From: Vitrella brassicaformis CCMP3155
Taxonomy: Eukaryota > Protista > Chromerida
NCBI GenBank assembly: GCA_001179505.1
Contig: CDMY01000410.1
Coordinates: 20,734-84,733, forward strand
DNA length: 64,000 nucleotides
Direction: 5' to 3'
The notes under the pieces are model-generated. The model had not been told where the DNA came from, ran no database searches, and saw only the letters and a list, made by a program, of their open reading frames with translations. Below are positions 1 to 64,000 of the stretch, in pieces. The position numbers were made by a program, and so were the translations under genes. Numbering within the stretch: the stretch's first letter is position 1; the number at the start of each line of letters is the position of its first letter.

Positions 1-642
1 AGAAAGGGGACGCGATGCGATGCGCATCGATGGCCTTGATGTACAAACTCGGGTGTGCGTACTGTACGTGTCTGTCGGCCACAGCTGCACTTGGCGTGTC
101 AGAAGGGCCATCTTCAAGTGGCCAAGGCTCTCGTCATTGCCGGTACGATACGAAGACCCATTCGAGATCTCGGGACAGAAGCGCCCCTGTTCACGCCTCC
201 TCTCCCTTGTTTATGGTCAGGTGCCGACACGGCCGCAGTCACATCCAAGCAGGAGACCCCCGCCGACCTGCTCGCCACAGACGACCTCAAAGCCCAGTGC
301 ACGACCGTCTTCGAGGAGGCCAGGCGGACCCTCGAGCAGAGGCAGCAAGAGGCCGATGCAAAGAAGGCAAACAAGAGGAAACGACCCGACACAGCGGCAG
401 CAGCAGACAAGGCACCAGAAGCTGTTGAAGAACCGTCAGCCGAGGGCGGTGCGGGCGGTGAGGGTCCGCCGGCGGCAAAGCAGCCCAAGAGGCTGGCGTG
501 TGCGGCGGCTGATGACCTGGAAGAGGAGCGACAAGAGGCAGAGGGGGCAGCCTCTGGATTGGCGGGTGCATCTCTTGAGCAGGCCATGAAGGCCGCAGCT
601 CAGGCTGCACAGTTTGAGAGCTTTGAGTCGTTCGACGTCTAG
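1..642 (+). CDS. Ankyrin-repeat protein, 3' part only (5' end uncertain or outside the window), with an acidic/basic low-complexity tail
   Basis: LHLACQKGHLQVAKALVIAG spliced (intron 143-220, GT..AG, phase 1) to ADTAAVTSKQETPADL is an ankyrin-repeat pattern; stop TAG 640-642. Confidence 0.7.
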
Positions 643-902
643 TTAGGCAGGCCGGGGACGGACGGACGGTGAATGGATGACCGCTTAAGTTGTTACACGT
701 GGGGCAGCTGACGCCTGGTTGTGAGTTCGTCCCACGCCAACACTGACACGCATAAACAAATCTACATGTGTCCTGTCCGGACGATAGGTTGAATCTACAT
801 GAGATCTCCTCCTGCAATCTCAGCTCGCAGGTTGGGGAGGCTGCTCTTCCCCTTTTCTCCCCAAAACACGTGCATCCTGCTCAGTTGTGAGCGTCCATCG
901 CG

Positions 903-2708
903 ATGGCTTTCAGCCCCAAAGCGAGCAACAGCCGGTCAATGACCCCTCCCGGCGCTACAGCACCTGCAGCGTCCAAGTCCTCCGTCTCGCCATCCACCCG
1001 CCCCGGCAGCCGCCCCACCCTCTCCCCCGTGCCCACATCGCCCGTCACACAGACCCTCTCGCGGCCAGGCAGCCCCATCACCCAGCGAATAGAGGCTCTC
1101 AATGCCATCGACTGTGAGGGGCGGAGTGTTATGAGTGGGGGAAGGGCAGAGAGGGGTGGCATGCGTGTTTTCGGTGTTTTCGGTCGTGTTTGTGCAGTTG
1201 AGGCGACGTTGGGTGAGAAGGTGATGATGTCAAGGACACATCTCTCGGAGGCGGCAGGGATTCGAGACAACCTCATCCGGACGGCACAGCACCAGTTCAT
1301 GACCGACAGGCAGCGGGAGCGGATGAGGCAGGAGCACAAACGGGTCGCTATCATTCAGAGAGAGGTCAGTCGAGTCGCGCATATATGGCACTGGTGGGTG
1401 ACCTTCCGTCACACGTGTCCTTATGCAGGCGGTGAGCGGTCAGCTTGAGCGGCATTTGAAGCGTGCGAGAGCCGAGCATGACGCGCTCATCCTCAGAGCC
1501 AACGAGAGAGCACACACCGAATTCGCACAGGCACGGGTGGGTATCCGATAAGGAAACACAAGTCCATCCAATCCACACATGTCAGCCTTGCGTCTTGTAT
1601 GGTTGTCAGTGTGAGCTTCGTGTGGAGGAGGTGCGTCAGCACCTGGACAGGGTGGATCGTCAGCTGATTGCCGACGACTTCGCGGGGCGGAATGCGAGCC
1701 GAGTTGCCGAGGCCATCGACGTGTACCGGACGATTCTCGCAAAGGTGACACCAGATAGGGGGAATTTGCTGGTCCATTGCACGTGTGTGTGTGTGTGTGG
1801 TGTGCAGCACGGGCCCACCTTGTCGGACTACGAGAGGCTGCACAAGCGGCTCACATTGTGAGTGAGATGCAGCCACAATACATCCAACAAGCCATGAATT
1901 TTCTGTTTGTTGTGGTCATCAGTTTGCGCCAGAAGAGCGTGGCGTCCCCCACCAGCAACGTCAACATGATCGTCTTCGACGATGCGGGTCACTGACCACA
2001 CAAGAGAAAGGAGAGACACACGTGGCTTTGCATGGTGTGTCCGGCTGTGTGCAGGAGCGGCTGTCGTGTCTCCCACGCACCAGCCGCACTATTCTGATCT
2101 GCTCAAAGAAGTCAAGACGGCCAAGACACCAAAGAGAGGTCAGGTCATTCAGTCGACTCGACACTTAGGCTTTCCTCTCATGTGGTTGCCTTGCCACCCA
2201 GCTCAGCTCTTGCTGTGTGTTCATTTCATTATATATCCGTCTCTTTTTTTAGGCATGAGTGTGGTGTCGTTGGCTCACAAGGGCGTGCCGCCCGAAAGGC
2301 CAAAGACGGCGGGGCGGCTCAAACCGACCAAGTCGAGGGCGCTGCGGCGGTACACAAAGCTAGCCAGACAAGAAGGCAGACACGAGACGCATCCTGGCCG
2401 TTCTGCAGGTTTGTGTTGGCACCCACCTTCAACGAGAACCTTCGCGCAGGTACGCTCTCAGAGAGACGCCAAGCACCGTGATACCTGTGTGTCGTGTCTC
2501 TGCCTGGATTGATGATGTTGCATCAGCCGACGAGAAGATGATATGCCGGCAGGGTGTGGTGCCCGAGCTGATCTCAAACACACTACACGAGGCCAAGTGC
2601 CGGTCGCCATTGACCTTCGACAAGGCGTCGGCCACCGTATTTCGCACAACCACACCGCCACTCACCCCGGCCAACCGAGAGCCGCGAAAGCAGATGAGAC
2701 TTGAATGA
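903..2708 (+). CDS. Multi-exon hypothetical protein with Ser/Pro-rich N-terminus and coiled-coil segments
   Basis: ATG 903; coding-like exons separated by GT-AG introns (e.g. RERMRQEHKRVAIIQRE, EEVRQHLDRVDRQL); last exon ends KQMRLE* at TGA 2706-2708. No family recognised. Confidence 0.65.
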
Positions 2709-3323
2709 GCGAGTGACGGGTGGATGAATGGATGGCTGGATGATGCGGCGGGGCTGGTCAGTGGGTGGATGAGGGGCGGACTGACGCACAACTGACGCAC
2801 CGAGCTTGAGCTGAGAGAGGCTGTGACGGCTCCTGTCTGTGTGTGTGGCTGTTGTTCCTGAGTGATTGACTGGCCTGGATAGACCGACAGACGAGAGTGA
2901 GTGCGTCGACGGTACACACACATACATTCCATTCAATCAACTGCTGGTGTCATTGGTTGATTGACGTGCGCATCGCATGTACAATCGAGAAGTGTCTGTC
3001 TGTACACACACATGGTTGGCATACATCGTCACCACACACAACGCACCCACACGCAAGCACACGCATCCTTAGTCTGTGGTATTTATTGCCTGCACATGGC
3101 ATGGCCTCCTTGTGTCTGCCTCCTGTCCACAAACCCACCGGCCACGACTCCTCCAGACGCCACTCCGTCGAGCGTCTGAGCAAACGTAGCCGCTGCGTTG
3201 TTTACAGGATGGAGAACAACGGAAGGCAGCGCCAACCCTCATGATCGATCAGAACAGCCGCTCCGATAGCCCCCTCCCTCCCTCGATCTGTCTGTCTGTC
3301 TGTCTGCCCCCCATTCCCTCTAT

Positions 3324-4797
3324 CTACGAGAAGATGTCGTCCAGCAGGTCGTCGGCGGTCTTCTCCTGGTTATCCTCACTCTCCTCCTTCTGCGTCGCAT
3401 CGCTGTCCTCACCCCCACCATCAACACCGCCACCACCATCATCCCTCCCAGACCCTGATGCTGCTGCTGCTGCTGCCGGACCAGCTGCCGCAGCAGCGGC
3501 GGCAGCAGCAGCAGGCGCCCCTCGCCGCGGCAGGTCGGGTACTGTCACACCAACGGGCGCCGAACCGGAAAGCAGGTGGGACAGGCCCGCACTCTCCTGC
3601 ACAGGTGGGGGTGCCGCCATGTCCTCCTCGATGGGCTGTGAGGGGACTGGCGGGCGGTGGTCGTCCATGTCCATGTCCATCTCCATCCCTCCGAAGTTGA
3701 AGAAGTCGTCATCGTCCTGGTCGTCGCGGCGTCCGGGGGCCCGCATGTCGTCCATGTCGTCTCGGTTGTCATCGATGTTGGAGGAGGGCGGGCGCCGCAT
3801 GGCCTTGGCTTTGGCCTTGGCGCGACCCTTGCCCTTCGCCTTGCCCTTGGCCTTGGCCTTGCCTGAACCAACACACACACGCACACACACACACACACAG
3901 GAGCGCAGCAGTGAGATGACGGCACCGGTGAGGTGATTGTCGTGTGTGTTACCCACCTTTTGCTTTCCCCTTGGCTTTGGCTTTGGTCTTGGCCCGTCCG
4001 CTGCGGGTCTCCTCCTCAGTGTCGTCAGCATCGTCACCGTCCATGCCGGCCTCCCGCTTCACCCGCGCGCCGCTGTCGTCATCCGACTCCTGCTTGACCC
4101 TCTCATCAACGAGCTCGTCACGCTCATGCTTGAGCCCGCGCAGCTTCTCCTTCTTGTCGTTGAGGATGGCCGCGAACTTGACCATCATGTGATGCTTGTG
4201 CGCCTCGCCCGCCTCACCGCCCTTGGCGCCGTCCCTCAGGCGCCTCCCGAGGTTGTGCATGAGCAGTGTGTGGCCGGCGGTGAGGGTGCTCTGGCGCTGC
4301 CGGTTGCTCTCCTGGGCGGCGAGATGCATGGCGAAGAGCCGGTCGATGGCGGCGTGGTTGGACTCCTCCGACAGGTGGATGTCGCGCGTCATGGTCCTGA
4401 AGTACGGTTGCCGCTGGCCGGTGAGCTTCTGGCCGTGCCCCACCTTGATGACGCACGTGTGGTGGGACGAGTAGGGGGAGGGCGGGGCGAAGGAAGGCTC
4501 CACGCGGTAGGCGTCAGGCTGCGATACCGACAGGGCGTCGACGAGCTTCTGTCGGGTGGCTTGGTCGTCCCAGATGAGACCGCTGCCATGGCTGTCCTCA
4601 CTCAGATCTCCGCGCTCGATTTTGCCCGAGTAGAACCGCTGGCCGTCGTAGAGAAGCAGTGTGGCGATGGCATGCGACGGGTTGGCGGGCAGTTGGTCGG
4701 GGAAAGGGCCGGGCCATGTCGACTGCAGACGGAGGTTCTGATCATCGTAGGAAAACTCAAGCACGTGGTACTCTGAAGCAGCAGAGTCGTCGCCCAT
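3324..4797 (-). CDS. XRCC4: XRCC4-like non-homologous end-joining protein (2 exons: 4797-3957, 3862-3324)
   Basis: N-terminal head-like domain followed by a helical stalk with KFAAILNDKKEKLRGLK, resembling the XRCC4 ligase-IV-binding motif (RFILVLNEKKTKIRSL); KAKAKG-rich and acidic tail; clean GT-AG phase-1 intron 3956-3863. Confidence 0.7.
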
Positions 4798-4953
4798 CGT
4801 GCCGCAATTAGTTTTGGGCGGGATCTCCCTCTGACTTCAAGCTGTAAGGCCGCCTAGGGTGCCGCGTGAAACCGCTCCCTGAATCCTCGCGAAACCGCTG
4901 CTGCGACGAGGGAACGGGAGAAGGTGGAGAGAAGGCGTGTAGAGCTTGTAGGA

Positions 4954-6900
4954 ATGTCGAAACAGCATGAGGTGAGAGAAGAGGAGCCAAGCAAAGCACG
5001 TGGTACATCGCGGCTGTGCGAAGCGGCTGCGCTGGGCTCTGTTTAATCGTGTTGTTTGTCCTGCGAACGCTCTTCAGATGTCAATGGCGGCGATGTGGGA
5101 GAAGCTGCTGTCCCAGGTAGAAGCCTTTCAGACCAATCAGGCGAAGGCAAGTAATCAGCACACTCACTCATTCAGTGCAATGCCATCCATCAGTCATCGG
5201 TTGGCTGCTTTGTGTTGTCTTGTGTGACGCTCAGGTCAACAGTTCCATCGACCGACTCTCTCAGATGGGCACCGCTATGATCACACCACTGGTGCGGACA
5301 GACTGCCAGTCAGTACACCACAGACTCACCCCTGTGTCATGATGCTCTCATTCATTCATTCTTCAGATGGTGGCCAAGGTCAGTCGTCAACTCGCCAACG
5401 AATCCGCCCGTCTAGCCGAGCTGGCGGACGGCATCGACTCCACCTTCGAACTCACAACACACACGCGCACAGGTGGGAAAGTGCACGCCTACACCAACAT
5501 GAGAGCCATAAGGACGTGGCTGCGTGATGGACACATGTCTGTCTGTATCACTTCAGGTTCAGCGGTTGCATCTGACAGACATCCCTGCCGACCCCATGAG
5601 CATCGTCATCGCGCTGTCTGACCTCACGACCATTGGCCGATTCAAATCGACAGCCCGACCCATCAGGAATGCCCTCCGGCCGATCGTGCGCCGCTTTCGG
5701 CTGCGAATGGCCATCGAGGTGGCGGGGCTGGGCGGTGTGGTGCGGTTCGGCGATAAGCTGAGCGACGGCGATGTGATGAAGGCCATGTGGGTGGTGGAGG
5801 AGGGGGGCGAGGGCGGCTGGGGGGAAGGTGGCCGACACACTCAGAGTCGCCGAGCGGTGCGGCAATTGCCAGCTGCCGGTCATTGTGGGTGCTGCGGATC
5901 TACAGGCACACGCCACCAAGGCGGTAAACACGACACACAGAAGAGGCAATGGGTGGGCTGTTGGATGTGTGTGTGTATTCTTCATTCAGGATTTCTTGGC
6001 GCTGCCCCGTTTCTGTGCGCAGTGGATGATCGTCGGCCGCCATGTGGCCCTCCGCCGCCCCACCGGCCAGCAAGACGGCACACTTCAGTTGTTCCGCCAC
6101 AGCAACATCGAGATCCGGATCATCCGCAACGAGCCCGGCTTCACCATCACCCTCAACCCGCCCCTCCCCCAGCCCACCCGCCCCATCCATCCCTTCTCGC
6201 AGCACCCCTTCACCCACCACGCCAAGCCACACGACCCGCCAGTCCGCTGCCGCATCCGGTGGCAACCTGGTGTGGGCTGGATGACGCTTCGTGTCAACGA
6301 CGGGCATGTTTACGCCTCGGCGAGCTCCGTGTTGAAGCGTCTGGTGCTGCGTCACCGGCTGTTGGCTGTGGGCGGCTTCACCTACTCGCCAGCAGTGGTG
6401 GTGGAGGGTGAGTGGTGGATGGAAGACACGCAATGAGAGGGCAAATGGCTATGTGGTGCGCTACTGATGTGTGTGTCAGGAGTGTACGTGGCGGCCACTT
6501 CGACCGCATCATCACCCAATCGCCGCACACGGCCCTCAACTCATCCTCGGATGTGCTGACATGGGAGGCGGCGAATGGGCGGTGTACACAGGTGCATATG
6601 CTCATTACGGCTGCCGATCCGTTCATCGCATGGATTAACTTTGGCATCCAGCCAGGCAACAGCCAGAGCGGTACGTATGCACATTGACAACCCATCCTCA
6701 GGCTGTCGTATCGTCTGATCCTGTGCTGTGCTATTGTCTGCACAAAAGCAGTTCACGTCAAGATTACTAATAGCGAGGCGCCAGCAGCAGGTGTCCCCCA
6801 TGACGCGTTCTTCGCACAGCGATTCCCTCGGACGGCCGCCAAGGTTTGTCGCGTCCTCGGGCCAATTGCCGCGATCGTGCTTGATGGCCAGGCGCCTTAG
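4954..6900 (+). CDS. Lineage-expanded F-box-like family protein, copy 1 (apparently intact)
   Basis: MSKQHE|MSMAAMWEKLLSQ... F-box-like LHLTDIPADPMSIVIALSDLTTIGRFKSTAR, then family blocks GGVVRFG, KAMWVVEEGGEGGWGE, CQLPV, HPFTHHAKPHDPPVRCRIRW, C-terminal IVLDGQAP*; same exon layout as four other copies in the window. Confidence 0.75.
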
Positions 6901-7108
6901 ACGGCTTTGCAACATTAATTTTGGGAATGAATTCATCCATGGCCATGAACGCGTTTGTGTGCAAGCACATGCCTGTACGTGAAATACATTCAGCCGGGCG
7001 TATGTATGCATGGATTCAATCAAACTCGCGAGCTTCGAGCTTGCATTTGAAAAACGCTCTCCCTTCGTCCCCCTTCCTTTCTGCACAGGAGCAGTCAACG
7101 CAGTCAGA

Positions 7109-10100
7109 ATGAGTACAAGGGTAAGAAACAAGCACGTTTTGGCCGCCTTGCACAAGGCGCCACATCTCTCCTTCGTCGCCACTCCTCGATGATGTAACAC
7201 GCTGTGTGTTCAGCCGAAAGCCAAGCCCAAAGGCACGCCCAAAGCCTCTGTCAAGCTGACGGGAGGGGAAGCGGGCAGAGCGGCCAAGACGGCAATCGGC
7301 AAGGCGACCAAGGCCAAGCGGCCCAAGGCGGCCTCCACCCCCGCCCCAGCAGCTGCCATCAGATTCCAGGAGTTGTCGAGGAGCCAGGGGCCGTCACCAC
7401 GTGCAGCAGGGGGAGTGCCAGGTGCCTCCCCCCGGTCTGCACTGGCAGGGGCCTCGCCGCGGGCGGCCAGCTCTCCTCGGGTGGGCGGGTCTCTCAAAAA
7501 GGGCGTGACGATTCAGGCACCCGAGGCGACGCCGGATGAGGGCATGACGAGGGACCAGATGAAGAAGTACTTCCGCCGTATCAGTGTGGTGCAGCGACGC
7601 AAGAGGGAGATGGAGGACCAGCGAGTGCAGGCACTCATCGTAAGCAGACAGAGAGAGAGAAATGCACATGCCACCCGACCCGCATGTGTGTCTTGTCACG
7701 TCACACACGTGATGTGGTAGGCGTGTGTCTGTGTTTCTTGGCACTAGGACAAGGCCGAGGCGAAGGAGCGTGAAACGGCCGAGCGTCTGAGGCGTCTGCA
7801 GGAGGAGAAGGAGCGGCGGGCGGCCGAAGTCGATGCACAGAGACAAGAGGCCATGGCGCGGGCGGCCGCACTTGCAGAAGAGAGACAGAGACAGGCCGAG
7901 GTACCATCCAAGAGCGAACCAACAGACCGAGAGCCACTCTGGTTCGCTTCTTTCTCCTTGTCTGTTGTGTGGTGTGCAATGCAGGCTCACATGCAGATCC
8001 GGCGTCACGATCGTGAGTCTGCGGCTGCCCGCCGGATGCGACTGATCGAGGAGCACCGCCGGCGAATGAGAGAGCTGGGTGACAACGCAGAGGGCCTCAG
8101 AAGGGCGAGAGAACTGGAAGAGGAAAGACTCAGACAACTCATGGTCAGCCTACACACCAAGCACACAACATACCAAATCCGTCGCTCAGTGCTGCCGGCC
8201 GATGTCGTTGCTGCAGGCCCACTTGGAGGACAAGCACGGGGCGGAGACTGTGGACGAGGGGGGCTACCCGGTGTCGCCCCAGGCTGCTGCCAAGGCCAGG
8301 GCGGCCCTGGTGCGGGAGACGCAGGCACGCGTCAACAACCTGTACTTGCAGGAGCAGAACGTCAGACGGGCCACCGTGTTCCTCGAGATAGAGGGCAGAC
8401 AACTCATGGTAAAACAGAGAGGGGAGGGAGGCATGCATGTCGTCAGCGGGGTGTGGTTTCTTCACTTTGTCTTGACGTGCATTAGGAGCGATTGGCTCAC
8501 GAGGAGATGATAGAGAAGCGTGCGTCGTCGATGATGATGATCAGCGAGGAGGGGGAGGAGGGAATCGACCCGTTCAAAGAGGGCGCGCCGCCCATAGAGC
8601 CGCCACCACTACACCCATCCGTATAACACACAAGACACGCACACGCAGAGAGAGAGAGAGAAAGAAGCCATCCGCCCAGCTCTCCCCATGTGTGGCCGTT
8701 GATGCAGCTGCAGGCAGGTATCCTTCACGAGCAGGCCCGTCAGACCATGCTCGAGGAGCAGCGCCGCCAGAGCATGATGATGATGCCGCCACCAGACCCA
8801 ATGATGCTCATGCAACAGCAGCCAGCCCGTGCAAGCATCATGGTCCCACCACCACCACCACCCCAATCAATGCAGCTGTCGCCTGAGGAGACTGCTCGTC
8901 AGCAGGCGTTCCGTCACAGCGTCCACCCCTTAGCCATGGCCGCGCGCCCGGGTGGCCCCCTGCTGTCATCTGACGAGCGCAGTCTTGCACAGATGAGGAG
9001 TTCCAGCCAGTCGCTTGAGCTGTCAAGCGAGAAGGCCTTCCAGCAGCAGCTGCTGGGAGTTCCGCCGGGAGGGCTGCAGGCTGTTCCCAGTGCGCTGCAC
9101 GCGATGCCGAGCGGCACGTCGATTGGCCAGGGCACGGTCCTCACGGCGACGAGCGGGGGGAGCGACCAGATGGCCGCCGGAGGTAGGTGTGCAGGGGAGA
9201 GGCACTCAACTACGTGTGGGAGTCATGATGTTGATTGATATGTGTCTGGTAGGTGTGAGCAGGAGTGTGCCTCCTTTCCCAGTCGCCCCACCAACAGTCA
9301 CAGGCCCAGACGGCATCGCCGTCGTCCCTCCGCCTCCCGCCCCACTACAAGGCCAACCACCGCTCCCACCAGGGGTGTCTCCTGCAGCCATGGCGGCCGG
9401 CCTCGTACCTCCACCACACGACCTGGCTGCAGCACGACATGGGTCGCAGGCCATTCCTGGGCTGGGGGGAGTCCCTCTGCTGTCGCCTGAGGAGAGAGGC
9501 CTCGCACACGCCCGCAGTGCCAGTCACATGATCGAGCTGGCCCCGTATGGCAGGACATATCAGAGTCGATTCGAGATTCAGTCAGGTCAAGCCGGGCAGG
9601 CAGGGCCGCCGGCTGCTGGTGGCCTTACCCCACTTGCACCAGGGGCGGCGGGCCAGCAGATGATCTTCCCTCCGGCTGCTGGTAGGGCACAAACAGAGGG
9701 TGTGGTGTTTGGAAGGTGAGCTCATTGCCGTGTCTGCCTTTTTTGGCAGGTGTCCTAGGTGTCCCAGGCGTCATTCCAGGGGGCGTGGGTGAGGTCGTCC
9801 CTTCGGGCCCCGAGCTATCCTTCCCCTCACCCACAGGGCCAGCCGGTGCAGTGAGCCAACAAATCATTCTGCCTGGTGGGGTGGGAGGGAAGTGAAACGA
9901 ACACACCAGACCACACCCACATGCGCCGCGCCGCGCCCTCATTGCAATGGCCGTGCCGTGTCTCTGTGTCTTTTGCAGGTATATCTCCAGTTGTGCAGGG
10001 GGCTGCTGCAGTCGAGCCAGAGCAGCCGGGTGTTGCTGCACTAGCCGGTGCAGCGGCTGGACCAGGTCAAGTGACCCAGCAGGTCCCTGTTGCTGGTATG

Positions 10101-10879
10101 GACTTGGTTGAGACAGAAATGTGCGTGCACAAATGTATGTGACCTCATTGGTTTGTTGTGTCTCTATCCTTTTTCCAGGTGTCCCTCCAGGTGTGAGCAA
10201 GAGCGTGCCTCCAGCCACCCAGCAAGAGCCCTCCCTTTCCTCCCCACCAGGAGGCATCACAGCGGCAGGGCCAGTACCCGGTGTCGGCGCCCCCGGCAAC
10301 CTCCCTCCCGCCCTCCAAGCCACCACACAGATCCCCCTCCCCACAGCCACCGCTATCGGCCCCTTCCCACCGGGCCAGCCAGCGGCACTCCCGCTCTCAG
10401 GACGTCCAGGTGCTGTGGTCGGCAAGTACCGTGCCGCGTCGCCTTTCCCAGCCGCCACAGGTCTCACCTACGAGCAGTGGGTGAAGCAGCTGGCCGGCCG
10501 ATACCCCGTGTACGAGTTCCGTTCGGCAACTCCTGGGCCACAGATGATGCGCTCCTCTCGTCCGACAGCCTCCATGTCCTTCGATCACCTGCCGGGGGTG
10601 CGTGCGGTGTCGGCCCGACCGATGCGCAGAAGGGGCAGCTCGTCATGCCTCGTCAAGAACAGCCCCTGCAGCTGCAAGTCCAAGGTGGCCAAGGGCAGCC
10701 GAGAGGCGACGAGAGCCGCTATCCCCCAGCAGATTGCCATGGCGGCCCGGAAGGACCTGACGGACAGTGCGGTGAGTGAGTGGATGAGTGACAATGGCAT
10801 GACGGGCCCGGTGCCGAGGGAGGCGTTGGGTAAGGGGCTGGTGGTCAACAGGAAGAGCTGCTGCCGACAGAAAAAGTGA
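7109..10879 (+). CDS. Large multi-exon hypothetical protein: Lys/Ala-rich N-terminus, charged coiled coil, Pro/Gln/Gly-rich low-complexity C-terminal half
   Basis: ATG 7109 with donor GTAAG at 7121; successive in-frame exons (EMEDQRVQALI, EKERRAAEVDAQRQE, EEHRRRMREL, QARQTMLEEQRRQ); final exon ends KSCCRQKK* at 10879. No family recognised. Confidence 0.65.
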
Positions 10880-11314
10880 AAGGGGAAGCATGGACTGACT
10901 GACTGGCGAATGTGTTAATGTAATGGGTGCAGGGAGGGAGGGAGGGCGAGGCGAGGCAGCTGAGCTGCTGATTATTCGTGTCACTGATTGATTGCATTAC
11001 GCAGGGAGGGAGAAAGATTGCCCAACCGGCGTGCGTCGTCCATTGGTCCATCGATCCATCTACCTATCTATTTTGCCGACTGAGAAATGAAGTGGGCCGG
11101 GTCAGTCAGCTGTGGGGTGAAACTGAGTAGGGATTCGCCTCCTTCAACTCAATGCATGTTCGTGTTTCTCATCCCTCCCTCCCTCAACCCATCACTCCCT
11201 CCCGAATGCTCAAATGCGGCCGGCTATTGCAAAACCCATTTATCTTATCCGATCAGACAAAAACCGCTTCGACAGGGAAGGAAGATAACCGTCACCCAAG
11301 CCCCACACAACCAC

Positions 11315-12541
11315 TCACTGTCGGCTGTACAGATGGTAAGGCACTGGGTGGCAGTCATGTGTGCCCTCGTTGGCCTCCCGCATAATTGTGTCACGGACAC
11401 GCTTCGCCAGTGGGCCCGGTTGGCCCGTGCCGATAGGCCGTCCGTCCAGCTCGACGATCGACTCCACGTGCCAGTCGCCCGACAGCATCAGCAACTCCTC
11501 CGCCTGCACTCTCACAACATACCATACACAGAGAGAGATACAGATGTTTGTCGATGTCGCTTCTGTGTCTGTGTGTGTGTGTGTGACCTGGTATACGGTG
11601 TCCAGGGGCACCTCCTGTTGCCGGACGTCCTTGAGCTCGCCACTGGCACACATGTCGCGGCAAATGTCCATGCACCGCCGCACCGTCGTGCCCGCCAGGA
11701 TGCAGTCGAATGGCGGCGTAAGGAACTCCTTGTCCTTGGTCAGCACCCCCACGCAGCACACGGCCGCCTCGGCCAGCTTGCCGTCGTAGGTGAGGATGCC
11801 ATACCGCCCTCCCTTCTCGGTGCTCTCCATCGACATGAGCGCATTAAGAAGGTAGTTGTTGCTCTTCATCGTCGCCAGCAGCTTTGGCTTCATCGGCACA
11901 CTCACAGTGAACTCCCGGATGCCCTCACCCTGACGCAAGTCGAGAGTCTCCTCGCCAGCCGAGTGGGCGGGGTGCGATCCCCACACCACCACATAGAGGG
12001 AGGCCGACTGGCACTCTGCCGGGTGCAGGGCGAAGCCGCCCACCCCCGCGCCCATCCAGTATCTCAGGTTGGCGGTTTTCTTGCCGCTGGCGGCCGCCGT
12101 CTGCTGGATGATGGAGCGAAGGTCGTCCTTGGTCCACTTGTGGGCAATGCGGGCGGTGGCTGCCGACTTGAGGAACCGGTCCAGATGGATGTCCACTCTG
12201 TAGAGGTTGCCATTGAAGAGCGAGCACGTGTCGAACACTGCGTGGCCGCGGTGCACCACTGCACGAGCAGAGAACGATGTGTGAAAAGGCCGGGCTGTGT
12301 GTGTGTGTGTGTGGTCATGGCTTGGCTTACAGTGGTCATCAATGGGAACGCTCATGAGGTTTGTGTCTGTCACGATGCCACCGATCACACTCGAGTACAT
12401 GGCATAGATCTTGGCAGATCCTCGCCTGTCCCTCATCGCCTTCAGGTAGGACGACTCATCGAAGATGGGCACAGGGACTGCAGGCATCTTTCCCGATGCT
12501 TTCCTGCCGCTGCTTTCAAGCCCATTCGCCACACCATTCAT
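11315..12541 (-). CDS. DAAT: PLP-dependent class IV aminotransferase, plant D-amino-acid transaminase / aminodeoxychorismate-lyase type (3 exons)
   Basis: VPIDDH|AVVHRGHAVFDT, HLDRFLKSA, PLP-lysine motif TMKSNNYLLN, ILAGTTVRR, DGRPIGTGQPGP; two short microsatellite-containing introns retain the frame in the ORF track. Confidence 0.9.
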   Translation of the reverse strand: MNGVANGLESSGRKASGKMPAVPVPIFDESSYLKAMRDRRGSAKIYAMYSSVIGGIVTDTNLMSVPIDDHCKPSHDHTHTHTARPFHTSFSARAVVHRGHAVFDTCSLFNGNLYRVDIHLDRFLKSAATARIAHKWTKDDLRSIIQQTAAASGKKTANLRYWMGAGVGGFALHPAECQSASLYVVVWGSHPAHSAGEETLDLRQGEGIREFTVSVPMKPKLLATMKSNNYLLNALMSMESTEKGGRYGILTYDGKLAEAAVCCVGVLTKDKEFLTPPFDCILAGTTVRRCMDICRDMCASGELKDVRQQEVPLDTVYQVTHTHTDTEATSTNICISLCVWYVVRVQAEELLMLSGDWHVESIVELDGRPIGTGQPGPLAKRVRDTIMREANEGTHDCHPVPYHLYSRQ

Positions 12542-12642
12542 TTTTTCTCATTCGGTCTGAGGGTTTCTGGGGTGCGGGGTTTGGCTTAGCTCGCAGACGC
12601 AAGGTGCAGACCGCTGCTGCAGATCTTTTGCAACCTGGCTTG

Positions 12643-13643
12643 ATGTTGTTCGGAATGGCATTCATTTCAATCTCGTACGTGCATGTGTTGCTGCTGATCT
12701 CGCCGGTGACCAATGCCTTTCGGCCTTCCATCCGCCCAGGCAGCACTCACGCGGCCTCCAGACGTCGGCAGAGGCTGCTGTCGATGAGAGAGCAAGACGG
12801 CAGCAAAGCAGGGACGTACGGCAACACACCCACTGTGCTGAAAGGCGTGGTATCAGCCCTCACCGGTGGACTGAATTCGTTTGCCGTGAGCCGAGCACAC
12901 TGCAGACGTGCAAGTTGTGGGTGTGCTGCAGTGGCTGGCTGCTGGGCGGTTTGCTGTGTGTGCAGGACGCCACTTCGTCGGGGGCAGACAAGCCGGGCCG
13001 TTCTGCCGCTGCTGTGAGTGGTGGTGAGGGCCGATCTGGCGTGTCATCGACGGCAGATCTGGTGGAGGCCATCCGAGAAGACTACACACAGCGGGCCTAC
13101 TTCCTCACAGGCACGTCACGCACACCTGAAGACCACATATTCGTATGTGCAGACGGGAGAGGCCTGCCTGTCGTCTGTGGATGTGCTTGTCTGACTGCAG
13201 GTGACATCAACGATTCGCTTTATGCGGATGAGTGCGTGTTCACCGACCCAACGATCTCCTTTAAAGGCTTGCAGACATGGTCAGTCAGGCGACACAAGTA
13301 CACACACGTGTGGACATAAAGATACCTAGCTGTGCATCGTTTGTGTTGTGGTTGGGTCAGGAAGCGCAACATCGCCTCTTTGAAGCTCTTGACGACAGAC
13401 AGAAGGCTCGACCTTCAGGTAGGGGAAGAAGGGAGGGAGAGGAGCACTGCACTGCACACACGCTGATCGACTGGCTGCTGCATGTGTGTGTGCTCATCAC
13501 ACTCATTGCAGGACATCCGTGTGTCGCCTGAGGGCTCCTCCATCCAAACCAAGTGGACTCTCTCCGTCACACTGGTCGGTCACCATCCCATCACTCACAC
13601 AAACACACTCCCCGTCCCTCTGTACGCGCGCCGCCCCCATTTC

Positions 13644-13682
<39 letters not shown>

Positions 13683-13938
13683 TGCGTGCGTCTGTGTGCA
13701 GAAGCTCCCATGGCGGCCCCTTGTGTCGATTAGCGGCGGCACCACCCACTACTTCGCGTCAGACCCCGCCGACAGCGGCCGTCTGGTGGTGACTGAGCAC
13801 GTTGAGGAGTGGGACGTGTCGGGGTGGGAGGCCTTTCTGCAGCTCTTCGGCACCAAGGGAAGGGGGAGCGACCAAAGAGATGAAGAGAACAACAGGGGCA
13901 TCATGATGGCCTTCAAGAACTTGCTCAAAGGTAGGTGA
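12643..13938 (+). CDS. DUF2358 / SnoaL-like (NTF2-fold) protein with a predicted bipartite plastid leader; probably spliced on into the CreA copy 1 exons
   Basis: Signal peptide MLFGMAFISISYVHVLLLISPVTNA-FRP plus Ser/Arg-rich transit-like stretch; motifs YFLTGDINDSLYADECVFTDPTISFKG, KWTLSVTLKLPWRP, EHVEEWDVS. Unspliced stop at 13936-13938, but a strong donor AG|GTAGGT lies at 13931. Confidence 0.8.
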
Positions 13939-14019
13939 CTACTGAGGGAGGGAGGGGGGGAGGGGAGCCGACACGTTCCATATGTGCGTGTGTATATGTG
14001 TGTGTATGTGTGTGTGTAG

Positions 14020-15304
14020 GTTTCTCCCTTCCCCCCCGTGGCTTAGTGATGCTCTCCCTGTTCACCCTGTTCACGACGGTGCCCTTCGCCGACTCGCCCC
14101 AAGTCGCACAGATCGGCACCGCACAAGCAGCTGAGGTGATGCACACGGACGGACACCTGTTCGTTCGCCCGTCTGATGTGTATATTGTATTATGTATGTT
14201 GAGTGTATTGTGGTGTGCAGAAGCGGCTGGTGGGCGAGATCGCCGGCAGTGGACTGATCTTCAAGGACACCCTCAACGTGGAGGCGTGGAGCGACCCAAA
14301 GGTCGAGGGCGTCACGATTTACATTGCCGACTTTGCAAGGCCCATCACAGAGAGGTCTGGATGCCCTCATGCCCATCCAAATGACAAATCTGCTAGTGTG
14401 TGTGTGTGTGTGTGAGTGTGTGTGTGCAGGTTTCAGAAGGACTTCTTCTCTGACCCGACATCGGTATCTCTGACATGTGCACAATCAGGGCCCGTCAAGT
14501 GAGGATGGAAAGAAAAGGGCGACGCTCATGGAAGCACATCGGCACACTCTGTCTGTCTTGTGTGTCTGACCCATCGGCCGGCCATCCCACCCTCTGTCTG
14601 TCCGTCAGGATATCGCCGTCAGCCAGTCGATCAAAGGTGGGCAGCGGACCTCATGAATATGTAATTTGTATTGCTACATTAATCCATGTGTGTCTTTGGT
14701 CTTCTTTGGTCCTTCGTCACGTCAGGACGGCGAAGAAGTCATCTCTGAGGCCAGAAGGTCCAATGGCAGAAACCCCAATAGAGATCACATCACACACCGG
14801 GGTATGTGACTGTGTGTGTGTGTATTCAGTTTGCTATTCAAGAGCATTAAGGTGAGGCGGCTGATCGACGAGAAGTCCAACAACATTATATACGTCGCAT
14901 ACAGGTGAGGTGCCCCCTTGTCAAACCCTACACACCACACCACACGGACGGGTACATGCATCTCTCGCTCTGTGTGTGTCTCTGTTGTGCTCAGCACCCG
15001 ATTCGGTGACGATGACTCTAACAAGAGTCGGTTCAAGTCGTCAATATGTGCCCTCTCCGTTAACGCACAACAGCCGGTGCGATACGCACGCACACACATG
15101 GATTGATGGATGGATGAATGCGGGCGACACCCAGCCCTGACTCAGGAGGGTCCTGTATCCATGCAATCCATGTGCGACGGTCTGTCTGTGTGCGTGTGTG
15201 TGGTGGCTGCGCTGCATGCCGTGCAGGTGGCCCCATCCCCGCAGTCAGTGGCATCATCCGCCCCAGCTGACCCCAAGAGCGGCCAGCCCAAGGGGGACTC
15301 ATGA
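14020..15304 (+). CDS. creA: CreA-family protein, copy 1 (exon chain starts at an acceptor with no obvious own first exon)
   Basis: Spliced product LNVEAWSDPKVEGVTIYIA..DPTSVSLTCAQSGPV..EEVISEARRSLLFKSIKVRRLIDEKSNNIIYVAYS resembles E. coli CreA ([53 protein letters not shown]). Confidence 0.85.
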
Positions 15305-15510
15305 ATGAGAGCACTCACTTGTCGGCCAGTGCAGCGGGCGGCGAGGCGTGTACGTGGCGGTGTACATATATAAGATACGCAGCGGAGGGAGGAGAGGATT
15401 GGTTGACAGAGTAATCTGAGCGGCCTGCCGAATGAAGCAAGAGGTTTGGAGGGAGGGTGTAGAATAGCAGCGGCAACTTGGATGAATGCATGGATGGATG
15501 GGGAGGGTCT
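14109..15510 (+). repeat. Tandem segmental duplication, unit A (CreA exons, introns and 3' flank); partner at about 16459-17800
   Basis: Near-identical exons, introns and downstream sequence, starting at cagatcggcaccgcacaagcagctgag in both copies. Confidence 0.9.
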
Positions 15511-15630
15511 GTGAGAACGGACTTTATCGACCGACTACGTGTGTGTGAGGGTGCGCGTGTGCAGGCGATGATGGCACACACCCACCCTCACACACACGCG
15601 CGCACACACACAGGCCTTCCCCCCCCCCCC

Positions 15631-15930
15631 NNNNNNNNNNNNNNNNNNNNNNNNNNNNNNNNNNNNNNNNNNNNNNNNNNNNNNNNNNNNNNNNNNNNNN
15701 NNNNNNNNNNNNNNNNNNNNNNNNNNNNNNNNNNNNNNNNNNNNNNNNNNNNNNNNNNNNNNNNNNNNNNNNNNNNNNNNNNNNNNNNNNNNNNNNNNNN
15801 NNNNNNNNNNNNNNNNNNNNNNNNNNNNNNNNNNNNNNNNNNNNNNNNNNNNNNNNNNNNNNNNNNNNNNNNNNNNNNNNNNNNNNNNNNNNNNNNNNNN
15901 NNNNNNNNNNNNNNNNNNNNNNNNNNNNNN
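15631..15930. other. Assembly gap (300 N) flanked by poly-C
   Basis: Run of N. Confidence 1.
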
Positions 15931-16341
15931 CTTCCCCCCCCCCCCTCCCCTCCTTCTCTGCGCGTGGACCCCTGTTGACTTGAGCCTGTGTGTAAGTGTG
16001 TCTGTCTGTCTGCCAGGCACTGCTGCACAGGCGCATTCACCAATTTCGCAAACCCTACGCATATTTAGGGTTTAGCTGGGCACGTCAGCCGCAGCCCGGC
16101 CCCCCTGCAATGGGAGAAAGCCTCCGCCGTAGCGATCGGCAAAATGCGAGCTTAGACTTGTGCAAGGAGAGTTCCCTTTCCGAAGGCCAATCGGCGCATA
16201 GCAAAGTCCTCAGCGATTCACCCGAGGCATGGCAATTGTCGAGGGAAATCCTTTCACACCCGAATGAGCCTCCGGGTCTTGGCGCAACGCAACACGGCCA
16301 TCTCGACCTGCACACACAGACAGGCACAGACACAGAGAGAG

Positions 16342-17588
16342 ATGTCAGCTTATTTGATCTTCTGGCTGCTCCTGGCTGGCTGCGCCTGTGGCCTTCCTGT
16401 GAGCCTCTCTGTTGCTGATCTGTGCGTTTGGTGCCGTCGGCGTCGTAACACGCACAAGCAGATCGGCACCGCACAAGCAGCTGAGGTGAGGCAATCAATG
16501 CACACGGACGGACACCTGTTCGTTCGCCCGTCTGATGTGTGTTATTGTGTGTGTTGCGTGTATTGTGGTGTGCAGAAGCGGCTGGTGGGCGAGATCGCCG
16601 GCAGTGGACTGATCTTCAAGGACACCCTGAACGTGGAGGCGTGGAGCGATCCAAAGGTCGAGGGCGTCACGATTTACATTGCCGACTTTGCAAGGCCCAT
16701 CACAGAGAGGTCTGGATGCCGAGCTCATGCCACTACAAGTGACAAAACGGTCCGTGTGTGTGTGTGAGTGTGTGTGTGCAGGATTCAGAAGGACTTCTTC
16801 TCTGACCCGACATCGGTGTCTCTGACATGTGCACAATCAGGCCCCGTCAAGTGAGGATGGAAAGAAAGGGGCGACGTTCATGGAAGCACATCGGCACACT
16901 CTGTCTGTCTTGTGTTACCCATCGGCCGGCCATCGAATCGCTTTCTGAATGTCTGTCAGGATATCGCCGTAAGCCAGTCGGTCAAAGGTCGGCAGCGGAC
17001 CTCATGAATCTGTTTGTAGAGCTACATTAATCCATGTCACGTGTCTTTGGTGTTCTTTGGTCCTTCGTCACGTCAGGAGGGTGAGGAAGTCATCTCTGAG
17101 CCGAGAAGGTCCAAAGGCAGAAACACAGAGATCACACAGCTGGGTGAAGGGGTGTGTGTGTGTGTGTGTTCAGTTTGTGCTATTCAAGAGCATCAAGGTG
17201 AGGCGGCTGATCGACGAGAAGTCCAACAACATTATATACGTCGCATACAGGTGAGGTGCCCCCTCGTCAAACCCTACACACCACACCACACGGACGAGTA
17301 CATGCATCTCCCGCTCTGTGTGTGTGTCTCTTTTGTGCTCAGCACCCGATTCGGTGACGATGACTCTAACAAGAGTCGGTTCAAGTCGTCAATATGTGCC
17401 CTCTCCGTCAACGCACAGCAGCCGGTACGCTCACACACATGGATGGATGGATGGAGGCGGGCGACACCCAATCCATGGATGTGCGACGGTCTGTGCGCGT
17501 GTGTGTGCAGGTGGCCCCATCCCCGCAGTCAGTGGCATTATCCGCCCCAGCTGACCCCAAGAGCGGCCAGCCCAAGGGGGACTCATGA
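16342..17588 (+). CDS. creA: CreA-family protein, copy 2, with its own N-terminal signal peptide
   Basis: ATG 16342 MSAYLIFWLLLAGCACGLP, probable phase-0 intron (CCT|GTGAGC..AAGCAG|ATC), then IGTAQAAE|KRLVGE... with the same CreA exons as copy 1; stop 17586-17588. Confidence 0.75.
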
Positions 17589-17800
17589 ATGAGAGCACTC
17601 ACTTGTCGGTCAGTGCAGTGGGCGGCGAGGCGTGTACGTGGCGGTGTACATATATAAGATACACATCGGAGGGAGGAGAGGATTGGTTGACAGAGTAATC
17701 TGAGTGGCCTGCCGAATGAAGCAAGTGGTTTGGAGGGAGGGTGTAGAATAGCAGCGTCGTCAACTTGGATGAATGGATGGATGGATGGATGGAGAGGGTC
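16459..17800 (+). repeat. Tandem segmental duplication, unit B (partner of about 14109-15510)
   Basis: Direct sequence comparison by eye; high identity in exons, introns and 3' flank. Confidence 0.9.
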
Positions 17801-18159
17801 TGCACACCACACCACGACCGCAGGACAACACAGCGCACAGACAGCACGGCAAACATGCATGCGATGACTATGCGATGACCCCCATAATGTTGTGGGTGAA
17901 TGAATGACAATTGATGCAACGTGGGCGCTTCGGTCGACTCCCTCCCCCGATTCCCTCGTGCGAGCTTGGGGTAGGTACTGCAACCCTTTTCCCGGCAGTG
18001 ATGACGACGAAGCATCCAAGGATCAGTTTGATTCACTCGCTCGCAATCAACGGAGAGATTGAAAGGGGCAATGTAGCATGGCGATGACACAGGCGTGCAG
18101 AGCCCGTTGAAACCAGAAAACAGCACTCCGATTCATAGCTTTCGCTGCTTGGTCGCACG

Positions 18160-20160
18160 ATGGCTGCCAGTGCCGCAGCCCAGGTGAGAAGAGGGAGCTG
18201 CAGGCCAGGCAAATCCCTACATCATTGACGTGAATCTTTTGTGTTGTCTGTGTGGTTTGTCATTCGGTTTGGTACAGATGAGCGCAGCGATAGGGTGGCA
18301 GCTGCTGCCGCAGGTACAAGCCTATCGGCTGAAGCAGGCTCAGGTATCAGCTGACAACACACATACCGACTCGTCCATTCCATGCAGTGCATCCAAAGCT
18401 CATCGGCTGCTTGCTTCTGTGTGTGGGTGTGTGGGTGTGTGGGTGTGTGTGCAGGTCAACAGCTGCATCGACCAACTTCTGCAGATGGACACCGCAGCTT
18501 CGATGGCACCACTGGTGCGGCAGGCTGCCAAACACACCACACAACAGCACAAAGCCCTCTGTGTGTCTGTGGAGTCTCCTTTGCTTGGCGTCGCTCTGGT
18601 CGTGTTGATTCATTCGTCAGATGGTGGCCAAGGTGAGTCGTCAATTTGCTGCTGTGTCCGAGCTGCTGGCCGAGTTGGCAGAGACCATCAACTCGACCAT
18701 CGCACTCACAAGACACAGCCGCACTCATGTGAGCGGGGGAGTGACCACAGGCAGGCACAAACACAAGACCCACACTGATGTGGTGTGTTGTGCACCTCTT
18801 ATGTGCTGTTTGGTGTGTTTGCTGTGTGTCATCAGGCCCAACGGTTGCACATCTCTGACATTCCCGCCAACCCCATGAGCGTCATCCTGTCACTGTCTGC
18901 CCTCACCACCATTGCCCACCTCAAGGCGACAGCCCGCCACTTCAGAAACGCCCTGCGGCCCATCATCCGAAATATTTGGCTGCCGAAGGCCATCGAGGTG
19001 GCGGGGGTGGGCGGTGTGGTGCAGTTCGACAATCAGCTGAGCCACGGCGATGTGATGAAGGCCATGTGGGTGGTGGAGGAGGGGGGCGAGGGCGGCTGGG
19101 GGGAGGTGAGTGACACACTCAGATTCGGTGAGCATTTCGGCTATTGCCAGCTGCCGGTCACTGTGGGTGCCGGAGACCTGCAGACACACCCCACCAAGAC
19201 GGTAAACACGACACACAGAAGAGGCAATGGGTGAGCTGCTGGATGTGTGTGTGTGGTCTTCATTCAGGACTTCTTGGCGCTGCCCCGTTTCTGTGCCCAG
19301 TGGATGCTCGTCGGCCGCCGTGTGGCCCTCCGCCGCCCCACCGGCCAGCAAGACGGCACGCTTCAGCTGTCCCTTCACAACAACGAGATCAGGGTCATCC
19401 GCAACGAGCCCAACTTCGCCATCGTCATCAACCCGCCCCTCCCCAAGCCCAACAGCCCCGTCCATCCCTTCTCGCAGCACCCCTTCACCCACCACGCCAA
19501 GCCGCACGACCCGCCAGTCCGCTGCCGCATCCGGTGGCAGACTGGTGTGGGCTGGGTGACGCTTGGCGTCAACGACGGGGGCGTTGACGCGTCGGCGAGC
19601 TCCGTGTGGAAGCGTCTGGTGCTGCGTCACCGGCTGTTGGCTGTGGGCGGCTTTACCCAGTCGCCACCGGTGGCGGTGGACCGGTGAGTGGATGGACGGC
19701 ATACAATGAGAGGGTTAATGGCCATGTGATGTGTGTGTCAGGGGTGGGCGCGGCGGCCAACTCGACCGCATCATCATTCAATCGCCGCACATGCTCCTCA
19801 CCGAATGCTCGGACGTGATTGCGTGCGAGTGGGCCGGTGGGACCTGTGTACAGACGCATGTGCTGACATCATCGGACGACCCATTTATCGCGTGGATTTT
19901 CTTCGTCATCTTCCCAGGCGACAACCAGAGCGGTACGCACACACACACACTGACAACACATCCTCGTGCTGTCGTATCGTTTGATCATCCGCTCTCCGCG
20001 TCATCATGCAGTGCGCGTCTACATCACTACCACCGAGGCTGCAGCAGCAGGTGTCCGTCATGACGCACCCTTCGCCCAGCGATTCCCCCGGACGGCCGCC
20101 AAGGTGCGTCGCGTGCTCGGGCCCATCACCGCCATCGTGCTCGACGGCCAGGCGCCATAG
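18160..20160 (+). CDS. F-box-like family protein, copy 2 (apparently intact)
   Basis: MAASAAAQ|MSAAIGWQLLPQ...; LHISDIPANPMSVILSLSALTTIAHLKATAR; family blocks conserved; ends IVLDGQAP* at TAG 20158-20160. Confidence 0.75.
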
Positions 20161-20496
20161 ATATTGACGACGGCCAGGCGCCAATAGCTATTCGGACGCG
20201 TGTGCACACAGAAAATTGCAGTTAAGTTGCATGACCGCTGACAGAGTCTATACAAAATGTGTTGAGACACACACACAGAGACACTGAATGACCTGCTCAT
20301 ATAAAGGCCGCCGGAAAAAAGCATTCTCACCCACCCACCCGCCCACCGGCCGTAAAACAACAAAACTACGCGAGGCACAAATTGCTGCCTCTACCTGTTC
20401 AGTCATCTATATGCACGAGCAAAAAACTAGGTACCTCCCCATACCCTATTGCATCCATCCACCTGTCTGTCTGTCTGTCTGTCTGTCTACATGTCT

Positions 20497-23200
20497 TCAA
20501 TCTTCCATCCGTCGGATGTAGCTGCGCGGAAGGTCCACCCTCTGATGCTCCTGCTCCCTCATCGGAGGCTCAATGCGGTCCAACTGAGCATGGACCTTGA
20601 GCTTCTTCCTAATCAACACACACAGATAGACAGACAAACAGACAGAGAGGAGAAAGCGATTGATGAAGGGAAGGCGTGTCTTGCGGTCTGGCTGGCTGGC
20701 TGGCTCCGTCTTTCCCCTTACATGAGGTCACACTCCTCGTGTGTATAGTGTGCAGGCGCGTTGGACGGCCTCTCATCTCGAGGAGCATGCGACCCTCCAG
20801 ATAGGTCACCACCACCCTGCCCCTCCGGCATCATGCCGCCACCATTACTCGCGGCATCACCACCGGCTGCCTGCCCTGCCTGCCTCGACGCTCTGTCCGC
20901 CTCCATGCAGTGCTCCATGTCCCAGATGCCCGCGCTCCCCGAGTAGACCTCCAGCTCATCCAAAGAGAACTGGAAGCCCACCGGGGCGGACACCGGCACC
21001 GGGCGGAAAACGCCGTCCCCCGGAACCTCCACGCCGGCACGGCCCCAATACGTCCAGTCGTGAGCCGACGGGCCGCTGCTGTCCGCGAAGGCCTGGCAGT
21101 TGGTCAGGGTGGCATCGCTCGCCGACTGACCCGGCGCGGCGATGCCGATCTGGATGTTGGCTGCGGCGATGAGGCAGGGGAGCGGGGAGGGGGGCTGGGT
21201 GAGATCGGTCCACCTCTCCATCTCAGCCGAGCCCGCCAGCATGAGGGTGCTGCTGCGGGCGAGGGGCTGTATCGGGGGGCCGGTGGAGGGCGGCTGAGGG
21301 GGGCTGTGGAAGCTGAAGGACGATGTGCTATGAATGCTCGTGTGCGGCCCAGTCACTTCGACGGGTGCGGTGATGATGGTCACGAACAGGTGGCCGCTGA
21401 CACGACCAGCCCCAGCCACACAAAGACACCGACAATCCCACCAAGAACTCAATCAGCGACCTCCTCCCTCCCTCCCTCTCTCCTGCCCTCCTTCATGGCC
21501 TTACCTGTCTTTGGCCTTCATCATGATGACCAGGGGTGCAGCATCTCTGACGCACGTCAGGAAGTCCACCCACCGCCAGCCGTCAAGGGACGCCCTGCGT
21601 GGGACAGTATGGCATGCCATCATTGCGTTATATACCTGGCGCGAAGGCTTTGTCGAGTCGAGAGTATTTCTCGCTGCTCACTCACCTCTAGATGCAATAG
21701 ATGCATTCGGTGTCGACAGATGGCGGCAAGCCGGGGGGCGGAGCCGACCATGTGTGCCGCACCTCGTTGATGCCACGCAGGTGCTCGTTCGTCAGCATCC
21801 CGCCCTCCCGGCGCATGAGTCGGGTCCCATCGAGGCCAAACACGTCCAGCGCCCATTGGAACACCCAGTGGCTGACGTCGCCCTTTGACTGAAGCACATG
21901 AGTGTCCGTGATGGGCCGGCGCTGCTGGAAGGCGCGGACCACCAGGTCTGCCGCGCGGCGAATGGCATCGATGGGACGCGCTGCCCCGATGGGACACCCA
22001 CTGACATCGTTGCTACATACACCGACACAACACAACACACACACACACATGGATACGAACAAGTGTGCACTATATAAGCAGCCGCACGAATGCAGTCGAG
22101 CTCACTGTTCGAATCGCGAGTAGAAAATGCTGAGTGCGCCGCCAGGGAGCGACCATGCCGCCGCCTTCGTGACGGTCACGGTCGACCCCAACACATCCAC
22201 CGACATGAGCTGACAGGAGAAGACGTCACACAGCCGACAAGCGCTTCGCTCGGCTTCTTCTCCTCACATGTATTTGTGGGTACCTACCCTACCTGGTCAG
22301 CAAGTGGATTGCCGCTTTTGAGCATTGGTTTGATGCCTTCGAGGCGAGCCAACTCGTCCGCCATGCCCTCCTGAATCTTCTCAGCCATTGCCAGCATGTC
22401 GTTGGCCTCACTCACCCCCGCAGAGCCGGTGCTGGCCGCTCTGTCAGCACACAAGCACAGAGCCATTTGCAAACGAAAAATTGCCTCACCAATGTGTGTG
22501 TGTGTGTGTGTGTGTGTTTGTGTGTCCCCACCTGGCCGACTGGTTCCGCCGTGCAGTGGGCGGGTTATGCAGCAGCGTGTCGAACCAATACCTGATCCAT
22601 ACAGTGAATCAGGGACATGATGTTGTATTCAGTGCCTTCCAGTGGTCGAGGGCCGGCCTCTTACTTGTATGCCATATCATCTTGCTTCCCCTCAGGCAGG
22701 CGCACGTGGAAGTTGGGATCCCACCGATGCGCCTGGAGCTGGTTACACAACCTGACACACACACACACACACAGAGACAGGCAGGCAACACACAGCCGTC
22801 AATCCCATCCCTCATCCCTCCCTCACTCTGTGAAGGCCGCCGGGTAGACCGCCAGCAAAACGCGCCCGCTGCCGTCACGCACAAGTGCACGATCGAATCG
22901 GCCGCTGAAGAGGGTGGCGAGCAGGCTGCCCTTGGCCGCACACAGTGTGGAGCGAGCGGCGGGCACGACCGCGCCACTCACATTCAGCTCCAGCACCTCC
23001 TCACCGCTGCCAGTGCCAGCAGCAGATGTCCCCAAGTCGGCGACGCCGCCCATCTGTGTCACTTGCCGTTTGTACTCTGTGAGTATGCTGTGGATGCTGT
23101 CGATGTAGCGTGCCGTCAGCTGTGGCGCCTGTGCTGCCCATCTTGTGGCGGCGGTGAGGAAGTCGTCCCCTAGGTGTCCAGGCTGCACGTCGCCGTCCAT
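20497..23200 (-). CDS. BTB/POZ (two copies) + TLDc-like domain protein
   Basis: KCTD-type BTB1 VLELNVSGAVVPAARSTLCAAKGSLLATLFSGRFDRALVRDGSGRVLL; BTB2 VDVLGSTVTVTKAAAWSLPGGALSIFYSRF; TLDc-like RASLDGWRWVDFLTCVRDAAPLVIMMK ... FQFSLDELEVY; last exon 20608-20497 joined via donor AT|GTAAGG. Confidence 0.7.
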
Positions 23201-23324
23201 CGTGATCAGCACACCTACCAAGGGCGCCTGAGGCAGTGCAAGGGATGCAAGGGATCTTTTGGAGGAACGGATCGAGAAAGCGGCGCAAGCTTTTGACCCT
23301 AAACCCAAAACCCTGGGTGTTTCG

Positions 23325-24996
23325 ATGGCTGCTAGCGAGGCGTCAATGGCTGCCTCGGAGCCGTCTTCAGCTGGCAGCAGCGTGCGCGACTTTCACGACT
23401 TGACGGACGTCCTGCCATCGATATGCGGCTTCTTCACTCTCGGGGAGTTGGCGGTGTTCGCCAGATGCTGCTCAGCCACAGACAGAGTGGTGAGAGCCCA
23501 CAAAGAAAGCGATAGCACTCCATCTCTTCATCAATCATTCGCTCTGTTTGTGCGGGCAGGCTCGTCTTGAGATAGTGTGGGCCCCTCGTCTGCGTCTGAC
23601 TCAGTTTGCCTTCCCTGACTTCTCGCTGCGGGGCAGCGAAGCGCTGAGCAAGAACCCATGGCGGTTCGCACACGTCAAACACAAACTCAGGTACAGCACC
23701 GCCCTCACATTGAATGAAAGAGGGCAGGCTTGGCTCTCATCCCTTGTGTGTGCCGTGTGTGTCAGGCTCGGTTTGGCGGCGTATGAGCGCCGAGATTTTG
23801 CCCTGGCTATCCGGCACTACGCTGTGGCTCACCAGGTGCACAAGGAGAGAGCCAACGTCCGGCTTGTGGAGGGCAGGATGGATGCTCTGCTGCTGTGTGA
23901 ATGTCGTCCAGATTGCCCCGACCAACGAAACGGTGCTGACCCGCAAAGCGGGTAAGAGTGCGTGACAGATTGACAGATGGATGGAAGACGATTGCGATGG
24001 GCTTGATGGACTGACTGATGGCACGCACTCGTGGCTTTCATGGCTTGCTTCAGATGCGCACTATGCTAACGACGAGAAAGACGTTGCACAGGAACTCTAC
24101 AGGTGAGCCACACATGAAGAAGAAACCAACAGCATCCAGGCGGCAGCCCACACACACGGATCCGCCTGCCTGGTGTGCCCCCGCAGGCGTGCCATAGAGG
24201 TGAATGAGGACAGCTCCTATGGCTGGAATGGGCGTTCGCTCGAGGAGGGCATCCCGGAAGCTGAGGCCATCAGCCGTCTCGAGAGGGCCACACGACTCAA
24301 CCCGAGCAACTCGTATGCGCTGAGCAACCTGGCCTCCAAGTGAGTGAGCAAACAGACAGACACAGATGGACAGACAGATGGACAGTAGTATCGAGTAATC
24401 ACATATGTATGTCCATTCTGCCCTCTTTTTGTCCACAGGTTGGTTTCGCGTGATTCGTCGCGTGCTCTGGAGGTGTTAAACCGAGCGCTGGCACTCAACC
24501 CGCGACTTTTCTACGCCCGACACACCAAGGTTCAATGCACTCACAGCCAGGAGACGATCAACGAATATCTCATGTTTTCCTGCCTGTTGTGTGTCAGGCT
24601 GTACTTTTGGCGCGCCGGGGCCAGCTGAGTGAAGCCATTCGGTAGAGAAGAGATGGACGACCACCCAACGGGTGGATGGATTGAGGTATCTGTGACCTTT
24701 CTGCCTGTCGTGTCAGAGTGTTGGATGAGCAAGTTGAAGTCCACCCCGATGACCAAACCGGCAGGTCAGTGACCACCCACACCCACATGCATGTTGATCC
24801 ACCTGCCTGTCTGCTCTCATCCATCAACCATAGGCATCTGCGCGACGACCTGCATCGCATGGAGGTGATGCGTCGGCTGGTGCACCAGGCGATCGCCCAG
24901 CCCTTCATGCCACCCCCTCCTCAGCCGGTGGGGAATGGTGGAGATGCCGAGGGCGACGGGGGGGCGGGGACGGGGGAGATGGAAGACGTGGACTGA
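23325..24996 (+). CDS. F-box + TPR-repeat protein
   Basis: F-box-like DLTDVLPSICGFFTLGELAVFARCC; TPR-like helices LGLAAYERRDFALAIRHY, AISRLERATRLNPSNSYALSNLA, ALEVLNRALALNPRLFYARHTK; stop 24994-24996. Confidence 0.75.
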
Positions 24997-25296
24997 CTAG
25001 AGTGGGTGGTAGACGCCTGTGTGCGCATGCATATGTGTGTGTGGGGGGGGTGTGGCGAACTGTAAAACATAGAGCGGGCGACGGACACATCTTGCATGTC
25101 AAATAAGAAGTCTCGAAGTTTCGTCCACCATGCGCACTCATTTGCACGCGCTACAGCCACCTCGTACGGCCCTTCCTTCTAACACGTGGAGCCTGCCAGC
25201 GCGCCTGCACACGATCCATCTACACATATAAAGACACATAACTATACACGCGCATCGTCATGCCATCATGATGTGTGTGGCTCTCACCTTCATGGT

Positions 25297-27271
25297 CTAA
25301 GGCGCCTGGCCGTCGAGCACGATGGCGGTGATAGGGCCGAGGACGCGACGCACCTTGGCGGCCGTTCGGGGGAATCCCTGGGCGAAGGGCGCGTCATGAG
25401 GGACACCCGCTGCTGGCGCCTCTGTGGTACTGATGTAGACGCGCACTACATGCACACAACAGCAGAGCGGATGATCAACGACACGACAGCATGAGGATGT
25501 GTTGTCAGTGTGTACGCGTACCGTCCTGGTAGTTGCATGGGGGGATGACGAAGAAAATGCATGCGATGAACGGATCGCCAGACGTTGTCAGCACATGCGT
25601 CTGTACACACCGCTTACTGGCCCACTCCCATGCCAGCACATCCGAGCACTCGTCGAGGGGCGTGTGCGGTGATTGGGTGATGATGCGGTCGAGGTGGCCG
25701 CGACGTACACTCCTGACACACATCAATACCGGACCACATGGCCATTCGCCCTCTCATTGCGTGTCTTCCATCGGCTCACCTGTCCACCACCACTGCTGGT
25801 GATCGGTGAAGCCGCCCACAGCCAACATCCGATGAGCCAGCATCCGACGCTTCAACATGCAACTCGCCGATGCGTCAACGGCGCCGTCGTTGACACCAAT
25901 CGTCACCCACCCCACACCATTGTCCCACTTCATGCGACAGCAGACTGGCGGGTCGTGTGGCTTGGCGTGGTGGGTGAAGGGGTGCTGCGAGAAGGGATGG
26001 ACGGGGCGGTTGGGGCGGGGGAGGGGCAGGCTGAGGGTGATGGCGAAGTTGGGCTCGTTGCGGATGACGCGAATCTCGTTGTTGTTGTGGCGGAACAGCT
26101 GAGTGCGCCGTCTTGCTGGCCATTGGGACGGCGGAAGGCCACATTGCGGCCGACGAGCATCCACTGCGCACAGAAACGGGGCAGCGCCAAGAAATCCTGC
26201 AGCCAACACACACACATCCAGCAGCTCACCCATTGCCTCTTCTGTGTGTCGTGCTTACCGCCTTGGTGGGGTGTGTCTGCAGGTCTCCAGCCCCCACAGT
26301 GATCGGCAGCTGGCAATAGCCGAAATGCTCACCGAATCTGAGTGTCTCCGCCACCTCCCCCCAGCCGCCCTCGCCCCCCTCCTCCACCACCCACATGGCC
26401 TTCATCACATCGCCGTGGCTCAGCTGATTGTCGAACTGCACCAGACCACCCACCCTCGCCACCTCGATGGCCTTCGGCAGCCGAATACGGCGGATGATGG
26501 GCCGCAGAGCGTTTCTGATGGGGCGGGCTGTCGCCTTGAGGTGGGCGACCGTGATGAGGTCAGACAGTGCGGTGATGTTGCTCATGGGTCCGGCAGGGAT
26601 GTCAGTCAGGTGCAACCGTCGCGCCTGATGACACACACAAAGAAGGACACACACAGCACATAAGAGGTGCACAACACACCACATCAGTGTGGGTCTTGTG
26701 TTTGTGCCTGCCTGTGGTCACTCCCTTGCTGACCTGTGTGCGGCGATGTCTTGTGAGTGCGATGGTCGAGTTAATAGTCTCTGCCAACTCGGCCAGCAGC
26801 TCGGACACAGCAGCAAACTGACGACTCACCTTGTCCACCATCTGACGAATGAATCAACACGACGAGAGCACCATGACACAGAGGTCTTTGTGGTGTGGTG
26901 TGGTTGTCAGTGTGCTGCTTCGCAGCCTGCCGCACCAGTGGTGTCATCGAAGCTGCGGTGTCCATCTGCAGGAGTTGATCAATGCAGCTGTTGACCTGCA
27001 CACACACACACACACACACAAGCAAGCAGCCGATGAGCTTTGGATGCACTGCATGGAATGGACGAGTTGGTATGTGTGTTGGTCAGCTGATACCTGAGCC
27101 TGCTTCAGCCGATAGCCTTGAACCTGCGGCAGCAGCTGCGCTCGTATCATCTGCACCAAACCGGACAACAAACCACACAGACAGCACAACTGGTTCACGT
27201 CAATGATGTAGGTGATTTGTTTGGCCTGCAGCTCCCTCTTCTCTCACCTGGGCGGCGGCAATGGCAGCCAT
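25297..27271 (-). pseudogene. F-box-like family copy 3, with a 1-nt frameshift in the main exon (or a local assembly error)
   Basis: Closest to copy 2 (MAAIAAAQ|...). At about 26101 it reads GAC GGC GCA CTC AG CTG TTC versus ...CTT CAG CTG / CTC GAG CTG in paralogs; canonical LDGQAP* end at 25297-25299. Confidence 0.7.
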
Positions 27272-27435
27272 CGTGCACCCAAGCAGCGAAAGCTATGGAT
27301 CTGAGTGCTCTTTTGTGGCGTCAACGGACTCTGCACGCCTCTGTCGTCGCCATGCTACATTGCCCCTTTCAATCTCTCCTTCCATTGCCAGCTGGCTTTG
27401 AGCTCGCAGTCGGAAGGGGGGATGCAGAGGGAGAT

Positions 27436-30355
27436 ATGGCTGCTCGTGCGCGTGAGGTTGAGGCCGAGGTTGTAGCCCTCCAGAAGGCATGCGGCGCGCT
27501 GACCCTGGAGGGCGACGAGCCAGGAGGACCCCCAGTAGTGGCGCGAGAGCCAGAAATGGCCAAGCTGAAGGAATTTCTCAAAAAGTAAGTAGGGAGCACA
27601 CAGAGGGCAGCACTCACAGCCCTTCAAGATTGCCCTTCCTTCTGCACCCCATTCCCCATCAATGCACGATGCATCCATCCATCTGTTTGTTGATCAGGGC
27701 GTATGATCAGGATGGCGGCTGTCTGTATGTGGAGGGGCCGCCCGGCAGCGGCAAGACCCTCTGTGTGACTCGTGCGGTGGAGGGCGTGACGGGCAGCAAG
27801 CCCCGCCTCATCAACGCCATGCCCCACGGAGCCTTCACCGACGTACTCGAGCAGCTGGCAGACAGCGTCGACCTGACCACAAAGGCAAAGCAGGACGTCG
27901 AGAAGGCCAAGAACCAGGGCGCCAAGTACGAGATACTCAAGCAGCACATCCACAAAGAAAGCAAGACATGGTACGTACGGATGGGTGGTGGGTGGGATAT
28001 GGCTGGGGGGATATGTATGGGTGGGTGGNNNNNNNNNNNNNNNNNNNNNNNNNNNNNNNNNNNNNNNNNNNNNNNNNNNNNNNNNNNNNNNNNNNNNNNN
28101 NNNNNNNNNNNNNNNNNNNNNNNNNNNNNNNNNNNNNNNNNNNNNNNNNNNNNNNNNNNNNNNNNNNNNNNNNNNNNNNNNNNNNNNNNNNNNNNNNNNN
28201 NNNNNNNNNNNNNNNNNNNNNNNNNNNNNNNNNNNNNNNNNNNNNNNNNNNNNNNNNNNNNNNNNNNNNNNNNNNNNNNNNNNNNNNNNNNNNNNNNNNN
28301 NNNNNNNNNNNNNNNNNNNNNNNNNNNNGGGGGGATATGTATGGGTGGGTGGGGCAAGAAGGGTACATACGTTAGGTAGCTTTGTCCATGTGCTTCTCTC
28401 TCCGTGTGTGTCGCATTAATGTGTGCAGTGTAGTGGTACTGGACGGCTTTGATCGGATCGCCACAAGAGGACGTGGAGCGTTCCGGCGCGGTGCAGCACA
28501 GCCACCACGCCCAGCTCTTCCGCCTCGCCATGGAGCCCACGTCCAAACTAGTACTCATCGGTCGGTACGCCACACGCGATGGATGCGATCTACGCACACA
28601 AACCACCGAGCGAGACAATAGCGATAGCACCTTCCTCCTCTTCGCTCTGTCTGTCTGTCTGTCTGCGGATGGATGCAGGCATTTCGAATTCCCCCCTGGG
28701 CGAATTGCTCAAGAGGAAACTGGAACGACACCGTAACCATATATCCACACATACACACATACAGCAAATGACACACACACATTCAGACACATCCCATCAG
28801 CATTCACTCCTCTCCCTTCTCCCCTTTGTCTCGCTTCCCTCCCTCCCTCCCTCCCTCAGTCCTCCCGCAGGTTCTCCAGTTCAACAAGTACACCTCCGCC
28901 CAGCTGCAGCAGATCGTAGAAAGCCGCATCTTCAAACAGGCCCCGCCCCCGCCCCCGCCCCCACCCTACCCCACCGACACACACATGGCGTCCCCCGACG
29001 ACCCACCCGCCCGAGCCGGCCTCCGCACCAGCAAGCGCAAGAGCAGCCGCATGTCCACCAAGGTGCCTGAGGGCGAGCAGGACGGCCCCAAGCGGCGCAA
29101 GGGTGAGGCGGGGGTGCGGAGGGCCGTACAGGCGACACACCACAAGAAGGGGAAGGGTGAGGGGGAGGGGGAGGGAGAGGCGGACTGGGAGGGGGGTCAG
29201 TTTGAGGAGCGGACGGGGGGTCGTGGTGGGGGTCTGTGTATGACTCCCACGTCCCGGAAAAATGTGGAGTTGCTGTGTAAGAAGGCGGTCGTCCAGCATG
29301 AGGGCGACGCCCGCAAGACACTGGCCATGCTCAGGTTAGGTTCGTCACACAGCACAGCACAGACAGCAACGAGCGACAGACACGAGGGAGGCACACAAGA
29401 CAGACGAGTGAATGGGCACCGCCCCGCCCATCCACTCTAATTCATTTCTCTCTGTGTGTCAATCTCTGTGTGAGTCAGGGCGGCCCTGGGTGCGCGCATC
29501 GAGCAGTTGAGGAGCCAGGAGTTGCAAGAGCCCAACCCCCGCTCGTCGTCGGTGGCCCTCGCCCCACCCTCTCGTCGGTCATCGCGCCGCCCCGGCTCAC
29601 CCGGACCCGCGGCAGCGGCTGCTGGTGGTGCCACTACTGCCAGTGCCAGTGCCGGTGGTGGTGGTGGTGGTGCGGGTGCCACCCTGCAGATCGAGATGGC
29701 TGAGTTGGCGGCAGCGGCGCAGGCCGGTCGTGAAAGCCGTGTGTCGATCATCAGCAAGCTGACCCGCTCCATGCACATCGTGCTGCTCGCCGCACTTGAG
29801 GCCGCCAAGAAGAGCAGCACGGGCAGTTTCACCGGATCGGAGTTCATGGTCAGTCAGTCGGTACAGACCACAGATGCATGACGTGACAGGAGGGAGGGAG
29901 GGAGGGAGGGATCCCCAGGAGAGAGCGCATGGCGTCTGTCTGTGTGTGTGTGTTGTTCAGGCTGAGCACCGCAGGGTGTCCCGTCATTACGTGTCGGTCC
30001 ACGACCCCGGCGAGTTTTGGGACGTGCTGCAGCACACACAGGCCTACGGGTTCATCGGAGTGCACGGTAGGGATCCTTCACACACATAAGCCACGACCCG
30101 TCTGACTCTGTGCGCATTGCATCCTCCGTGTGATTGTGTGTGTGTGTGTGTGTGTGTCACTTATCACTCATCCATCCATCCATCCATGTGTCAGCCCCGC
30201 GCTCGTCTCGGCCCGGGAGGAGGAAGACGGAGACGCCACCGCCTTGCTGTTACGGCCCCGCCGCTGCCAAGAACACGTACAGCGTCCAAGACATCCCCGA
30301 AGGCGAGGTCGAATCAACGATTGCCCTCCTCATGCGACTCATCGAACAGGGCTGA
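27436..30355 (+). CDS. CDC6: CDC6/ORC1-like AAA+ replication-initiation ATPase (apparent frameshift near 28460-28512; gap in one intron)
   Basis: VAREPEMAKLKEFL, Walker A LYVEGPPGSGKT, Walker B VVVLDGFD, sensor-1 LVLIGISN, FNKYTSAQLQQIVESRI, GDARKTL, winged-helix-like C-terminus. Confidence 0.8.
28029..28328. other. Assembly gap (300 N) inside a G-rich minisatellite (ggggatatgtatgggtgggtgg on both sides) in a CDC6 intron
   Basis: Run of N with the same repeat unit on both flanks. Confidence 1.
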
Positions 30356-30576
30356 CTGACCTCCCCCGCCCGAGCGACCGCACACAGACTGACTGGCAAG
30401 ACACACGGACACACAGACAGACAGACAGACAGACGGACGGACACGGTCTAGCGATGGATATGGAACAATGTCTCGTCCACCCAACGTGTGCTCACTCATT
30501 CTCGTAGTTGACCGCCTGGATGCGCATCTGTCCGTATGTCTGTGGATGCGTGTGTGTGTGTTGGGGGGGGGGGGGG

Positions 30577-30876
30577 NNNNNNNNNNNNNNNNNNNNNNNN
30601 NNNNNNNNNNNNNNNNNNNNNNNNNNNNNNNNNNNNNNNNNNNNNNNNNNNNNNNNNNNNNNNNNNNNNNNNNNNNNNNNNNNNNNNNNNNNNNNNNNNN
30701 NNNNNNNNNNNNNNNNNNNNNNNNNNNNNNNNNNNNNNNNNNNNNNNNNNNNNNNNNNNNNNNNNNNNNNNNNNNNNNNNNNNNNNNNNNNNNNNNNNNN
30801 NNNNNNNNNNNNNNNNNNNNNNNNNNNNNNNNNNNNNNNNNNNNNNNNNNNNNNNNNNNNNNNNNNNNNNNNNNNN
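30577..30876. other. Assembly gap (300 N) flanked by poly-G
   Basis: Run of N. Confidence 1.
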
Positions 30877-31804
30877 GGGGGGGGTCTGTGTGTGTGCTGT
30901 GTGGGCGTCTCTCGCGATGCCGGATGTGCGTGGTCACATTGGGAGGGAAATTAAGAGCCGGTGGGGTGGCGCGCGGGACAAGAGAGCGACAGACATCGAG
31001 AGAGAGAGGGGGAGCGAAAGGCGGACAGAACAGCTTAGCTGCTCCTGTGAATGTGTAGACCCGTGTGGCTGGGCTGACGTGTTGATACTGACTATGGTTG
31101 GCCGACCGCACACTTGACCCATGGATGGATGGATGGATGGCCTGATTGACCGTTATGATGGTGCACATGACATGGCATGGCTGGGAGAGACACTGACACT
31201 GCAAACGGACAGACAGTCGATATTGATCTCACTCAACCTGTGCCGCAGCGTGAAACCATGTGAGTCCGTCAGTCAATCCAACCGCCCACCACCAACCATT
31301 CAATCAACCACAGAGATCCGGACAGCGAGCCCCATTGTAATAATAAGTGTATTCTGTGCGACCCCATGCTTTTTATCAGACAGGGCAAAAGCGGGTCGCA
31401 CAGTGATCTGACAGACGAGTGGCTCATGATGCACCCGTGCCTGCGTGCCACTCGTCGAACAGCGCACCATCAGTTTTGGAGACTGATGTGGTGGTGGTGT
31501 TGCGGGGGGGCAGCGAAGGAATGGGTGCATCATGCGCAGCACTCAAAGAGTGAATGAATGAATGAGTGGGTCCAGACAGGGAATCGACTACGGTAAGCCG
31601 ACCAATCGCAACCAACCAACCAATCAACCAACCAATCAACCCGCCACCCCTCCTTGCCAGGAGTCAGTACTGTCACTCTCACGCCCATTCCCTCACTTAC
31701 ACACACACACATGCAATCCGGGCACTCACCTGTCTGTGTATACGTCGCTATATATATCAATGACTGACAAAAAAGGACCGCCGCCGACCCACGGGACGGA
31801 CCGA

Positions 31805-32755
31805 CAGCCAGCAATTACCGCCCTCGCCCCCCTCCTCCACCATCCACATGGCCTTCATCACATCGCCGTGGCTCAGCTGATCGCCGAACTCCACCACACC
31901 GCCCACCCCCGCCACCTCGATGGCCTTCGGCAGCCGAAGGCGGCGACAATCGGCCGCACGACGTTGGTGATTGAGCGGGCTGTCGACTTGAAGTGGGCGA
32001 TGGTGGTGAGGTCAGACAGTTCCATGGCTGCCGATGGTTGTGACGTCAGACGCTGCGATGACGATGCTCATGAGCTCAGGGGGGATGCTATCGAGGCTCA
32101 ACTGTCGGACCTGGACACACACACACAAAGCAGCCATAGGACATGTCTGTGGTCTCTCTCTCAGCTGTGTGTGGGTATGTGTTGTCAGTGCGATGGCGGT
32201 GTCTATGGTGTGTGCCAGCTCGGCCAGCATGTCGGACACAGCCGCAAGCTGGCGGCTCACTTTGGCCACTATCTGCCGAATGAATGAAGCACAAAAGGCC
32301 AGACAAGAGGACAGACACAAGGAGGCCACTGTGCTGTGACTGTGACTATGTGCTGCTTGGCATCCTGCACGCACCTGTGTTGTCAGCTGAGTATTGTCCA
32401 TCTGCAAGAGTCTCCTGTGATGCCTCTGTTGGCCTGCACAAACAAATGGACCACAACACCCACCCAGCACAAGACGCAAGCATTGAATGGATGAGTGTGA
32501 TGTGATGTGTTGGGTGGCCACCTGATCCTGATTCATCTGAAGGCAAGCGATGACCAAAGGCGTGAACTCAGGCTGCGGCAAGAGCTGCTCCCGCAGACGC
32601 ATTGCAACCATCTGCACCAGACAGCAGGGCAACACAAGCACACGGACAGCACAGCAGGCATGATGCATGCGACGATTCACGTGCGTTGCTTGACGCTTTG
32701 CTTGGCCTGCAGGCCTCTCTCCTCTCACCCGGTTCGTACTGACGTCGACGGCCAT
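31805..32755 (-). pseudogene. F-box-like family copy 4, truncated pseudogene
   Basis: MAVDVSTNR|MVAMRLREQLLPQPEF...; internal duplication of the SDxTTI coding segment with an in-frame TGA at 32012-32014 and further frameshifts; deletion joining EGG to GNC; whole 3' half missing. Confidence 0.8.
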
Positions 32756-33041
32756 TCTAAAGATTATGAATAACACTGCTGTCTGGATGCGACTGAATAC
32801 GCCTCCCTCCGCGCCCTTCCTTTGCTTTCCTCCCTCTCTTTCGTGCGAGCTTGAAGAATGCCGAACACAAGGAGAGAGATCGGCGGGATCATTGAAGTAG
32901 TGGACGTATAGCGGCATCGCATCACATACGCCAGATCTGATCTCCCTTTTGAAGTACCTGTCTGTCATACCTCGCCACGGGCGGCTTCCACTCATCGGCG
33001 CTGCATATATACCCGACGGATACCATCGCATCTCTGCCGAC

Positions 33042-36000
33042 ATGGACGACGTTGACGACCTCTTCGCCGCCTTCGACCAGAAGGACGAGCCAGCAGCCCG
33101 CGACAAGCCTCCACCCAGGCAGCTGAAGCGAGCAGCCGAGAAGCCTTCGGAAGGCCGTCCGGATCAAGGCGACCAACAGGAGCAAGCACCAAAGCGGCCA
33201 CGCGTGCAGCCACAGGCCAGCGATGGTCCACAGGCTGCTGCTGCCGCTGCACCGACGGCCAACGGCGGAGCAGCTGCGGCCGCTGAAGACGGTGGCATGG
33301 CGGGTGGTGGTGGTGGTGGTGGCAGCGATGATGCGGGTGGTGGTGCGGGTGCCAAGGTGGTGATAGAGAAGTACAGCGAGAAGCCCAACTGCATGCACTA
33401 CTGCGTGCGGCCGTCGACCTACGAGCGCAAGCCCATGCCCACCGTCAGCACGCCGGCCCACACGTACCCGTTCATCCTCGACCCCTTCCAGGCCACATCC
33501 AACCAGTGCCTCGAGGCCAGGGAGTCGGTCCTCGTATCCGCACACACGTCGGCAGGTCAGCATGGCATGGCATGGAGGGAGGGAGGGAAGGATTCATTCA
33601 TCCACACATCAAATCCATCGTATGTGCGTCCATGTCTGTCTGTCTGTCTGGTGTGTGCGTGTGCGTGTGCGTGTGTGTGTCAGGCAAGACGTGTGTGGCT
33701 GAGTACGCCATCGCGATGGGTCTGCGCGACAACCAGCGGGTCATCTACACGAGTCCGATCAAGGCGTTGAGCAACCAGAAGTACCGCGACCTGAGCGAGA
33801 AGTTCAAGGACGTCGGCCTGCTCACCGGCGACGTCTCACTCAACGCTCACGCCTCTGTCGTTGTCATGACCACCGAGATCCTCAGGAGCATGCTCTACAG
33901 GTAGGTCGACCCGCCCATCACATTTGCAATAAATCAACAAATTGTGTGTGTGTGTGTGTGTGTGTGCGCGTGTGCAGGGGCTCCGAGTTGATGCGTGAGA
34001 TGGCGTGGGTGATATTTGACGAGATTCACTACATGCGTGACCGCGAGAGGGGCGTGGTGTGGGAGGAGACCCTCATCCTCCTCCCCGACACCGTCAAGCT
34101 GGTCTTCCTCTCCGCCACCATACCCAACTCCCTAGAATTCGCTGAGTGGATCGCAAACATTAAACACCAGGCAAGCAGGCAAGCCTGGCGGGACAGTTTA
34201 CGTCTCATCCATCTCTACCTCTGTGTGTGTGTGTGTGTGTGACCTCCCAGCCGTGTCACGTGGTATACACTGACTACCGTCCGGTGCCGCTGCAGCACTA
34301 CATGTTCCCCGCCGGAGGGGACGGCATCTACCTCGTCATGGACGAAAAGGGAGAGGTCAGTGGCCNNNNNNNNNNNNNNNNNNNNNNNNNNNNNNNNNNN
34401 NNNNNNNNNNNNNNNNNNNNNNNNNNNNNNNNNNNNNNNNNNNNNNNNNNNNNNNNNNNNNNNNNNNNNNNNNNNNNNNNNNNNNNNNNNNNNNNNNNNN
34501 NNNNNNNNNNNNNNNNNNNNNNNNNNNNNNNNNNNNNNNNNNNNNNNNNNNNNNNNNNNNNNNNNNNNNNNNNNNNNNNNNNNNNNNNNNNNNNNNNNNN
34601 NNNNNNNNNNNNNNNNNNNNNNNNNNNNNNNNNNNNNNNNNNNNNNNNNNNNNNNNNNNNNNNNNGGCGGGGAGTACATGGATGGATGGATGGATGGCAC
34701 TCTCGTGTGTATGTGCGCGTGTGATGGGTGGGTGACTCATCGATCAGTTCAAGGAGTCGCGTTTCACCGAGGCCGTCGCCAGCATCGGCAAGGACATCGA
34801 AGACCAAAAGGTATGTGGGCACCGTAGGCACCAATTGTTGGCAATGCACACCACACACGCAGCGCAGCAGGGTCGGCTCACGTGTGTGATGGGACGGACG
34901 GCCGCATGAATGTCTGTCTGCGTGCAGCTCGATACATACGATAAATGTGATGTGCACCGCGGTGCATCTGTCGCGCGGTGCGGGTGTGTGTGTCAGATGT
35001 TGACCAAGAAACAGTTGGCCAAGAACAGGGACCGCAACCGAAGCGACCTCGAGAAAATCGTCAAGATGTGCCACGAAAAGTACATATGCACATGCGCACC
35101 ACTTCACCAGACCACACCAGCCATCCATGGCGGGGCGGATGTGCGCTCATCTGTGCCTGTCTGTCTGTATGTGTGGATGTGTGTGTGCAGGTCGTATACG
35201 CCGGCCATCATCTTCTCCTTCTCCAAGCGTGACGTGGAGGGCAACGCCGTCGCCATGAAGAAAATCGACCTTCTCGTGCGTATCACACACACCGCACACA
35301 CAAACACACGCCCGGCCGTCTCCTCGCGCGCACCTCTCTGCGTGTGTGTTTGGTCACCCACCCAGGGAGATGACGACAAGCGCATGGTGGAGCAGATCTT
35401 CGACAACGCCATGAAGACGCTGGCCGACGAGGACAGGGCCCTCCCGCAGATCCTCTACATCAAACCCCTCCTCATGCGCGGCATCGGCATCCACCACGGC
35501 GGGCTCCTCCCCATCATCAAGGAGGTCATCGAAATACTTTTCCAGGTCAGCACACCGCGCCACACACCACACGGAGGGCGAAATTCCAAGGACAGATGAT
35601 GGACAGAGAGATCAGTCAAGACCTTGAGTGATCCCCACGCGGGCGTAGCTCCCTTAGCTCAGTTGGTTAGAGCGCGAGTCTTATGAGCTCGAGGTCGACG
35701 GTTCGAGCCCGTCAGGGAGCGTTTTGCCAAAGTTGTGATGAAGCCGTTTTCTCTCCAAGACCGCTCCCGTTGTGCCGAGCAGCCTCTCGTGTGCTTTTGG
35801 AACCCTCATCAGCCGTAGCTCGCATAGATCCGCAGAGATCTCCTTGCTTAGCTTGTGCCTGTCTTCTTGTGTGTTGGCTTGTGCCGACGATGGGTTGATC
35901 TTTGGTCTTTCTGTGCTGTGTGTGTGTGTGTGTGTCTAGGAGGGTCTGCTGAAGGTGCTGTTCTCGACGGAGACCTTCTCGATGGGCGTCAACATGCCCG

Positions 36001-39000
36001 CCAAGACGGTGGTCTTCACAAGCATCAAGAAGTGGGACGGGCAGGAGTTCAGGTGGATCAACAGCGGTAATTAAAGCAAAGCAATGATCTCACACACATC
36101 TGGACACCTGTGAGATCCTGTCCACCTCTCTGTCTGTTGGTGTGTTCAGGTGAGTACATTCAGATGAGTGGCCGGGCGGGCAGGAGAGGCCTCGATGACA
36201 GAGGTGAGGCGGGCAGGGAGGGAGGAATGCGATAGATGCATGCGCGTGGAGATGAGGCATATCATGTCATGCGCCGGATGAATGCTGTGTGGCTTGAAGG
36301 TTTCACGATCCTGATGTTTGACGAGCAAGTTGAGCCCGAGACGGCCAAGGGCATGTTCACAGGCCAGGCACTCAGACTCGACAGCCAATTCCACCTAGGG
36401 TGGGTACACACAACACAACACAGCACACACCACGGCTGGCTGCTCACTAGCTAAGAAGAGACCTGCAGGCTGTTCGTCCATCTCTCTCCTGTGTGTGTCA
36501 ATCAGTTACAACATGTTGTTGAACCTGATGCGCGTGGAGGGCGCCGACCCCGAATACATGATACAGAGGAGCTTCTACCAGTTCCAAAGAGACAAGTCAG
36601 GGAGGGACCTGACTGACCAGCCTACACACACACACACACCCCGACAGACAGGTGTGGATGTGTTCATGTCACGACCCCTGTGTGTGCCAGGCGTGCTTTG
36701 GGCATCCAGGAGCTCTGCAAGAAGCTCAAGGAAGAGGTCAACAGACGCACAAGCGCATACAGAGATACTGTGAGGGAGACGACGATCTGTGTGTGTGTGT
36801 GTGTGTGTGTGAAGGCTGAGGGCATGGAGGACATCGTCCCGCTTATCGAGATGCCCGAAGGTCACACACACACACACACACACATACAACAGACACACGC
36901 CACGCCACGTCACGTCAGGCAATGGATGTACTGCACGCGATTGCTGTGCTGTCATGCGTCGTCAGGTGTGGCGCTTCCCGACATCGACGTGAACAGGTCT
37001 GTCGCCGAGTACCACAAGCTCACCGAACGCCAAAACGCCCTCAGGTGGGAATGATGGACGATGAAATCGCCCACACCACACCACAGCCACCTGCTTCTCA
37101 CATGGGGGGTATATGTCTGGTGTGTGTGTCAGGGAGACTTACCGGTCGATCGTCATGCTCCCGGAGAACATATCAAGATACATGCAGACAGGTAAGTAAG
37201 ATCACCCCTTACCCCCCACACCCACCGACCCACACACACACACACACACACTCCTCCGCCCCTGCCCTGTCTGTGTGTCAGGCCGGATGGTGCATGTGGT
37301 CGACCAGGACGGCGTCGACTGGGGCTGGGGCATCGTTGCCGGCGCCGTCCGCAGGCCTCACAAGACGGCAGCAGCAGCAGCCCGTGACAGCAGCGGCAGC
37401 AGCAACCACCAGCAGCAGCAGCAGCAGTCATCCTCAGGCGAGTTCATCGTGGACGTGCTGCTCGAGTGCGACCTCAGGTCGACACAGACGGTCAGTGCGG
37501 TTCGGAAGCCGACGCCGGCGCGGGCAGGTCAGGAGAGAGTGGTGGAGGTGATGCCCGTGTCGGACAGCTGCATCCACGGCGTGGCCAAGATGCGGGCCAA
37601 CCTCGGCGACATCAACTACAAAGAGGCCTCGGGCAGAGCTCATGTGAGTCCGTTGGGGGACCGGTGGGTGTGCGGGGGAGTGCTATGCGTGGGGATCGAT
37701 CCTCTCTGTTGGTTTGTGTGCGTGTGTGTGTGTGTGTGTTAGGCGAAGATCACTATGGAGAAGATCCGGGAGCGTTTTGACGGCTCCCCTCCGCTGCTGG
37801 ACCCCATCAGCGAGATGGGGCTCGACGGCATCACACTCCAACCTACCATTGAGTGAGTGAGAGAGGGAGAAGTGCATTGAGAGGGGGGAGGGGGACAGTG
37901 ACGGCGGCCGTGCGTCACATACATACTCATGTGTGTGGTCTCCATTCATTCAGCAAGCTGAAGCAGTGCGAGAGCGACATCGCCAGCCATCCGCTGCACA
38001 ACCACCCCCTCCTCGACAAGCTGCTCGACAAGTGCACACACACACACACACACACCATCAGCCCCACCACACGCGCCGCGCCCACTCATCGTCCATGTGG
38101 CTGGCTGCTCTGCAGGTACCGTGAGCGCCTCGATCGGGAGGAGCAGGTCCGCGGCCTCGAGACGGAGCTGGCGGGCCACCGGTACCTCGTCATGAAGGAC
38201 GACCTTCGGGCCATGCGCAAGGTGCTCAAGCGGCTGCAGTACGTCGATAAGGACGGCGTCGTGACGCTCAAGGGGCGGGTGGCGTGCGAGATCACCACCA
38301 CCGAGGAACTGGTCGTCACAGAGCTGCTCTTCAGGAACACTTTCCAGACTATGGAGGTCCATAAGCACACACAGAGAGAGGGAGGGAGGGAGGGAGGGAG
38401 AGGGAGGGAGGGAGAGGGGGATGAATGACACACGCGTCATGTGTGTGTGTGTGTGTGTGTGGTGTGTGTCAGGCTGACCACATGGTGGCGACGTTGAGTG
38501 CGCTGTGTTTTGACGAGAAGATCGAGGACCATGTCGACCTGCACCCTGAGCTCGCCAAGGGGTTCGACCAGATCAAGGTGGGCGGGCGTCCCGTCCATCC
38601 ATCCCCACCCACCTGCCCTGCGTCCGTGTGCTCATCGGGACTCTGTGTGTCCTGGCATGGCCTGGATGCCATCCTGCCTGCAGGAGGTGGCCAAGATGAC
38701 AGCTGAGGTGTCGGCCGAGAGCAAGCTGCCCATCAAAGTCGACGAGTACCTCGAGAAATTCAAACCAAACGTCTGAACACACAGACACACGCGCGAACAA
38801 CACACGCAGCCCCTGTCGCTGAACAAGCCAAGCCACATTTTTGTCTGTCCACATGTGTGTGTGTGTGTGTTTAGTTGATGCCTGTGGTGCTTCGGTGGAT
38901 GCGCGGCGAGAGTTTCAAGGACGTCATCGACGGCACCGGGCTGTTCGAGGGGTCCGTCATCAGAGGGATGCGGTCAGACACTTCCACACACGCACGCACT

Positions 39001-39287
39001 GCCCCACCCTCCCTCCCTGTCTGATGCTCTGTCGGTCTGTCCGTCGGCGATTCGCTGCCATGCCGTCTATTCTATCACCAGGCGACTTGAGGAGCTGCTG
39101 AGACAGCTGGCCGCTGCGTCCAAGGCCATCGGTGCGCCACACACAGAGCCACTGATGGGTGTCCGCATGTGTGTGGATGGAGTATGTATGTGTGTGTGCA
39201 GGCAACGACGAGATGGAGGCCAAGATGCGGGAGGGCGTTACCAAGCTGAGGAGGGGCATTGTGTTCGCCGCATCGCTGTATTTGTGA
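33042..39287 (+). CDS. MTR4: MTR4/SKIV2L2 DExH-box RNA helicase (nuclear exosome cofactor)
   Basis: [111 protein letters not shown], arch/KOW region, FEGSVIR, C-terminal [11 protein letters not shown]. Confidence 0.97.
34366..34665. other. Assembly gap (300 N) within an MTR4 intron
   Basis: Run of N. Confidence 1.
35648..35721 (+). tRNA. tRNA-Ile (anticodon UAU), intronless, nested in an MTR4 intron
   Basis: Cloverleaf: GCTCCCT/AGGGAGC acceptor stem, GCTC-AGTTGGTTA-GAGC D arm, CGAGT-CTTATGA-GCTCG anticodon arm, GACGG-TTCGAGC-CCGTC T arm; followed by TTTT (Pol III terminator-like). Confidence 0.95.
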
Positions 39288-39710
39288 GCACGACGGGACG
39301 GGATGGGGGCATGGGGGACACACAACACATGGACGGACGGACGGCTGATGAGGGAGGGTGCTGTGCTGGACTCGTTCGATCCGTCCACTGGTTAAATGGG
39401 TATAAAACGTCCTTCCTAGTCACTAGACACACATGCACTTATATAGAAAGGGGCACACATGCACTGCACACCGACTAAACACACACACAGACACAGACAG
39501 CATACAAATAAGACACACACGATCTTTAGATTAGAGGGATGGATGCATTCGGACGACATACATACATACGGTCACCAATAAAGTACACACACGCACACAC
39601 CGTCGAAGCATCTCGCGCATCGCCGCCACGCCATCGGTCAAAATCAGCCCGCCAGGGCGGGCCGTCTGCCTATCTACACAAAAGTAATGAATTGAACGGT
39701 CAGGATGGCC

Positions 39711-41211
39711 TCACCAGACGACCGCATCGATGGCCGGGCACGTCAGCACCAAAAAGGCGCCTGCGCACACAACACATCCCGACACACAATACCCATCCAT
39801 CCATCCGTCATTCCCTCACCTCACCCACCTGTGCGAGGCATGTATCGCAGAACGGCCCTCATGACGCACCTCGCCACTCCCCGGTTGCTTCCCTCATGCC
39901 GATGGGCCACATGCGCATTCACAGGGCTGCCGTCGACGGTGCTTGAGACGGTCGAGATGGAGGGGCTGGCCAACGGCTTGCTGGCCATCGGCACTGCCCG
40001 CGGCGCAGCTGCTGGGATCTGCTGCTGCCTGGGGGCCTTGCGTATCGACTGCGCCACTACCCAAAGCAGCCATATGAAGGCCTGAATGAGATAGATGAGA
40101 GCACAACGCGTGTGTCTGTGTCCGTGTGTGTGAGAGAGAGTGTAGTGTGTATCTCTGCCTGCTTACATCGTCATTTGATGGCGCGTGTGGGTGGTTGCTG
40201 GCAGCGTCGATGCTGACAGTGACGGGCAGCTCACATGACCGGCACTGACCCACCAGCACCAACACGCGCTTCATCCACCACCACCCATTCCCTGGCCCAT
40301 GCCCCACCTCAACCACACTCAAAGCAGCCCTCAGCTGCCGACCCACCAGCCACTTGTCGAACCGGACGACGCCAACCAGGCCATGTGACTCCGTTGCGGC
40401 CACCAGTGGCTCCATGTGGGCATCCCTGACCCAGCTGCCGCACCGGCAGAGTCGACACATGCTGCGGCCGTCCAGCAGAGTGAACAGTCGCCGGATGATG
40501 GATGTGGGCAGCTGGTGAACAGACGCATGGAGGGTGTCGGGACTGGGGGAGCTGCTTGGTAGAGGGGCGCTTGATGGCCTCAGCAGGACGAACCTCGGCA
40601 GCACACCTGCACACAGCACAGCCACACAAAGGCACATGCATGACACACAGACACACACGCCGCCCGTGTGTCAGTCACTGCTGTCACTTACCGAACTCGT
40701 CAAGGATAGAGAAGCATCCCTTCGGGAGGCTTTGCACATCGTGATTACCTGGCAATGATCACATCACATACACACACATGGCATGGCAACAGACATGTGG
40801 TATGTCAGTCATCACAGCAGACAGACATGTGGTGTGGTCAGACACTGAGTACCATCGAAAGGTTCCCACAAGACGGTCCCATTGCGTGCCCCAGAGACGA
40901 CGTACTTGTAGTGAATACGTCCTGCGGCGGGCAGCAGCACCTCGGTGGAATTCCAGACGGGGAAACTGTCGCCATCTGTTGTCAGCACCACTGCTTTGCG
41001 AGTGTCCCAGCTGCCCAGTGCATCGTGACTCCCAACGACGCCAAGCCGGTCACCTGCATGACAGTGGGCAGCGCAGCGTGCCACAGATCCATCACATATA
41101 GATCATCCTGTGTGCAGCCAGCGAGTCTGACAGCTGGGTGAACCAACCGGGTTGCGTGATTGTGCATTTGCACTGAAAGGTCAGCGATGTGGTCCCTGAG
41201 CCACGCACCAT
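39711..41211 (-). CDS. CBM20 (starch/glycogen-binding) domain fused to a divergent F-box-like family domain
   Basis: Exons 41211-41148, 41053-40853 and 40748-40692 splice in frame to LTFQCKCTITQPGDRLGVVGSHDALGSWDTRKAVVL..FPVW..IHYKYVV..VLWEPFDGNHDV (CBM20 pattern); then VHQLPTSIIRRLFTLLDGRSMCRLCRCG (F-box-like) and GLVGVVRFD..CELPVTV, matching the expanded family; probable stop TGA 39713-39711. Confidence 0.75.
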
Positions 41212-41291
41212 GAGGCGGCACCGCCCTCATTCGCGAGCTCAAGCTTGCGACGAGGCAAGGGTAGCGCACAACAACAGCGGCAAAGGCAGCC

Positions 41292-42681
41292 ATGATGAGA
41301 GAGCCGCAGGTGGCTCCTCTTTCTGCAGCCGCTGCGGCAAGTACCGAAGCACCCGGCACTGAGTTGCAGGAGGACAAAGCGGACGAGGCTGAGCAGCAGG
41401 AGGCATGCCAAGATCCCAAGCTCAACACCAACAAGCGGCCGAGGCTGTCTACACCACAGCAGATGCACCCCACATGCGGCAAGATTGCCAGCAACATCGT
41501 CCCTCCCTTCCTCGCCCATCCCTATCATCATGCCCCTGGCGCCCAGGCAGCAGCGTCAGCAGCAGCAGCTGCCGCTGCGGCCTCCATTTTGCCGCCCGAG
41601 ATCTTCGGCATGCATCCCATGGGTGGTCTGGTGAGTGAGGCCGAGAACGTACTGGTCGTGGCTGCTCTGGCCGAGGAGCGGCGGAAGAACCAGCAGCTGA
41701 GGGCCCGCGTGAGAGAGCTGGAGGGGCAAGGTGAACACAGACCATTCACATGACAGGGAGAGGGAATGGGCGGGCCATCTGTGACTTTCGTGTGTCAGTT
41801 GAGGAGCTCAAGCAGCGTCTGCACATGATGATGTCGAGCCGGTCGCGTGACGACCAAGCGATAGAGGAGGCCACCAAGCGGTTCCAGTCGCTGCACTTCT
41901 CGACCGTCCTCTGCGACCTCACAATGAGAGATTGCCCTATGGTGAGGATCGAGGAATGGGTGCAGCACTGCAGTGGACAGCGTGAACATGCACCATGACG
42001 GCCGGTTGTTTGTGTGTCTGCACACAAGGTGGCGGTGAGCAAGGGATTCTGCGAGTTGACGGGCTATGAGCCGTGGCAGCTGATAGGTACACACACTTAA
42101 TACATGGACATCGATCATCCCATGTGCTGTGCGGGGGATTCTGCCTGCAGGGGTCAATTGCCGGCTGCTACAGTGCGACCAGACGTCGACGGAGACGGTA
42201 AGAGAGATCCATGACTACGTCGACCGACTCAAAAACGCCACAACTGTACAGATGCATGAGGACCTCGTGGTGAGTGACAGAGACAGACAGACAGACAGAG
42301 AGAGAGTAGGGAAGGCTTCGATACTGCATATTCTGTTTTTGCGCTTGTGTGCCTATCTGGGTGTGCGCATGTCAGGTGACGATCTTGAATCAGCGTCGCG
42401 ACAAGAGTACCTTCACGAATCTGCTGCACATCTCGCCCATCTTTCTGGGCGGAAAGCTGTACCTCATCGGCGTCCAGTCGGACGTCACCGGCTGCAAAGA
42501 CGACATCGACACGCACAACAAAACCACCAAGACACTCATCAGAGAGGTAACACTGGGGCGCCCAGCGACCTCTCTGCTGATCGATCTATCCATTCATCTG
42601 TTGCTGTGTGCTTTGTGTGTGGTTCAGGTGATCAAGCAACTATTTGAGGCGGGAATTCCTCAGAGTGAGCTCTGCATCTGA
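41292..42681 (+). CDS. Leucine-zipper + LOV (PAS) blue-light photoreceptor
   Basis: Heptad L-x6-L-x6-L (QQLRARVRELEGQVEELKQRL); LOV core STVLCDLTMRDCPMVAVSKGFCELTGYEPWQLIGVNCRLLQ..ILNQRRDKSTFTNLLHISPI..YLIGVQSDVT assembled from six GT-AG exons; stop 42679-42681. Confidence 0.88.
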
Positions 42682-43819
42682 CCTGAAGGCCCGGCGATCG
42701 AACGGACAAGACCTACGTGCGTGTGTGCGGCGTGTCTGTGTGTGTATAATGGCGTGTATGTGTATATTACGGTGGGTGGTCTGTTCTGCAATGCATACTG
42801 AGCACGTGTGGGGGCCCTGCGCTGTGTGCCAGTGGTACTCGCTCGGGGGCCATTTGGGGAATACCATCCGGATCAATGCACACACCATTCATGCATACGT
42901 CCATGTGGGCCGACTGAGCTCTTTTGATTGGCGTGACGTCTAGGGGTGTGTGCACGTCACCTGTCTGCGTGTCCGCGATAGATGGACAGTCGGCCACCCA
43001 CCCACCCACCCACCCACCCACCACACCAGACCACACACCACACCACACCACATCGCATCTGTCTCCTCTCCTTTTTGAAGCACCTACGGAGTCCATCCAT
43101 GTGAGCGTTTTTGGCGAGTGAGTGAGTCGGGAGTGTCGCAGTGTGTCGGTCAGCGAGCAAGAGAGGAGAGGCAGTCCGACTTTGTTGACACAAGCAGCAT
43201 ACACACACAAAAGATAGATTCATCCATATACAGAGGAGGGGAGAGAGTTGCGCGTGCATGTGTGCGTGAATATGGTGCGTGTGAGTACTGTGAGGGCCGG
43301 GAGGGACTTATGACTTGTGGGCGCCCTCGATATTGACGAGTCTGTCGTTTGTGAGGCGTTGTGGCACAAAATGTACGTCCGTACCTACACACACATAGCT
43401 GCTGCAGACTGTGTGTACCTATGGCCGCTATTGTATGGCCGCAGCCATATGGATCGATCGAATGATTGACTGATGGACGATCGAGTGACTCATCCATCCA
43501 TCCATCTCATCCGGCTCGTCCATCCATCCATCGCCCTCCTCTCCTTCACTCACCCCGCATCCATCGCCTTCACTTCCCTCCCCCTCTGCCCCTTAAAATT
43601 TGCCACCTTCATCGCTCGCCCGTCAGCTCATCACGTGTGTCCAGCCCTTGGGCGGTTGGGGAGGGGGAAGAATTTGAAATGAGGCTTGCCAGGAAGAATT
43701 TTGAATGTTTGTCGAGAATTCTCGCCGGGAGACAGGGACGACGTTTGTCATTCAGTGATTTTCTTACCATTTCTCAGCAGATTTGGAGCAGCCTGCGCTG
43801 TTTTTGCCCCTCTTCACCA

Positions 43820-44276
43820 ATGGCAGCCTCCCACAGGCTGCCATCGGCCTCTCTGCCTGACTGGTATCACTCGCGTGTGGGCCCCCGGTGGCCTGTGCAG
43901 TGCGGATGGACAAGGACTAGAGAAACCGCAATGCACCGCGTGGCATGTTGGGCGGCGACCAGAGTCGCATGCACTACGACCGTTATGGAAAGGTCGGCAC
44001 TCATCCACTCATCCACTCACTCACTCACTCACAACCAGCAGCCCATCCCATAATGTGTGTGTGCGTCTGCGTGGCATCATGGATGGATGGATGGATGTGT
44101 GCAGGAGGTCCTCAGTCAGGTGGTGGCGTCCGATGCGGATCTTGGCCCTTCGTCCGCCACGGCCTCCAACCCAGCGACGTCAGCCCCATACCCACCAACT
44201 CATGCGCCCCACGATGGCCGCACAGGTACTCTCCTACAGGCCTCACACACGACACACAGACATGCCCGTCTCTGAA

Positions 44277-44314
<38 letters not shown>

Positions 44315-45092
44315 TGTTTGTTTCTGTGTGTGTGTGATGTTCAGCGGTGCAGTCAAGGCCATCGAGTGGCGGACGCAGCAGGAGGAGCACAACGAGATAC
44401 CGAGCCAGGAACACGAGGTCAGAACGTGACATTCACACATCCACACCACAGCCGTCGGGATCATTCCCGTCTCTTTGTTGGCTGTCTGTCTGTCTGGCTG
44501 GCTGTCTGTCTGGCTGTCTGTCTGGCTGTCTGTCTGTCTGTCTGTCTGTCTGAGAGGCCTCTTGTGCCAGAACGGGGCCAGTCAGCTCATCGCATGCGCG
44601 TCGGGTTTCTTGTGTCTGGAGGGCCAGTCCGCCGCCTCCCCCATCGAGCCGGCTAAGGCGCTGTTGTCGGGCGAAGGACGGCAGGAGCAACTTCCCCCCA
44701 CTGATGCGGTAAGTGAGCGGTTGCGCATGTGTATGTCTCTGTGTCTTGTGTGTGTGTGGTCAGGTTGAGCCGTTGCTGAGTTTGAGGTCGGATGAGTGTC
44801 TTCCCCTCTCGCCGCCACCCACTTGCGATCGCCCCTCTGGTGATGGTGGTGGGGCGTCAGTCGAGCCGCGTGTTGTCAGGGAGGCGGCATACTATGATCG
44901 TCTGAAGGTGCCGACCGACGCGACATACGCACAAATCCGGTGGGTGATGCGACTGTCGGCTGACAGAGACGGCAACGTGATGAATGTCTGTGTGTGTGCG
45001 TGTGTGTGTGCAGGAAGCAGTACTTGAGTTTGGCGCGTGTGTGTCATCCCGACAAGAACCCCAACGACCGGGAAGCCACAGAGACTTTCCAG
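43820..45092 (+). CDS. J-domain (DnaJ) protein with an incomplete J-domain; 3' end runs into a dispersed repeat
   Basis: YYDRLKVPTDATYAQIR|KQYLSLARVCHPDKNPNDREATETFQ contains the HPD motif; the expected following 'L-EAYQVL-D' segment was not found downstream. Confidence 0.6.
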
Positions 45093-45164
45093 TTCAGTGA
45101 GCAATCAGTCAGCCAGTCAGTCAGTTTTCACTCCCACCTGTCCTAACAGATCTGTTAGGAACTG

Positions 45165-45535
45165 ACCTGTGCGTATAACGTGTGGCATTCATAAAATTGG
45201 ACACGCTGTATGTGTATGCACCATCATCCTTGTAGGCTTTCAGCTGACTTGAATTACCACACGACGAGTCGGCTGGGTGTGAGCTGGCCACGGCCACTAG
45301 GATACTGGAGCGGCTTCACGTTGGGGCGTTGTGGTCAATTGCTGCCTACATTTTATATTTGTGGACTCTTTCTTACACCAGCGACGCTCTCAGCCCAGCA
45401 GGATTCTTTCAACGGCGAGTGTGCTACGCGGCCGACGGCATCACGGTGAGCAAGCCCACGTGGCTCTACAGTCCAGCCGTCCATATCTGTGTCTCGCTTT
45501 GCTTCTCTCTCTCTCTCTCTGTGCGCGTCTGCAGA
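45165..45535 (+). repeat. Dispersed repeat, contiguous copy; homologous pieces at about 58690-58820 and 61025-61255
   Basis: Shared blocks attggacacgctgta..atgcaccatcatccttgtaggctttcagctgacttgaattaccacacgac and cacggccact.ggatactggag..ggtcaattgctgcct.cattttatatttgtggactcttt..cagcgacgctctcagcccagcagga. Confidence 0.85.
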
Positions 45536-47043
45536 TGGTCGGCGATCTGGTTGGAGTCTTCGGTGAGCGACAGGCAGCACACGACAGGAAGAAATGGTAC
45601 GCTTGAGATAACCATTATGAAAGATGATGGATCGGTCGGTGAGAAGACACCGCTCATGGTATCTGTCATCGAGCAGGTAGACACCTATGTCTCTCTCTGT
45701 CTATCTATCTATCTCTCTCTCTCTGTCTGTGTCTCTCCTCAGGCCTTTGCCTCTCCCTTCGATTCGAGTCTCTTTGCAGGTTGAGCGCGAGTATGAGACC
45801 CAGAAACAGATAAGCTGACACAGACACAAAAAGGCACATACACACGCACTTCCTCCCTGCAGATGTGTGTGTGTGTCTGTTAGCGTCTTATGGACGTGCC
45901 AGCGTCCGTCTGTCTTTGGCACCTGCAGCCCACATCAGCCACTCCACACGCACCCACGGTACGCAGGTGCTGTCTTGATTGTGTGTGTCTTGATTGTGTG
46001 TGTGTTCAGTCGGGAGAGATGCAAGGTGTGCCGCTCGCTGTGGATGCATGGATGTGAGTGAGAATGGACGTGTTCATGCAACGGACCTTTACATGTGTCT
46101 CAACTTGATTATCATGTGCCTGTCAAGCACAATGCCTGTCAAGCACAATGTCAGCCAAATTGTTGTGTGTGTGTGTGCATTCGATGACTCTTTGTGACAC
46201 TGGGACGATCACGATGCAGTGCAGGTGTAGCTATAGGCGAGGTCGTACGTACACAGTTTATTTATGTGCATGTTGCGTGTGTGCGTTTAATACATATTGA
46301 TATGTGTTCATGTACATACACACATATACGTATACACATATACACATATACGTATGCATGACTCTTTGTGACATCAGGAGGACACATTAAGCTTTCCGGC
46401 TACTTGCTCTTACATTAAGCTTTCCGACTACTTGCGCTACCGAGAGAGAGCGGAGCCACACACACACACGCACGTCAACAGACGCAGAGGCGCACAAGAA
46501 GGTGAGTCCCAAATGCTGATGGGGCGATGCGCGTTGATCAAGTCATATTTCACTCGCCTCCTCGTGCACGTGTGGAGAACGAGACAGACCTATATGTGTG
46601 TGTGTGGACACTCTCTGCCTTGCGTACGCATCATTTCAGTTTATTCCAAGATCTGGAGCATCATACCGAAGTAGCGTCGACACACATGCCCTGTCTGCCT
46701 GGCTGTCTGACTGTCAGCCGCACTTCAACGTCTATCAATCCATTCAAGCTGAATCGATCGCGAGTGTGCGTTGATGGATGCTGCAACCGTTCATCGCAGA
46801 CAACACACGGGGCCGAACAAGACTGTGGGATCAGTTCGGCCCCGTGTGTTGTCTGCGATGAACGGTTGCAGCATCCATCGCTCCCTGTCGATCACACCCT
46901 CCCTCCATCGATACACGCCACACTCCCAGCCATCCACTGACTGACCAACAAACAATCAATCCCTCATTGACCGTCGCCTTATCTGTGAGATGCCCTCACT
47001 CACTCCCTCACTGCTTCTCTTCAACAGCACCTCCCTCCCACCG

Positions 47044-50000
47044 TCACTTCTCATCAACCGGACCGCTGTGAATATCGGGTGCAGTCAGGCTGTCAGGGGC
47101 CTCCTCTAACGAGGCCTCAGGAGAGCCACCACCAGCACCACTTCCCCCTCCCTCAAGTTCGCGGCTCTCGAGGTCGTCTGTCGCCACGTTGGCCATCTCT
47201 TCTCCTGACTGAGGCTGCTGCACCACATTGCCCGCCATTGTGCTGACCTCCGTGTCCTCCTGCGCGTCGGGCTCTCTGCGCATCATCGGCATGATCGTCC
47301 GCGCGTCCGGCGGCGGCACCTGGTGTCGGTCGTCGCTGCTCTCGTGCTTGCTCTTCTTCTTGATCTTCATCTTGAAAGGGTTGAACGACGACACACCCAG
47401 CCCGCCGCCGCCACCGCCCTTGCCGCCCCCACCAAGTATGCCCATCCCGCCGCCCCGCTTGTCCTTCCCAGACCCACTTGAAGGCTTGTGCGCCACGCTC
47501 ACGCGATAGGCCTGTGGGTGTGGGTCGGTCTCCTTGACGAGATTGGCGGCGATGCGGCCAGTCTGTGGGGGCGTGCGGACGTTATGGTGCGTTGACGGGG
47601 CTGAGTCTGGCTTGGGAATGGACACGGGGATGGCGTCAGCAGGGCCTTTGTCGCTGCTGGGGGATGCCATGGGCTGCGCGTCGAGCGATGGGTGGCCCTC
47701 GGGGGGGTCAGGAGTAGGTGGGTGTGTTTGTGAGTGGGTCTTCGGTTTCTCCAGCTCTCGCTTGACGTGCCGCATGGCGTCCTCCACCTTCTGTCTAGTG
47801 ATCTTAAGCGATGCCACACACTCCTGGAAACGAACCAACTGACACACCAAAACAACCAACAAACCACACGTGCATGTGTGTGTGTGTGTGCGTCTTTCCT
47901 CCTCGTCCATCGTGTTGCTCACGTCGATTTCCTGGTAGTGCCTCGCCGAGGAGGACGACAGCAGCTCCATGCACTGGTCGTGGCTGCCTTTCTCCAGAGC
48001 GTCGCTGAAGTAACACAGCAGGCCCAAAGCTGTCTGCACATCCACGCAGGCAGAGACGAAGACACGGATATACCTCCCATGCGGCAGCGTGGCAGCGATT
48101 CGTTCCTCTCGTTTCTCACCTGGTAGAGAATCGTGTCGCCCTCAGCAAGAAAGCTGTCCCACACACGCGCAACTAAAGCGAATGGCAACGACCTGACACC
48201 CATAAAACACACAAGAGGGTGTCCATCCTGGCCGGTTTTCGCTGCCTCTGCGCACCTCCCCACCCACGCACCTTGTGAAGAGGGTGTAGAGCCACTCGAC
48301 GAGAAACATGTCCGAGTTGAGGCCGCACTGGTGCAGCTTCATGGCCACCCACGGCAGCCGCTCCTTCATCAGGTGGTCGAAGGTGCGGAAGTACACGTCC
48401 ACAATCGACATGTCGAACGTGTAGAAGGCGTGCAGAGACCGACGCAGCTGGAGATACACACACATAGACACGCACACACCCAAACACACAGATGGGGTGT
48501 CATGCAGACAGGCGTTCCCCCCTATGCCCTTCCTATACTGACCATGAGGTTGGCGAAGCACACGAAGGCCGAGTACTCGTCCATGTGCAGCAGCAGCATG
48601 GCAGCTAGGTAGGCCATCCCCTGCACGTACCCCAGGTCAGGCCGCCACAGCACATACGTCTCCAGCACCGTCCTCAGGTGCTCGTGCAACACGCCGTCAT
48701 GCGGCACAGCAAAGGGCAGCGGCTGCACGCCGGGATGGCCGGGGTCGCCATATGCCACCCCCACACGCTTTGCCCTCTCGGGCGGCCGCACCTTGTCCCT
48801 CTCCTCATCGCCCCTCGTGTCCATTTCGGTCATCTCGACACCATGCTCACCCACCCGAGCCACGCCCCTGTTGCGCATGCGGCCCCGCCTGCCTCTCGCC
48901 CCCTGCTGCTCTCTCGACTGTGAACTAGCGGCTGGCGATGCGGCCGAGTGGGGTGAGGGGTCGTCAGACGGACTGAGAGAGGAGGGGGAGGCCGAGTCGC
49001 TCTCGTCTTGCTGGACCGTGATGGTCATGGACCCGTCTCCCGCGCCCTGATCGTCGGGCGGTTCAGGGGTGGGTGTGCTGCCTGCCGCCTCAGCTGCATC
49101 GGTGTCTGTCTGTGACTGTTTGCGGAAGACGCCCAGCCGCGGGAGTGTGCGGTTGAGGTCCATGCCGATCATCTCAAAGGACGAGAGGATCTCGCTCTCG
49201 TAGAAGACACAGCTGTGGTCGGGCCGCACGCCGCCCGTCTGGCTCCCCACTGCCGTGGCAGAGGGGTCAGGGACGATCTCGTCCTCTCTGCTGGCCCCTG
49301 CCGCCTCGGCTGCCGCCTCGGTCTCTTCGCTTCTGTCCTCCTCTTGCTGCTGCTGTCTTGATGCCGCGTTGACCGTTTCGTTGATTTTGTCTCGGTATCG
49401 CTTGGATACCTTCATCATGAAGTCGCGGACCTTCTCGACACGCCCCAGGAGGATGCGGTAGAGCGTGGGTGTGATCTGCAGCTTGTTGCCGATGCACTTC
49501 TTCCACACCTCGCCCCGGATCTCCTGCGGGAGGCCCTTGCGGATGAGGGAGGCGAAGAGCTTGGGGTTCTCGTGGCGGTAGGCGTCGAACTCGGGAAGGA
49601 TCTTCTCCACCCACACATCGACCTCCTCCATGGGCCCCATCGTCCTGGGCCGATTCTGACGACAAGCAACAACACCGGCCAAACAGACACTCATGAGAGC
49701 GGGCATCCATTCCATTCGTTCTGTCCTGTCCTGTCTGTTTCCCCCTCTCACGCACCTTTCCTCCTCCTTTGAAGAAAGACTTCCACGAGTGTCCCTGCAT
49801 CATGGCCCGGCCGATGTCAGACGCAGGCATCCCCATGGCAGTCATGGCGCTCGTCCACACAGACGACATGGCCCCCTCATCCTGCCTCTCGCCCTCGGCT
49901 GCCGCAGCCGGGCCATCGGATGCAGGGGGCGGTGAAGGGGATTGGGGGGCCGCCGGTGCCGCCGTGTCGCCGGGAGGGATGGCGATGAGTGGCGAGTCGG

Positions 50001-51221
50001 TCTCAGGCGGCTTGGGGGCTGGAGGTGGAGGTGGGGGTGCGGGCATGGTGGGCATGAGATGGAGGTGGTGGTCCTTGCGGTACTTGCGGCCCGTCAGGGC
50101 GAGCAGCTCGTCTGTGTCATCGACCACAGATTCCTGCATACACGACAGCACAAGACGACAGACGGAATCCATGGTCACGCGATCAGCCGTATCCCTCTTC
50201 CTTTCACCCACCAAACTACCCACCCCTGCGTCGAGGATCGTCCCGCTGTCGCCATCGTCAGCACCGGCTCCGAAAAAGCCATAGCCGCGGCCTCCCTTGT
50301 AGAGCGCCCCAAAGCTCAAGTACGACTTGTCCTTGGCGCCGCTGACCTTTCTCTGGGTATCATGTGCTCGAGTGCCCTCGACGCTGCTGCTGCGGCTCAC
50401 CCCGCCGTCCTTGTCAGCATCGCCGGACTCGACGCGATGCCTGCTGGATGTGGGTGTGGCGGCAGGCTCCATGCTGGCGATCTGCGCCCTGAGAGTCTGT
50501 ATCTCGTCCAGAAAGACCTCCTCGTTGATCTTCTTCTCGTGGAGGACCCTCCGGTAAGCGTCGCCCCACCTCTCGTTCTGCTCCCTGGCGTCCTCCAGCT
50601 CCTGCGCCAGTGAAACCTTCTCATTCGCCAGCTTGACGATATCCGACGACATCTCCTGCATATCCTTCTCCTACATCGATGAAGGACACACACACACATA
50701 CACAATCACACGGCAGCCGTGGGATAGGTGCGTGCCGTCTGTTCGTTGGCCGACATCTATCTACTGACCTGTCTGAGTTTCTGCTCCTGCATGCCTGCCA
50801 CAGCCAGCTTGGTCCTGATCAGCTCATTGAGATGGTTGTCTGAACCGCCCTCACACATCGACAGCGACTGCCGCATGCTGACGGGAGACGGGCCGGGCTG
50901 CGCTGCATCGACTCGAGGAGGGGGATTCCATCCAGTCACGCGCCCTGGCGCCGGCGGCAGCGACCGAGGCGGAACCGCTGGCTGTGTGTGTTGTTGTGCA
51001 TCCATCTCGGACGACTCGGCGGTGTCCTCTTGGGATCCTGGCGGAGGAAAGAACGGTCTTGCGCGGCCGTAGCCCCTCATTTGGCTGCCAGATTTGTTGC
51101 CTTTTTTTGGCTTTCGCTCCTCTGCGAGCTGAGCTTTGCAGCGGTCTGGCTCCTTTCCCTGGAAAGGAGCGTTTGCATGCTCTTTCACCGTCGACTTTGC
51201 AGATCCATCAAGATCCGGCAT
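47044..51221 (-). CDS. TBC-domain Rab GTPase-activating protein with N-terminal coiled coil (start codon uncertain)
   Basis: LIRKGLPQEIRGEVW, Arg finger IGMDLNRT, Gln finger GYVQGMAYLAAMLLL, FLVEWLYTLF, RVWDSFLAEG; stop TGA 47046-47044. Confidence 0.9.
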
Positions 51222-51251
51222 CAACAAGCTTGTTTCTTCTCTCACTCAACC

Positions 51252-52587
51252 ATGGCTACCGTGGCGTCCAATGGCGTGGAGCCCGCAGCCAAGAAGCTCA
51301 AGGCAGGCACGGACGAGGAGGAGCTGTGCTATGTCACGGATGTGCACAGCACCGGCGTGTTGGGTACCGACCGATTCCCTGTCAACGAGGGCGAGTCGAA
51401 GCGCTACCATCTGTTCGTCGGGAAGATATGTCCTTTCGCGCATCGGGTCAGCCATCACCGCGGGCACACAGCACAGCGCAGCACAGCACACGGGCATTTG
51501 CAGTGTCGAGATGCCTCATTCTGCTCCACTTTGTGTGATGCAGGCGGAGATCGCCCGCAAGTTGAAGGGTCTCGAAGACGTCATCGGGCTGACGCAGGTC
51601 AACTCTGCGCAGGTGGAGGCGGGCTGGCGGCTGGACGACACATATTTCCACTCCACCCAAGCGGACCAGCGCGGCGAGCCCAACCCAGTGGCAGAAGCCA
51701 ACAACGTGCCAGATCTCTACAAGATGACCACCCCCAGCTTCAGCGGCCGCGCGTCCATCCCCGTGCTCTTCGACACCCACAGCAAAAAGATCGTCAACAC
51801 CGAAAGTGCCGAGATCGCCCGCTTCTTCAGCAGCGACAAGCTCAACCACATCAAGGCGTGCAAGCACCCAGAGCTGGATCTGTATCCGGTGGCCGAGAGA
51901 GCGGCGATTGATGATTTCTGCGACAAGTATGGGGCCGAGTTCGTCAAGCCTCTCTACCAGAGCGGCTTCACAAAAGACCAGACACGCTTCAACGAGCTCA
52001 ACGATCAGGTGAAGGCCAGACGCAGAGGCAAACGGGGCCGCACGAGCCTTTTCTGTGCGTGTGTCTGTCTCTATCTCTGTCCCTGTCTGCAGGTGTTTGG
52101 TTATCTGGCCAAGCTGGACGATTGTCTCGGTGACGGCCGCACCTTTGTGATGGGCGACAAGTTGACGGTGGCCGACATCCATGCCTACGTGCACCTCATC
52201 CGATTCGACCCCATCTACTACACACTGTACTGTGCGCAAGACACTCACGAAGAGACCCTGCTCGTTCTGCCTGTGGTCACTCCTTCCTTGTGCGACTCTG
52301 TGTGTGGTTCAGGTACAAGCTGACCCATCGCAGGATATCTGATCACCCCAACATCAAGAGCTACATCCAAAGACTGTGGCAGGTACGCACACACCACACC
52401 CGCACCAACGTATCACACAACTTCCAATAGCGTGTGTGTGTGTGGTTTTCAGCTCGATGGCTTCCGCCTGACGACCGACATTTCCGCGTCGATTGCCGGC
52501 TACTTCGAGAGCTGGAACCAGCCCAACTGCCCGATGCTCGTGCCCAAAGGGAAGGGCGGCCTGGACCTGTGGCTCGATGGTGTGTGA
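51252..52587 (+). CDS. ECM4: Glutathionyl-hydroquinone reductase (omega-like GST, ECM4/YqjG family)
   Basis: RYHLFVGKICPFAHR, DLYKMTTPSFSGRASIPVLFD, IVNTESAEIAR, DLYPVAERAAID, LTVADIHAYVHLIRFDPIYY, YIQRLWQ; stop 52585-52587. Confidence 0.9.
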
Positions 52588-53184
52588 TCGATCATCTGAT
52601 CTGGTGCTTTACCGGTGGTGGCCGCTGGCATCGTGTATGGTGTGACGCGTCGACAGTGCAGCTCTCGTCAGCGTCAGCCACCAGAGCTGCTCTGTCGAGA
52701 GGCGGAGAGCTGGTCATGGGCCTTAATGGCGTCCGATGTGGCGGCTTTCTGCTGCTGCCAGGGGGCCATCTGTGTGTGGCGCAGAGAACACATCCATACA
52801 CACAGGTGGCCTACGTTTTGCTCAAGCGATTCATCGATTCCTGGGTCCGTGCACTGCACGTGAGTGTAATCGCCAGTCTCCCTCTTGCCTTACGGCGATG
52901 ATTTATGAGGGGCCGGTGCATGTGTGCATGTGAGCGTGTGGACATGTGCTGCTGCTTTGCGGTTGAGCTGCACCCTTTTTTGGGCAGCCCGTGGATTTGA
53001 GCACCTTCAATGTGTGTGTAGCTGTGGCTGTGTTCATCGGACAGCCATTATTCCTGCAGACCATGCATAACAGATCCAATACAATGAAACGCGCCCACGC
53101 ACGCCACACGTTGAGACAAATCTCAACCAACAACAAAGCGATCGGTCCTCCCTCCCTCCCTCCCTTTCCCCACCGCTAGGTAGG

Positions 53185-55169
53185 TTATGCCTCTTCGAAC
53201 TTATCAGCTGCATAGGGGTCCTCGACTTCCTGCTGCTGCTCCAGCTGCTGCTGCTGCCCCTGCTTTTCTTTGCTCTCTTCCTCCTTGGTCTCTTCGGGCA
53301 CCTGCTCCTCTGCCTCTGGCGTCTCCTCATTGCTTGCTTCATCTGTGACCGCCGTTTCTTCTTCCTTGGTGACGTCGATGACCTCCTCTCTGACCTCTTC
53401 CTTGACCTCCTCTTTCACCTCAGTCATCTCCTCTTTCACCTCAGTCACCTCCTCTTTCACCTCAGTCACCTCTGTCACCTCTGGCGGCTCCTCCTCGTTG
53501 ATCTCAGCCTCCAGCACGTCTGAACAGCAGACGAGAAATGTGTGTCTTCTCCCCTCCCGAGAGCCATGACATGTCTCCCTCCCTCCCTCCCTCCCTTGGT
53601 ACCCGCGACTTTGGTGTCGTCGATTTGTTCCTCCGACACCTTCGCCGCCTCCTCGTCCTTGACTGCGGCCAGGAGGACCTCTTCGGTTTTCTTCTTTGGC
53701 ATGCGATTGGCCTCGTCGACCGCCTCCTGCAGATCGCTCTCACTTGCCCCCTCGCCAACAGCCACGGGAGTAGCGTGGGGGTCGCCGCGATGCACCACTT
53801 TGGCTTTCGCGTCGAGGGACTCGTCAGGTGGTTCCTGAGGAGGGGCAGGGGGCGCCTTACGTGCTGGCCCGCCGCCGGCCACCCACCTGCAATGAAAGGG
53901 GCATTAGCCCTGTACTGTCTTCATGTCTCTTGAGTGCGTGTGTGTGGTGCCCCATACCCTCTCTTCTGCGTCTCTTCATCTTTCTGTGTCCAGTTGAGCT
54001 TCTCTGCCTTCTGAGGCGTCCTGGCGGTCGCCCGCAGGCCCTCCTTCTGTGTGGCCTTGAGAGAGCTGCCTGACGGTGGTGGTGGTGCTTTGCCCCTGCC
54101 TGCGGCGGCCTTGGGCTTCTGTGCCGTCATCTTTTGTTTGGCTGCAGGTGCCCCACGTGTTCCCCCTTTGGCCGTGTCGAGGAGGGACCCAGGCTGAGGA
54201 GGGGCATGGACACCTGCGTAGTAGAAAACACTCGCCCGTGGCTGATGTCGCACCGTAGGCAGCAACTTCACACACACAAAAGACAGGCAGCCAGAACGCG
54301 TAGGTCTGGGTATGTGGGACCACATGAGAGTCGTTCCATTTGCCGACCCCGCTTCCTACCGTCCCATCCTTGGCTGTCTCGCTCACGGAGCTGCTCCTTC
54401 GTCTCGCCTCCTCCACCTCCTCCTCACCAGCATCTTCAGCCATCCCTCTTGTCATGGCCTCATCAGCACTCGCAGGCTGCGGGCGACCCAGAGCATGGGA
54501 CCTCCTCGATTGCACCAGGGGCGGCAGCTTGCCCAGCCGCTGTTTGCCGTGCATCTTCATGAGCATGTCCCTGTACTTGCGCGACATCTGGTAGTCCTTC
54601 TCAAGGCCCCTGATGTCGAATGTGGGTTTGCTGCCGACGATGCGGCGCACAAGGGCCTCGTTCTCAGCGTTGATGGCCGCCTGCTTCTTCCGTCGGTAGC
54701 CTTCGTGCAAAGTGCGGAGCGACTCCAGCTTGGATGCCGTCATGGGCGACACGGGGGGCGGGAGGGAGGGGGGAGGGGGACTGTCGCCCTCCCGCTGGCC
54801 CTCCGGCGGGTTCGTGTCACTGGCAGGCGGCGGGGAGCCGGCCGTGCTGTCGGTTGTCGGCGAGGCACGACCTTTGCGGAGGGTCATCTGCTTGGAGTGT
54901 GACTGTCGGCTGATCTCGAATAGCCTCTCCACCAGCTTGCGATTCTCCTTGTTGATCTCGGCTTGTCTGCAGTGCTCACGAAAGGCCCTCGCCCGCCCCG
55001 CCACCTCATGCAGGCCGATTTCCAGTGTTTTGGGGCACGTGTTGTCGACAGAGGGACGGATGGCGCCGAGGGCCTCCCTGTGCTTGTAGTACCGCCTGGT
55101 CCAGTCAATTCTGCTGCACACACTGACATCGGGATCCATATTCGCAATCAGGCTGGCATTCATCGCCAT
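53185..55169 (-). CDS. CFAP97/Hemingway-like (KIAA1430-type) probable flagellar protein with Glu/Val/Lys-rich tail
   Basis: HREALGAIRPSVDN, RQAEINKENRKLVERLFEI and RRKKQAAINAENEALVRRIVGSKP resemble the paired motif of this family; later exons encode an acidic repeat tail ending KFEEA*. Confidence 0.65.
53409..53471 (-). repeat. Coding 21-bp tandem repeat (3 units) encoding (V/M)TEVKEE
   Basis: cctctttcacctcagtca(t/c)ct x3. Confidence 0.9.
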
Positions 55170-55525
55170 TGGAAAGAACTGGGAAGAGGGCCTCGCGCAA
55201 TGCTCTCCAGGCCTACCTGCATAGGAACACAAAGTGGGCAGTCAACAGACACATTCAGCCTGTTGCGCGCTCGATTGGGGCCTCTTTCTACCGTGCCGAA
55301 ATTGCGGCAAGACCCGACTCAATCCGTGGAGAAGGCACAGAGCACGCAGCGGAGGCTGACGGGACGAGAGGAGAGGGGAGGAGAAACAGAGAACGGCACG
55401 GCGCTCGCGAGCTTAGCTAGCACTCGGAATGAGCTCGCACAAATTGGCGACATCGCTTCAGAACAGATCTGTCAATCAGCTTGTGGTGAATCGACTTGCC
55501 TATTGCTACCCACCATAGATCAAGC

Positions 55526-58416
55526 ATGCAGCAAACATTTGACCGGCATGTGTTTGACCTCTCGAGTAAGGCAGCAAACAGTCAGATGGGGCATCACGGC
55601 TGATCATGCGTGGGATCTCTGCGTATGTGTGCAGCTTTCTTCTATGTGCTTATCCTTCTGGTCTATCTCTGCTTATCACATTGGTGAGTCATGAGCAACG
55701 AGAGAAACCCGGTGTGTGTCATAACATGTGTATGTTGTGGGCAGGCTTGAGAGGATGAAGCACAAATACCTGCAAGGCCCCGGGATGGCCATCATCCTTG
55801 GTACACACATGCACTCACGGCCAGCCAGCCAGACAGGCGGTGGTGCAATGGGTGTGCGCGGCTTCGTGTAGGCATCTTCATGGGCATCATTCTCCACGTG
55901 GCGTACGAGCAGGAGTCGGCTGTCAAGTTCGCCGACCTGTACGCATACCTGCTGCCTCCGATCATCTTCAACATGGGATTCAACACGACAGGGTCAGCAT
56001 GGCGTGGGAGAGTGTGGGTGGATGCTGTGCTGTCTGTCCACTCACATTTGTCTGTCCCTGGCTGGGCCGATGCATGCAGGGAAAGTCTGATGGCGGCTGG
56101 CCGGTACATCATGCACTTCGGTATCGTGGCATCTCTCATCTTTTTCGCCGCCCTCATGCTGGTCATCAACAGCCTTTTTTCCCACTTCACGACTCTCGAC
56201 GGGCAGCCCATCAACGCGTCAGTGTACCAGGGCATCTCGCTTGCAGCCGCACTGGTGGCCGTGGAGGTCAGAATAGCGCTGACGGAGTGAAGGCAGAGAG
56301 AGGTGCGTGTGTGCTATATTGGTGTTCTTCTGTCTGTGTGTTTGTGTTGATGTGCAGTGCACGCCTGGCATGTGTCAGTTCCCCGCCGACCGCTTCCCGA
56401 AGCTGAGGGCACTGCTCATCGGAGGTACCTGAGGCAAGAGAGATGAGGCACCCACCGCCGTTCGATACATGGATGGATGGATGGATGGACGGCTGTGCAG
56501 AGGGTCTGTTGAACAACATAGTCGCCATCCTGCTGTCATGTGCTGTGGCTGCTGAGCCGCCTCCTGAGCCCTCCCAGTGGCCCCCCATGGGTCTGGTGGG
56601 CTTCAAGGTGCTCTACTTCCTCATCACGTCGGCGTCGACGGGCTTCCTGTTTGGCCTCACCATATCGTTTGTTTACAATCAGGTCAAGCGGCGTAGCGTG
56701 CATTGCATTTCACTGGGGGGCGTATGCGCTCATGCGTGCTGTCTCTCTGCCTCTGTGGTGTGCAGCTTTCCGATTCGCCGTATTCGTATTTGTTGTATCG
56801 CTATCCGAGCCGTTCTGTGGCGCTGCTGTTCATATGGGCGTACCTGGGCTATGTGGTCGCGGATTACCTGCAGTTCTCCCCCCTGCTCACACTCATGTGC
56901 ACCGCACTCACCATGGCCAACTATGCATGGTCAGCCGACCAAGAGAACAGCATGGAGGGCCGCATTACGTTGCTGCACGCATTGATGTGGTGTTTGTAGG
57001 CATAGTCTGTCTCAGGAGGGCCGGGTAGTCGCCACAGAAGCCACCAAAGTCGCTAGGTAAGGCACATCACATCAGTCACATCAAACTGTGTAGTCACATG
57101 CGTGTCGTCTGTTCACTCTGCAGTTATTTTGGTGAGGCGATGGTGTTCGGTTCGTTTGGTTTCGCGTTGGTGGCCGCGTGGCGGCGGCCGGGGGCCTTGT
57201 CGATACCCTTCATACTCGTGCTCTTCCTCCTTGTCATCGCCCTAAGATTCGCCATCCTGTACACTATCGCAGGTACACCGATGCGTCAGGAGGAGAGAAT
57301 GCGGCTCGTTCACTGTGTCTGTATTGTTGGCAGGCATCGTGTATGTGTGTGATCGTCTGTTCATCCGCTGCTGCTCCCCCGAGGCACTCATGAGCGAACC
57401 AAAGGGGAAGGAGCTGCTCCTACTCGCACTCACCGGGGGCATCAGGGGTCAGCTCACACGACACAGGCATCCATGGAGTGACACCCATCTGTGTATGTGC
57501 AGGGACCGTGGCATACGCTCTGATCCTTGCTCGCACGCCACCTCTTGACATGCGGGCGGACTCTGACCGGCTACTCAACACCACCGTCGTCGGTAAGGAT
57601 GGGCACAGACAGCAAGTACAGACGGTCGTGCATTCATTTCTCCCCTGTGTTGGATGCGTTTCTCACTCCCGTCAGGTGTGTCTGTGCTGTCTGTGCTGCT
57701 TCTTGATGGCCTCACCCCACTCGCCCTCAGGTTACTCAAAGCCACTGATGGCATTGCAAAGGTACACATACAGAGAGAGAGGGCCGTATTTCCATGGATT
57801 CACCAACTCTCCAGAATATACGGCATGTGTTTACCTTACCTCCTTCAGGATGCCGACGCCCTCCCTCTGAAGCAGCCGTTCCTGGACGGAGCACCATCAG
57901 CTGCTGTGGAGGGCCGCTCGGCCGACCGGGCTGGCGGCGGGGCACATGCTCGACTTGATCCCGGAGAGTCCCCCAGCAGCAGGTGGGGCAGGCAGGCAGG
58001 CAGGGAGGGAGGGAGGGCGGGAAGGAGGGAACGACACACACCGAGACACGCATGGATGGATGTGTCCCTTGTCTGCCTTTCTTTGCAGGTACGAGAGCTT
58101 GCCCTTGTCTCCTTCCCGGCGCGTGAGCCACGATGCGAGGGAGAATGCAGAGCCGGCACAGCCAGCCGCGGAGCCAAGAAAGAAGGGACTCGCCAAATGG
58201 TGGCTTCAATCACACCGTCCGAAAAAGACAGCCACACGGAGTCTGTCGTGTTGTGTGTGCAGGTGGTCAGCATTGGACAGGGAGTACTTACGGCCGCTGT
58301 TCGGCGGGCAGCCGGAGGAGACCCTCAGCACTCAGCCGTCAGGGTCCTACCCCCTCCCCCCACCGCCAGCCGCACAGACGGGGCCGACAGCCAAGGAAGG
58401 CATCGTAAGGAGATGA
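55526..58416 (+). CDS. Na+/H+ exchanger (CPA1/NHE family), divergent
   Basis: Many hydrophobic exons; YAYLLPPIIFNMGF, LIGEGLLNNIVAILL, EAMVFGSFGF, LTGGIRGTVAYAL; hydrophilic C-tail; first exon MQQTFDRHVFDLS inferred from donor GA|GTAAGG. Confidence 0.8.
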
Positions 58417-58689
58417 TGAACCGACGGCTGATCGCAAGATGCCTGCAGTCAGTCAGTAAGGCAGTGCTCGCGAATGCTCGAGAAGAAGAGGATGGTGGGC
58501 GGCGAGGGGGAGGTTGCGTATGAGGGAGAAAATGAGTGAGCTGGTCTGTTTGTTTGTCCATCGGATGGTGGGAGGCATTCGCTTGTGTAAGCTTCGTCGA
58601 TGGTGGATAGATGTATGGGTATTTGTAGGACCTGACCCCACCATGACATTCAACACATGCTATGTCCACACACGCAATGACCCCGCCGC

Positions 58690-58820
58690 CTGTTTGCCTG
58701 TGCGTATGACAGACATGTTGCGTTCATAAGATTGGACACGCTGTATATATATGCACCATCATCCTTGTAGGCTTTCAGCTGACTTGAATTACCACACGAC
58801 AAGTTGGCTGTGGTCAATTT
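58690..58820 (+). repeat. Left part of the dispersed repeat (matches about 45165-45276)
   Basis: Direct sequence match by eye. Confidence 0.85.
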
Positions 58821-59061
58821 GACAAATAGAATGTGGCGTCAGAGCCTTCTGAGTGAATTGGATGGGTGTCGAGAATTCTAGCCGAGACGGCGTGATTTAT
58901 GATTCAGTGATTTACAGAGCCTCCCTTCAGCCGTTTTCTCGAGCCGCCCTCCCTCAACCTCCCATCGATCTCCCTTCTAGCCCCTCTTCCACCTCGACGA
59001 CGACGCTGACCGCTGCAGTGCTTTGTGTGTTCCATTCCTGGGTTGCCTCAAGCAAAAGCAG

Positions 59062-60215
59062 ATGTTGAAGAAGGTCTATAGTAGTAGTCAACTTCCAAGA
59101 AGAGAGGTGCCCGCAAGAAGGCCGCCAAAAAGCCAAAGGAGACCCGCGAGAAGACGCCCACCTGATAGAGGGTTGTGTGTCCTGCGCCCACGAGCCTGTG
59201 AAGTCTGTTGAGGCGCGCGATGAAGTTGCAGCCACGGAAGGCGCGATAGGAGGACAGGGAGAGGATCCGTTAACCATTCTGCCCACACACTCGGTGCAGT
59301 CGGATGGATGCCTGTCCTGTGTGCCATTACATGCAGATGAGGTGGTACTGTTGTGCCACAAGCCAGCACCCACGCCGTCAGTCATCCCCAAGGACCAAAA
59401 GTACTTGGACAGTAAGCACCCGCGACACGCCCACACGAAGCACCTCACATACAGACAGACGAATGAATGAATGAACGAACGAATCGACCTGTGGCTCCTC
59501 TTGTTCAGGTCACGAGCACGGTGACGACCATAACGGACCTGCCGCCCACCAACACAAGCGTCAATCGAAGAAGACGTCCGGCGAGTCGGTCAAGAAGGCA
59601 ATAGTCAAGAAGGAAGGCGATCCCAAGAACAAGCGACCGGTGCCCAAGAAGGCCGCTGCTGAAGGCCGCCCACACCAACAGCAGCTCGGTGAATTCGAAG
59701 CTGATCATGTGAAAGAGGGACATATTGGTCTGTCTGTCTGTGTGTATGTTCTCAGAGGTGCCCACGTCAAAGGTCAATGGTGTCTATTGGCGTGGAGACG
59801 TGCAGGCGTGGGTCGCTTCATGGTACGAGAGGGAGGGCCACAAGCAGCTGCGAAAGTTCAAGCGGTTCAACGTCAAAGAGCACGGCTTTCCGAAGGCCAA
59901 GGTACACACACAAAGGACAACACAACCGAACACCAAATGGGTGCATCACCCACCCTTGTGTCCGCTTTCTGCCAGGCATTGGCTGAGGAGCATCGACGAC
60001 GGATGGACCGCATCGCACAGACAGGCGTAGCCAAGCATTCTGAGCACAAGAGCGGTGTAAGGGGTGTCCACTTCAACCAGAAGGACAACAGCTGGGTCGC
60101 GACTTTGGAGAAAGGCCGAATGAAGAAGACGAAAGCCTTCCCTGTCCTCCAGTTTTGTTACGAGGGAGCGAAACAGGCTGCCATTGCACACAGACAGGCT
60201 ATGGAAGGTCTTTAG
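59062..60215 (+). CDS. ApiAP2 transcription factor with two tandem AP2 domains (5' end uncertain)
   Basis: AP2-1 SKVNGVYWRGDVQAWVASWYE..KRFNVKEHGFPKAK|ALAEEHR; AP2-2 SGVRGVHFNQKDNSWVATL..KAFPVLQFCYEGAKQAAIAHR; Lys-rich upstream exons; TAG 60213-60215. Confidence 0.85.
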
Positions 60216-60399
60216 TCTGCCTGTGGGCAATGGCAGCCTCGAGTGCATTCACTCGCCCGATTTTTCGCCCGTAGCAGCTGCTCTGCGGCTGCCCTGACAC
60301 AGTACATTCATACAAGAAACACATACACATAACTCTGGCTGCCTTGTCTGACTCCACCCTATATCTGCCTGCCTGCCCACCCTTTCATCCGTCTGTTTG

Positions 60400-60890
60400 C
60401 CGATGCGTGACGTAATGTGGCCTCTGCTGGCTGCTCGCCCTGTCATTCGACGCGTGATGTGGTGTCTGCTGGCGAGCTGAGAGGTGCAATCTCACGGGCT
60501 CGCCAAAGCCGAGGTACACACACCTCACACACACACACACACCCCCCTCACACACAAATCCATCCATCCGTTGATCGATTGACCACCCCCTCGTGTGTGT
60601 GTGTGTGTGTGTGTATGCGTCTATGCGTGTATGTCCTCCTTCTGAGTGCCATCGGAGAGAGATGGAGGACACCGGGCGGACGGGCATAGATGCGGAACCT
60701 GGTCCAGCACCTGAGCGGTGTCAGGGGCGTGCACTACAATCCCAGAGACAACGCGTGGGTCCCACTTTTCGGGGGGCCTCATGAAGAAGATCAAGGCGTT
60801 CTATGTGCGGCGAATGGGCAACCAGGACGCCAAACAGGCTGCCATCGACTGCCGACGCGCCTGAGAGCATCACAGCAACAACTAGGGCCG
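60400..60890 (+). pseudogene. Decayed tandem duplicate of the AP2-encoding exons
   Basis: HGLAKAE|gtacac mirrors HGFPKAK|gtacac; LSGVRGVHYNPRDNAWV, then a frameshift to MKKIKAFYVRRMGNQDAKQAAIDCRRA with an in-frame TGA. Confidence 0.75.
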
Positions 60891-61024
60891 AGCGGGTCAC
60901 TCGCTTACGCCACTCATGTCTCTCGCCAGACGTCGACTCGGCTTGCCTTGCCTTGCCCGGCAGACTGCATCCCACTACTCAGCAGCTGCTTGACTGCTGA
61001 CGGATCGGGAGGCGAGACGTGAGC

Positions 61025-61255
61025 AGTCACGGCCACTGGGATACTGGAGTGGCATGACGTTTTGGCGTGGCATGGTCAATTGCTGCCTGCATTTTATATT
61101 TGTGGACTCTTTTCTCACATCAGCGACGCTCTCAGCCCAGCAGGATTGTTTCAAGTCGAGTGTGCTATCGGCCGACGGCACCACGGTGAGTAAGCCCACG
61201 TACCTCTTCAGTTCAGCCATCCACATCTGTGTCTCGCTTTGCTTCTCCCTCTTTT
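61025..61255 (+). repeat. Right part of the dispersed repeat (matches about 45285-45535)
   Basis: Direct sequence match by eye. Confidence 0.85.
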
Positions 61256-61770
61256 TGTGTGCGTGTGTGTGCAGAGCGACTGGCCGCACACGACAGCTGA
61301 GACAGTAGATACAAAGATACGAAAAGTAATGCTTTAGGTATGGCAGGCCAAGCCCAAAGCCCACCTGTATCGATGTCTGTCGATTCGAGTCTCTGTGCGG
61401 GTTGAGTGCGAAGGCTGTGGTGTTGGGCGGCAGCAACGTACTGCCACGTGGAGGGAGGGCACTTCAGGATGAGGGATATCGCATCTTATGTTGTGCGAGG
61501 GAGATAGGTGTGTGGTCCGTCTGTCCATTTGAGACCTTCGTCGATGGTGGATAGATGTCTGGGTATTTACATGACCTTTGTCCATCCATGAGATTCAACG
61601 CATTGCATGACACGTCCACATGCGCAATGTGACTGATATAAGGTCCAGGTGAGCCAGGTAATAGGGCCCTTCCTTCACCGCATCCAAGCAACAAGCCACC
61701 CTACATAGTGCACACCAAGACACGCAACATCACACACACACACAGGCAGACACATCAGGTCTCAGCGTCG

Positions 61771-63153
61771 TCATAGTGTGCGGCTCTGACCTTGGTGTGT
61801 CGATCGATGGTCGTGTCTATGGTGCCTTCCCGTCCAACACGATGGGGCCGATGGAACCGAGATAGGACGCACCTTGGCGGCCGTCAGTGGGAACCGATGC
61901 CCAAAGGGCGCATCGTGGGCCACACCTGCTGCTGGAGCCTCGCTGGTTCGGATTTTGACGCGTACTGCATGCGGACAATACCACAAGTAGCTCCCAGTGG
62001 CCGTCTCAAGTGCCGTCACATCCGAGCATCCGTCGAGGGGCGTATGTGGCGATTGGGTGATGATGCGGTCCAGGTGGCCACCTCGGGCAGCCCTGGCACA
62101 TACATGACCGCACGATACACAGCATGGCTCATTTGTCGTGGTGGGCCGTCCATCCACGTACCGGTCTACGACCACCGTTGGCGAGAGGATGACACCGCCC
62201 ACAGCCAGCCTCCGGTGATGCAGGAGCAGCTGCTTCAGCATGGAACTCGCCGATGCGAAAACATTTCCATCATTGACGCCAAGTGTCGCCCAGCCCACAC
62301 CATGATGCCGCCCAATGCGGCTGCCGATGGGCGGGTCGTGTGGCTTGGCGTGCTTCTGGAAGGGGTGCTGCGAGAGGGGATGGACGGGGCGGCCGGTGGG
62401 GAGGGGGAGGGGCGGGTTGATGGTGAGGGCGAAGCCGGGCTCGTTGCGGATGACCCTGATCTCGTTGTTGTTGTTGCGGAACAGCTCGAGTGTGCCGTCT
62501 TGCTAGCCATTGGGGCGCCGGAGGGCCACATAGCGGCCGACGAGCATCCACTGCGCAAACACACGAGGCAGCGCCAAGAAATCCTGCACCCAAACACCCA
62601 TCCAGCAGCTCACCCATTGCCTCTTCTGTGTGTCGTGCTTACCGCCTTGGTGGCGTGTGTCTGCAGGTCTGCAGCACCCACAGTGAGCGGCAGCTGACAA
62701 TAGCCGCCATGCTCGGCGAGTCTGAGCGTCCCGCCCGCCTCCCGCCAGCCGCCCTCGCCCCCCTCCTCCATCATCCACATGGCCTTCATCACATCGCTGT
62801 GGCCCAGCTGATCGTCGAAGTGCACCACACCACTCACCCCCGCCCGCTCGATGGCCTTCGGCAGCCGAAGGCTGCGGGCGATGGGGCGCACAGCATCTCT
62901 GATGGGTCGGGCTGTCGACTTGAGGTGGGCGATGGTGATGAGGTCAGATGCTGCGATGACGGTGCCCAGGAGCTCGGCGGGGATGTTGTAGAGATGCAAC
63001 AGTGGGGCCTGATGACACACATACAGACACACACGGAAGCGGTGCACATGGCGTAGTCAGTCCGTTTGTGTGTGTGGGGTCACACACCTGTGCGTGGCCG
63101 CCGGTCGTGTTGTTCTGTGTGGCAGAGTCGGTATTGTCCTCACCTGACAACCA

Positions 63154-63189
<36 letters not shown>

Positions 63190-63832
63190 AAGCCGTGTGT
63201 CGCAGGTGTGTGCTCGATCTTGCTTGACGTGTGTGTGTGCAGGCTCACCGTCATGTGTTGTCTGCGCGATGGTGGTCTCGATGGTGTGTGCCAGCTGGGC
63301 CAGGTGGTCCGACGCAGCCGCAAGCTGACGGTTCACGTCGGTGACCATCTGACGAAGAAGCGCCACAGCCAAGACACGACCCAATGTGCCGGTTGGTGTG
63401 CGGCTGTCTGTCTGTCTGTCTGTCTGTCTGCTTTGCAGCAAACAGCACACCTGTGTTGTCAGCTCAGCGGTGTCCACCAGTGAGAATCGTCCGATGGCCT
63501 TGTTGACCTGCACACACCACACAGACAGACACCCAACAGGCAGTACAAGCAAACAAGCTATGAGCAATGAGTGTCTGAGTGAAGCAGTGGGTGTGTGAGT
63601 CGGCTACTTGCCTGAGTCTGGTTCATCTTGAGGATGCCTATGAGTCCGGGAGTGAACTCAGGCTGCGGCAGCAGCTGCTCCCTCAGACGCAACGCAACCA
63701 TCTGCACCACATCGACCGCAGGACGACACAGTACACAGACAGCACAACACAGCACACGTGATGCATGCCGTCATTCACGTGGCCTGGCGGCTTCTCTCTC
63801 CCCATGATCACCCAAGTGGCGCTGAGGTCCAT
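61771..63832 (-). pseudogene. F-box-like family copy 5, damaged at the 3' end (internal deletion plus 1-nt frameshift); may still encode a near full-length protein
   Basis: MDLSATW|MVALRLREQLLPQPEF...; LLHLYNIPAELLGTVIAASDLITIAHLKSTAR; half of the penultimate exon and its donor are missing near 61990; 1-nt loss near 61860 bypasses the canonical LDGKAP* stop at 61819-61817. Confidence 0.7.
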
Positions 63833-63931
63833 TGTGAATTAAGGTGGATGAATGGCACGGCTGTTTTGATGCCTCACCAGACTCAACACGCCTCCATCGC
63901 TGTGCTCCTTGTCAGAAGTACAAGTCGGTCC

Positions 63932-63953
63932 AGGGTTTAGGGTCTAGGGTTCA
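63932..63953 (+). repeat. Short interstitial telomere-like (TTTAGGG-type) repeat
   Basis: agggtttagggtctagggttca. Confidence 0.55.
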
Positions 63954-64000
63954 TAGACCGACGATCCACTGATCTGTGAGACAGGACGGCTGTTGAGTCT

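Follow-up and report, generated by a model that had tools for sequence, protein, structure and literature searches.

The window analysed here, a 64,000-nucleotide stretch of Vitrella brassicaformis DNA read on its forward strand, carries at 12643-15304 what we model as a gene of 14 exons, in which a DUF2358 domain is followed by a hydrophobic linker and a CreA domain. A second copy of CreA lies downstream of an assembly gap. The features are listed below, with all positions given in the numbering of the window.

12643-15304, + strand: whole gene, 14 exons, in our own exon model (477 aa, built for comparison with CEM11152.1)
12643-12885, + strand: exon 1; putative ER signal peptide (MLFGMAFISISYVHVLLLISPVTNA, followed by F), transit-peptide-like stretch and conserved N-terminal helix
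12966-13110, 13201-13279, 13361-13418, 13512-13574 and 13702-13930, + strand: exons 2-6; DUF2358/NTF2-like domain with a C-terminal helix ending in NLLKG
13931-14019, + strand: junction intron of 89 nt, GTAGGT...(GT)n-TAG, spliced out in CEM11152.1
14020-14135, + strand: exon 7, the linker; Arg, uncharged hydrophobic stretch of 17 residues (GLVMLSLFTLFTTVPFA) and DSPQVAQIGTAQA, followed by AE
14221-14354, 14430-14498, 14609-14636, 14726-14757, 14830-14904, 14995-15076 and 15227-15304, + strand: exons 8-14; CreA domain, low-complexity tail and stop codon
14109-15501, + strand: duplicated block, including introns and 3' flank, with 89-96% identity to 16459-17788
15621-15930, no strand: run of N that separates the two CreA copies (assembly gap), with poly-C flanks
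16342-17588, + strand: CreA copy 2, with a first exon of its own (MSAYLIFWLLLAGCACG...); the product in the public annotation has 182 aa

Both domains are recognised by Pfam in the public Vitrella protein CEM11152.1. The DUF2358 profile (PF10184; cut-off 24.3 bits) matches residues 65-169 at 58.8 bits with its positions 2-106 of 113, and the CreA profile (PF05981; cut-off 25 bits) matches residues 276-400 at 110.1 bits with its positions 11-129 of 131. Exons 8, 9 and 12 each match the CreA profile alone and do so colinearly, and exon 1 has no Pfam match. In the AF2 model the DUF2358 domain is predicted with a pLDDT above 90, and its Foldseek matches in the PDB are NTF2/SnoaL-like (best E 4.5e-6, TM 0.6-0.76), being ketosteroid-isomerase-like, limonene epoxide hydrolase and SnoaL structures. 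These matches bear out the SnoaL-like domain proposed by an earlier, sequence-only reading of this DNA. The CreA domain is modelled as beta-rich with a pLDDT of 80, and a sequence search of the PDB with CreA gave no match. A PsbP-like fold was considered for it because UniRef names one diatom homologue 'PsbP C-terminal domain-containing protein', and was dropped: no PDB match was significant, the best Foldseek E being 0.049 and the best Z being 4.1 when the CreA domain model was compared with 48,161 chains by VIA-align. Comparison of the CreA model with lipid-binding beta folds (LolA, PRELID and FABP) gave weak matches at noise level.

The 5' edge of the duplicated block lies inside exon 7, the last 27 nt of which (from 14109) fall within the block. 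The downstream CreA copy 2 is decayed, with an in-frame TAA in its exon-10 homologue and a +2 nt frameshift in its exon-12 homologue. An MMETSP ORF (P0034) joins the first exon of copy 2 to a body of the copy-1 type. A search of genome contigs with an algal CreA profile found no relative.

The junction between the two domains

The last bases of exon 6, up to 13930, are AAA G, and GTAGGT comes next. Left unspliced, the frame reads GGT AGG TGA and stops at 13936-13938, directly after NLLKGR. When the 89-nt GT..AG intron is removed, exon 7 continues exon 6 in frame as G-FSLPPRGLVMLSLFTLFTTVPFADSPQVAQIGTAQAAE, and exon 8 then follows with KRLVGE. The donor (13930/13931), the TGA, the intron and the in-frame acceptor (14019/14020) are all where the sequence-only reading had placed them. 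The 13 introns of the fusion gene measure 72-150 nt; the junction acceptor is TAG, compared with CAG at the other 12 acceptors, and intron 2 has a GC donor.

The exon coordinates of our model agree with the public protein CEM11152.1 (P0001; 429 aa), which is annotated at 12784-15304 of the window and starts with MREQDG at the in-frame ATG 12784. This protein shows 100% identity over exon 6, runs through the junction as ..NLLKGFSLPPRG.. and is an exact suffix of the 477-aa model from residue 48, so the public annotation uses the same junction and every downstream exon. Strand-specific RNA-seq served as intron hints for the public gene models of Vitrella (PMC4501334). A single ORF or mRNA spans both units in the public Vitrella model, in a complete Chromera transcript and in a single Nannochloropsis exon, and the DUF2358-CreA fusion proposed earlier agrees with the RNA-seq-hinted model, with the Chromera transcript and with the splice-free Nannochloropsis exon alike. 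The Vitrella gene very probably encodes one plastid-bound precursor, in which an NTF2-like DUF2358 domain is joined to CreA via a retained export signal.

We consider it quite improbable that the locus instead holds two adjacent genes, which either Augustus joined in error or a later event split. In that case the gene for DUF2358 would stop at TGA 13936-13938, and CreA copy 1 would be transcribed alone from the in-frame ATG at 14049 in exon 7, with MLSLFTLFTTVPFA as its N-terminal signal peptide. Several features of the junction are consistent with such an arrangement, namely the stop codon two codons past the donor, the atypical TAG acceptor, and the position of ATG 14049 immediately 5' of the hydrophobic run, where it would open a plausible signal peptide (MLSLFTLF...). 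The spacing fits as well. The idea that 110 nt is too short for two genes was dropped, since the genome is compact (median intergenic distance 92 bp; PMC4501334), and the 110-nt gap from TGA 13936 to ATG 14049 is therefore normal for separate genes. In metagenome contigs (a set that includes the Chromera MMETSP transcript), 30-mers taken from exon 7 and from where exon 6 ends had no exact match, and no junction-spanning transcript was found among the protein collection and metagenome contigs searched. P0034, the one Vitrella ORF of transcript origin that was recovered, is a stand-alone CreA, with the CreA body behind the copy-2 first exon and not behind DUF2358. However, its 5' part comes from copy 2, and as copy 2 is situated 3' of the copy-1 body, this ORF is no evidence for a start at 14049. 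Also against two genes, a word search of the protein collection for a stand-alone copy-1 model, of 82-260 aa and including exon 7, found none, and DUF2358 and CreA are joined in the public model built with RNA-seq intron hints. The conserved Arg that precedes the hydrophobic core is encoded 5' of ATG 14049 and is therefore part of the fused reading only. With DUF2358 and CreA fused in the orthologous mRNA of Chromera and in the exon of Nannochloropsis, split Vitrella genes would need a recent fission that left behind an in-frame, intron-sized, (GT)n-bearing GT..AG interval.

The fusion in other algae

A domain-architecture search for DUF2358 together with CreA in other algae, as the earlier reading had proposed, found the fusion in Chromera and Nannochloropsis. 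In the complete Chromera transcript (L001, 1694 nt) the ATG, preceded by an in-frame stop, opens a 469-aa ORF with a signal peptide, DUF2358, a hydrophobic linker and CreA. A Nannochloropsis-type contig (L002) runs in one unbroken frame from the LPWRP motif of DUF2358 through the linker into CreA, so that the C-terminal half of DUF2358, the linker and the N-terminal half of CreA lie within one uninterrupted genomic exon, and the N. gaditana protein EWM25897.1 (382 aa) has the same DUF2358-linker-CreA architecture. Across the full alignment the fusion proteins are 46-48% identical, and invariant columns are numerous in both domains. No further protein with both domains was found among the profile-search matches of comparable length. 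Stand-alone CreA occurs in diatoms, one dinoflagellate, prasinophytes and euglenids, and other algal fusions join DUF2358 to a glutaredoxin (P0015) or to a PGAP1-like hydrolase (P0115, P0121, P0135 and P0139). A feature search of the ESM Atlas returned DUF2358/SnoaL clusters only and no fusion cluster.

In the searchable literature we found no paper on DUF2358 together with CreA, and nothing relevant on CreA and the thylakoid lumen, on PF05981 or 'protein CreA', or on a Vitrella polyprotein. The earlier statement that this fusion is not known from any described protein holds for that literature but not for databases, in which UniProt A0A0G4FDA5 and N. gaditana W7TIH3 exist.

In the DUF2358 tree, Vitrella and Chromera are sisters (99/94) and Nannochloropsis is the next branch, and AU tests do not reject one fusion clade for each domain (p 0.18 and 0.21). 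A single origin of the fusion, which chromerids and eustigmatophytes have in common, is probable; the trees are compatible with it while giving it no positive support.

The linker, the leader and the membrane topology

In stand-alone algal CreA proteins, an A-x-A motif occupies a fixed site 10 residues before an xSG motif, and among the 55 proteins compared Ala is found at -1 in 38 and at -3 in 28. An uncharged run with a median length of 25 residues precedes this site and ends about 2 residues before it. The A-x-A of the fusions lies at the same aligned position (AQA/AE in Vitrella, AEA/SS in Chromera and ARA/AS in Nannochloropsis, the slash marking the site), with the uncharged run ending 13, 32 and 10 residues before it, respectively, as against about 2 in the stand-alone proteins. 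The presence of AQA/AE at the signal position of the stand-alone proteins marks the Vitrella linker, judged by its sequence, as the retained export (putatively thylakoid-lumen-targeting) signal of an ancestral CreA precursor. The internal signal-like linker of the sequence-only reading thus has its counterpart in stand-alone algal CreA. Its hydrophobic segment ending in A-x-A needs adjusting: both elements are present, but the uncharged run ends 13 residues before AQA, and one Asp stands in the interval. In the AF2 model of CEM11152.1, linker residues 228-262 have a pLDDT below 50 and are non-helical.

At the 5' end of the gene, ATG 12643 is the first ATG past the intergenic region, except for that at 12496, which adjoins the start of the neighbouring gene. 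Translation from ATG 12643 would yield a hydrophobic signal peptide ending TNA/F, and the leader of the Chromera transcript matches it with CNG/F; in the protein of this transcript (P0002), Phe follows the predicted cleavage point of the signal peptide, and the alignment starts at GTY..TP..LK. The public Vitrella model starts 47 residues later, without the leader, and probably lacks its predicted 47-residue signal peptide, and the public Chromera model is probably over-extended. The ER signal and transit peptide proposed earlier are thus consistent with the leader from ATG 12643 and with that of Chromera, but the leader is missing from the public model.

The reading that we favour, and consider likely, is a single nuclear 14-exon gene encoding a precursor of five parts (an ER signal, a transit-like stretch, DUF2358, the retained signal linker and CreA) with a stromal/lumenal topology. 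The transit-peptide-like stretch would begin with Phe, after the ER signal peptide, and the precursor would enter the complex plastid through the ER and then by the transit-peptide route. The lumen-targeting domain does not directly follow the transit peptide, as the DUF2358 module of about 200 residues lies between the transit-peptide-like stretch and the hydrophobic signal. The DUF2358 domain would remain on the stromal side, while the hydrophobic segment, with its predicted signal parts of a basic residue, a hydrophobic core and then A-x-A, would engage a thylakoid translocase, and the CreA domain would reach the thylakoid lumen, which corresponds to the periplasm in the case of bacterial CreA. 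A stromal DUF2358 domain and a CreA domain in the thylakoid lumen make up the most likely of the predicted topologies. Two outcomes can be envisaged. A thylakoid processing peptidase may cut after AQA and free CreA with the N-terminus AEKRLVGE, leaving DUF2358 tethered by the signal segment and making the precursor a two-product polyprotein; or the segment may be kept as the single membrane anchor of a bitopic two-domain protein. Predicted cleavage and a retained anchor appear about equally likely. The AF2 model of CEM11152.1 shows two confident domains, and its pTM of 0.53 gives no evidence of domain-domain contact.

It is unlikely, in our judgement, that the fusion is real but that its hydrophobic segment serves as an anchor in another membrane (ER, periplastidial or plastid envelope) and not as a thylakoid signal. 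With a start at Met 12784 the segment would be an internal ER signal-anchor, and CreA would face the ER lumen, the intermembrane space or the cell exterior. The public model without an N-terminal signal peptide is consistent with such an anchor, as are copy 2 and P0034, which pair CreA with an ER-type signal peptide only. The protein also has no twin-arginine motif or other lumen-specific mark, and no algal CreA localisation was found in the searchable literature. Against an anchor elsewhere, translation from ATG 12643 gives a signal peptide with an A/F junction, and the complete Chromera transcript likewise has a signal peptide. Moreover, the CreA leaders of diatoms, a dinoflagellate, prasinophytes and euglenids are long and multi-part and end in a hydrophobic stretch plus A-x-A, which is the layout expected of lumen proteins and so counts against this alternative. 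The photosynthesis-associated character of the DUF2358 family also speaks against it: a plastid/photosynthesis association is indicated in PMC9105198, a Chlamydomonas screen for acetate-requiring mutants lists CPL14 with its higher-confidence candidates for photosynthesis genes, and DUF2358 is enriched in phototrophic chrysophytes (PMC8448359; bioRxiv 10.64898/2026.10.27.762293).

Functional meaning and comparison with known systems

CreA is widespread in bacteria and many plastid-bearing eukaryotes and DUF2358 is conserved, neither having a known function; for bacterial CreA, too, we know of none. Their fusion in Vitrella, Chromera and Nannochloropsis would be the first testable clue to these two proteins. 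A fusion common to chromerids and eustigmatophytes implies that both domains work together across one membrane. Its retention in two distant lineages with an export signal between the domains predicts that they lie on opposite faces of the same membrane, and the preserved CreA export signal predicts that algal CreA is a thylakoid-lumen protein.

It is rather doubtful that the fusion is instead a neutral merger of neighbouring genes without functional coupling, in which DUF2358 would be a mere spacer or carrier before the CreA signal. The fusion of algal DUF2358 to several unrelated partners (the glutaredoxin and the PGAP1-like hydrolase) fits a neutral merger, as do the occurrence of DUF2358 and CreA as separate proteins in most algae and the lack of confident inter-domain packing in the AF2 model. 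However, the architecture is kept in alveolate and stramenopile algae alike, both domains are well conserved at the identity given above, and the signal-like linker is kept in all three fusions, all of which argues against it.

A further 'Rosetta stone' reading, which we offer as a speculation and hold to be improbable, is that the stromal NTF2-like small-molecule-binding domain and lumenal CreA form one trans-membrane functional unit, whose ligand might be hydrophobic (a pigment, a quinone or a lipid, for example). If true, this would be the first mechanistic clue to bacterial and plastid CreA, and the precursor would be of a new thylakoid kind, with a folded stromal domain ahead of an internal lumen-targeting signal. 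On this reading the fusion would also be a rare shared derived character that links the chromerid plastid proteome with a eustigmatophyte-like ochrophyte donor, as hypothesised (PMC4603697). Its patchy spread, in chromerids and eustigmatophytes and not in diatoms or the one dinoflagellate seen, makes it a candidate rare-genomic-change marker, which would bear on the debated ochrophyte origin of myzozoan plastids. Since Nannochloropsis is genetically tractable and its fusion lies in a single exon, tests of localisation, processing and knockout should be straightforward there.

Bacteria make CreA (PF05981; in E. coli the product of creA in the creABCD operon) with an N-terminal signal peptide that can be cleaved off. 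The Vitrella match, compared by Pfam profile alone, spans nearly the full profile; in contrast to the bacterial protein, the Vitrella protein is eukaryotic, nuclear and intron-rich, and its signal is internal, behind an N-terminal module of about 200 residues. DUF2358 proteins such as Arabidopsis At1g65230, rice LOC_Os01g68450 and Chlamydomonas CPL14 have the Pfam match and the NTF2/SnoaL-like fold in common with Vitrella. Typical members are soluble, have 200-300 residues and end shortly past the domain, whereas the Vitrella protein continues into a membrane-type segment and a second domain.

The stand-alone algal CreA proteins (Seminavis 'Protein CreA' and other diatoms, Heterocapsa, Pyramimonas/Cymbomonas and Euglena) are 45-60% identical in the CreA domain and resemble the fusions in their hydrophobic stretch, in the A-x-A 10 residues before xSG and in their long plastid-type leaders. 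Unlike the fusions, they pass from transit peptide to hydrophobic signal without a folded domain in between, and their uncharged run abuts A-x-A, whereas it ends 10-32 residues earlier in the fusions. In the plant PsbY polyprotein and in bipartite lumen presequences, a hydrophobic signal ending in A-x-A sends the downstream part across the thylakoid membrane. We take the Vitrella protein to resemble PsbY in being one nuclear-encoded precursor with a putative hydrophobic A-x-A signal inside the chain. PsbY gives two small membrane proteins, whereas the Vitrella precursor would presumably have a folded soluble stromal domain and a soluble lumenal domain.

Gene structure and the DUF2358-CreA junction

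We assembled a 14-exon model in which a DUF2358 domain and a CreA domain are encoded in one frame. The features that define it, with the corresponding public model, are as follows (window positions; a slash marks a boundary).

12643-15304, + strand: DUF2358-CreA gene, 14 exons (our exon model)
12784-15304: public gene model for CEM11152.1, assembly CDMY01000410.1
13111-13200, + strand: intron 2, with a GC donor (CAG/GCACGT...CAG); all other introns have GT
13931-14019, + strand: junction intron, 89 nt, ending in TAG
14020-14135, + strand: exon 7, in frame with exon 6

Exon 6 ends in ...AAA G at 13930, directly followed by GTAGGT, and without splicing at this donor the frame hits a TGA at 13936-13938. 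The junction intron resembles the other introns of the gene (72-150 nt, several with a (GT)n end); its acceptor is TAG, and the 12 others are CAG. The exon 7 product consists of Arg, a 17-residue uncharged hydrophobic run and then DSPQVAQIGTAQA-AE, and the CreA domain begins in exon 8 with KRLVGE. Pfam searches with single exons gave a weak DUF2358 match for exon 3 and colinear CreA matches for exons 8, 9 and 12. The coordinates and translation of the sequence-only reading are correct: the donor, stop, intron and in-frame acceptor are all found in the window, and the in-frame DUF2358-CreA junction is confirmed.

Searched alone with full HMMER, exon 6 matched a 429-aa protein at 100% identity that continues 204 residues past exon 6. 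It is CEM11152.1 (UniProt A0A0G4FDA5) of Vitrella brassicaformis CCMP3155, which reads ..NLLKGFSLPPRGLVMLSLF.. across the junction and is identical to the 477-aa product of our exon coordinates from residue 48 of that product to its end. Pfam assigns DUF2358 to residues 65-169 (58.8 bits) and CreA to residues 276-400 (110.1 bits). The public Vitrella models were built by Augustus with strand-specific RNA-seq as intron evidence (PMC4501334); such models support the fusion, without proving the junction intron itself. The sequence-only reading knew of no described protein with this fusion. This holds for the searchable literature, in which we found no paper on bacterial-type CreA in plastids or on a DUF2358-CreA fusion and to which the architecture and its implication are new, but the protein itself is already public as 'uncharacterized'.

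The fusion in other algae and its origin

The architecture recurs in other algae, Chromera velia and Nannochloropsis/Microchloropsis. The second-ranked match is a complete 469-aa ORF (P0002) on a 1694-nt Chromera MMETSP transcript (L001), in which an in-frame stop precedes the ATG; its product has DUF2358 at residues 101-204 and CreA at 331-458, with a signal peptide in front and a hydrophobic linker between the domains. A Nannochloropsis/Microchloropsis protein cluster (N. gaditana EWM25897.1, 382 aa) shares this layout, and a Nannochloropsis-type genomic contig (L002) has one open frame that covers, without a break, the LPWRP motif of DUF2358, the linker and the N-terminal half of CreA, so this fusion needs no splice. 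Aligned from end to end, the Vitrella, Chromera and Nannochloropsis proteins are 46-48% identical, and each of the two domains contains many invariant columns. Three independent lines (Chromera, Nannochloropsis and conservation) point to a fusion architecture that is real and old.

Of the 117 relatives of comparable length in a profile search, only those from Vitrella and Chromera combine both domains; the length window left out the Nannochloropsis cluster with its short representative. CreA was found as a stand-alone protein in many diatoms, in Heterocapsa (a dinoflagellate), in Cymbomonas and Pyramimonas (prasinophytes) and in euglenids. In other algal fusions, too, DUF2358 forms the N-terminal module (P0015, P0115, P0121, P0135 and P0139): P0015 (422 aa, signal peptide) carries a C-terminal glutaredoxin, and several proteins, including P0139 of Prymnesium parvum, a PGAP1-like alpha/beta hydrolase (PF07819). 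In Chromera, the public genome model P0018 (Cvel_20429, 598 aa) goes under the name 'Calpain catalytic domain-containing protein' and is about 150 residues longer at its N-terminus than the L001 product. L001 encodes a signal peptide of its own behind an upstream stop, and P0018 is probably a merger with a gene next to it.

The DUF2358 tree pairs Vitrella and Chromera as sisters (99/94), and Nannochloropsis branches off next. The fusion proteins of all three are unresolved among non-diatom sequences in the CreA tree. A single clade of fusions is not rejected by AU tests on either domain (p 0.18 and 0.21). These data are compatible with a single origin, the parsimonious reading, which, if true, would fit the proposed ochrophyte source of chromerid plastids (PMC4603697).

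CreA duplication and the two-gene alternative

The CreA part of the gene (copy 1) has a downstream duplicate (copy 2).

14109-15501 and 16459-17788, + strand: duplicated block, 89-96% identity, introns included
15621-15930: 310-nt N run with poly-C tracts on its flanks, between the CreA copies
16342-17588, + strand: CreA copy 2, with its own first exon (MSAYLIFWLLLAGCACG...)

The block starts 27 nt ahead of the exon 7 donor, and the first exon of copy 2 differs from copy 1 and encodes an ER-type signal peptide only. Copy 2 has an in-frame TAA in its exon-10 homologue (about 16969-16971) and a +2 nt frameshift in its exon-12 homologue (17174-17250); the public annotation gives a 182-aa CreA product. 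We consider it probably a decaying partial duplicate. Because of the N run, it is uncertain how many copies the tandem array has and how far apart they lie.

We also considered that DUF2358 and CreA are two separate genes in Vitrella, where the median intergenic distance is 92 bp (PMC4501334). An ATG at 14049 stands immediately ahead of the hydrophobic run, no junction-crossing Vitrella transcript was recovered, and 30-mers of exons 6 and 7 had no match in metagenome contigs. Only one Vitrella transcript ORF was found, P0034 (MMETSP, 239 aa), and it carries CreA by itself. However, its 5' part comes from the copy-2 first exon, downstream of copy 1, from ATG 16264 (window 16264-16485) with an internal 60-nt intron kept, joined to a body that is 100% copy-1 type (14221-15304), and it gives no support to a start at 14049. 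The copies share 80 identical nucleotides over the end of exon 7 and the start of exon 8, and P0034 is most simply read as an assembler chimera across them or a strain difference; misassembly around the N gap is another possible cause. We regard two separate genes as unlikely and favour the fusion.

Leader, domains and a proposed internal export signal

Translation from ATG 12643 would begin with MLFGMAFISISYVHVLLLISPVTNA/FRPS..., a putative hydrophobic signal peptide after which come Phe and a stretch rich in Ser, Arg and Pro, and the complete Chromera transcript has a matching leader (...LLCNG/FHSV...), in line with the ER signal and transit peptide proposed earlier. The public model begins at Met 48 (ATG 12784), without this leader, and omits 47 in-frame residues (12643-12783) with a ...TNA/F junction as in the Chromera orthologue. 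Judged from these sequences, ATG 12643 is the more likely start and the N-terminus of CEM11152.1 is probably mis-annotated. A further in-frame ATG lies at 12496, just 9 nt from the annotated start of a divergent neighbour (11315-12487, - strand), a class IV aminotransferase (PF01063; 338 aa as publicly annotated). That start is 155 nt from ATG 12643, making a head-to-head pair with a short common upstream region.

The DUF2358 domain has a confident predicted fold with NTF2/SnoaL-like structure matches (E down to 4.5e-6, TM 0.6-0.76), including ketosteroid-isomerase-like proteins, limonene epoxide hydrolase and SnoaL2, which bears out the predicted SnoaL-like domain. A screen of acetate-requiring Chlamydomonas mutants lists CPL14 (DUF2358) with its higher-confidence candidates for photosynthesis genes (PMC8448359), DUF2358 is enriched in phototrophic chrysophytes (bioRxiv 10.64898/2026.10.27.762293), and PMC9105198 links it to photosynthesis via At1g65230 / rice LOC_Os01g68450. 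The CreA domain has a confident beta-rich predicted model (pLDDT 80), with no significant solved-structure match by Foldseek, VIA-align (48,161 chains, best Z 4.1) or sequence. The 'PsbP' label of one diatom CreA homologue found no support in structure and sequence searches.

The xSG[LI][VI]FKD motif served as anchor for comparing 55 stand-alone algal CreA proteins. At a fixed site 10 residues before the motif, Ala occupies -1 in 38 and -3 in 28 of the 55; a hydrophobic run free of charges, with a median length of 25 residues and Lys/Arg in front, ends about 2 residues ahead of this site. This layout has the form of a signal-peptidase-type export or lumen-targeting signal, and it stands behind long plastid leaders, such as a diatom leader with an ...ANA/F signal-peptide junction. 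The fusions have AQA/AE (Vitrella), AEA/SS (Chromera) and ARA/AS (Nannochloropsis) at the same aligned position, all with Arg and then a hydrophobic run upstream. The signal-like linker of the sequence-only reading is thereby supported, and the linker is best read as the signal of the ancestral CreA precursor, apparently kept and now internal.

One ORF, kept in three genera, encodes a signal peptide, a transit-like stretch, an NTF2-like domain, an internal export signal and CreA. The precursor would be imported into the complex plastid, where DUF2358 would stay on the stromal side and CreA would be brought into the lumen, the equivalent of the bacterial periplasm, by insertion of the internal signal into the thylakoid membrane. 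Two outcomes appear about evenly balanced: the precursor is cut after AQA into two products, as a polyprotein, and the signal stays on DUF2358 as its tether, or it remains whole as a bitopic protein. In the AF2 model, linker residues 228-262 are non-helical (pLDDT below 50) and the packing of the two domains is not confident (pTM 0.53). Compared to stand-alone CreA, the uncharged run of the fusions ends farther ahead of A-x-A (by 13, 32 and 10 residues in the three fusions), a longer spacing that makes cleavage less certain in the fusions than in the stand-alone proteins.

What the first reader, a model, noticed from the sequence alone, without database searches (positions are those of the whole stretch)
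39711..41211. CBM20-F-box fusion: candidate starch-granule-targeted ubiquitin ligase adaptor
Manual splicing joins a CBM20 (GS..LG.W, FPVW, YKY, WE motifs retained) to an F-box-like motif and the family's C-terminal domain, with consistent phase-1 introns. CBM20 targets proteins to starch or glycogen; the laforin (CBM20-phosphatase)/malin (E3) pair links such targeting to ubiquitination in animals. A single-chain CBM20-F-box would be a different solution, bringing an SCF ligase to amylopectin granules, the storage polysaccharide of chromerids and coccidians. It has no signal peptide, consistent with cytosolic starch. I am not aware of this architecture being described.
Basis: partly seen in the sequence, partly recalled or inferred. 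Interest (0 to 1): 0.75.

Follow-up and report, generated by a model that had tools for sequence, protein, structure and literature searches.

The report
Starch-binding head on F-box-like protein
This alga (Vitrella brassicaformis) really makes one mRNA joining a starch-binding module to a member of an alga-only protein family whose docking motif resembles, but is not proven to be, the F-box that plugs proteins into ubiquitin ligases.

Summary
A six-exon minus-strand gene (41211..39711, all GT-AG) encodes 354 aa. It is identical to the public Vitrella brassicaformis CCMP3155 protein CEM11162.1 / A0A0G4FDA8, named only "CBM20 domain-containing protein". An environmental relative keeps the whole gene (89% aa identity, dN/dS 0.31).

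Residues 8-93 are a clear CBM20 (60 bits; cut-off 23). Residues 137-247 belong to a Vitrella-only family: a family-only HMM gives 33.5 bits, against 10.5 for the best of 5000 shuffles. Five paralogs lie in this window.

The F-box itself is not established:
- Pfam F-box_4 scores 14-18 bits (cut-off 32).
- The hit disappears in the orthologue, where LP is LT.
- A 37-member family profile finds no F-box protein in the PDB.
- The fold model is poor (pLDDT 49).

Best reading: a cytosolic adaptor tethered to starch, possibly for SCF (about 0.4). A non-SCF scaffold is nearly as likely.

No paper describes this architecture. Sugar-binding F-box proteins and a CBM20-bearing E3 (RNF213) are known precedents. 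The scan has noted this same stretch of this genome before (s1-205730, s1-221690), not other DNA.

The parts
41148..41211 (-). Exon 1: start codon at 41211, residues 1-21 plus the first base of codon 22. Holds the first strand of the CBM20.
   Evidence: In-frame TGA at 41229-41227 upstream.
40853..41053 (-). Exon 2 (phase 1-1): the core of the CBM20.
   Evidence: On its own it scores Pfam CBM_20 50.7 bits. Joints 41148/41053 and 40853/40748 are seen in contigs.
40692..40748 (-). Exon 3 (phase 1-1): the end of the CBM20 region, residues 89-107.
40735..41190 (-). CBM20 starch-binding domain, residues 8-93 (span includes introns 1 and 2).
   Evidence: PF00686 60.3 bits, E 1.6e-16. Closest PDB CBM20s have E 4e-9. 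dN/dS 0.22.
40167..40606 (-). Exon 4: Pro/Ser-rich linker (residues 108-135), F-box-like motif and most of the family core.
40419..40523 (-). F-box-like motif, residues 136-170 (L140-P141, then predicted helices 142-151 and 154-162).
   Evidence: F-box_4 E 0.003-0.04, 14-18 bits against a cut-off of 32. Helices from an AF2 model at pLDDT 56-71. P141 is nearly invariant in the family alignment but is T in the orthologue.
40019..40418 (-). Core domain of the Vitrella-only family, residues 171-275 (span includes intron 4).
   Evidence: Family-only HMM 33.5 bits against 10.5 for the best of 5000 shuffles. Colinear alignments. Shared phase-0 intron position at the core's 3' end.
39829..40081 (-). 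Exon 5: end of the core, a low-complexity stretch, and the start of the conserved tail.
39711..39760 (-). Exon 6: the last 16 codons and the TGA stop (39713-39711).
   Evidence: 98% nucleotide identity to the orthologue.
39361..39710 (-). 3' UTR, at least as far as contig X1 record 1 reaches.
   Evidence: table 8.

Best explanation
This is a genuine, expressed and conserved gene for a 354-aa cytosolic protein. Its layout is:
- an N-terminal CBM20 starch-binding module (residues 8-93);
- a Pro/Ser-rich linker (108-135);
- a divergent copy of the head and core of a Vitrella-only gene family (136-275), which starts with an F-box-like helix motif;
- a unique, conserved tail (276-354).

Proposed mechanism. 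The CBM20 anchors the protein on the cytosolic starch that surrounds the pyrenoid. The F-box-like/core module then recruits a partner, most plausibly SKP1-cullin. The protein would thus act as a starch-surface receptor of an SCF ubiquitin ligase, marking starch-associated proteins, or conceivably the glucan itself.

Shown: the single transcript, CBM20 identity, family membership of the core, conservation under purifying selection, and absence of an N-terminal targeting extension.

Inferred: starch binding, F-box fold, SKP1 binding, and any ubiquitylation.
For: Transcript and annotation:
- One spliced transcript in three studies.
- Identical to annotated CEM11162.1.

Conservation:
- The orthologue on contig L001 keeps all six exons, at 89% aa identity.
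- dN/dS is 0.31 overall, 0.22 for the CBM20 and 0.25 for the F-box-like stretch.

CBM20:
- 60 bits, with both conserved Trp, the YKY Lys and the GN Asn retained.

Pointers to an F-box:
- F-box_4 is the top Pfam hit for the C-terminal part (E 0.003-0.04).
- One other family member hits PF00646 at E 0.17.
- UniRef names family member P0024 'F-box domain-containing protein'.
- Language-model features place paralog P0004 next to F-box/SPRY clusters (0.93), and P0002's C-terminal part weakly next to F-box clusters (0.77-0.78).
- AF2 puts helices directly after L140-P141, with F-box-like spacing.
- P141 is >=90% conserved in the family.

Context:
- Starch is cytosolic in Vitrella.
- Forced recruitment of an E3 to glycogen through a CBM20 causes glycogen ubiquitination (PMC13345935).
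Against: - No F-box model reaches its cut-off (best 17.8 bits against 32).
- The orthologue's exon 4 gives no F-box hit at E<=10, and has LT where Vitrella has LP.
- 35 of 37 family sequences give no F-box hit at E<=1.
- The family profile finds no F-box protein among 177,635 PDB sequences at E<=10.
- The AF2 model is weak (pLDDT 49), and Foldseek and VIA-align give no F-box match.
- The CBM20 sits N-terminal to the motif, and the family's own large C-terminal domain is missing.
Confidence: 0.4

Rival explanations
1. Starch-tethered scaffold with no SCF role. The CBM20 places a lineage-specific protein-interaction module on starch, in the manner of STBD1 or plant PTST proteins. The 'F-box-like' helices are either a degenerate relic that no longer binds SKP1 or an unrelated helical motif.
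For: - All curated F-box tests fail or are marginal.
- The core and tail have no relatives outside the Vitrella lineage in an exhaustive search of 1.84 billion representatives.
- The LP motif is not conserved in the orthologue.
- Two CxxC pairs (158/161 and 229/232) are conserved only in this gene and its orthologue, which hints at a different structural solution.
Against: Several weak, partly independent pointers all name F-box rather than random families.
Confidence: 0.35
2. The CBM20 is not a starch anchor here. It binds another alpha-glucan or a soluble malto-oligosaccharide, or acts as a regulatory or protein-binding module, so the protein works away from the granule.
For: - CBM20s occur in non-amylolytic proteins with other ligands or unclear ligands, for example RNF213 and GPCPD1-type proteins.
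- By my recollection of glucoamylase numbering, the site-2 tyrosine seems not to be retained. This was not tested with a tool.
Against: - The conserved site-1-type residues (W37, K71, W84, N90) are retained in both species.
- Starch is the dominant cytosolic glucan in Vitrella.
Confidence: 0.1
3. A recent exon-shuffling by-product of a fast birth-and-death family. It is transcribed but has no specific function.
For: - The family is large, clustered and reshuffled: five paralogs lie in this window.
- The CBM20 exons are phase 1-1 and therefore easy to shuffle.
- The gene is a singleton in its architecture.
Against: - The whole ORF and all splice sites are conserved in a relative whose synonymous divergence (dS) is 0.18, with dN/dS 0.31 and 0.16 for the last 39 residues.
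- It is expressed in three studies.
Confidence: 0.1

Closest known systems
Laforin (CBM20-phosphatase) plus malin (RING E3) of animals
   Same: A CBM20 brings a ubiquitin-ligase activity to a storage glucan (PMC9844227, listed). Laforin homologues occur in alveolates (PMC2064834, listed).
   Different: That system uses two proteins, a RING E3 and a phosphatase domain. This gene is one chain with no phosphatase or RING, and its ligase link is only an F-box-like motif.
RNF213 (giant E3 with an N-terminal CBM20)
   Same: One polypeptide combines a CBM20 with ubiquitin-ligase function (PMC11549300).
   Different: RNF213 is about 5200 aa (size from my own knowledge), with dynein-like AAA, RING and RZ modules, and is proposed to bind pathogen ligands. 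It is not an SCF adaptor, and there is no sequence relationship beyond the CBM20 fold.
Sugar-recognising F-box proteins (FBXO2/Fbs1, Fbs2; plant F-box-Nictaba and PP2-type) - from my own knowledge
   Same: An F-box is joined to a carbohydrate-binding domain, so that SCF is aimed by a glycan.
   Different: They carry an FBA/SBD or lectin domain C-terminal to a canonical F-box and bind N-glycans. Here a CBM20 lies N-terminal to a sub-threshold motif, and no FBA domain was found.
STBD1 / genethonin-1 and plant PTST proteins (non-enzymatic glucan tethers)
   Same: A small protein whose CBM (CBM20 in STBD1, PMC4076837) anchors a protein-interaction module to glycogen or starch.
   Different: The partners differ: an Atg8-interacting motif in STBD1, and coiled coils that bind starch synthases in PTST. 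There is no homology to residues 108-354.
ZTL/FKF1/LKP2 (LOV - F-box - Kelch) - from my own knowledge
   Same: A ligand- or signal-binding domain is placed N-terminal to the F-box.
   Different: These have a canonical F-box and a Kelch substrate domain, and they are light sensors rather than glucan binders.
Vitrella-only 'F-box-like head + core + large C-terminal domain' family (P0004-P0044)
   Same: Residues 137-247 match a family-only HMM (33.5 bits). The order of motifs and the phase-0 intron at the end of the core are shared.
   Different: Identity is only 23-34% (mostly 26-31%). The family's coiled-coil-like N-terminus is replaced by CBM20 plus linker. The ~250-aa C-terminal domain is replaced by an unrelated 79-aa tail.

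Membership tests
CBM20 (Pfam PF00686, CAZy CBM20) | Profile match above the curated cut-off over most of the domain | tested here: met
   60.3 bits against a cut-off of 23.3, residues 8-93 on profile positions 2-85 of 97. PDB CBM20s match down to E 4e-9.
CBM20 (Pfam PF00686, CAZy CBM20) | Conserved aromatic and polar glucan-contact residues (two Trp, Lys of YKY, Asn of GN) | tested here: met
   W37, W55, K71, W84 and N90 are present and identical in the orthologue. Their assignment to binding site 1 is from my knowledge of glucoamylase and laforin, not tested here.
CBM20 (Pfam PF00686, CAZy CBM20) | Binds starch or amylopectin | not testable with these tools
   Needs a recombinant-domain pull-down on amylopectin or Vitrella starch.
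F-box (PF00646, PF12937, PF15966) | Profile match above the curated cut-off | tested here: not met
   The best match is F-box_4 at 14.3-17.8 bits against a cut-off of 32, E 0.003-0.04. The orthologue has no hit at E<=10.
F-box (PF00646, PF12937, PF15966) | LP motif followed by the hydrophobic pattern of three helices | tested here: inconclusive
   L140-P141, then I144, I145, L148, F149, L152, M157, L160 and W166 fit with a one-residue shift. The Pro is >=90% conserved in the family but is T in the orthologue.
F-box (PF00646, PF12937, PF15966) | Three-helix F-box fold | tested here: inconclusive
   AF2 with a 37-sequence alignment predicts helices 142-151, 154-162 and 169-181, at pLDDT 56-71 over residues ~130-181 and 49 overall. 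No F-box appears among significant Foldseek or VIA-align matches.
F-box (PF00646, PF12937, PF15966) | Family profile recognises solved F-box proteins | tested here: not met
   hmmsearch of alignment A3 against the PDB finds no F-box protein at E<=10.
F-box (PF00646, PF12937, PF15966) | Binds SKP1 | not testable with these tools
   No multimer prediction or binding assay is available here.
Vitrella-only F-box-like family (P0004-P0044) | Core region matches a family HMM built without this protein | tested here: met
   P0002 scores 33.5 bits (residues 137-247) and the orthologue 40.3 bits. The best of 5000 shuffles scores 10.5 bits.
Vitrella-only F-box-like family (P0004-P0044) | Shared intron at the 3' end of the core exon | tested here: met
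   There is a phase-0 intron after NDD|AFI here, and after TK(T/A)|DFLALP in P0004 and P0011.
Vitrella-only F-box-like family (P0004-P0044) | The family's ~250-aa C-terminal domain | tested here: not met
   A family C-domain HMM gives no hit above the shuffles. hhalign probability is 1.6%.
Sugar-recognising F-box proteins (FBXO2-type) | FBA/SBD glycan-binding domain | tested here: not met
   No FBA family appears in the Pfam scan at E<=10.

The most novel reading that the evidence does not exclude
A single-chain, starch-granule-resident SCF substrate receptor. The CBM20 parks an F-box protein on cytosolic starch, so that SCF ubiquitylates starch-metabolising enzymes, or the glucan itself, at the granule surface. 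This would be a one-protein counterpart of laforin-malin, arising independently in a chromerid alga from a lineage-specific F-box repertoire.
Probability: 0.3. Interest if true: 0.7.

Novelty: new variant of a known kind. Interest (0 to 1): 0.45.

Why it matters
If the motif does bind SKP1, this would be a natural example of a ubiquitin ligase aimed at a storage polysaccharide by a built-in starch-binding module. That matters in the lineage that gave rise to apicomplexan parasites, where amylopectin turnover controls cyst biology. It would parallel laforin-malin and the recent engineered CBM20-E3 recruitment that ubiquitinates glycogen.

Even without SCF function, the gene gives a handle on starch-surface biology in chromerids. 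It also shows how the large Vitrella-only F-box-like family swaps its heads.

The public annotation records only the CBM20. The family membership of residues 136-275 is new information.

Tried and rejected
- Word-index search of residues 105-354 found only the protein itself and the ENA orthologue fragment.
- Exhaustive phmmer of residues 105-354 against 1.84 billion representatives added only P0003. That is a 2925-aa repeat protein whose 13 weak stretches (about 28 bits each) sum to E 1e-10. I judged it a short motif or compositional match, not homology.
- phmmer of the C-terminal part against the PDB gave only aquaporin-10 at E 0.36.
- Single-sequence AF2 of the whole protein was useless (pLDDT 34).
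- AF2 with the family alignment reached only pLDDT 49. Foldseek and VIA-align on it gave nothing above noise.
- The Atlas lead that the family is F-box/SPRY (0.93) could not be confirmed. There was no SPRY hit in Pfam for 19 C-terminal domains and no PDB hit for their profile.
- Two metagenome scans for more orthologues found none.
- Homology between the tail and the family's C-terminal domain was rejected.
- A RING-like reading of the two CxxC pairs was considered and dropped, because the spacing does not fit. This is my own judgement.

Full report
**Gene model and transcript**

The exons are 41211-41148, 41053-40853, 40748-40692, 40606-40167, 40081-39829 and 39760-39711. All five introns are GT-AG and 68-104 nt long. 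Introns 1, 2, 3 and 5 are phase 1; intron 4 is phase 0.

I laid contigs of four public runs on window 38400-43400. One 1422-nt record of X1, and longer records of X6 and X7, carry the six exons contiguously. These come from three studies. The joints are 41148/41053, 40853/40748, 40692/40606 and 39829/39760. The junction 40167/40081 follows from adjacent record coordinates.

The spliced form can only come from RNA, so the CBM20 exons and the F-box-like exons are one mRNA. The contigs end at about 41218-41226. An in-frame TGA lies at 41229-41227, so the ATG at 41211 is the start. This leaves no N-terminal extension, because the CBM20 profile begins at residue 8.

**Identity of the organism and public annotation**

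A word-index search with the ORF that contains exon 4 returned a 354-aa protein of Vitrella brassicaformis CCMP3155. It is identical to my model. Its accessions are CEM11162.1 and UniRef100_A0A0G4FDA8, and it is named only "CBM20 domain-containing protein". The gene model is therefore already public. The part after the CBM20 is un-annotated.

**Orthologue**

The same search found an ORF fragment on an ENA metagenome contig (L001, sample ERZ893784). L001 is collinear with window 41230..37823 at 82% nucleotide identity.

All six exons and their GT-AG boundaries are preserved. They give a 356-aa protein that is 89% identical.

| Region | dN/dS |
|---|---|
| Whole protein | 0.31 |
| CBM20 | 0.22 |
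| F-box-like stretch | 0.25 |
| Last 39 residues | 0.16 |

The fusion is therefore maintained by purifying selection in a second lineage. Two further metagenome scans found no more relatives.

**The CBM20**

Pfam CBM_20 scores 60.3 bits (E 1.6e-16; cut-off 23.3) over residues 8-93. Exon 2 alone scores 50.7 bits.

The closest solved structures are the CBM20s of maltotetraohydrolase, glucoamylase, CGTase and beta-amylase, plus STBD1.

The residues W37 (LGSW), W55 (FPVW), K71 (YKY), W84-E85 and N90 are present in both species. From my knowledge of glucoamylase and laforin these correspond to glucan-binding site 1. That mapping was not tested with a tool.

A 2026 preprint reports that Vitrella stores amylose-containing starch in the cytosol, wrapped around the pyrenoid (10.64898/2026.09.25.754361). 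A cytosolic CBM20 protein therefore has an obvious ligand.

**The C-terminal 250 residues: family membership**

The following searches left this part an apparent orphan:
- word-index search;
- exhaustive phmmer search of 1.84 billion representatives;
- phmmer against the PDB.

The one extra hit, P0003, is a repeat protein matched 13 times at about 28 bits each. I regard it as spurious.

However, tblastn inside the window revealed weak colinear matches to five other loci. Their coordinates are 5367-6406 (+), 18621-19684 (+), 26841-25802 (-), 32272-31817 (-) and 63020-62161 (-). A paralog exon hits our exon 4 at E 8e-6.

A profile search seeded with these loci retrieved about 40 V. brassicaformis proteins of 109-465 aa, plus one JGI fragment.

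I then built an HMM from family members only, without this protein or its orthologue. It scores P0002 at 33.5 bits (residues 137-247) and the orthologue at 40.3 bits. The best of 5000 shuffles of the C-terminal part reaches 10.5 bits.

The alignment is colinear from the F-box-like motif through GVVxFD, VVE.G..G.GW and CxLPVTV, into the first ~20 residues of exon 5. The phase-0 intron at the end of the core is in the same place in the paralogs P0004 and P0011.

The family's own long C-terminal domain (~250 aa) and its coiled-coil-like N-terminus are absent here. Residues 276-354 are unique, but they are conserved with the orthologue.

**Is the motif an F-box?**

Evidence for:
- F-box_4 is the top Pfam hit for every fragment tried (E 0.003-0.04).
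- One other member hits PF00646 at E 0.17.
- UniRef names member P0024 "F-box domain-containing protein".
- Language-model features put paralog P0004 beside F-box/SPRY clusters at 0.93. They put this protein's C-terminal part beside F-box clusters at 0.77-0.78, which the tool rates as leads only.
- AF2 with the family alignment predicts helices 142-151, 154-162 and 169-181 right after L140-P141, in the best-scored part of the model.
- P141 is at least 90% conserved in the family.

Evidence against:
- All scores are far below the curated cut-off (32 bits).
- The orthologue has LT in place of LP, and its exon 4 gives no F-box hit at E<=10.
- 35 of 37 family sequences give no F-box hit at E<=1.
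- The 37-sequence profile finds no F-box protein in the PDB at E<=10.
- The model is poor (mean pLDDT 49), and neither Foldseek nor VIA-align returns an F-box above noise.
- The SPRY lead for the family's C-terminal domain was not confirmed.

I put the chance that this is an evolutionary F-box at about one half, and the chance that it still binds SKP1 at about 0.4.

**Mechanism**

The supported part is a cytosolic protein that can sit on starch through its CBM20 and that presents a lineage-specific interaction module.

The most specific hypothesis is a starch-resident SCF receptor (confidence 0.4). A non-SCF starch-surface scaffold is almost as likely (0.35). Smaller shares go to a non-starch role of the CBM20 and to a functionless chimera. 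The latter is disfavoured by conservation and expression.

**Comparison with what is known**

Full-text searches found no paper that describes a CBM20 joined to an F-box, and no paper that mentions this protein's accessions.

Related principles are known:
- Laforin targets malin to glycogen (listed).
- Human RNF213 is an E3 with its own CBM20 (PMC11549300).
- Forced CBM20-mediated recruitment of HOIL-1L ubiquitinates glycogen (PMC13345935).
- Glycan-binding F-box proteins (FBXO2 type, F-box-Nictaba) exist, by my own knowledge.

I therefore rate it a new variant of a known kind, conditional on the F-box being real.

**Earlier notes of this scan**

Notes s1-197158, s1-201670 and s1-246545 describe a Vitrella-only family with a worn-down F-box and swappable heads. 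My independent profile tests agree with that picture. This gene would be a member whose head is a CBM20.

The same stretch was also noted in s1-205730 and s1-221690, in the same genome.

Noticed in passing
window 5367-6406 (+), 18621-19684 (+; = P0004, 18160-20157), 26841-25802 (-; = P0029), 32272-31817 (-), 63020-62161 (-; = P0011): Five paralogs of the Vitrella-only F-box-like family lie in this 64-kb window. The copy at ~5.5 kb changes frame between two HSPs. The copy at ~32 kb has an in-frame stop in the aligned stretch and no match to the downstream exon. Both may be decayed.
   Followed up: partly
window 40607-40691 (intron 3) and 40524-40606 (linker codons): Intron 3 is 92-98% identical to the relative's, as conserved as the exons. 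Introns 1, 2, 4 and 5 fall to 28-69% identity in parts, although the 5' half of intron 1 is about 90% conserved. The adjoining linker codons have dS 0.04 against 0.18 overall. If intron 3 were retained, the reading would stop two codons after exon 3 (GGT AAG TGA), leaving a CBM20-only product. This may be a conserved regulatory or alternative-splicing element.
   Followed up: partly
window 41227-41312; L001 1-2920: This gene's contigs end at ~41226, and the divergent neighbour's contigs (the + strand gene that another note calls LOV) start at 41261-41312. The shared upstream region is therefore under 90 bp. In the environmental relative, collinearity stops at window 41230, and neither blastn nor tblastx finds the neighbour upstream. 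The head-to-head pairing is not conserved there.
   Followed up: partly
P0002 residues 158-163 and 229-232 (window about 40440-40457 and 40233-40244): Two CxxC pairs (CRLCRC and CRSC) are conserved with the orthologue. The family members lack the first pair, and only some have both Cys of the second. This could be a lineage-specific metal site bridging the F-box-like helices and the core.
   Followed up: no
P0003 (2925 aa, origin unknown) against P0002 residues 233-280: A repeat protein carries more than 13 copies of a motif resembling ..DDA.(F/Y).(W)V..Q...K..R.QQ, found at the exon 4/5 junction region of this protein. Each copy scores about 28 bits. The sum gives a misleading E of 1e-10.
   Followed up: partly
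window 38575-39201 (+ strand) and 39201-39760: In runs X6 and X7 a single contig runs from the + strand downstream gene (introns 38575/38682, 38971/39081, 39130/39201) into this gene's 3' UTR. The convergent transcripts overlap or abut at their 3' ends.
   Followed up: no
P0004 (paralog, window 18160-20157): The Atlas language-model search places this family member beside nematode F-box/SPRY and diatom SPRY clusters at 0.89-0.93. Pfam and PDB profile searches of the family's C-terminal domain did not confirm SPRY.
   Followed up: partly

What the first reader, a model, noticed from the sequence alone, without database searches (positions are those of the whole stretch)
41292..42681. Aureochrome-like zipper-LOV photoreceptor lacking the bZIP basic region
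The LOV domain keeps the photoactive Cys (GVNCRLLQ, TGC at 42159-42161), both flavin-binding Asn residues and the signalling Gln (GVQ). It is C-terminal to a leucine zipper, the effector-then-LOV order of stramenopile aureochromes. However, the N-x7-R DNA-binding basic motif is absent before the zipper; an NLS-like KRPR lies upstream. Inference: a blue-light-switched dimeriser or dominant-negative partner for bZIP factors in an alveolate alga.
Basis: partly seen in the sequence, partly recalled or inferred. Interest (0 to 1): 0.75.

Follow-up and report, generated by a model that had tools for sequence, protein, structure and literature searches.

The report
Leucine-zipper LOV blue-light sensor, Vitrella

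Summary
Window 41292-42681 (+) is a six-exon gene with GT-AG introns. Spliced transcript contigs from four runs in three studies confirm all five introns. Its 327-aa product is identical to an NCBI entry, 'unnamed protein product [Vitrella brassicaformis CCMP3155]'.

Layout of the protein:
- residues 1-110 are disordered and contain a KRPR motif;
- residues 116-160 form one long helix with a leucine-zipper heptad pattern (a: L126, N133, V140, V147, L154; d: L136, L143, L150, M157);
- a short A'-alpha helix follows, then a LOV core (180-292) with Cys217, and a C-terminal helix and tail.

Ten of eleven LOV columns checked carry the commonest residue. The usual second phosphate-binding Arg is His234. 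A homodimer model gives an in-register parallel zipper (ipSAE 0.56, best control 0.01). No bZIP family is matched. A literal N133-x7-R141 string exists, but it is out of bZIP register and N133 is a core 'a' residue.

The gene belongs to a family of at least seven loci in Vitrella. In the tree these lie on the same side of a well-supported branch as the dinoflagellate LOVs. Solved aureochrome LOVs score lower than phototropin LOV1 or YtvA. I could not fetch aureochrome sequences, so no tree includes them.

Flavin binding, the photocycle and the output are untested. The scan had already reported paralogues of this gene elsewhere in this genome, with the same conclusion.

The parts
41261..43348 (+). 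Minimum transcript extent: a 31-nt 5' leader, the coding region, and a 3' UTR of at least 667 nt that contains a CCCA/CA microsatellite at 42984-43063
   Evidence: Transcript contigs X1-2 (41261-42983) and X6-11 (41312-43348). An in-frame stop lies at 41262-41264 and there is no ATG before 41292.
41292..42681 (+). Coding region in six exons (41292-41730, 41799-41941, 42029-42086, 42151-42269, 42376-42546, 42628-42681). The product is 327 aa and the stop is TGA at 42679-42681.
   Evidence: The product is identical to P0001, the NCBI Vitrella brassicaformis CCMP3155 protein.
41292..41621 (+). Disordered, Ala/Pro/His-rich N-terminal region (residues 1-110)
   Evidence: AlphaFold2 pLDDT is mostly below 50. 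No Pfam family matches. There is no N-terminal hydrophobic signal (sequence).
41433..41444 (+). KRPR (K48-R51), a short basic motif resembling a nuclear localisation signal
   Evidence: Sequence. Similar K[RK]xRL strings occur in paralogues P0013 (KKVRL) and P0040 (RKRVRL, VKRLRL). Function is inferred only.
41637..41839 (+). Leucine-zipper coiled coil, residues 116-160, interrupted by intron 1 (41731-41798). Heptad a positions are L126, N133, V140, V147, L154. Heptad d positions are V122, E129, L136, L143, L150, M157.
   Evidence: A single helix spans 116-160, with pLDDT block means of 76-95. The homodimer model shows in-register contacts 126:126, 133:133, 136:136, 140:140, 143:143, 147:147 and 150:150. 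The zipper and its Asn are conserved in P0007 and P0013.
41846..41887 (+). A'-alpha-like helix (residues 163-176) linking the zipper to the LOV core
   Evidence: LOV matches in solved structures start at about residue 171-180.
41897..42492 (+). LOV (PAS_9) core, residues 180-292, spread over exons 2-5
   Evidence: PF13426 E=1.1e-10, 42.1 bits against a cut-off of 27. The best solved-structure matches are LOV domains, led by Chlamydomonas phototropin LOV1 at E=4.5e-16. pLDDT block means are 85-98 across the core. Foldseek TM-score by target is 0.91 with rmsd 1.9 A to CrPhotLOV1.
42159..42161 (+). TGC codon of Cys217, the adduct-forming cysteine in GVNCRLLQ
   Evidence: This column is Cys in 178 of 197 aligned LOV domains.
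42210..42212 (+). His234, at the position of the usually conserved second flavin-phosphate Arg
   Evidence: The column is R in 134 of 197 domains, K in 18 and H in 3. The paralogues carry R or K.
42237..42263 (+). Nine-residue insertion between the F-alpha helix and the G-beta strand (about residues 243-251)
   Evidence: A 9-residue gap opposite CrPhot LOV1. The segment is 23 residues, against 14 in 184 of 197 LOV domains. The 23-residue length occurs only in Vitrella family rows; P0021 and the dinoflagellate-type multi-LOV proteins P0018 and P0025 have 20-21.
42517..42648 (+). J-alpha-like C-terminal helix (residues 301-317), interrupted by intron 5 (42547-42627)
   Evidence: Helix 301-317 with pLDDT block means of 64-73. 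The post-LOV pattern DVT..D....H....V..F is shared with the paralogues and the dinoflagellate LOVs.
42664..42678 (+). Conserved extreme C-terminal tail SELCI (residues 323-327)
   Evidence: P0007 ends in SELCI and P0013 ends in AQLFI. Function unknown.

Best explanation
The gene encodes a soluble blue-light sensor, probably nuclear, with no enzymatic or DNA-binding output domain of its own.

Shown:
- It is transcribed and spliced as modelled.
- It has a LOV fold. The adduct cysteine, both flavin Asn residues, the NCR arginine and the signalling Gln are all present.
- The LOV domain is preceded directly by a helix of about 45 residues with a leucine-zipper heptad pattern and a core Asn.

Supported by a model only:
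- The zipper forms a parallel, in-register homodimer, which would hold two LOV domains side by side.

Inferred:
- Flavin (FMN) binds, and blue light forms the Cys217-flavin adduct.
- The Gln287 switch then changes the beta-sheet surface and repositions the flanking A'-alpha and C-terminal helices.
- This alters LOV-LOV packing in the pre-formed dimer, or exposes the conserved C-terminal helix and SELCI tail to a partner protein. Signalling would therefore run through protein-protein contacts.
- Partners could be the paralogous zipper-LOV proteins or other zipper proteins.

The gene is one member of a Vitrella-specific family of at least seven LOV loci. The LOV domains of this family belong with dinoflagellate LOVs. 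The aureochrome-like order (zipper, then LOV) is most likely convergent.
For: Gene and transcript:
- establish the gene and its splicing.
- The identical protein is also in the MMETSP transcriptome set.

LOV identity:
- PAS_9 scores above its cut-off.
- The best solved-structure matches are LOV domains, E down to 4.5e-16.
- The AlphaFold2 core has pLDDT block means of 85-98.
- Foldseek TM-score by target is 0.91 to CrPhotLOV1.
- Ten of eleven checked LOV columns carry the commonest residue.

Zipper and dimer:
- Helix 116-160.
- ipSAE is 0.56 in the median run, against 0.01 for the best of three controls.
- That mark was reached by 21 of 30 microbial proteins solved as homodimers and by 0 of 23 solved as monomers. 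For eukaryotes the figures are 17 of 29 and 0 of 30.
- The three runs agree in at least 80% of contacts, and partner pLDDT is at least 74.
- The confident interface is confined to residues 112-158, at heptad a/d/e/g positions.

No effector domain:
- Only PAS_9 and generic coiled-coil families match.

Family and affinity:
- Paralogues were found.
- The Vitrella clade has SH-aLRT 94. It lies with dinoflagellate LOVs on one side of a branch with support 97.
- The dinoflagellate identity of those relatives comes from source names: Symbiodinium, Pelagodinium and Polarella.
Against: - No flavin binding or photochemistry has been measured.
- His234 replaces the usual second phosphate-binding Arg, and a 9-residue insertion follows the F-alpha helix. 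Either could weaken or alter cofactor binding.
- Predictors readily model coiled coils as dimers, so the pass may reflect likeness to solved zippers (caveat stated).
- The g/e pairs give one repulsive contact (K132-R137) and one attractive contact (R139-E144). A heterodimer may therefore be preferred.
- No confident LOV-LOV contact was predicted.
- The output step is pure inference.
- The KRPR motif is short and its role is untested.
Confidence: 0.6

Rival explanations
1. It is a degenerate aureochrome. On this reading a bZIP-LOV gene was inherited from a common stramenopile-alveolate ancestor, or acquired from an ochrophyte endosymbiont. It then lost its basic region and multiplied in Vitrella.
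For: - It has the same order, zipper then LOV, which is rare among LOV proteins.
- The zipper has a core Asn, as bZIP zippers do.
- Paralogue P0007 gives a weak bZIP_1 match to the zipper half only: E=0.056, profile positions 35-62 of 64.
Against: - P0001 matches no bZIP family at E<=1.
- None of the three zipper-bearing paralogues has a basic region.
- Solved aureochrome LOVs score 44-50 bits to P0001. That is below phototropin LOV1 and YtvA (about 62 bits) and far below dinoflagellate LOVs (66-86 bits).
- An unrelated WRKY-LOV scores 94-105 bits to the same aureochromes.
- The 100 nearest Atlas clusters include none with a bZIP family among the family sets shown.
- The tree places the family with the dinoflagellate LOVs.
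- Caveat: no aureochrome sequence could be put into the tree.
Confidence: 0.08
2. It is a light-gated dominant-negative or modulatory partner of true bZIP transcription factors. The zipper would heterodimerise with a bZIP protein and make it unable to bind DNA. This would resemble ID proteins acting on bHLH factors, with the LOV domain controlling access.
For: - The zipper has no basic region.
- The genome holds bZIP loci, three bZIP_1 matches of which two are over the cut-off.
- The g/e charges are mixed, which does not strongly favour a homodimer (sequence).
- A KRPR motif is present.
Against: - No partner was tested.
- The homodimer model passes its controls.
- Three paralogues with matching zippers offer simpler partners.
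- Only about three bZIP loci were detected.
Confidence: 0.12
3. It is a PAS-domain scaffold that no longer senses light. The LOV-like domain would be retained for protein interaction or redox sensing only.
For: - His234 replaces the common Arg, and there is a 9-residue insertion.
- Two paralogous loci have lost the cysteine: L006 reads GINTR and L007 reads GSPYS. The family therefore tolerates loss of photochemistry.
Against: - Cys217, N216, R218, Q221, N258, N268 and Q287 are all kept.
- About 23% of the aligned LOV domains also lack R or K at the 234 column.
- The LOV core is modelled with very high confidence.
Confidence: 0.1

Closest known systems
Aureochromes (bZIP-LOV blue-light transcription factors of stramenopiles, such as VfAUREO1 and PtAUREO1a)
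   Same: A leucine zipper sits N-terminal to a single Cys-bearing LOV domain that is flanked by A'-alpha and J-alpha helices. Signalling by dimerisation is expected.
   Different: There is no basic DNA-binding region and no bZIP Pfam match. The host is an alveolate, while the literature reports aureochromes from stramenopiles only. Its LOV domain is less similar to aureochrome LOVs (44-50 bits) than to phototropin LOV1, YtvA or dinoflagellate LOVs. It has a 9-residue insertion and His234.
Dinoflagellate LOV proteins (uncharacterised; for example the Symbiodinium entry named 'PHOT', Polarella glacialis P0126, and P0017/P0028/P0036)
   Same: These are the closest LOV domains found outside Vitrella, at 66-86 bits. 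They share the post-LOV helix pattern and lie on the same side of a branch with support 97.
   Different: In them the LOV domain is N-terminal. It is followed by a Cys/His-rich CCCH-like motif that I read from the sequence and, in P0036 and P0028, by He_PIG-like regions. They have no N-terminal zipper, they read NCRFLN rather than NCRLLQ, and they lack the 9-residue insertion.
Short LOV proteins and LOV sensors that dimerise through flanking helices (YtvA, PpSB1-LOV, VVD/ENVOY)
   Same: A LOV core with only helical extensions and no catalytic output. The dimer is the signalling unit. YtvA and ENVOY are among the best sequence matches.
   Different: Here the dimerising helix is a long N-terminal leucine zipper rather than a C-terminal J-alpha coiled coil or an N-cap. 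The protein also has a disordered N-terminal region of about 110 residues. It is eukaryotic and belongs to a family specific to this lineage.
Photozipper (an engineered, N-terminally truncated aureochrome-1 used as a light-controlled dimeriser)
   Same: It is a zipper plus LOV module used for light-dependent dimerisation (PMC5812316 and PMC8184817).
   Different: Photozipper keeps the basic region and binds DNA. It is monomeric in the dark. The Vitrella protein is natural, lacks the basic region, and is modelled as a constitutive zipper dimer.

Membership tests
LOV domain (flavin-binding PAS subclass) | PAS fold, with Pfam PAS_9 over its cut-off | tested here: met
   PF13426 scores 42.1 bits against a cut-off of 27, residues 188-291. 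Foldseek TM-score by target is 0.91 to CrPhotLOV1.
LOV domain (flavin-binding PAS subclass) | Adduct-forming Cys in the GXNCRFLQ motif | tested here: met
   GVNCRLLQ with Cys217 at 42159-42161.
LOV domain (flavin-binding PAS subclass) | Flavin-contacting Asn, Asn, Gln and the two phosphate-binding Arg residues | tested here: inconclusive
   N258, N268, Q221, Q287 and R218 are present. The second Arg is His234, a column that is R or K in 152 of 197 LOV domains and H in 3.
LOV domain (flavin-binding PAS subclass) | Binds FMN and shows a reversible blue-light photocycle | not testable with these tools
   This needs recombinant protein and absorbance spectroscopy.
Aureochrome | bZIP domain with a basic region (N-x7-R/K in register with the zipper) | tested here: not met
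   No bZIP_1 or bZIP_2 match at E<=1. The literal N133-x7-R141 string has its next Leu at R+9 rather than R+10, and N133 is a core 'a' residue. The segment before the zipper is hydrophobic and acidic.
Aureochrome | Zipper N-terminal to a single C-terminal LOV domain | tested here: met
   Helix 116-160, then the LOV core at 180-292.
Aureochrome | The LOV domain groups with aureochrome LOVs | tested here: inconclusive
   Bit scores argue against it: 44-50 to aureochromes, about 62 to phototropin LOV1 and YtvA, and 66-86 to dinoflagellate LOVs. No aureochrome sequence could be fetched for the tree.
Aureochrome | Occurs in stramenopiles | tested here: not met
   The source names give the organism as Vitrella brassicaformis CCMP3155. 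By general knowledge this is a chromerid alveolate.
Vitrella zipper-LOV family (uncharacterised) | Shared signature: NCRxxQC[DE], the 9-residue F-alpha/G-beta insertion, DLVVxILN, NLLHISP, GVQxDVT, and a zipper with a core Asn | tested here: met
   Alignment of P0001 with P0007, P0013, P0040 and P0021. Insertion lengths. Clade support SH-aLRT 94. The intron inside the zipper (ELE[GS]Q|VE) is shared with P0007.

The most novel reading that the evidence does not exclude
The Vitrella zipper-LOV family could be a true homologue of aureochromes. In that case the zipper-LOV fusion would predate the stramenopile-alveolate split, or would have come with an ochrophyte-derived plastid, and the basic region would have been lost or never gained.

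This would supply the outgroup that the aureochrome tree currently lacks (PMC13737086 states that there is none). It would also bear on the origin of the chromerid plastid.
Probability: 0.07. Interest if true: 0.8.

Novelty: new variant of a known kind. Interest (0 to 1): 0.5.

Why it matters
- **Novelty of the layout.** LOV photoreceptors are well known. A natural LOV domain joined only to a leucine zipper, with no DNA-binding or catalytic output, was not described in any paper I searched. The databases label this protein only 'PAS domain-containing protein'.
- **Photoreceptors in chromerids.** Chromerids are the photosynthetic relatives of apicomplexan parasites, and their light sensing is poorly known. 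A survey of Chromera velia listed no aureochrome or VIVID homologue (PMC10739334).
- **What the family suggests.** Seven LOV loci in one alga, two of them without the cysteine, point to a lineage-specific and possibly combinatorial blue-light signalling network built on coiled-coil pairing.
- **A second origin.** It would be a second, probably independent, origin of the zipper-then-LOV layout.
- **Possible use.** It is a compact natural candidate for optogenetic dimerisers.

Tried and rejected
- **Six-frame PAS_9 search of the genome.** It found nothing because the domain is split over four short exons. Exon-wise Pfam was also weak. This is not evidence of absence.
- **Reaching the full protein by the word search.** The longest stop-free frame (186 aa) allows candidates only up to 325 aa, and the protein is 327 aa. 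I used the exhaustive representative search with exon 5 instead.
- **The literal N-x7-R string at N133-R141.** I considered it as a hidden basic motif and rejected it. It is out of register, lacks the signature residues, and its Asn lies in the core.
- **Fetching aureochrome sequences for a tree.**
  - The profile search and a search seeded with a canonical WRKY-LOV listed no bZIP-LOV protein among their best 120.
  - The Atlas search showed no bZIP-containing family set among its 100 nearest clusters.
The tree therefore lacks aureochromes, and I used bit scores to solved aureochrome LOVs as a proxy.
- **P0036 as a possible Vitrella gene.** Rejected: the best match in the genome is only 42-48% identical.
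- **The F-box reading of the upstream neighbour.** Not confirmed. F-box_4 gives E=0.014 and 15.7 bits against a cut-off of 32.
- **Exon mapping of the paralogues by strict tblastn.** It was too incomplete to compare all intron positions. Only the shared intron inside the zipper is claimed.

Full report
**1. The observation**

Reading 40800-43300 and joining the in-frame pieces at GT-AG sites gives six exons: 41292-41730, 41799-41941, 42029-42086, 42151-42269, 42376-42546 and 42628-42681. The introns are 64-106 nt and the product is 327 aa.

- An in-frame stop lies at 41262-41264 and no ATG precedes 41292 in the transcript.
- Public runs hold about 60% of the sampled words of this stretch, as expected for a spliced message.
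- Laying four of those runs, from three studies, shows contigs that skip exactly introns 1, 2, 3 and 5 with GT..AG ends.
- Intron 4 lies in a repeat that the joint table skips. It is absent from records X1-2 and X6-11, where its two flanks abut.
- The transcript runs from at least 41261 to at least 43348.
- An exhaustive search with exon 5 returned a 327-aa protein, P0001, that equals my model letter for letter.
- Its sources name it 'unnamed protein product [Vitrella brassicaformis CCMP3155]' or 'PAS domain-containing protein'. It is also in the MMETSP transcriptome set.
- The assembly size, 72.70 Mb in 1064 contigs, fits that species by my own knowledge.

**2. The LOV domain**

- Full-length P0001 matches Pfam PAS_9 above its cut-off: 42.1 bits against 27, residues 188-291.
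- The best solved-structure matches listed are nearly all LOV domains or engineered LOV fusions. The leaders are Chlamydomonas phototropin LOV1 (E=4.5e-16), YtvA and ENVOY. Aureochrome-1 follows at E=2.2e-12.
- An AlphaFold2 model built on a 46-row alignment gives pLDDT block means of 85-98 across 180-292, with the five-strand LOV topology.
- Foldseek aligns this model to CrPhotLOV1 with a TM-score by target of 0.91 and rmsd 1.9 A.

Two departures stand out.

- His234 replaces the usual Arg. That column is R in 134, K in 18 and H in 3 of the 197 domains. By my own knowledge of LOV structures, this Arg contacts the flavin phosphate.
- A nine-residue insertion sits between the F-alpha helix and the G-beta strand. 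Only the Vitrella family has the full 23-residue segment; P0021 and two dinoflagellate-type proteins have 20-21.

Neither departure rules out photochemistry, but both are reasons for caution.

**3. The zipper**

- The model has a single helix at 116-160, a short helix at 163-176, the LOV core, and a C-terminal helix at 301-317.
- Residues 1-110 are predicted to be disordered.
- The heptad a positions are L126, N133, V140, V147 and L154. The d positions are V122, E129, L136, L143, L150 and M157.
- A two-copy model of residues 112-327 gave ipSAE 0.56 in the median of three runs, against 0.01 for the best of three controls.
- That mark was reached by 21 of 30 microbial proteins solved as homodimers and by 0 of 23 solved as monomers. 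On eukaryotes the figures were 17 of 29 and 0 of 30.
- The runs agree in at least 80% of contacts, and partner pLDDT is at least 74.
- The confident contacts are same-residue pairs: 126:126, 133:133, 136:136, 140:140, 143:143, 147:147 and 150:150. This is a parallel, in-register zipper with N133 in the core, like the core Asn of GCN4 (my own knowledge).
- The tool warns that such passes can reflect likeness to solved zippers. No LOV-LOV contact was confident.

**4. No DNA-binding region**

- P0001 matches no bZIP family even at E<=1. Apart from PAS_9 it matches only generic coiled-coil families, all below their cut-offs.
- Paralogue P0007 gives a weak bZIP_1 match (E=0.056) that covers only the zipper half of the profile.
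- A literal N-x7-R string exists (N133...R141). The next zipper Leu is at R+9, whereas bZIP proteins have it at R+10, so my regular expression for the bZIP pattern found nothing.
- The AA and S/C signature positions of that string are L/R and V.
- The segment before the zipper is hydrophobic and acidic in P0001 and non-basic in the paralogues.

**5. The family**

- Exon 5 finds six further loci in the same genome.
- Four of them correspond to annotated proteins: P0007 (284 aa), P0013 (563 aa), P0040 (307 aa) and P0021 (176 aa), all from Vitrella.
- P0007 and P0013 have the same zipper with the same core Asn. The intron inside the zipper (ELE[GS]Q|VE) is shared at least with P0007, and both have a similar C-terminal tail: SELCI and AQLFI.
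- Two loci have lost the cysteine: L006 reads GINTR and L007 reads GSPYS.
- A word search over 5.8 billion proteins with the zipper-plus-LOV region found only P0001 and P0007 at E<=1e-5.
- The profile search found nothing else with this layout.

**6. Relatives outside Vitrella**

- The nearest are P0017, P0023, P0036, P0028, P0064, P0065 and P0126, at 66-86 bits for those scored.
- They share the post-LOV helix pattern, but their LOV domain is N-terminal and is followed by a CCCH-like Cys/His motif. P0036 and P0028 also match He_PIG.
- P0064's cluster holds Symbiodinium entries, P0126 is from Polarella glacialis, and P0025 is from Pelagodinium beii.
- One P0017 contig begins with GCTCAAG, the end of the dinoflagellate spliced leader by my own knowledge.
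- A quick maximum-likelihood tree of 87 LOV domains gives the Vitrella family as one group (SH-aLRT 94).
- That tree puts Vitrella and the dinoflagellate LOVs on one side of a branch with support 97. Plant, green-algal, bacterial, WRKY-LOV and pelagophyte LOVs lie on the other side.
- The tree rests on 108 columns and has no root.

**7. Aureochromes**

- I could not obtain any aureochrome sequence by reference, so none is in the tree.
- As a proxy I used bit scores. P0001 scores 44-50 bits to the solved aureochrome LOVs, below phototropin LOV1 and YtvA at about 62.
- The family profile ranks them the same way: YtvA 121-123 bits, AsLOV2 115, aureochromes 98-106.
- A WRKY-LOV with a canonical LOV domain scores 94-105 bits to the same aureochromes.
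- The Atlas feature search shows no bZIP-bearing family set among its 100 nearest clusters.
- The literature reports aureochromes from stramenopiles only (PMC13737086).
- A survey of Chromera velia listed no aureochrome or VIVID homologue (PMC10739334).
- LOV fusions to DNA-binding domains (bZIP, HSF, homeobox, WRKY) are described for other plankton (PMC8017926). I found no description of a zipper-only LOV protein.

**8. Mechanism**

Shown: the gene is expressed and encodes a Cys-bearing LOV protein behind a zipper.

Supported by a model: a parallel zipper homodimer.

Inferred:
- FMN binds and blue light forms the Cys217 adduct.
- The Gln287 switch repositions the A'-alpha and C-terminal helices on a pre-formed dimer.
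- Output runs through protein contacts, possibly by exposing the conserved C-terminal helix and tail.
- The protein may be nuclear, because of KRPR and similar K[RK]xRL strings in the paralogues.

Mixed g/e charges (K132-R137 repulsive, R139-E144 attractive) leave room for heterodimers with paralogues or with the few bZIP proteins of the genome.

**9. Verdict**

This is a new variant of a known kind of photoreceptor, belonging to a family specific to this lineage. Earlier follow-ups in this scan, on paralogues elsewhere in this genome, reached the same reading. I checked their claims independently here.

Noticed in passing
window 39711-41226 (minus strand); CBM20 exon at 40815-41084: The upstream neighbour is transcribed divergently, with CT..AC introns at 40604-41146. 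It carries a clear CBM_20 starch-binding domain (E=9.7e-16). Its proposed F-box is only a weak match (F-box_4, E=0.014, 15.7 bits against a cut-off of 32). The observed 5' ends of the two transcripts lie only about 35 bp apart (about 41226 and 41261), so they probably share a bidirectional promoter.
   Followed up: partly
L006 (G000:C1063:987-4100) and L007 (G000:C328:63625-66735): Two paralogous LOV-like loci have lost the adduct cysteine (GINTRCLFC and GSPYSLMCSD) but keep NLLH[MV]SPIFL. They may be light-blind members of the family.
   Followed up: partly
window 41860: One contig of run X7 matches the window from 41860 onward, in the middle of exon 2. It is preceded by 255 unrelated letters (CGAGAAGATCATGAGC...). 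This is either an assembly chimera with another transcript or an alternative 5' part.
   Followed up: no
window 42984-43063: A (CCCA)n/(CA)n microsatellite lies inside the long 3' UTR, and transcript contigs break there. A (GACA)n/(GA)n repeat at the start of intron 4 (42268-42315) has the same effect.
   Followed up: no
P0002 (4197 aa), P0003 (3055 aa), P0030, P0010, P0029 (metagenome and Logan proteins): These are giant proteins with many tandem LOV domains: at least 9 full-length LOV domains each in P0002 and P0003. P0033, with 4 LOV domains, is from a pelagophyte. The organisms of most of the others are unknown.
   Followed up: no
P0017, P0028, P0036, P0064; L009:1-7: These dinoflagellate proteins share an uncharacterised layout: an N-terminal LOV domain (NCRFLN motif), then a KNTFL box, a CCCH-like zinc-finger motif, and in some a He_PIG-like domain. 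The Symbiodinium member is mislabelled 'PHOT'. Contig L009 starts with GCTCAAG, the end of the dinoflagellate spliced leader.
   Followed up: partly
P0068 and about 50 relatives: WRKY-LOV proteins are abundant in marine metatranscriptomes. They have a DNA-binding domain followed by a LOV domain, the same order as aureochromes. The class was already described by Coesel et al. 2021 (PMC8017926).
   Followed up: no
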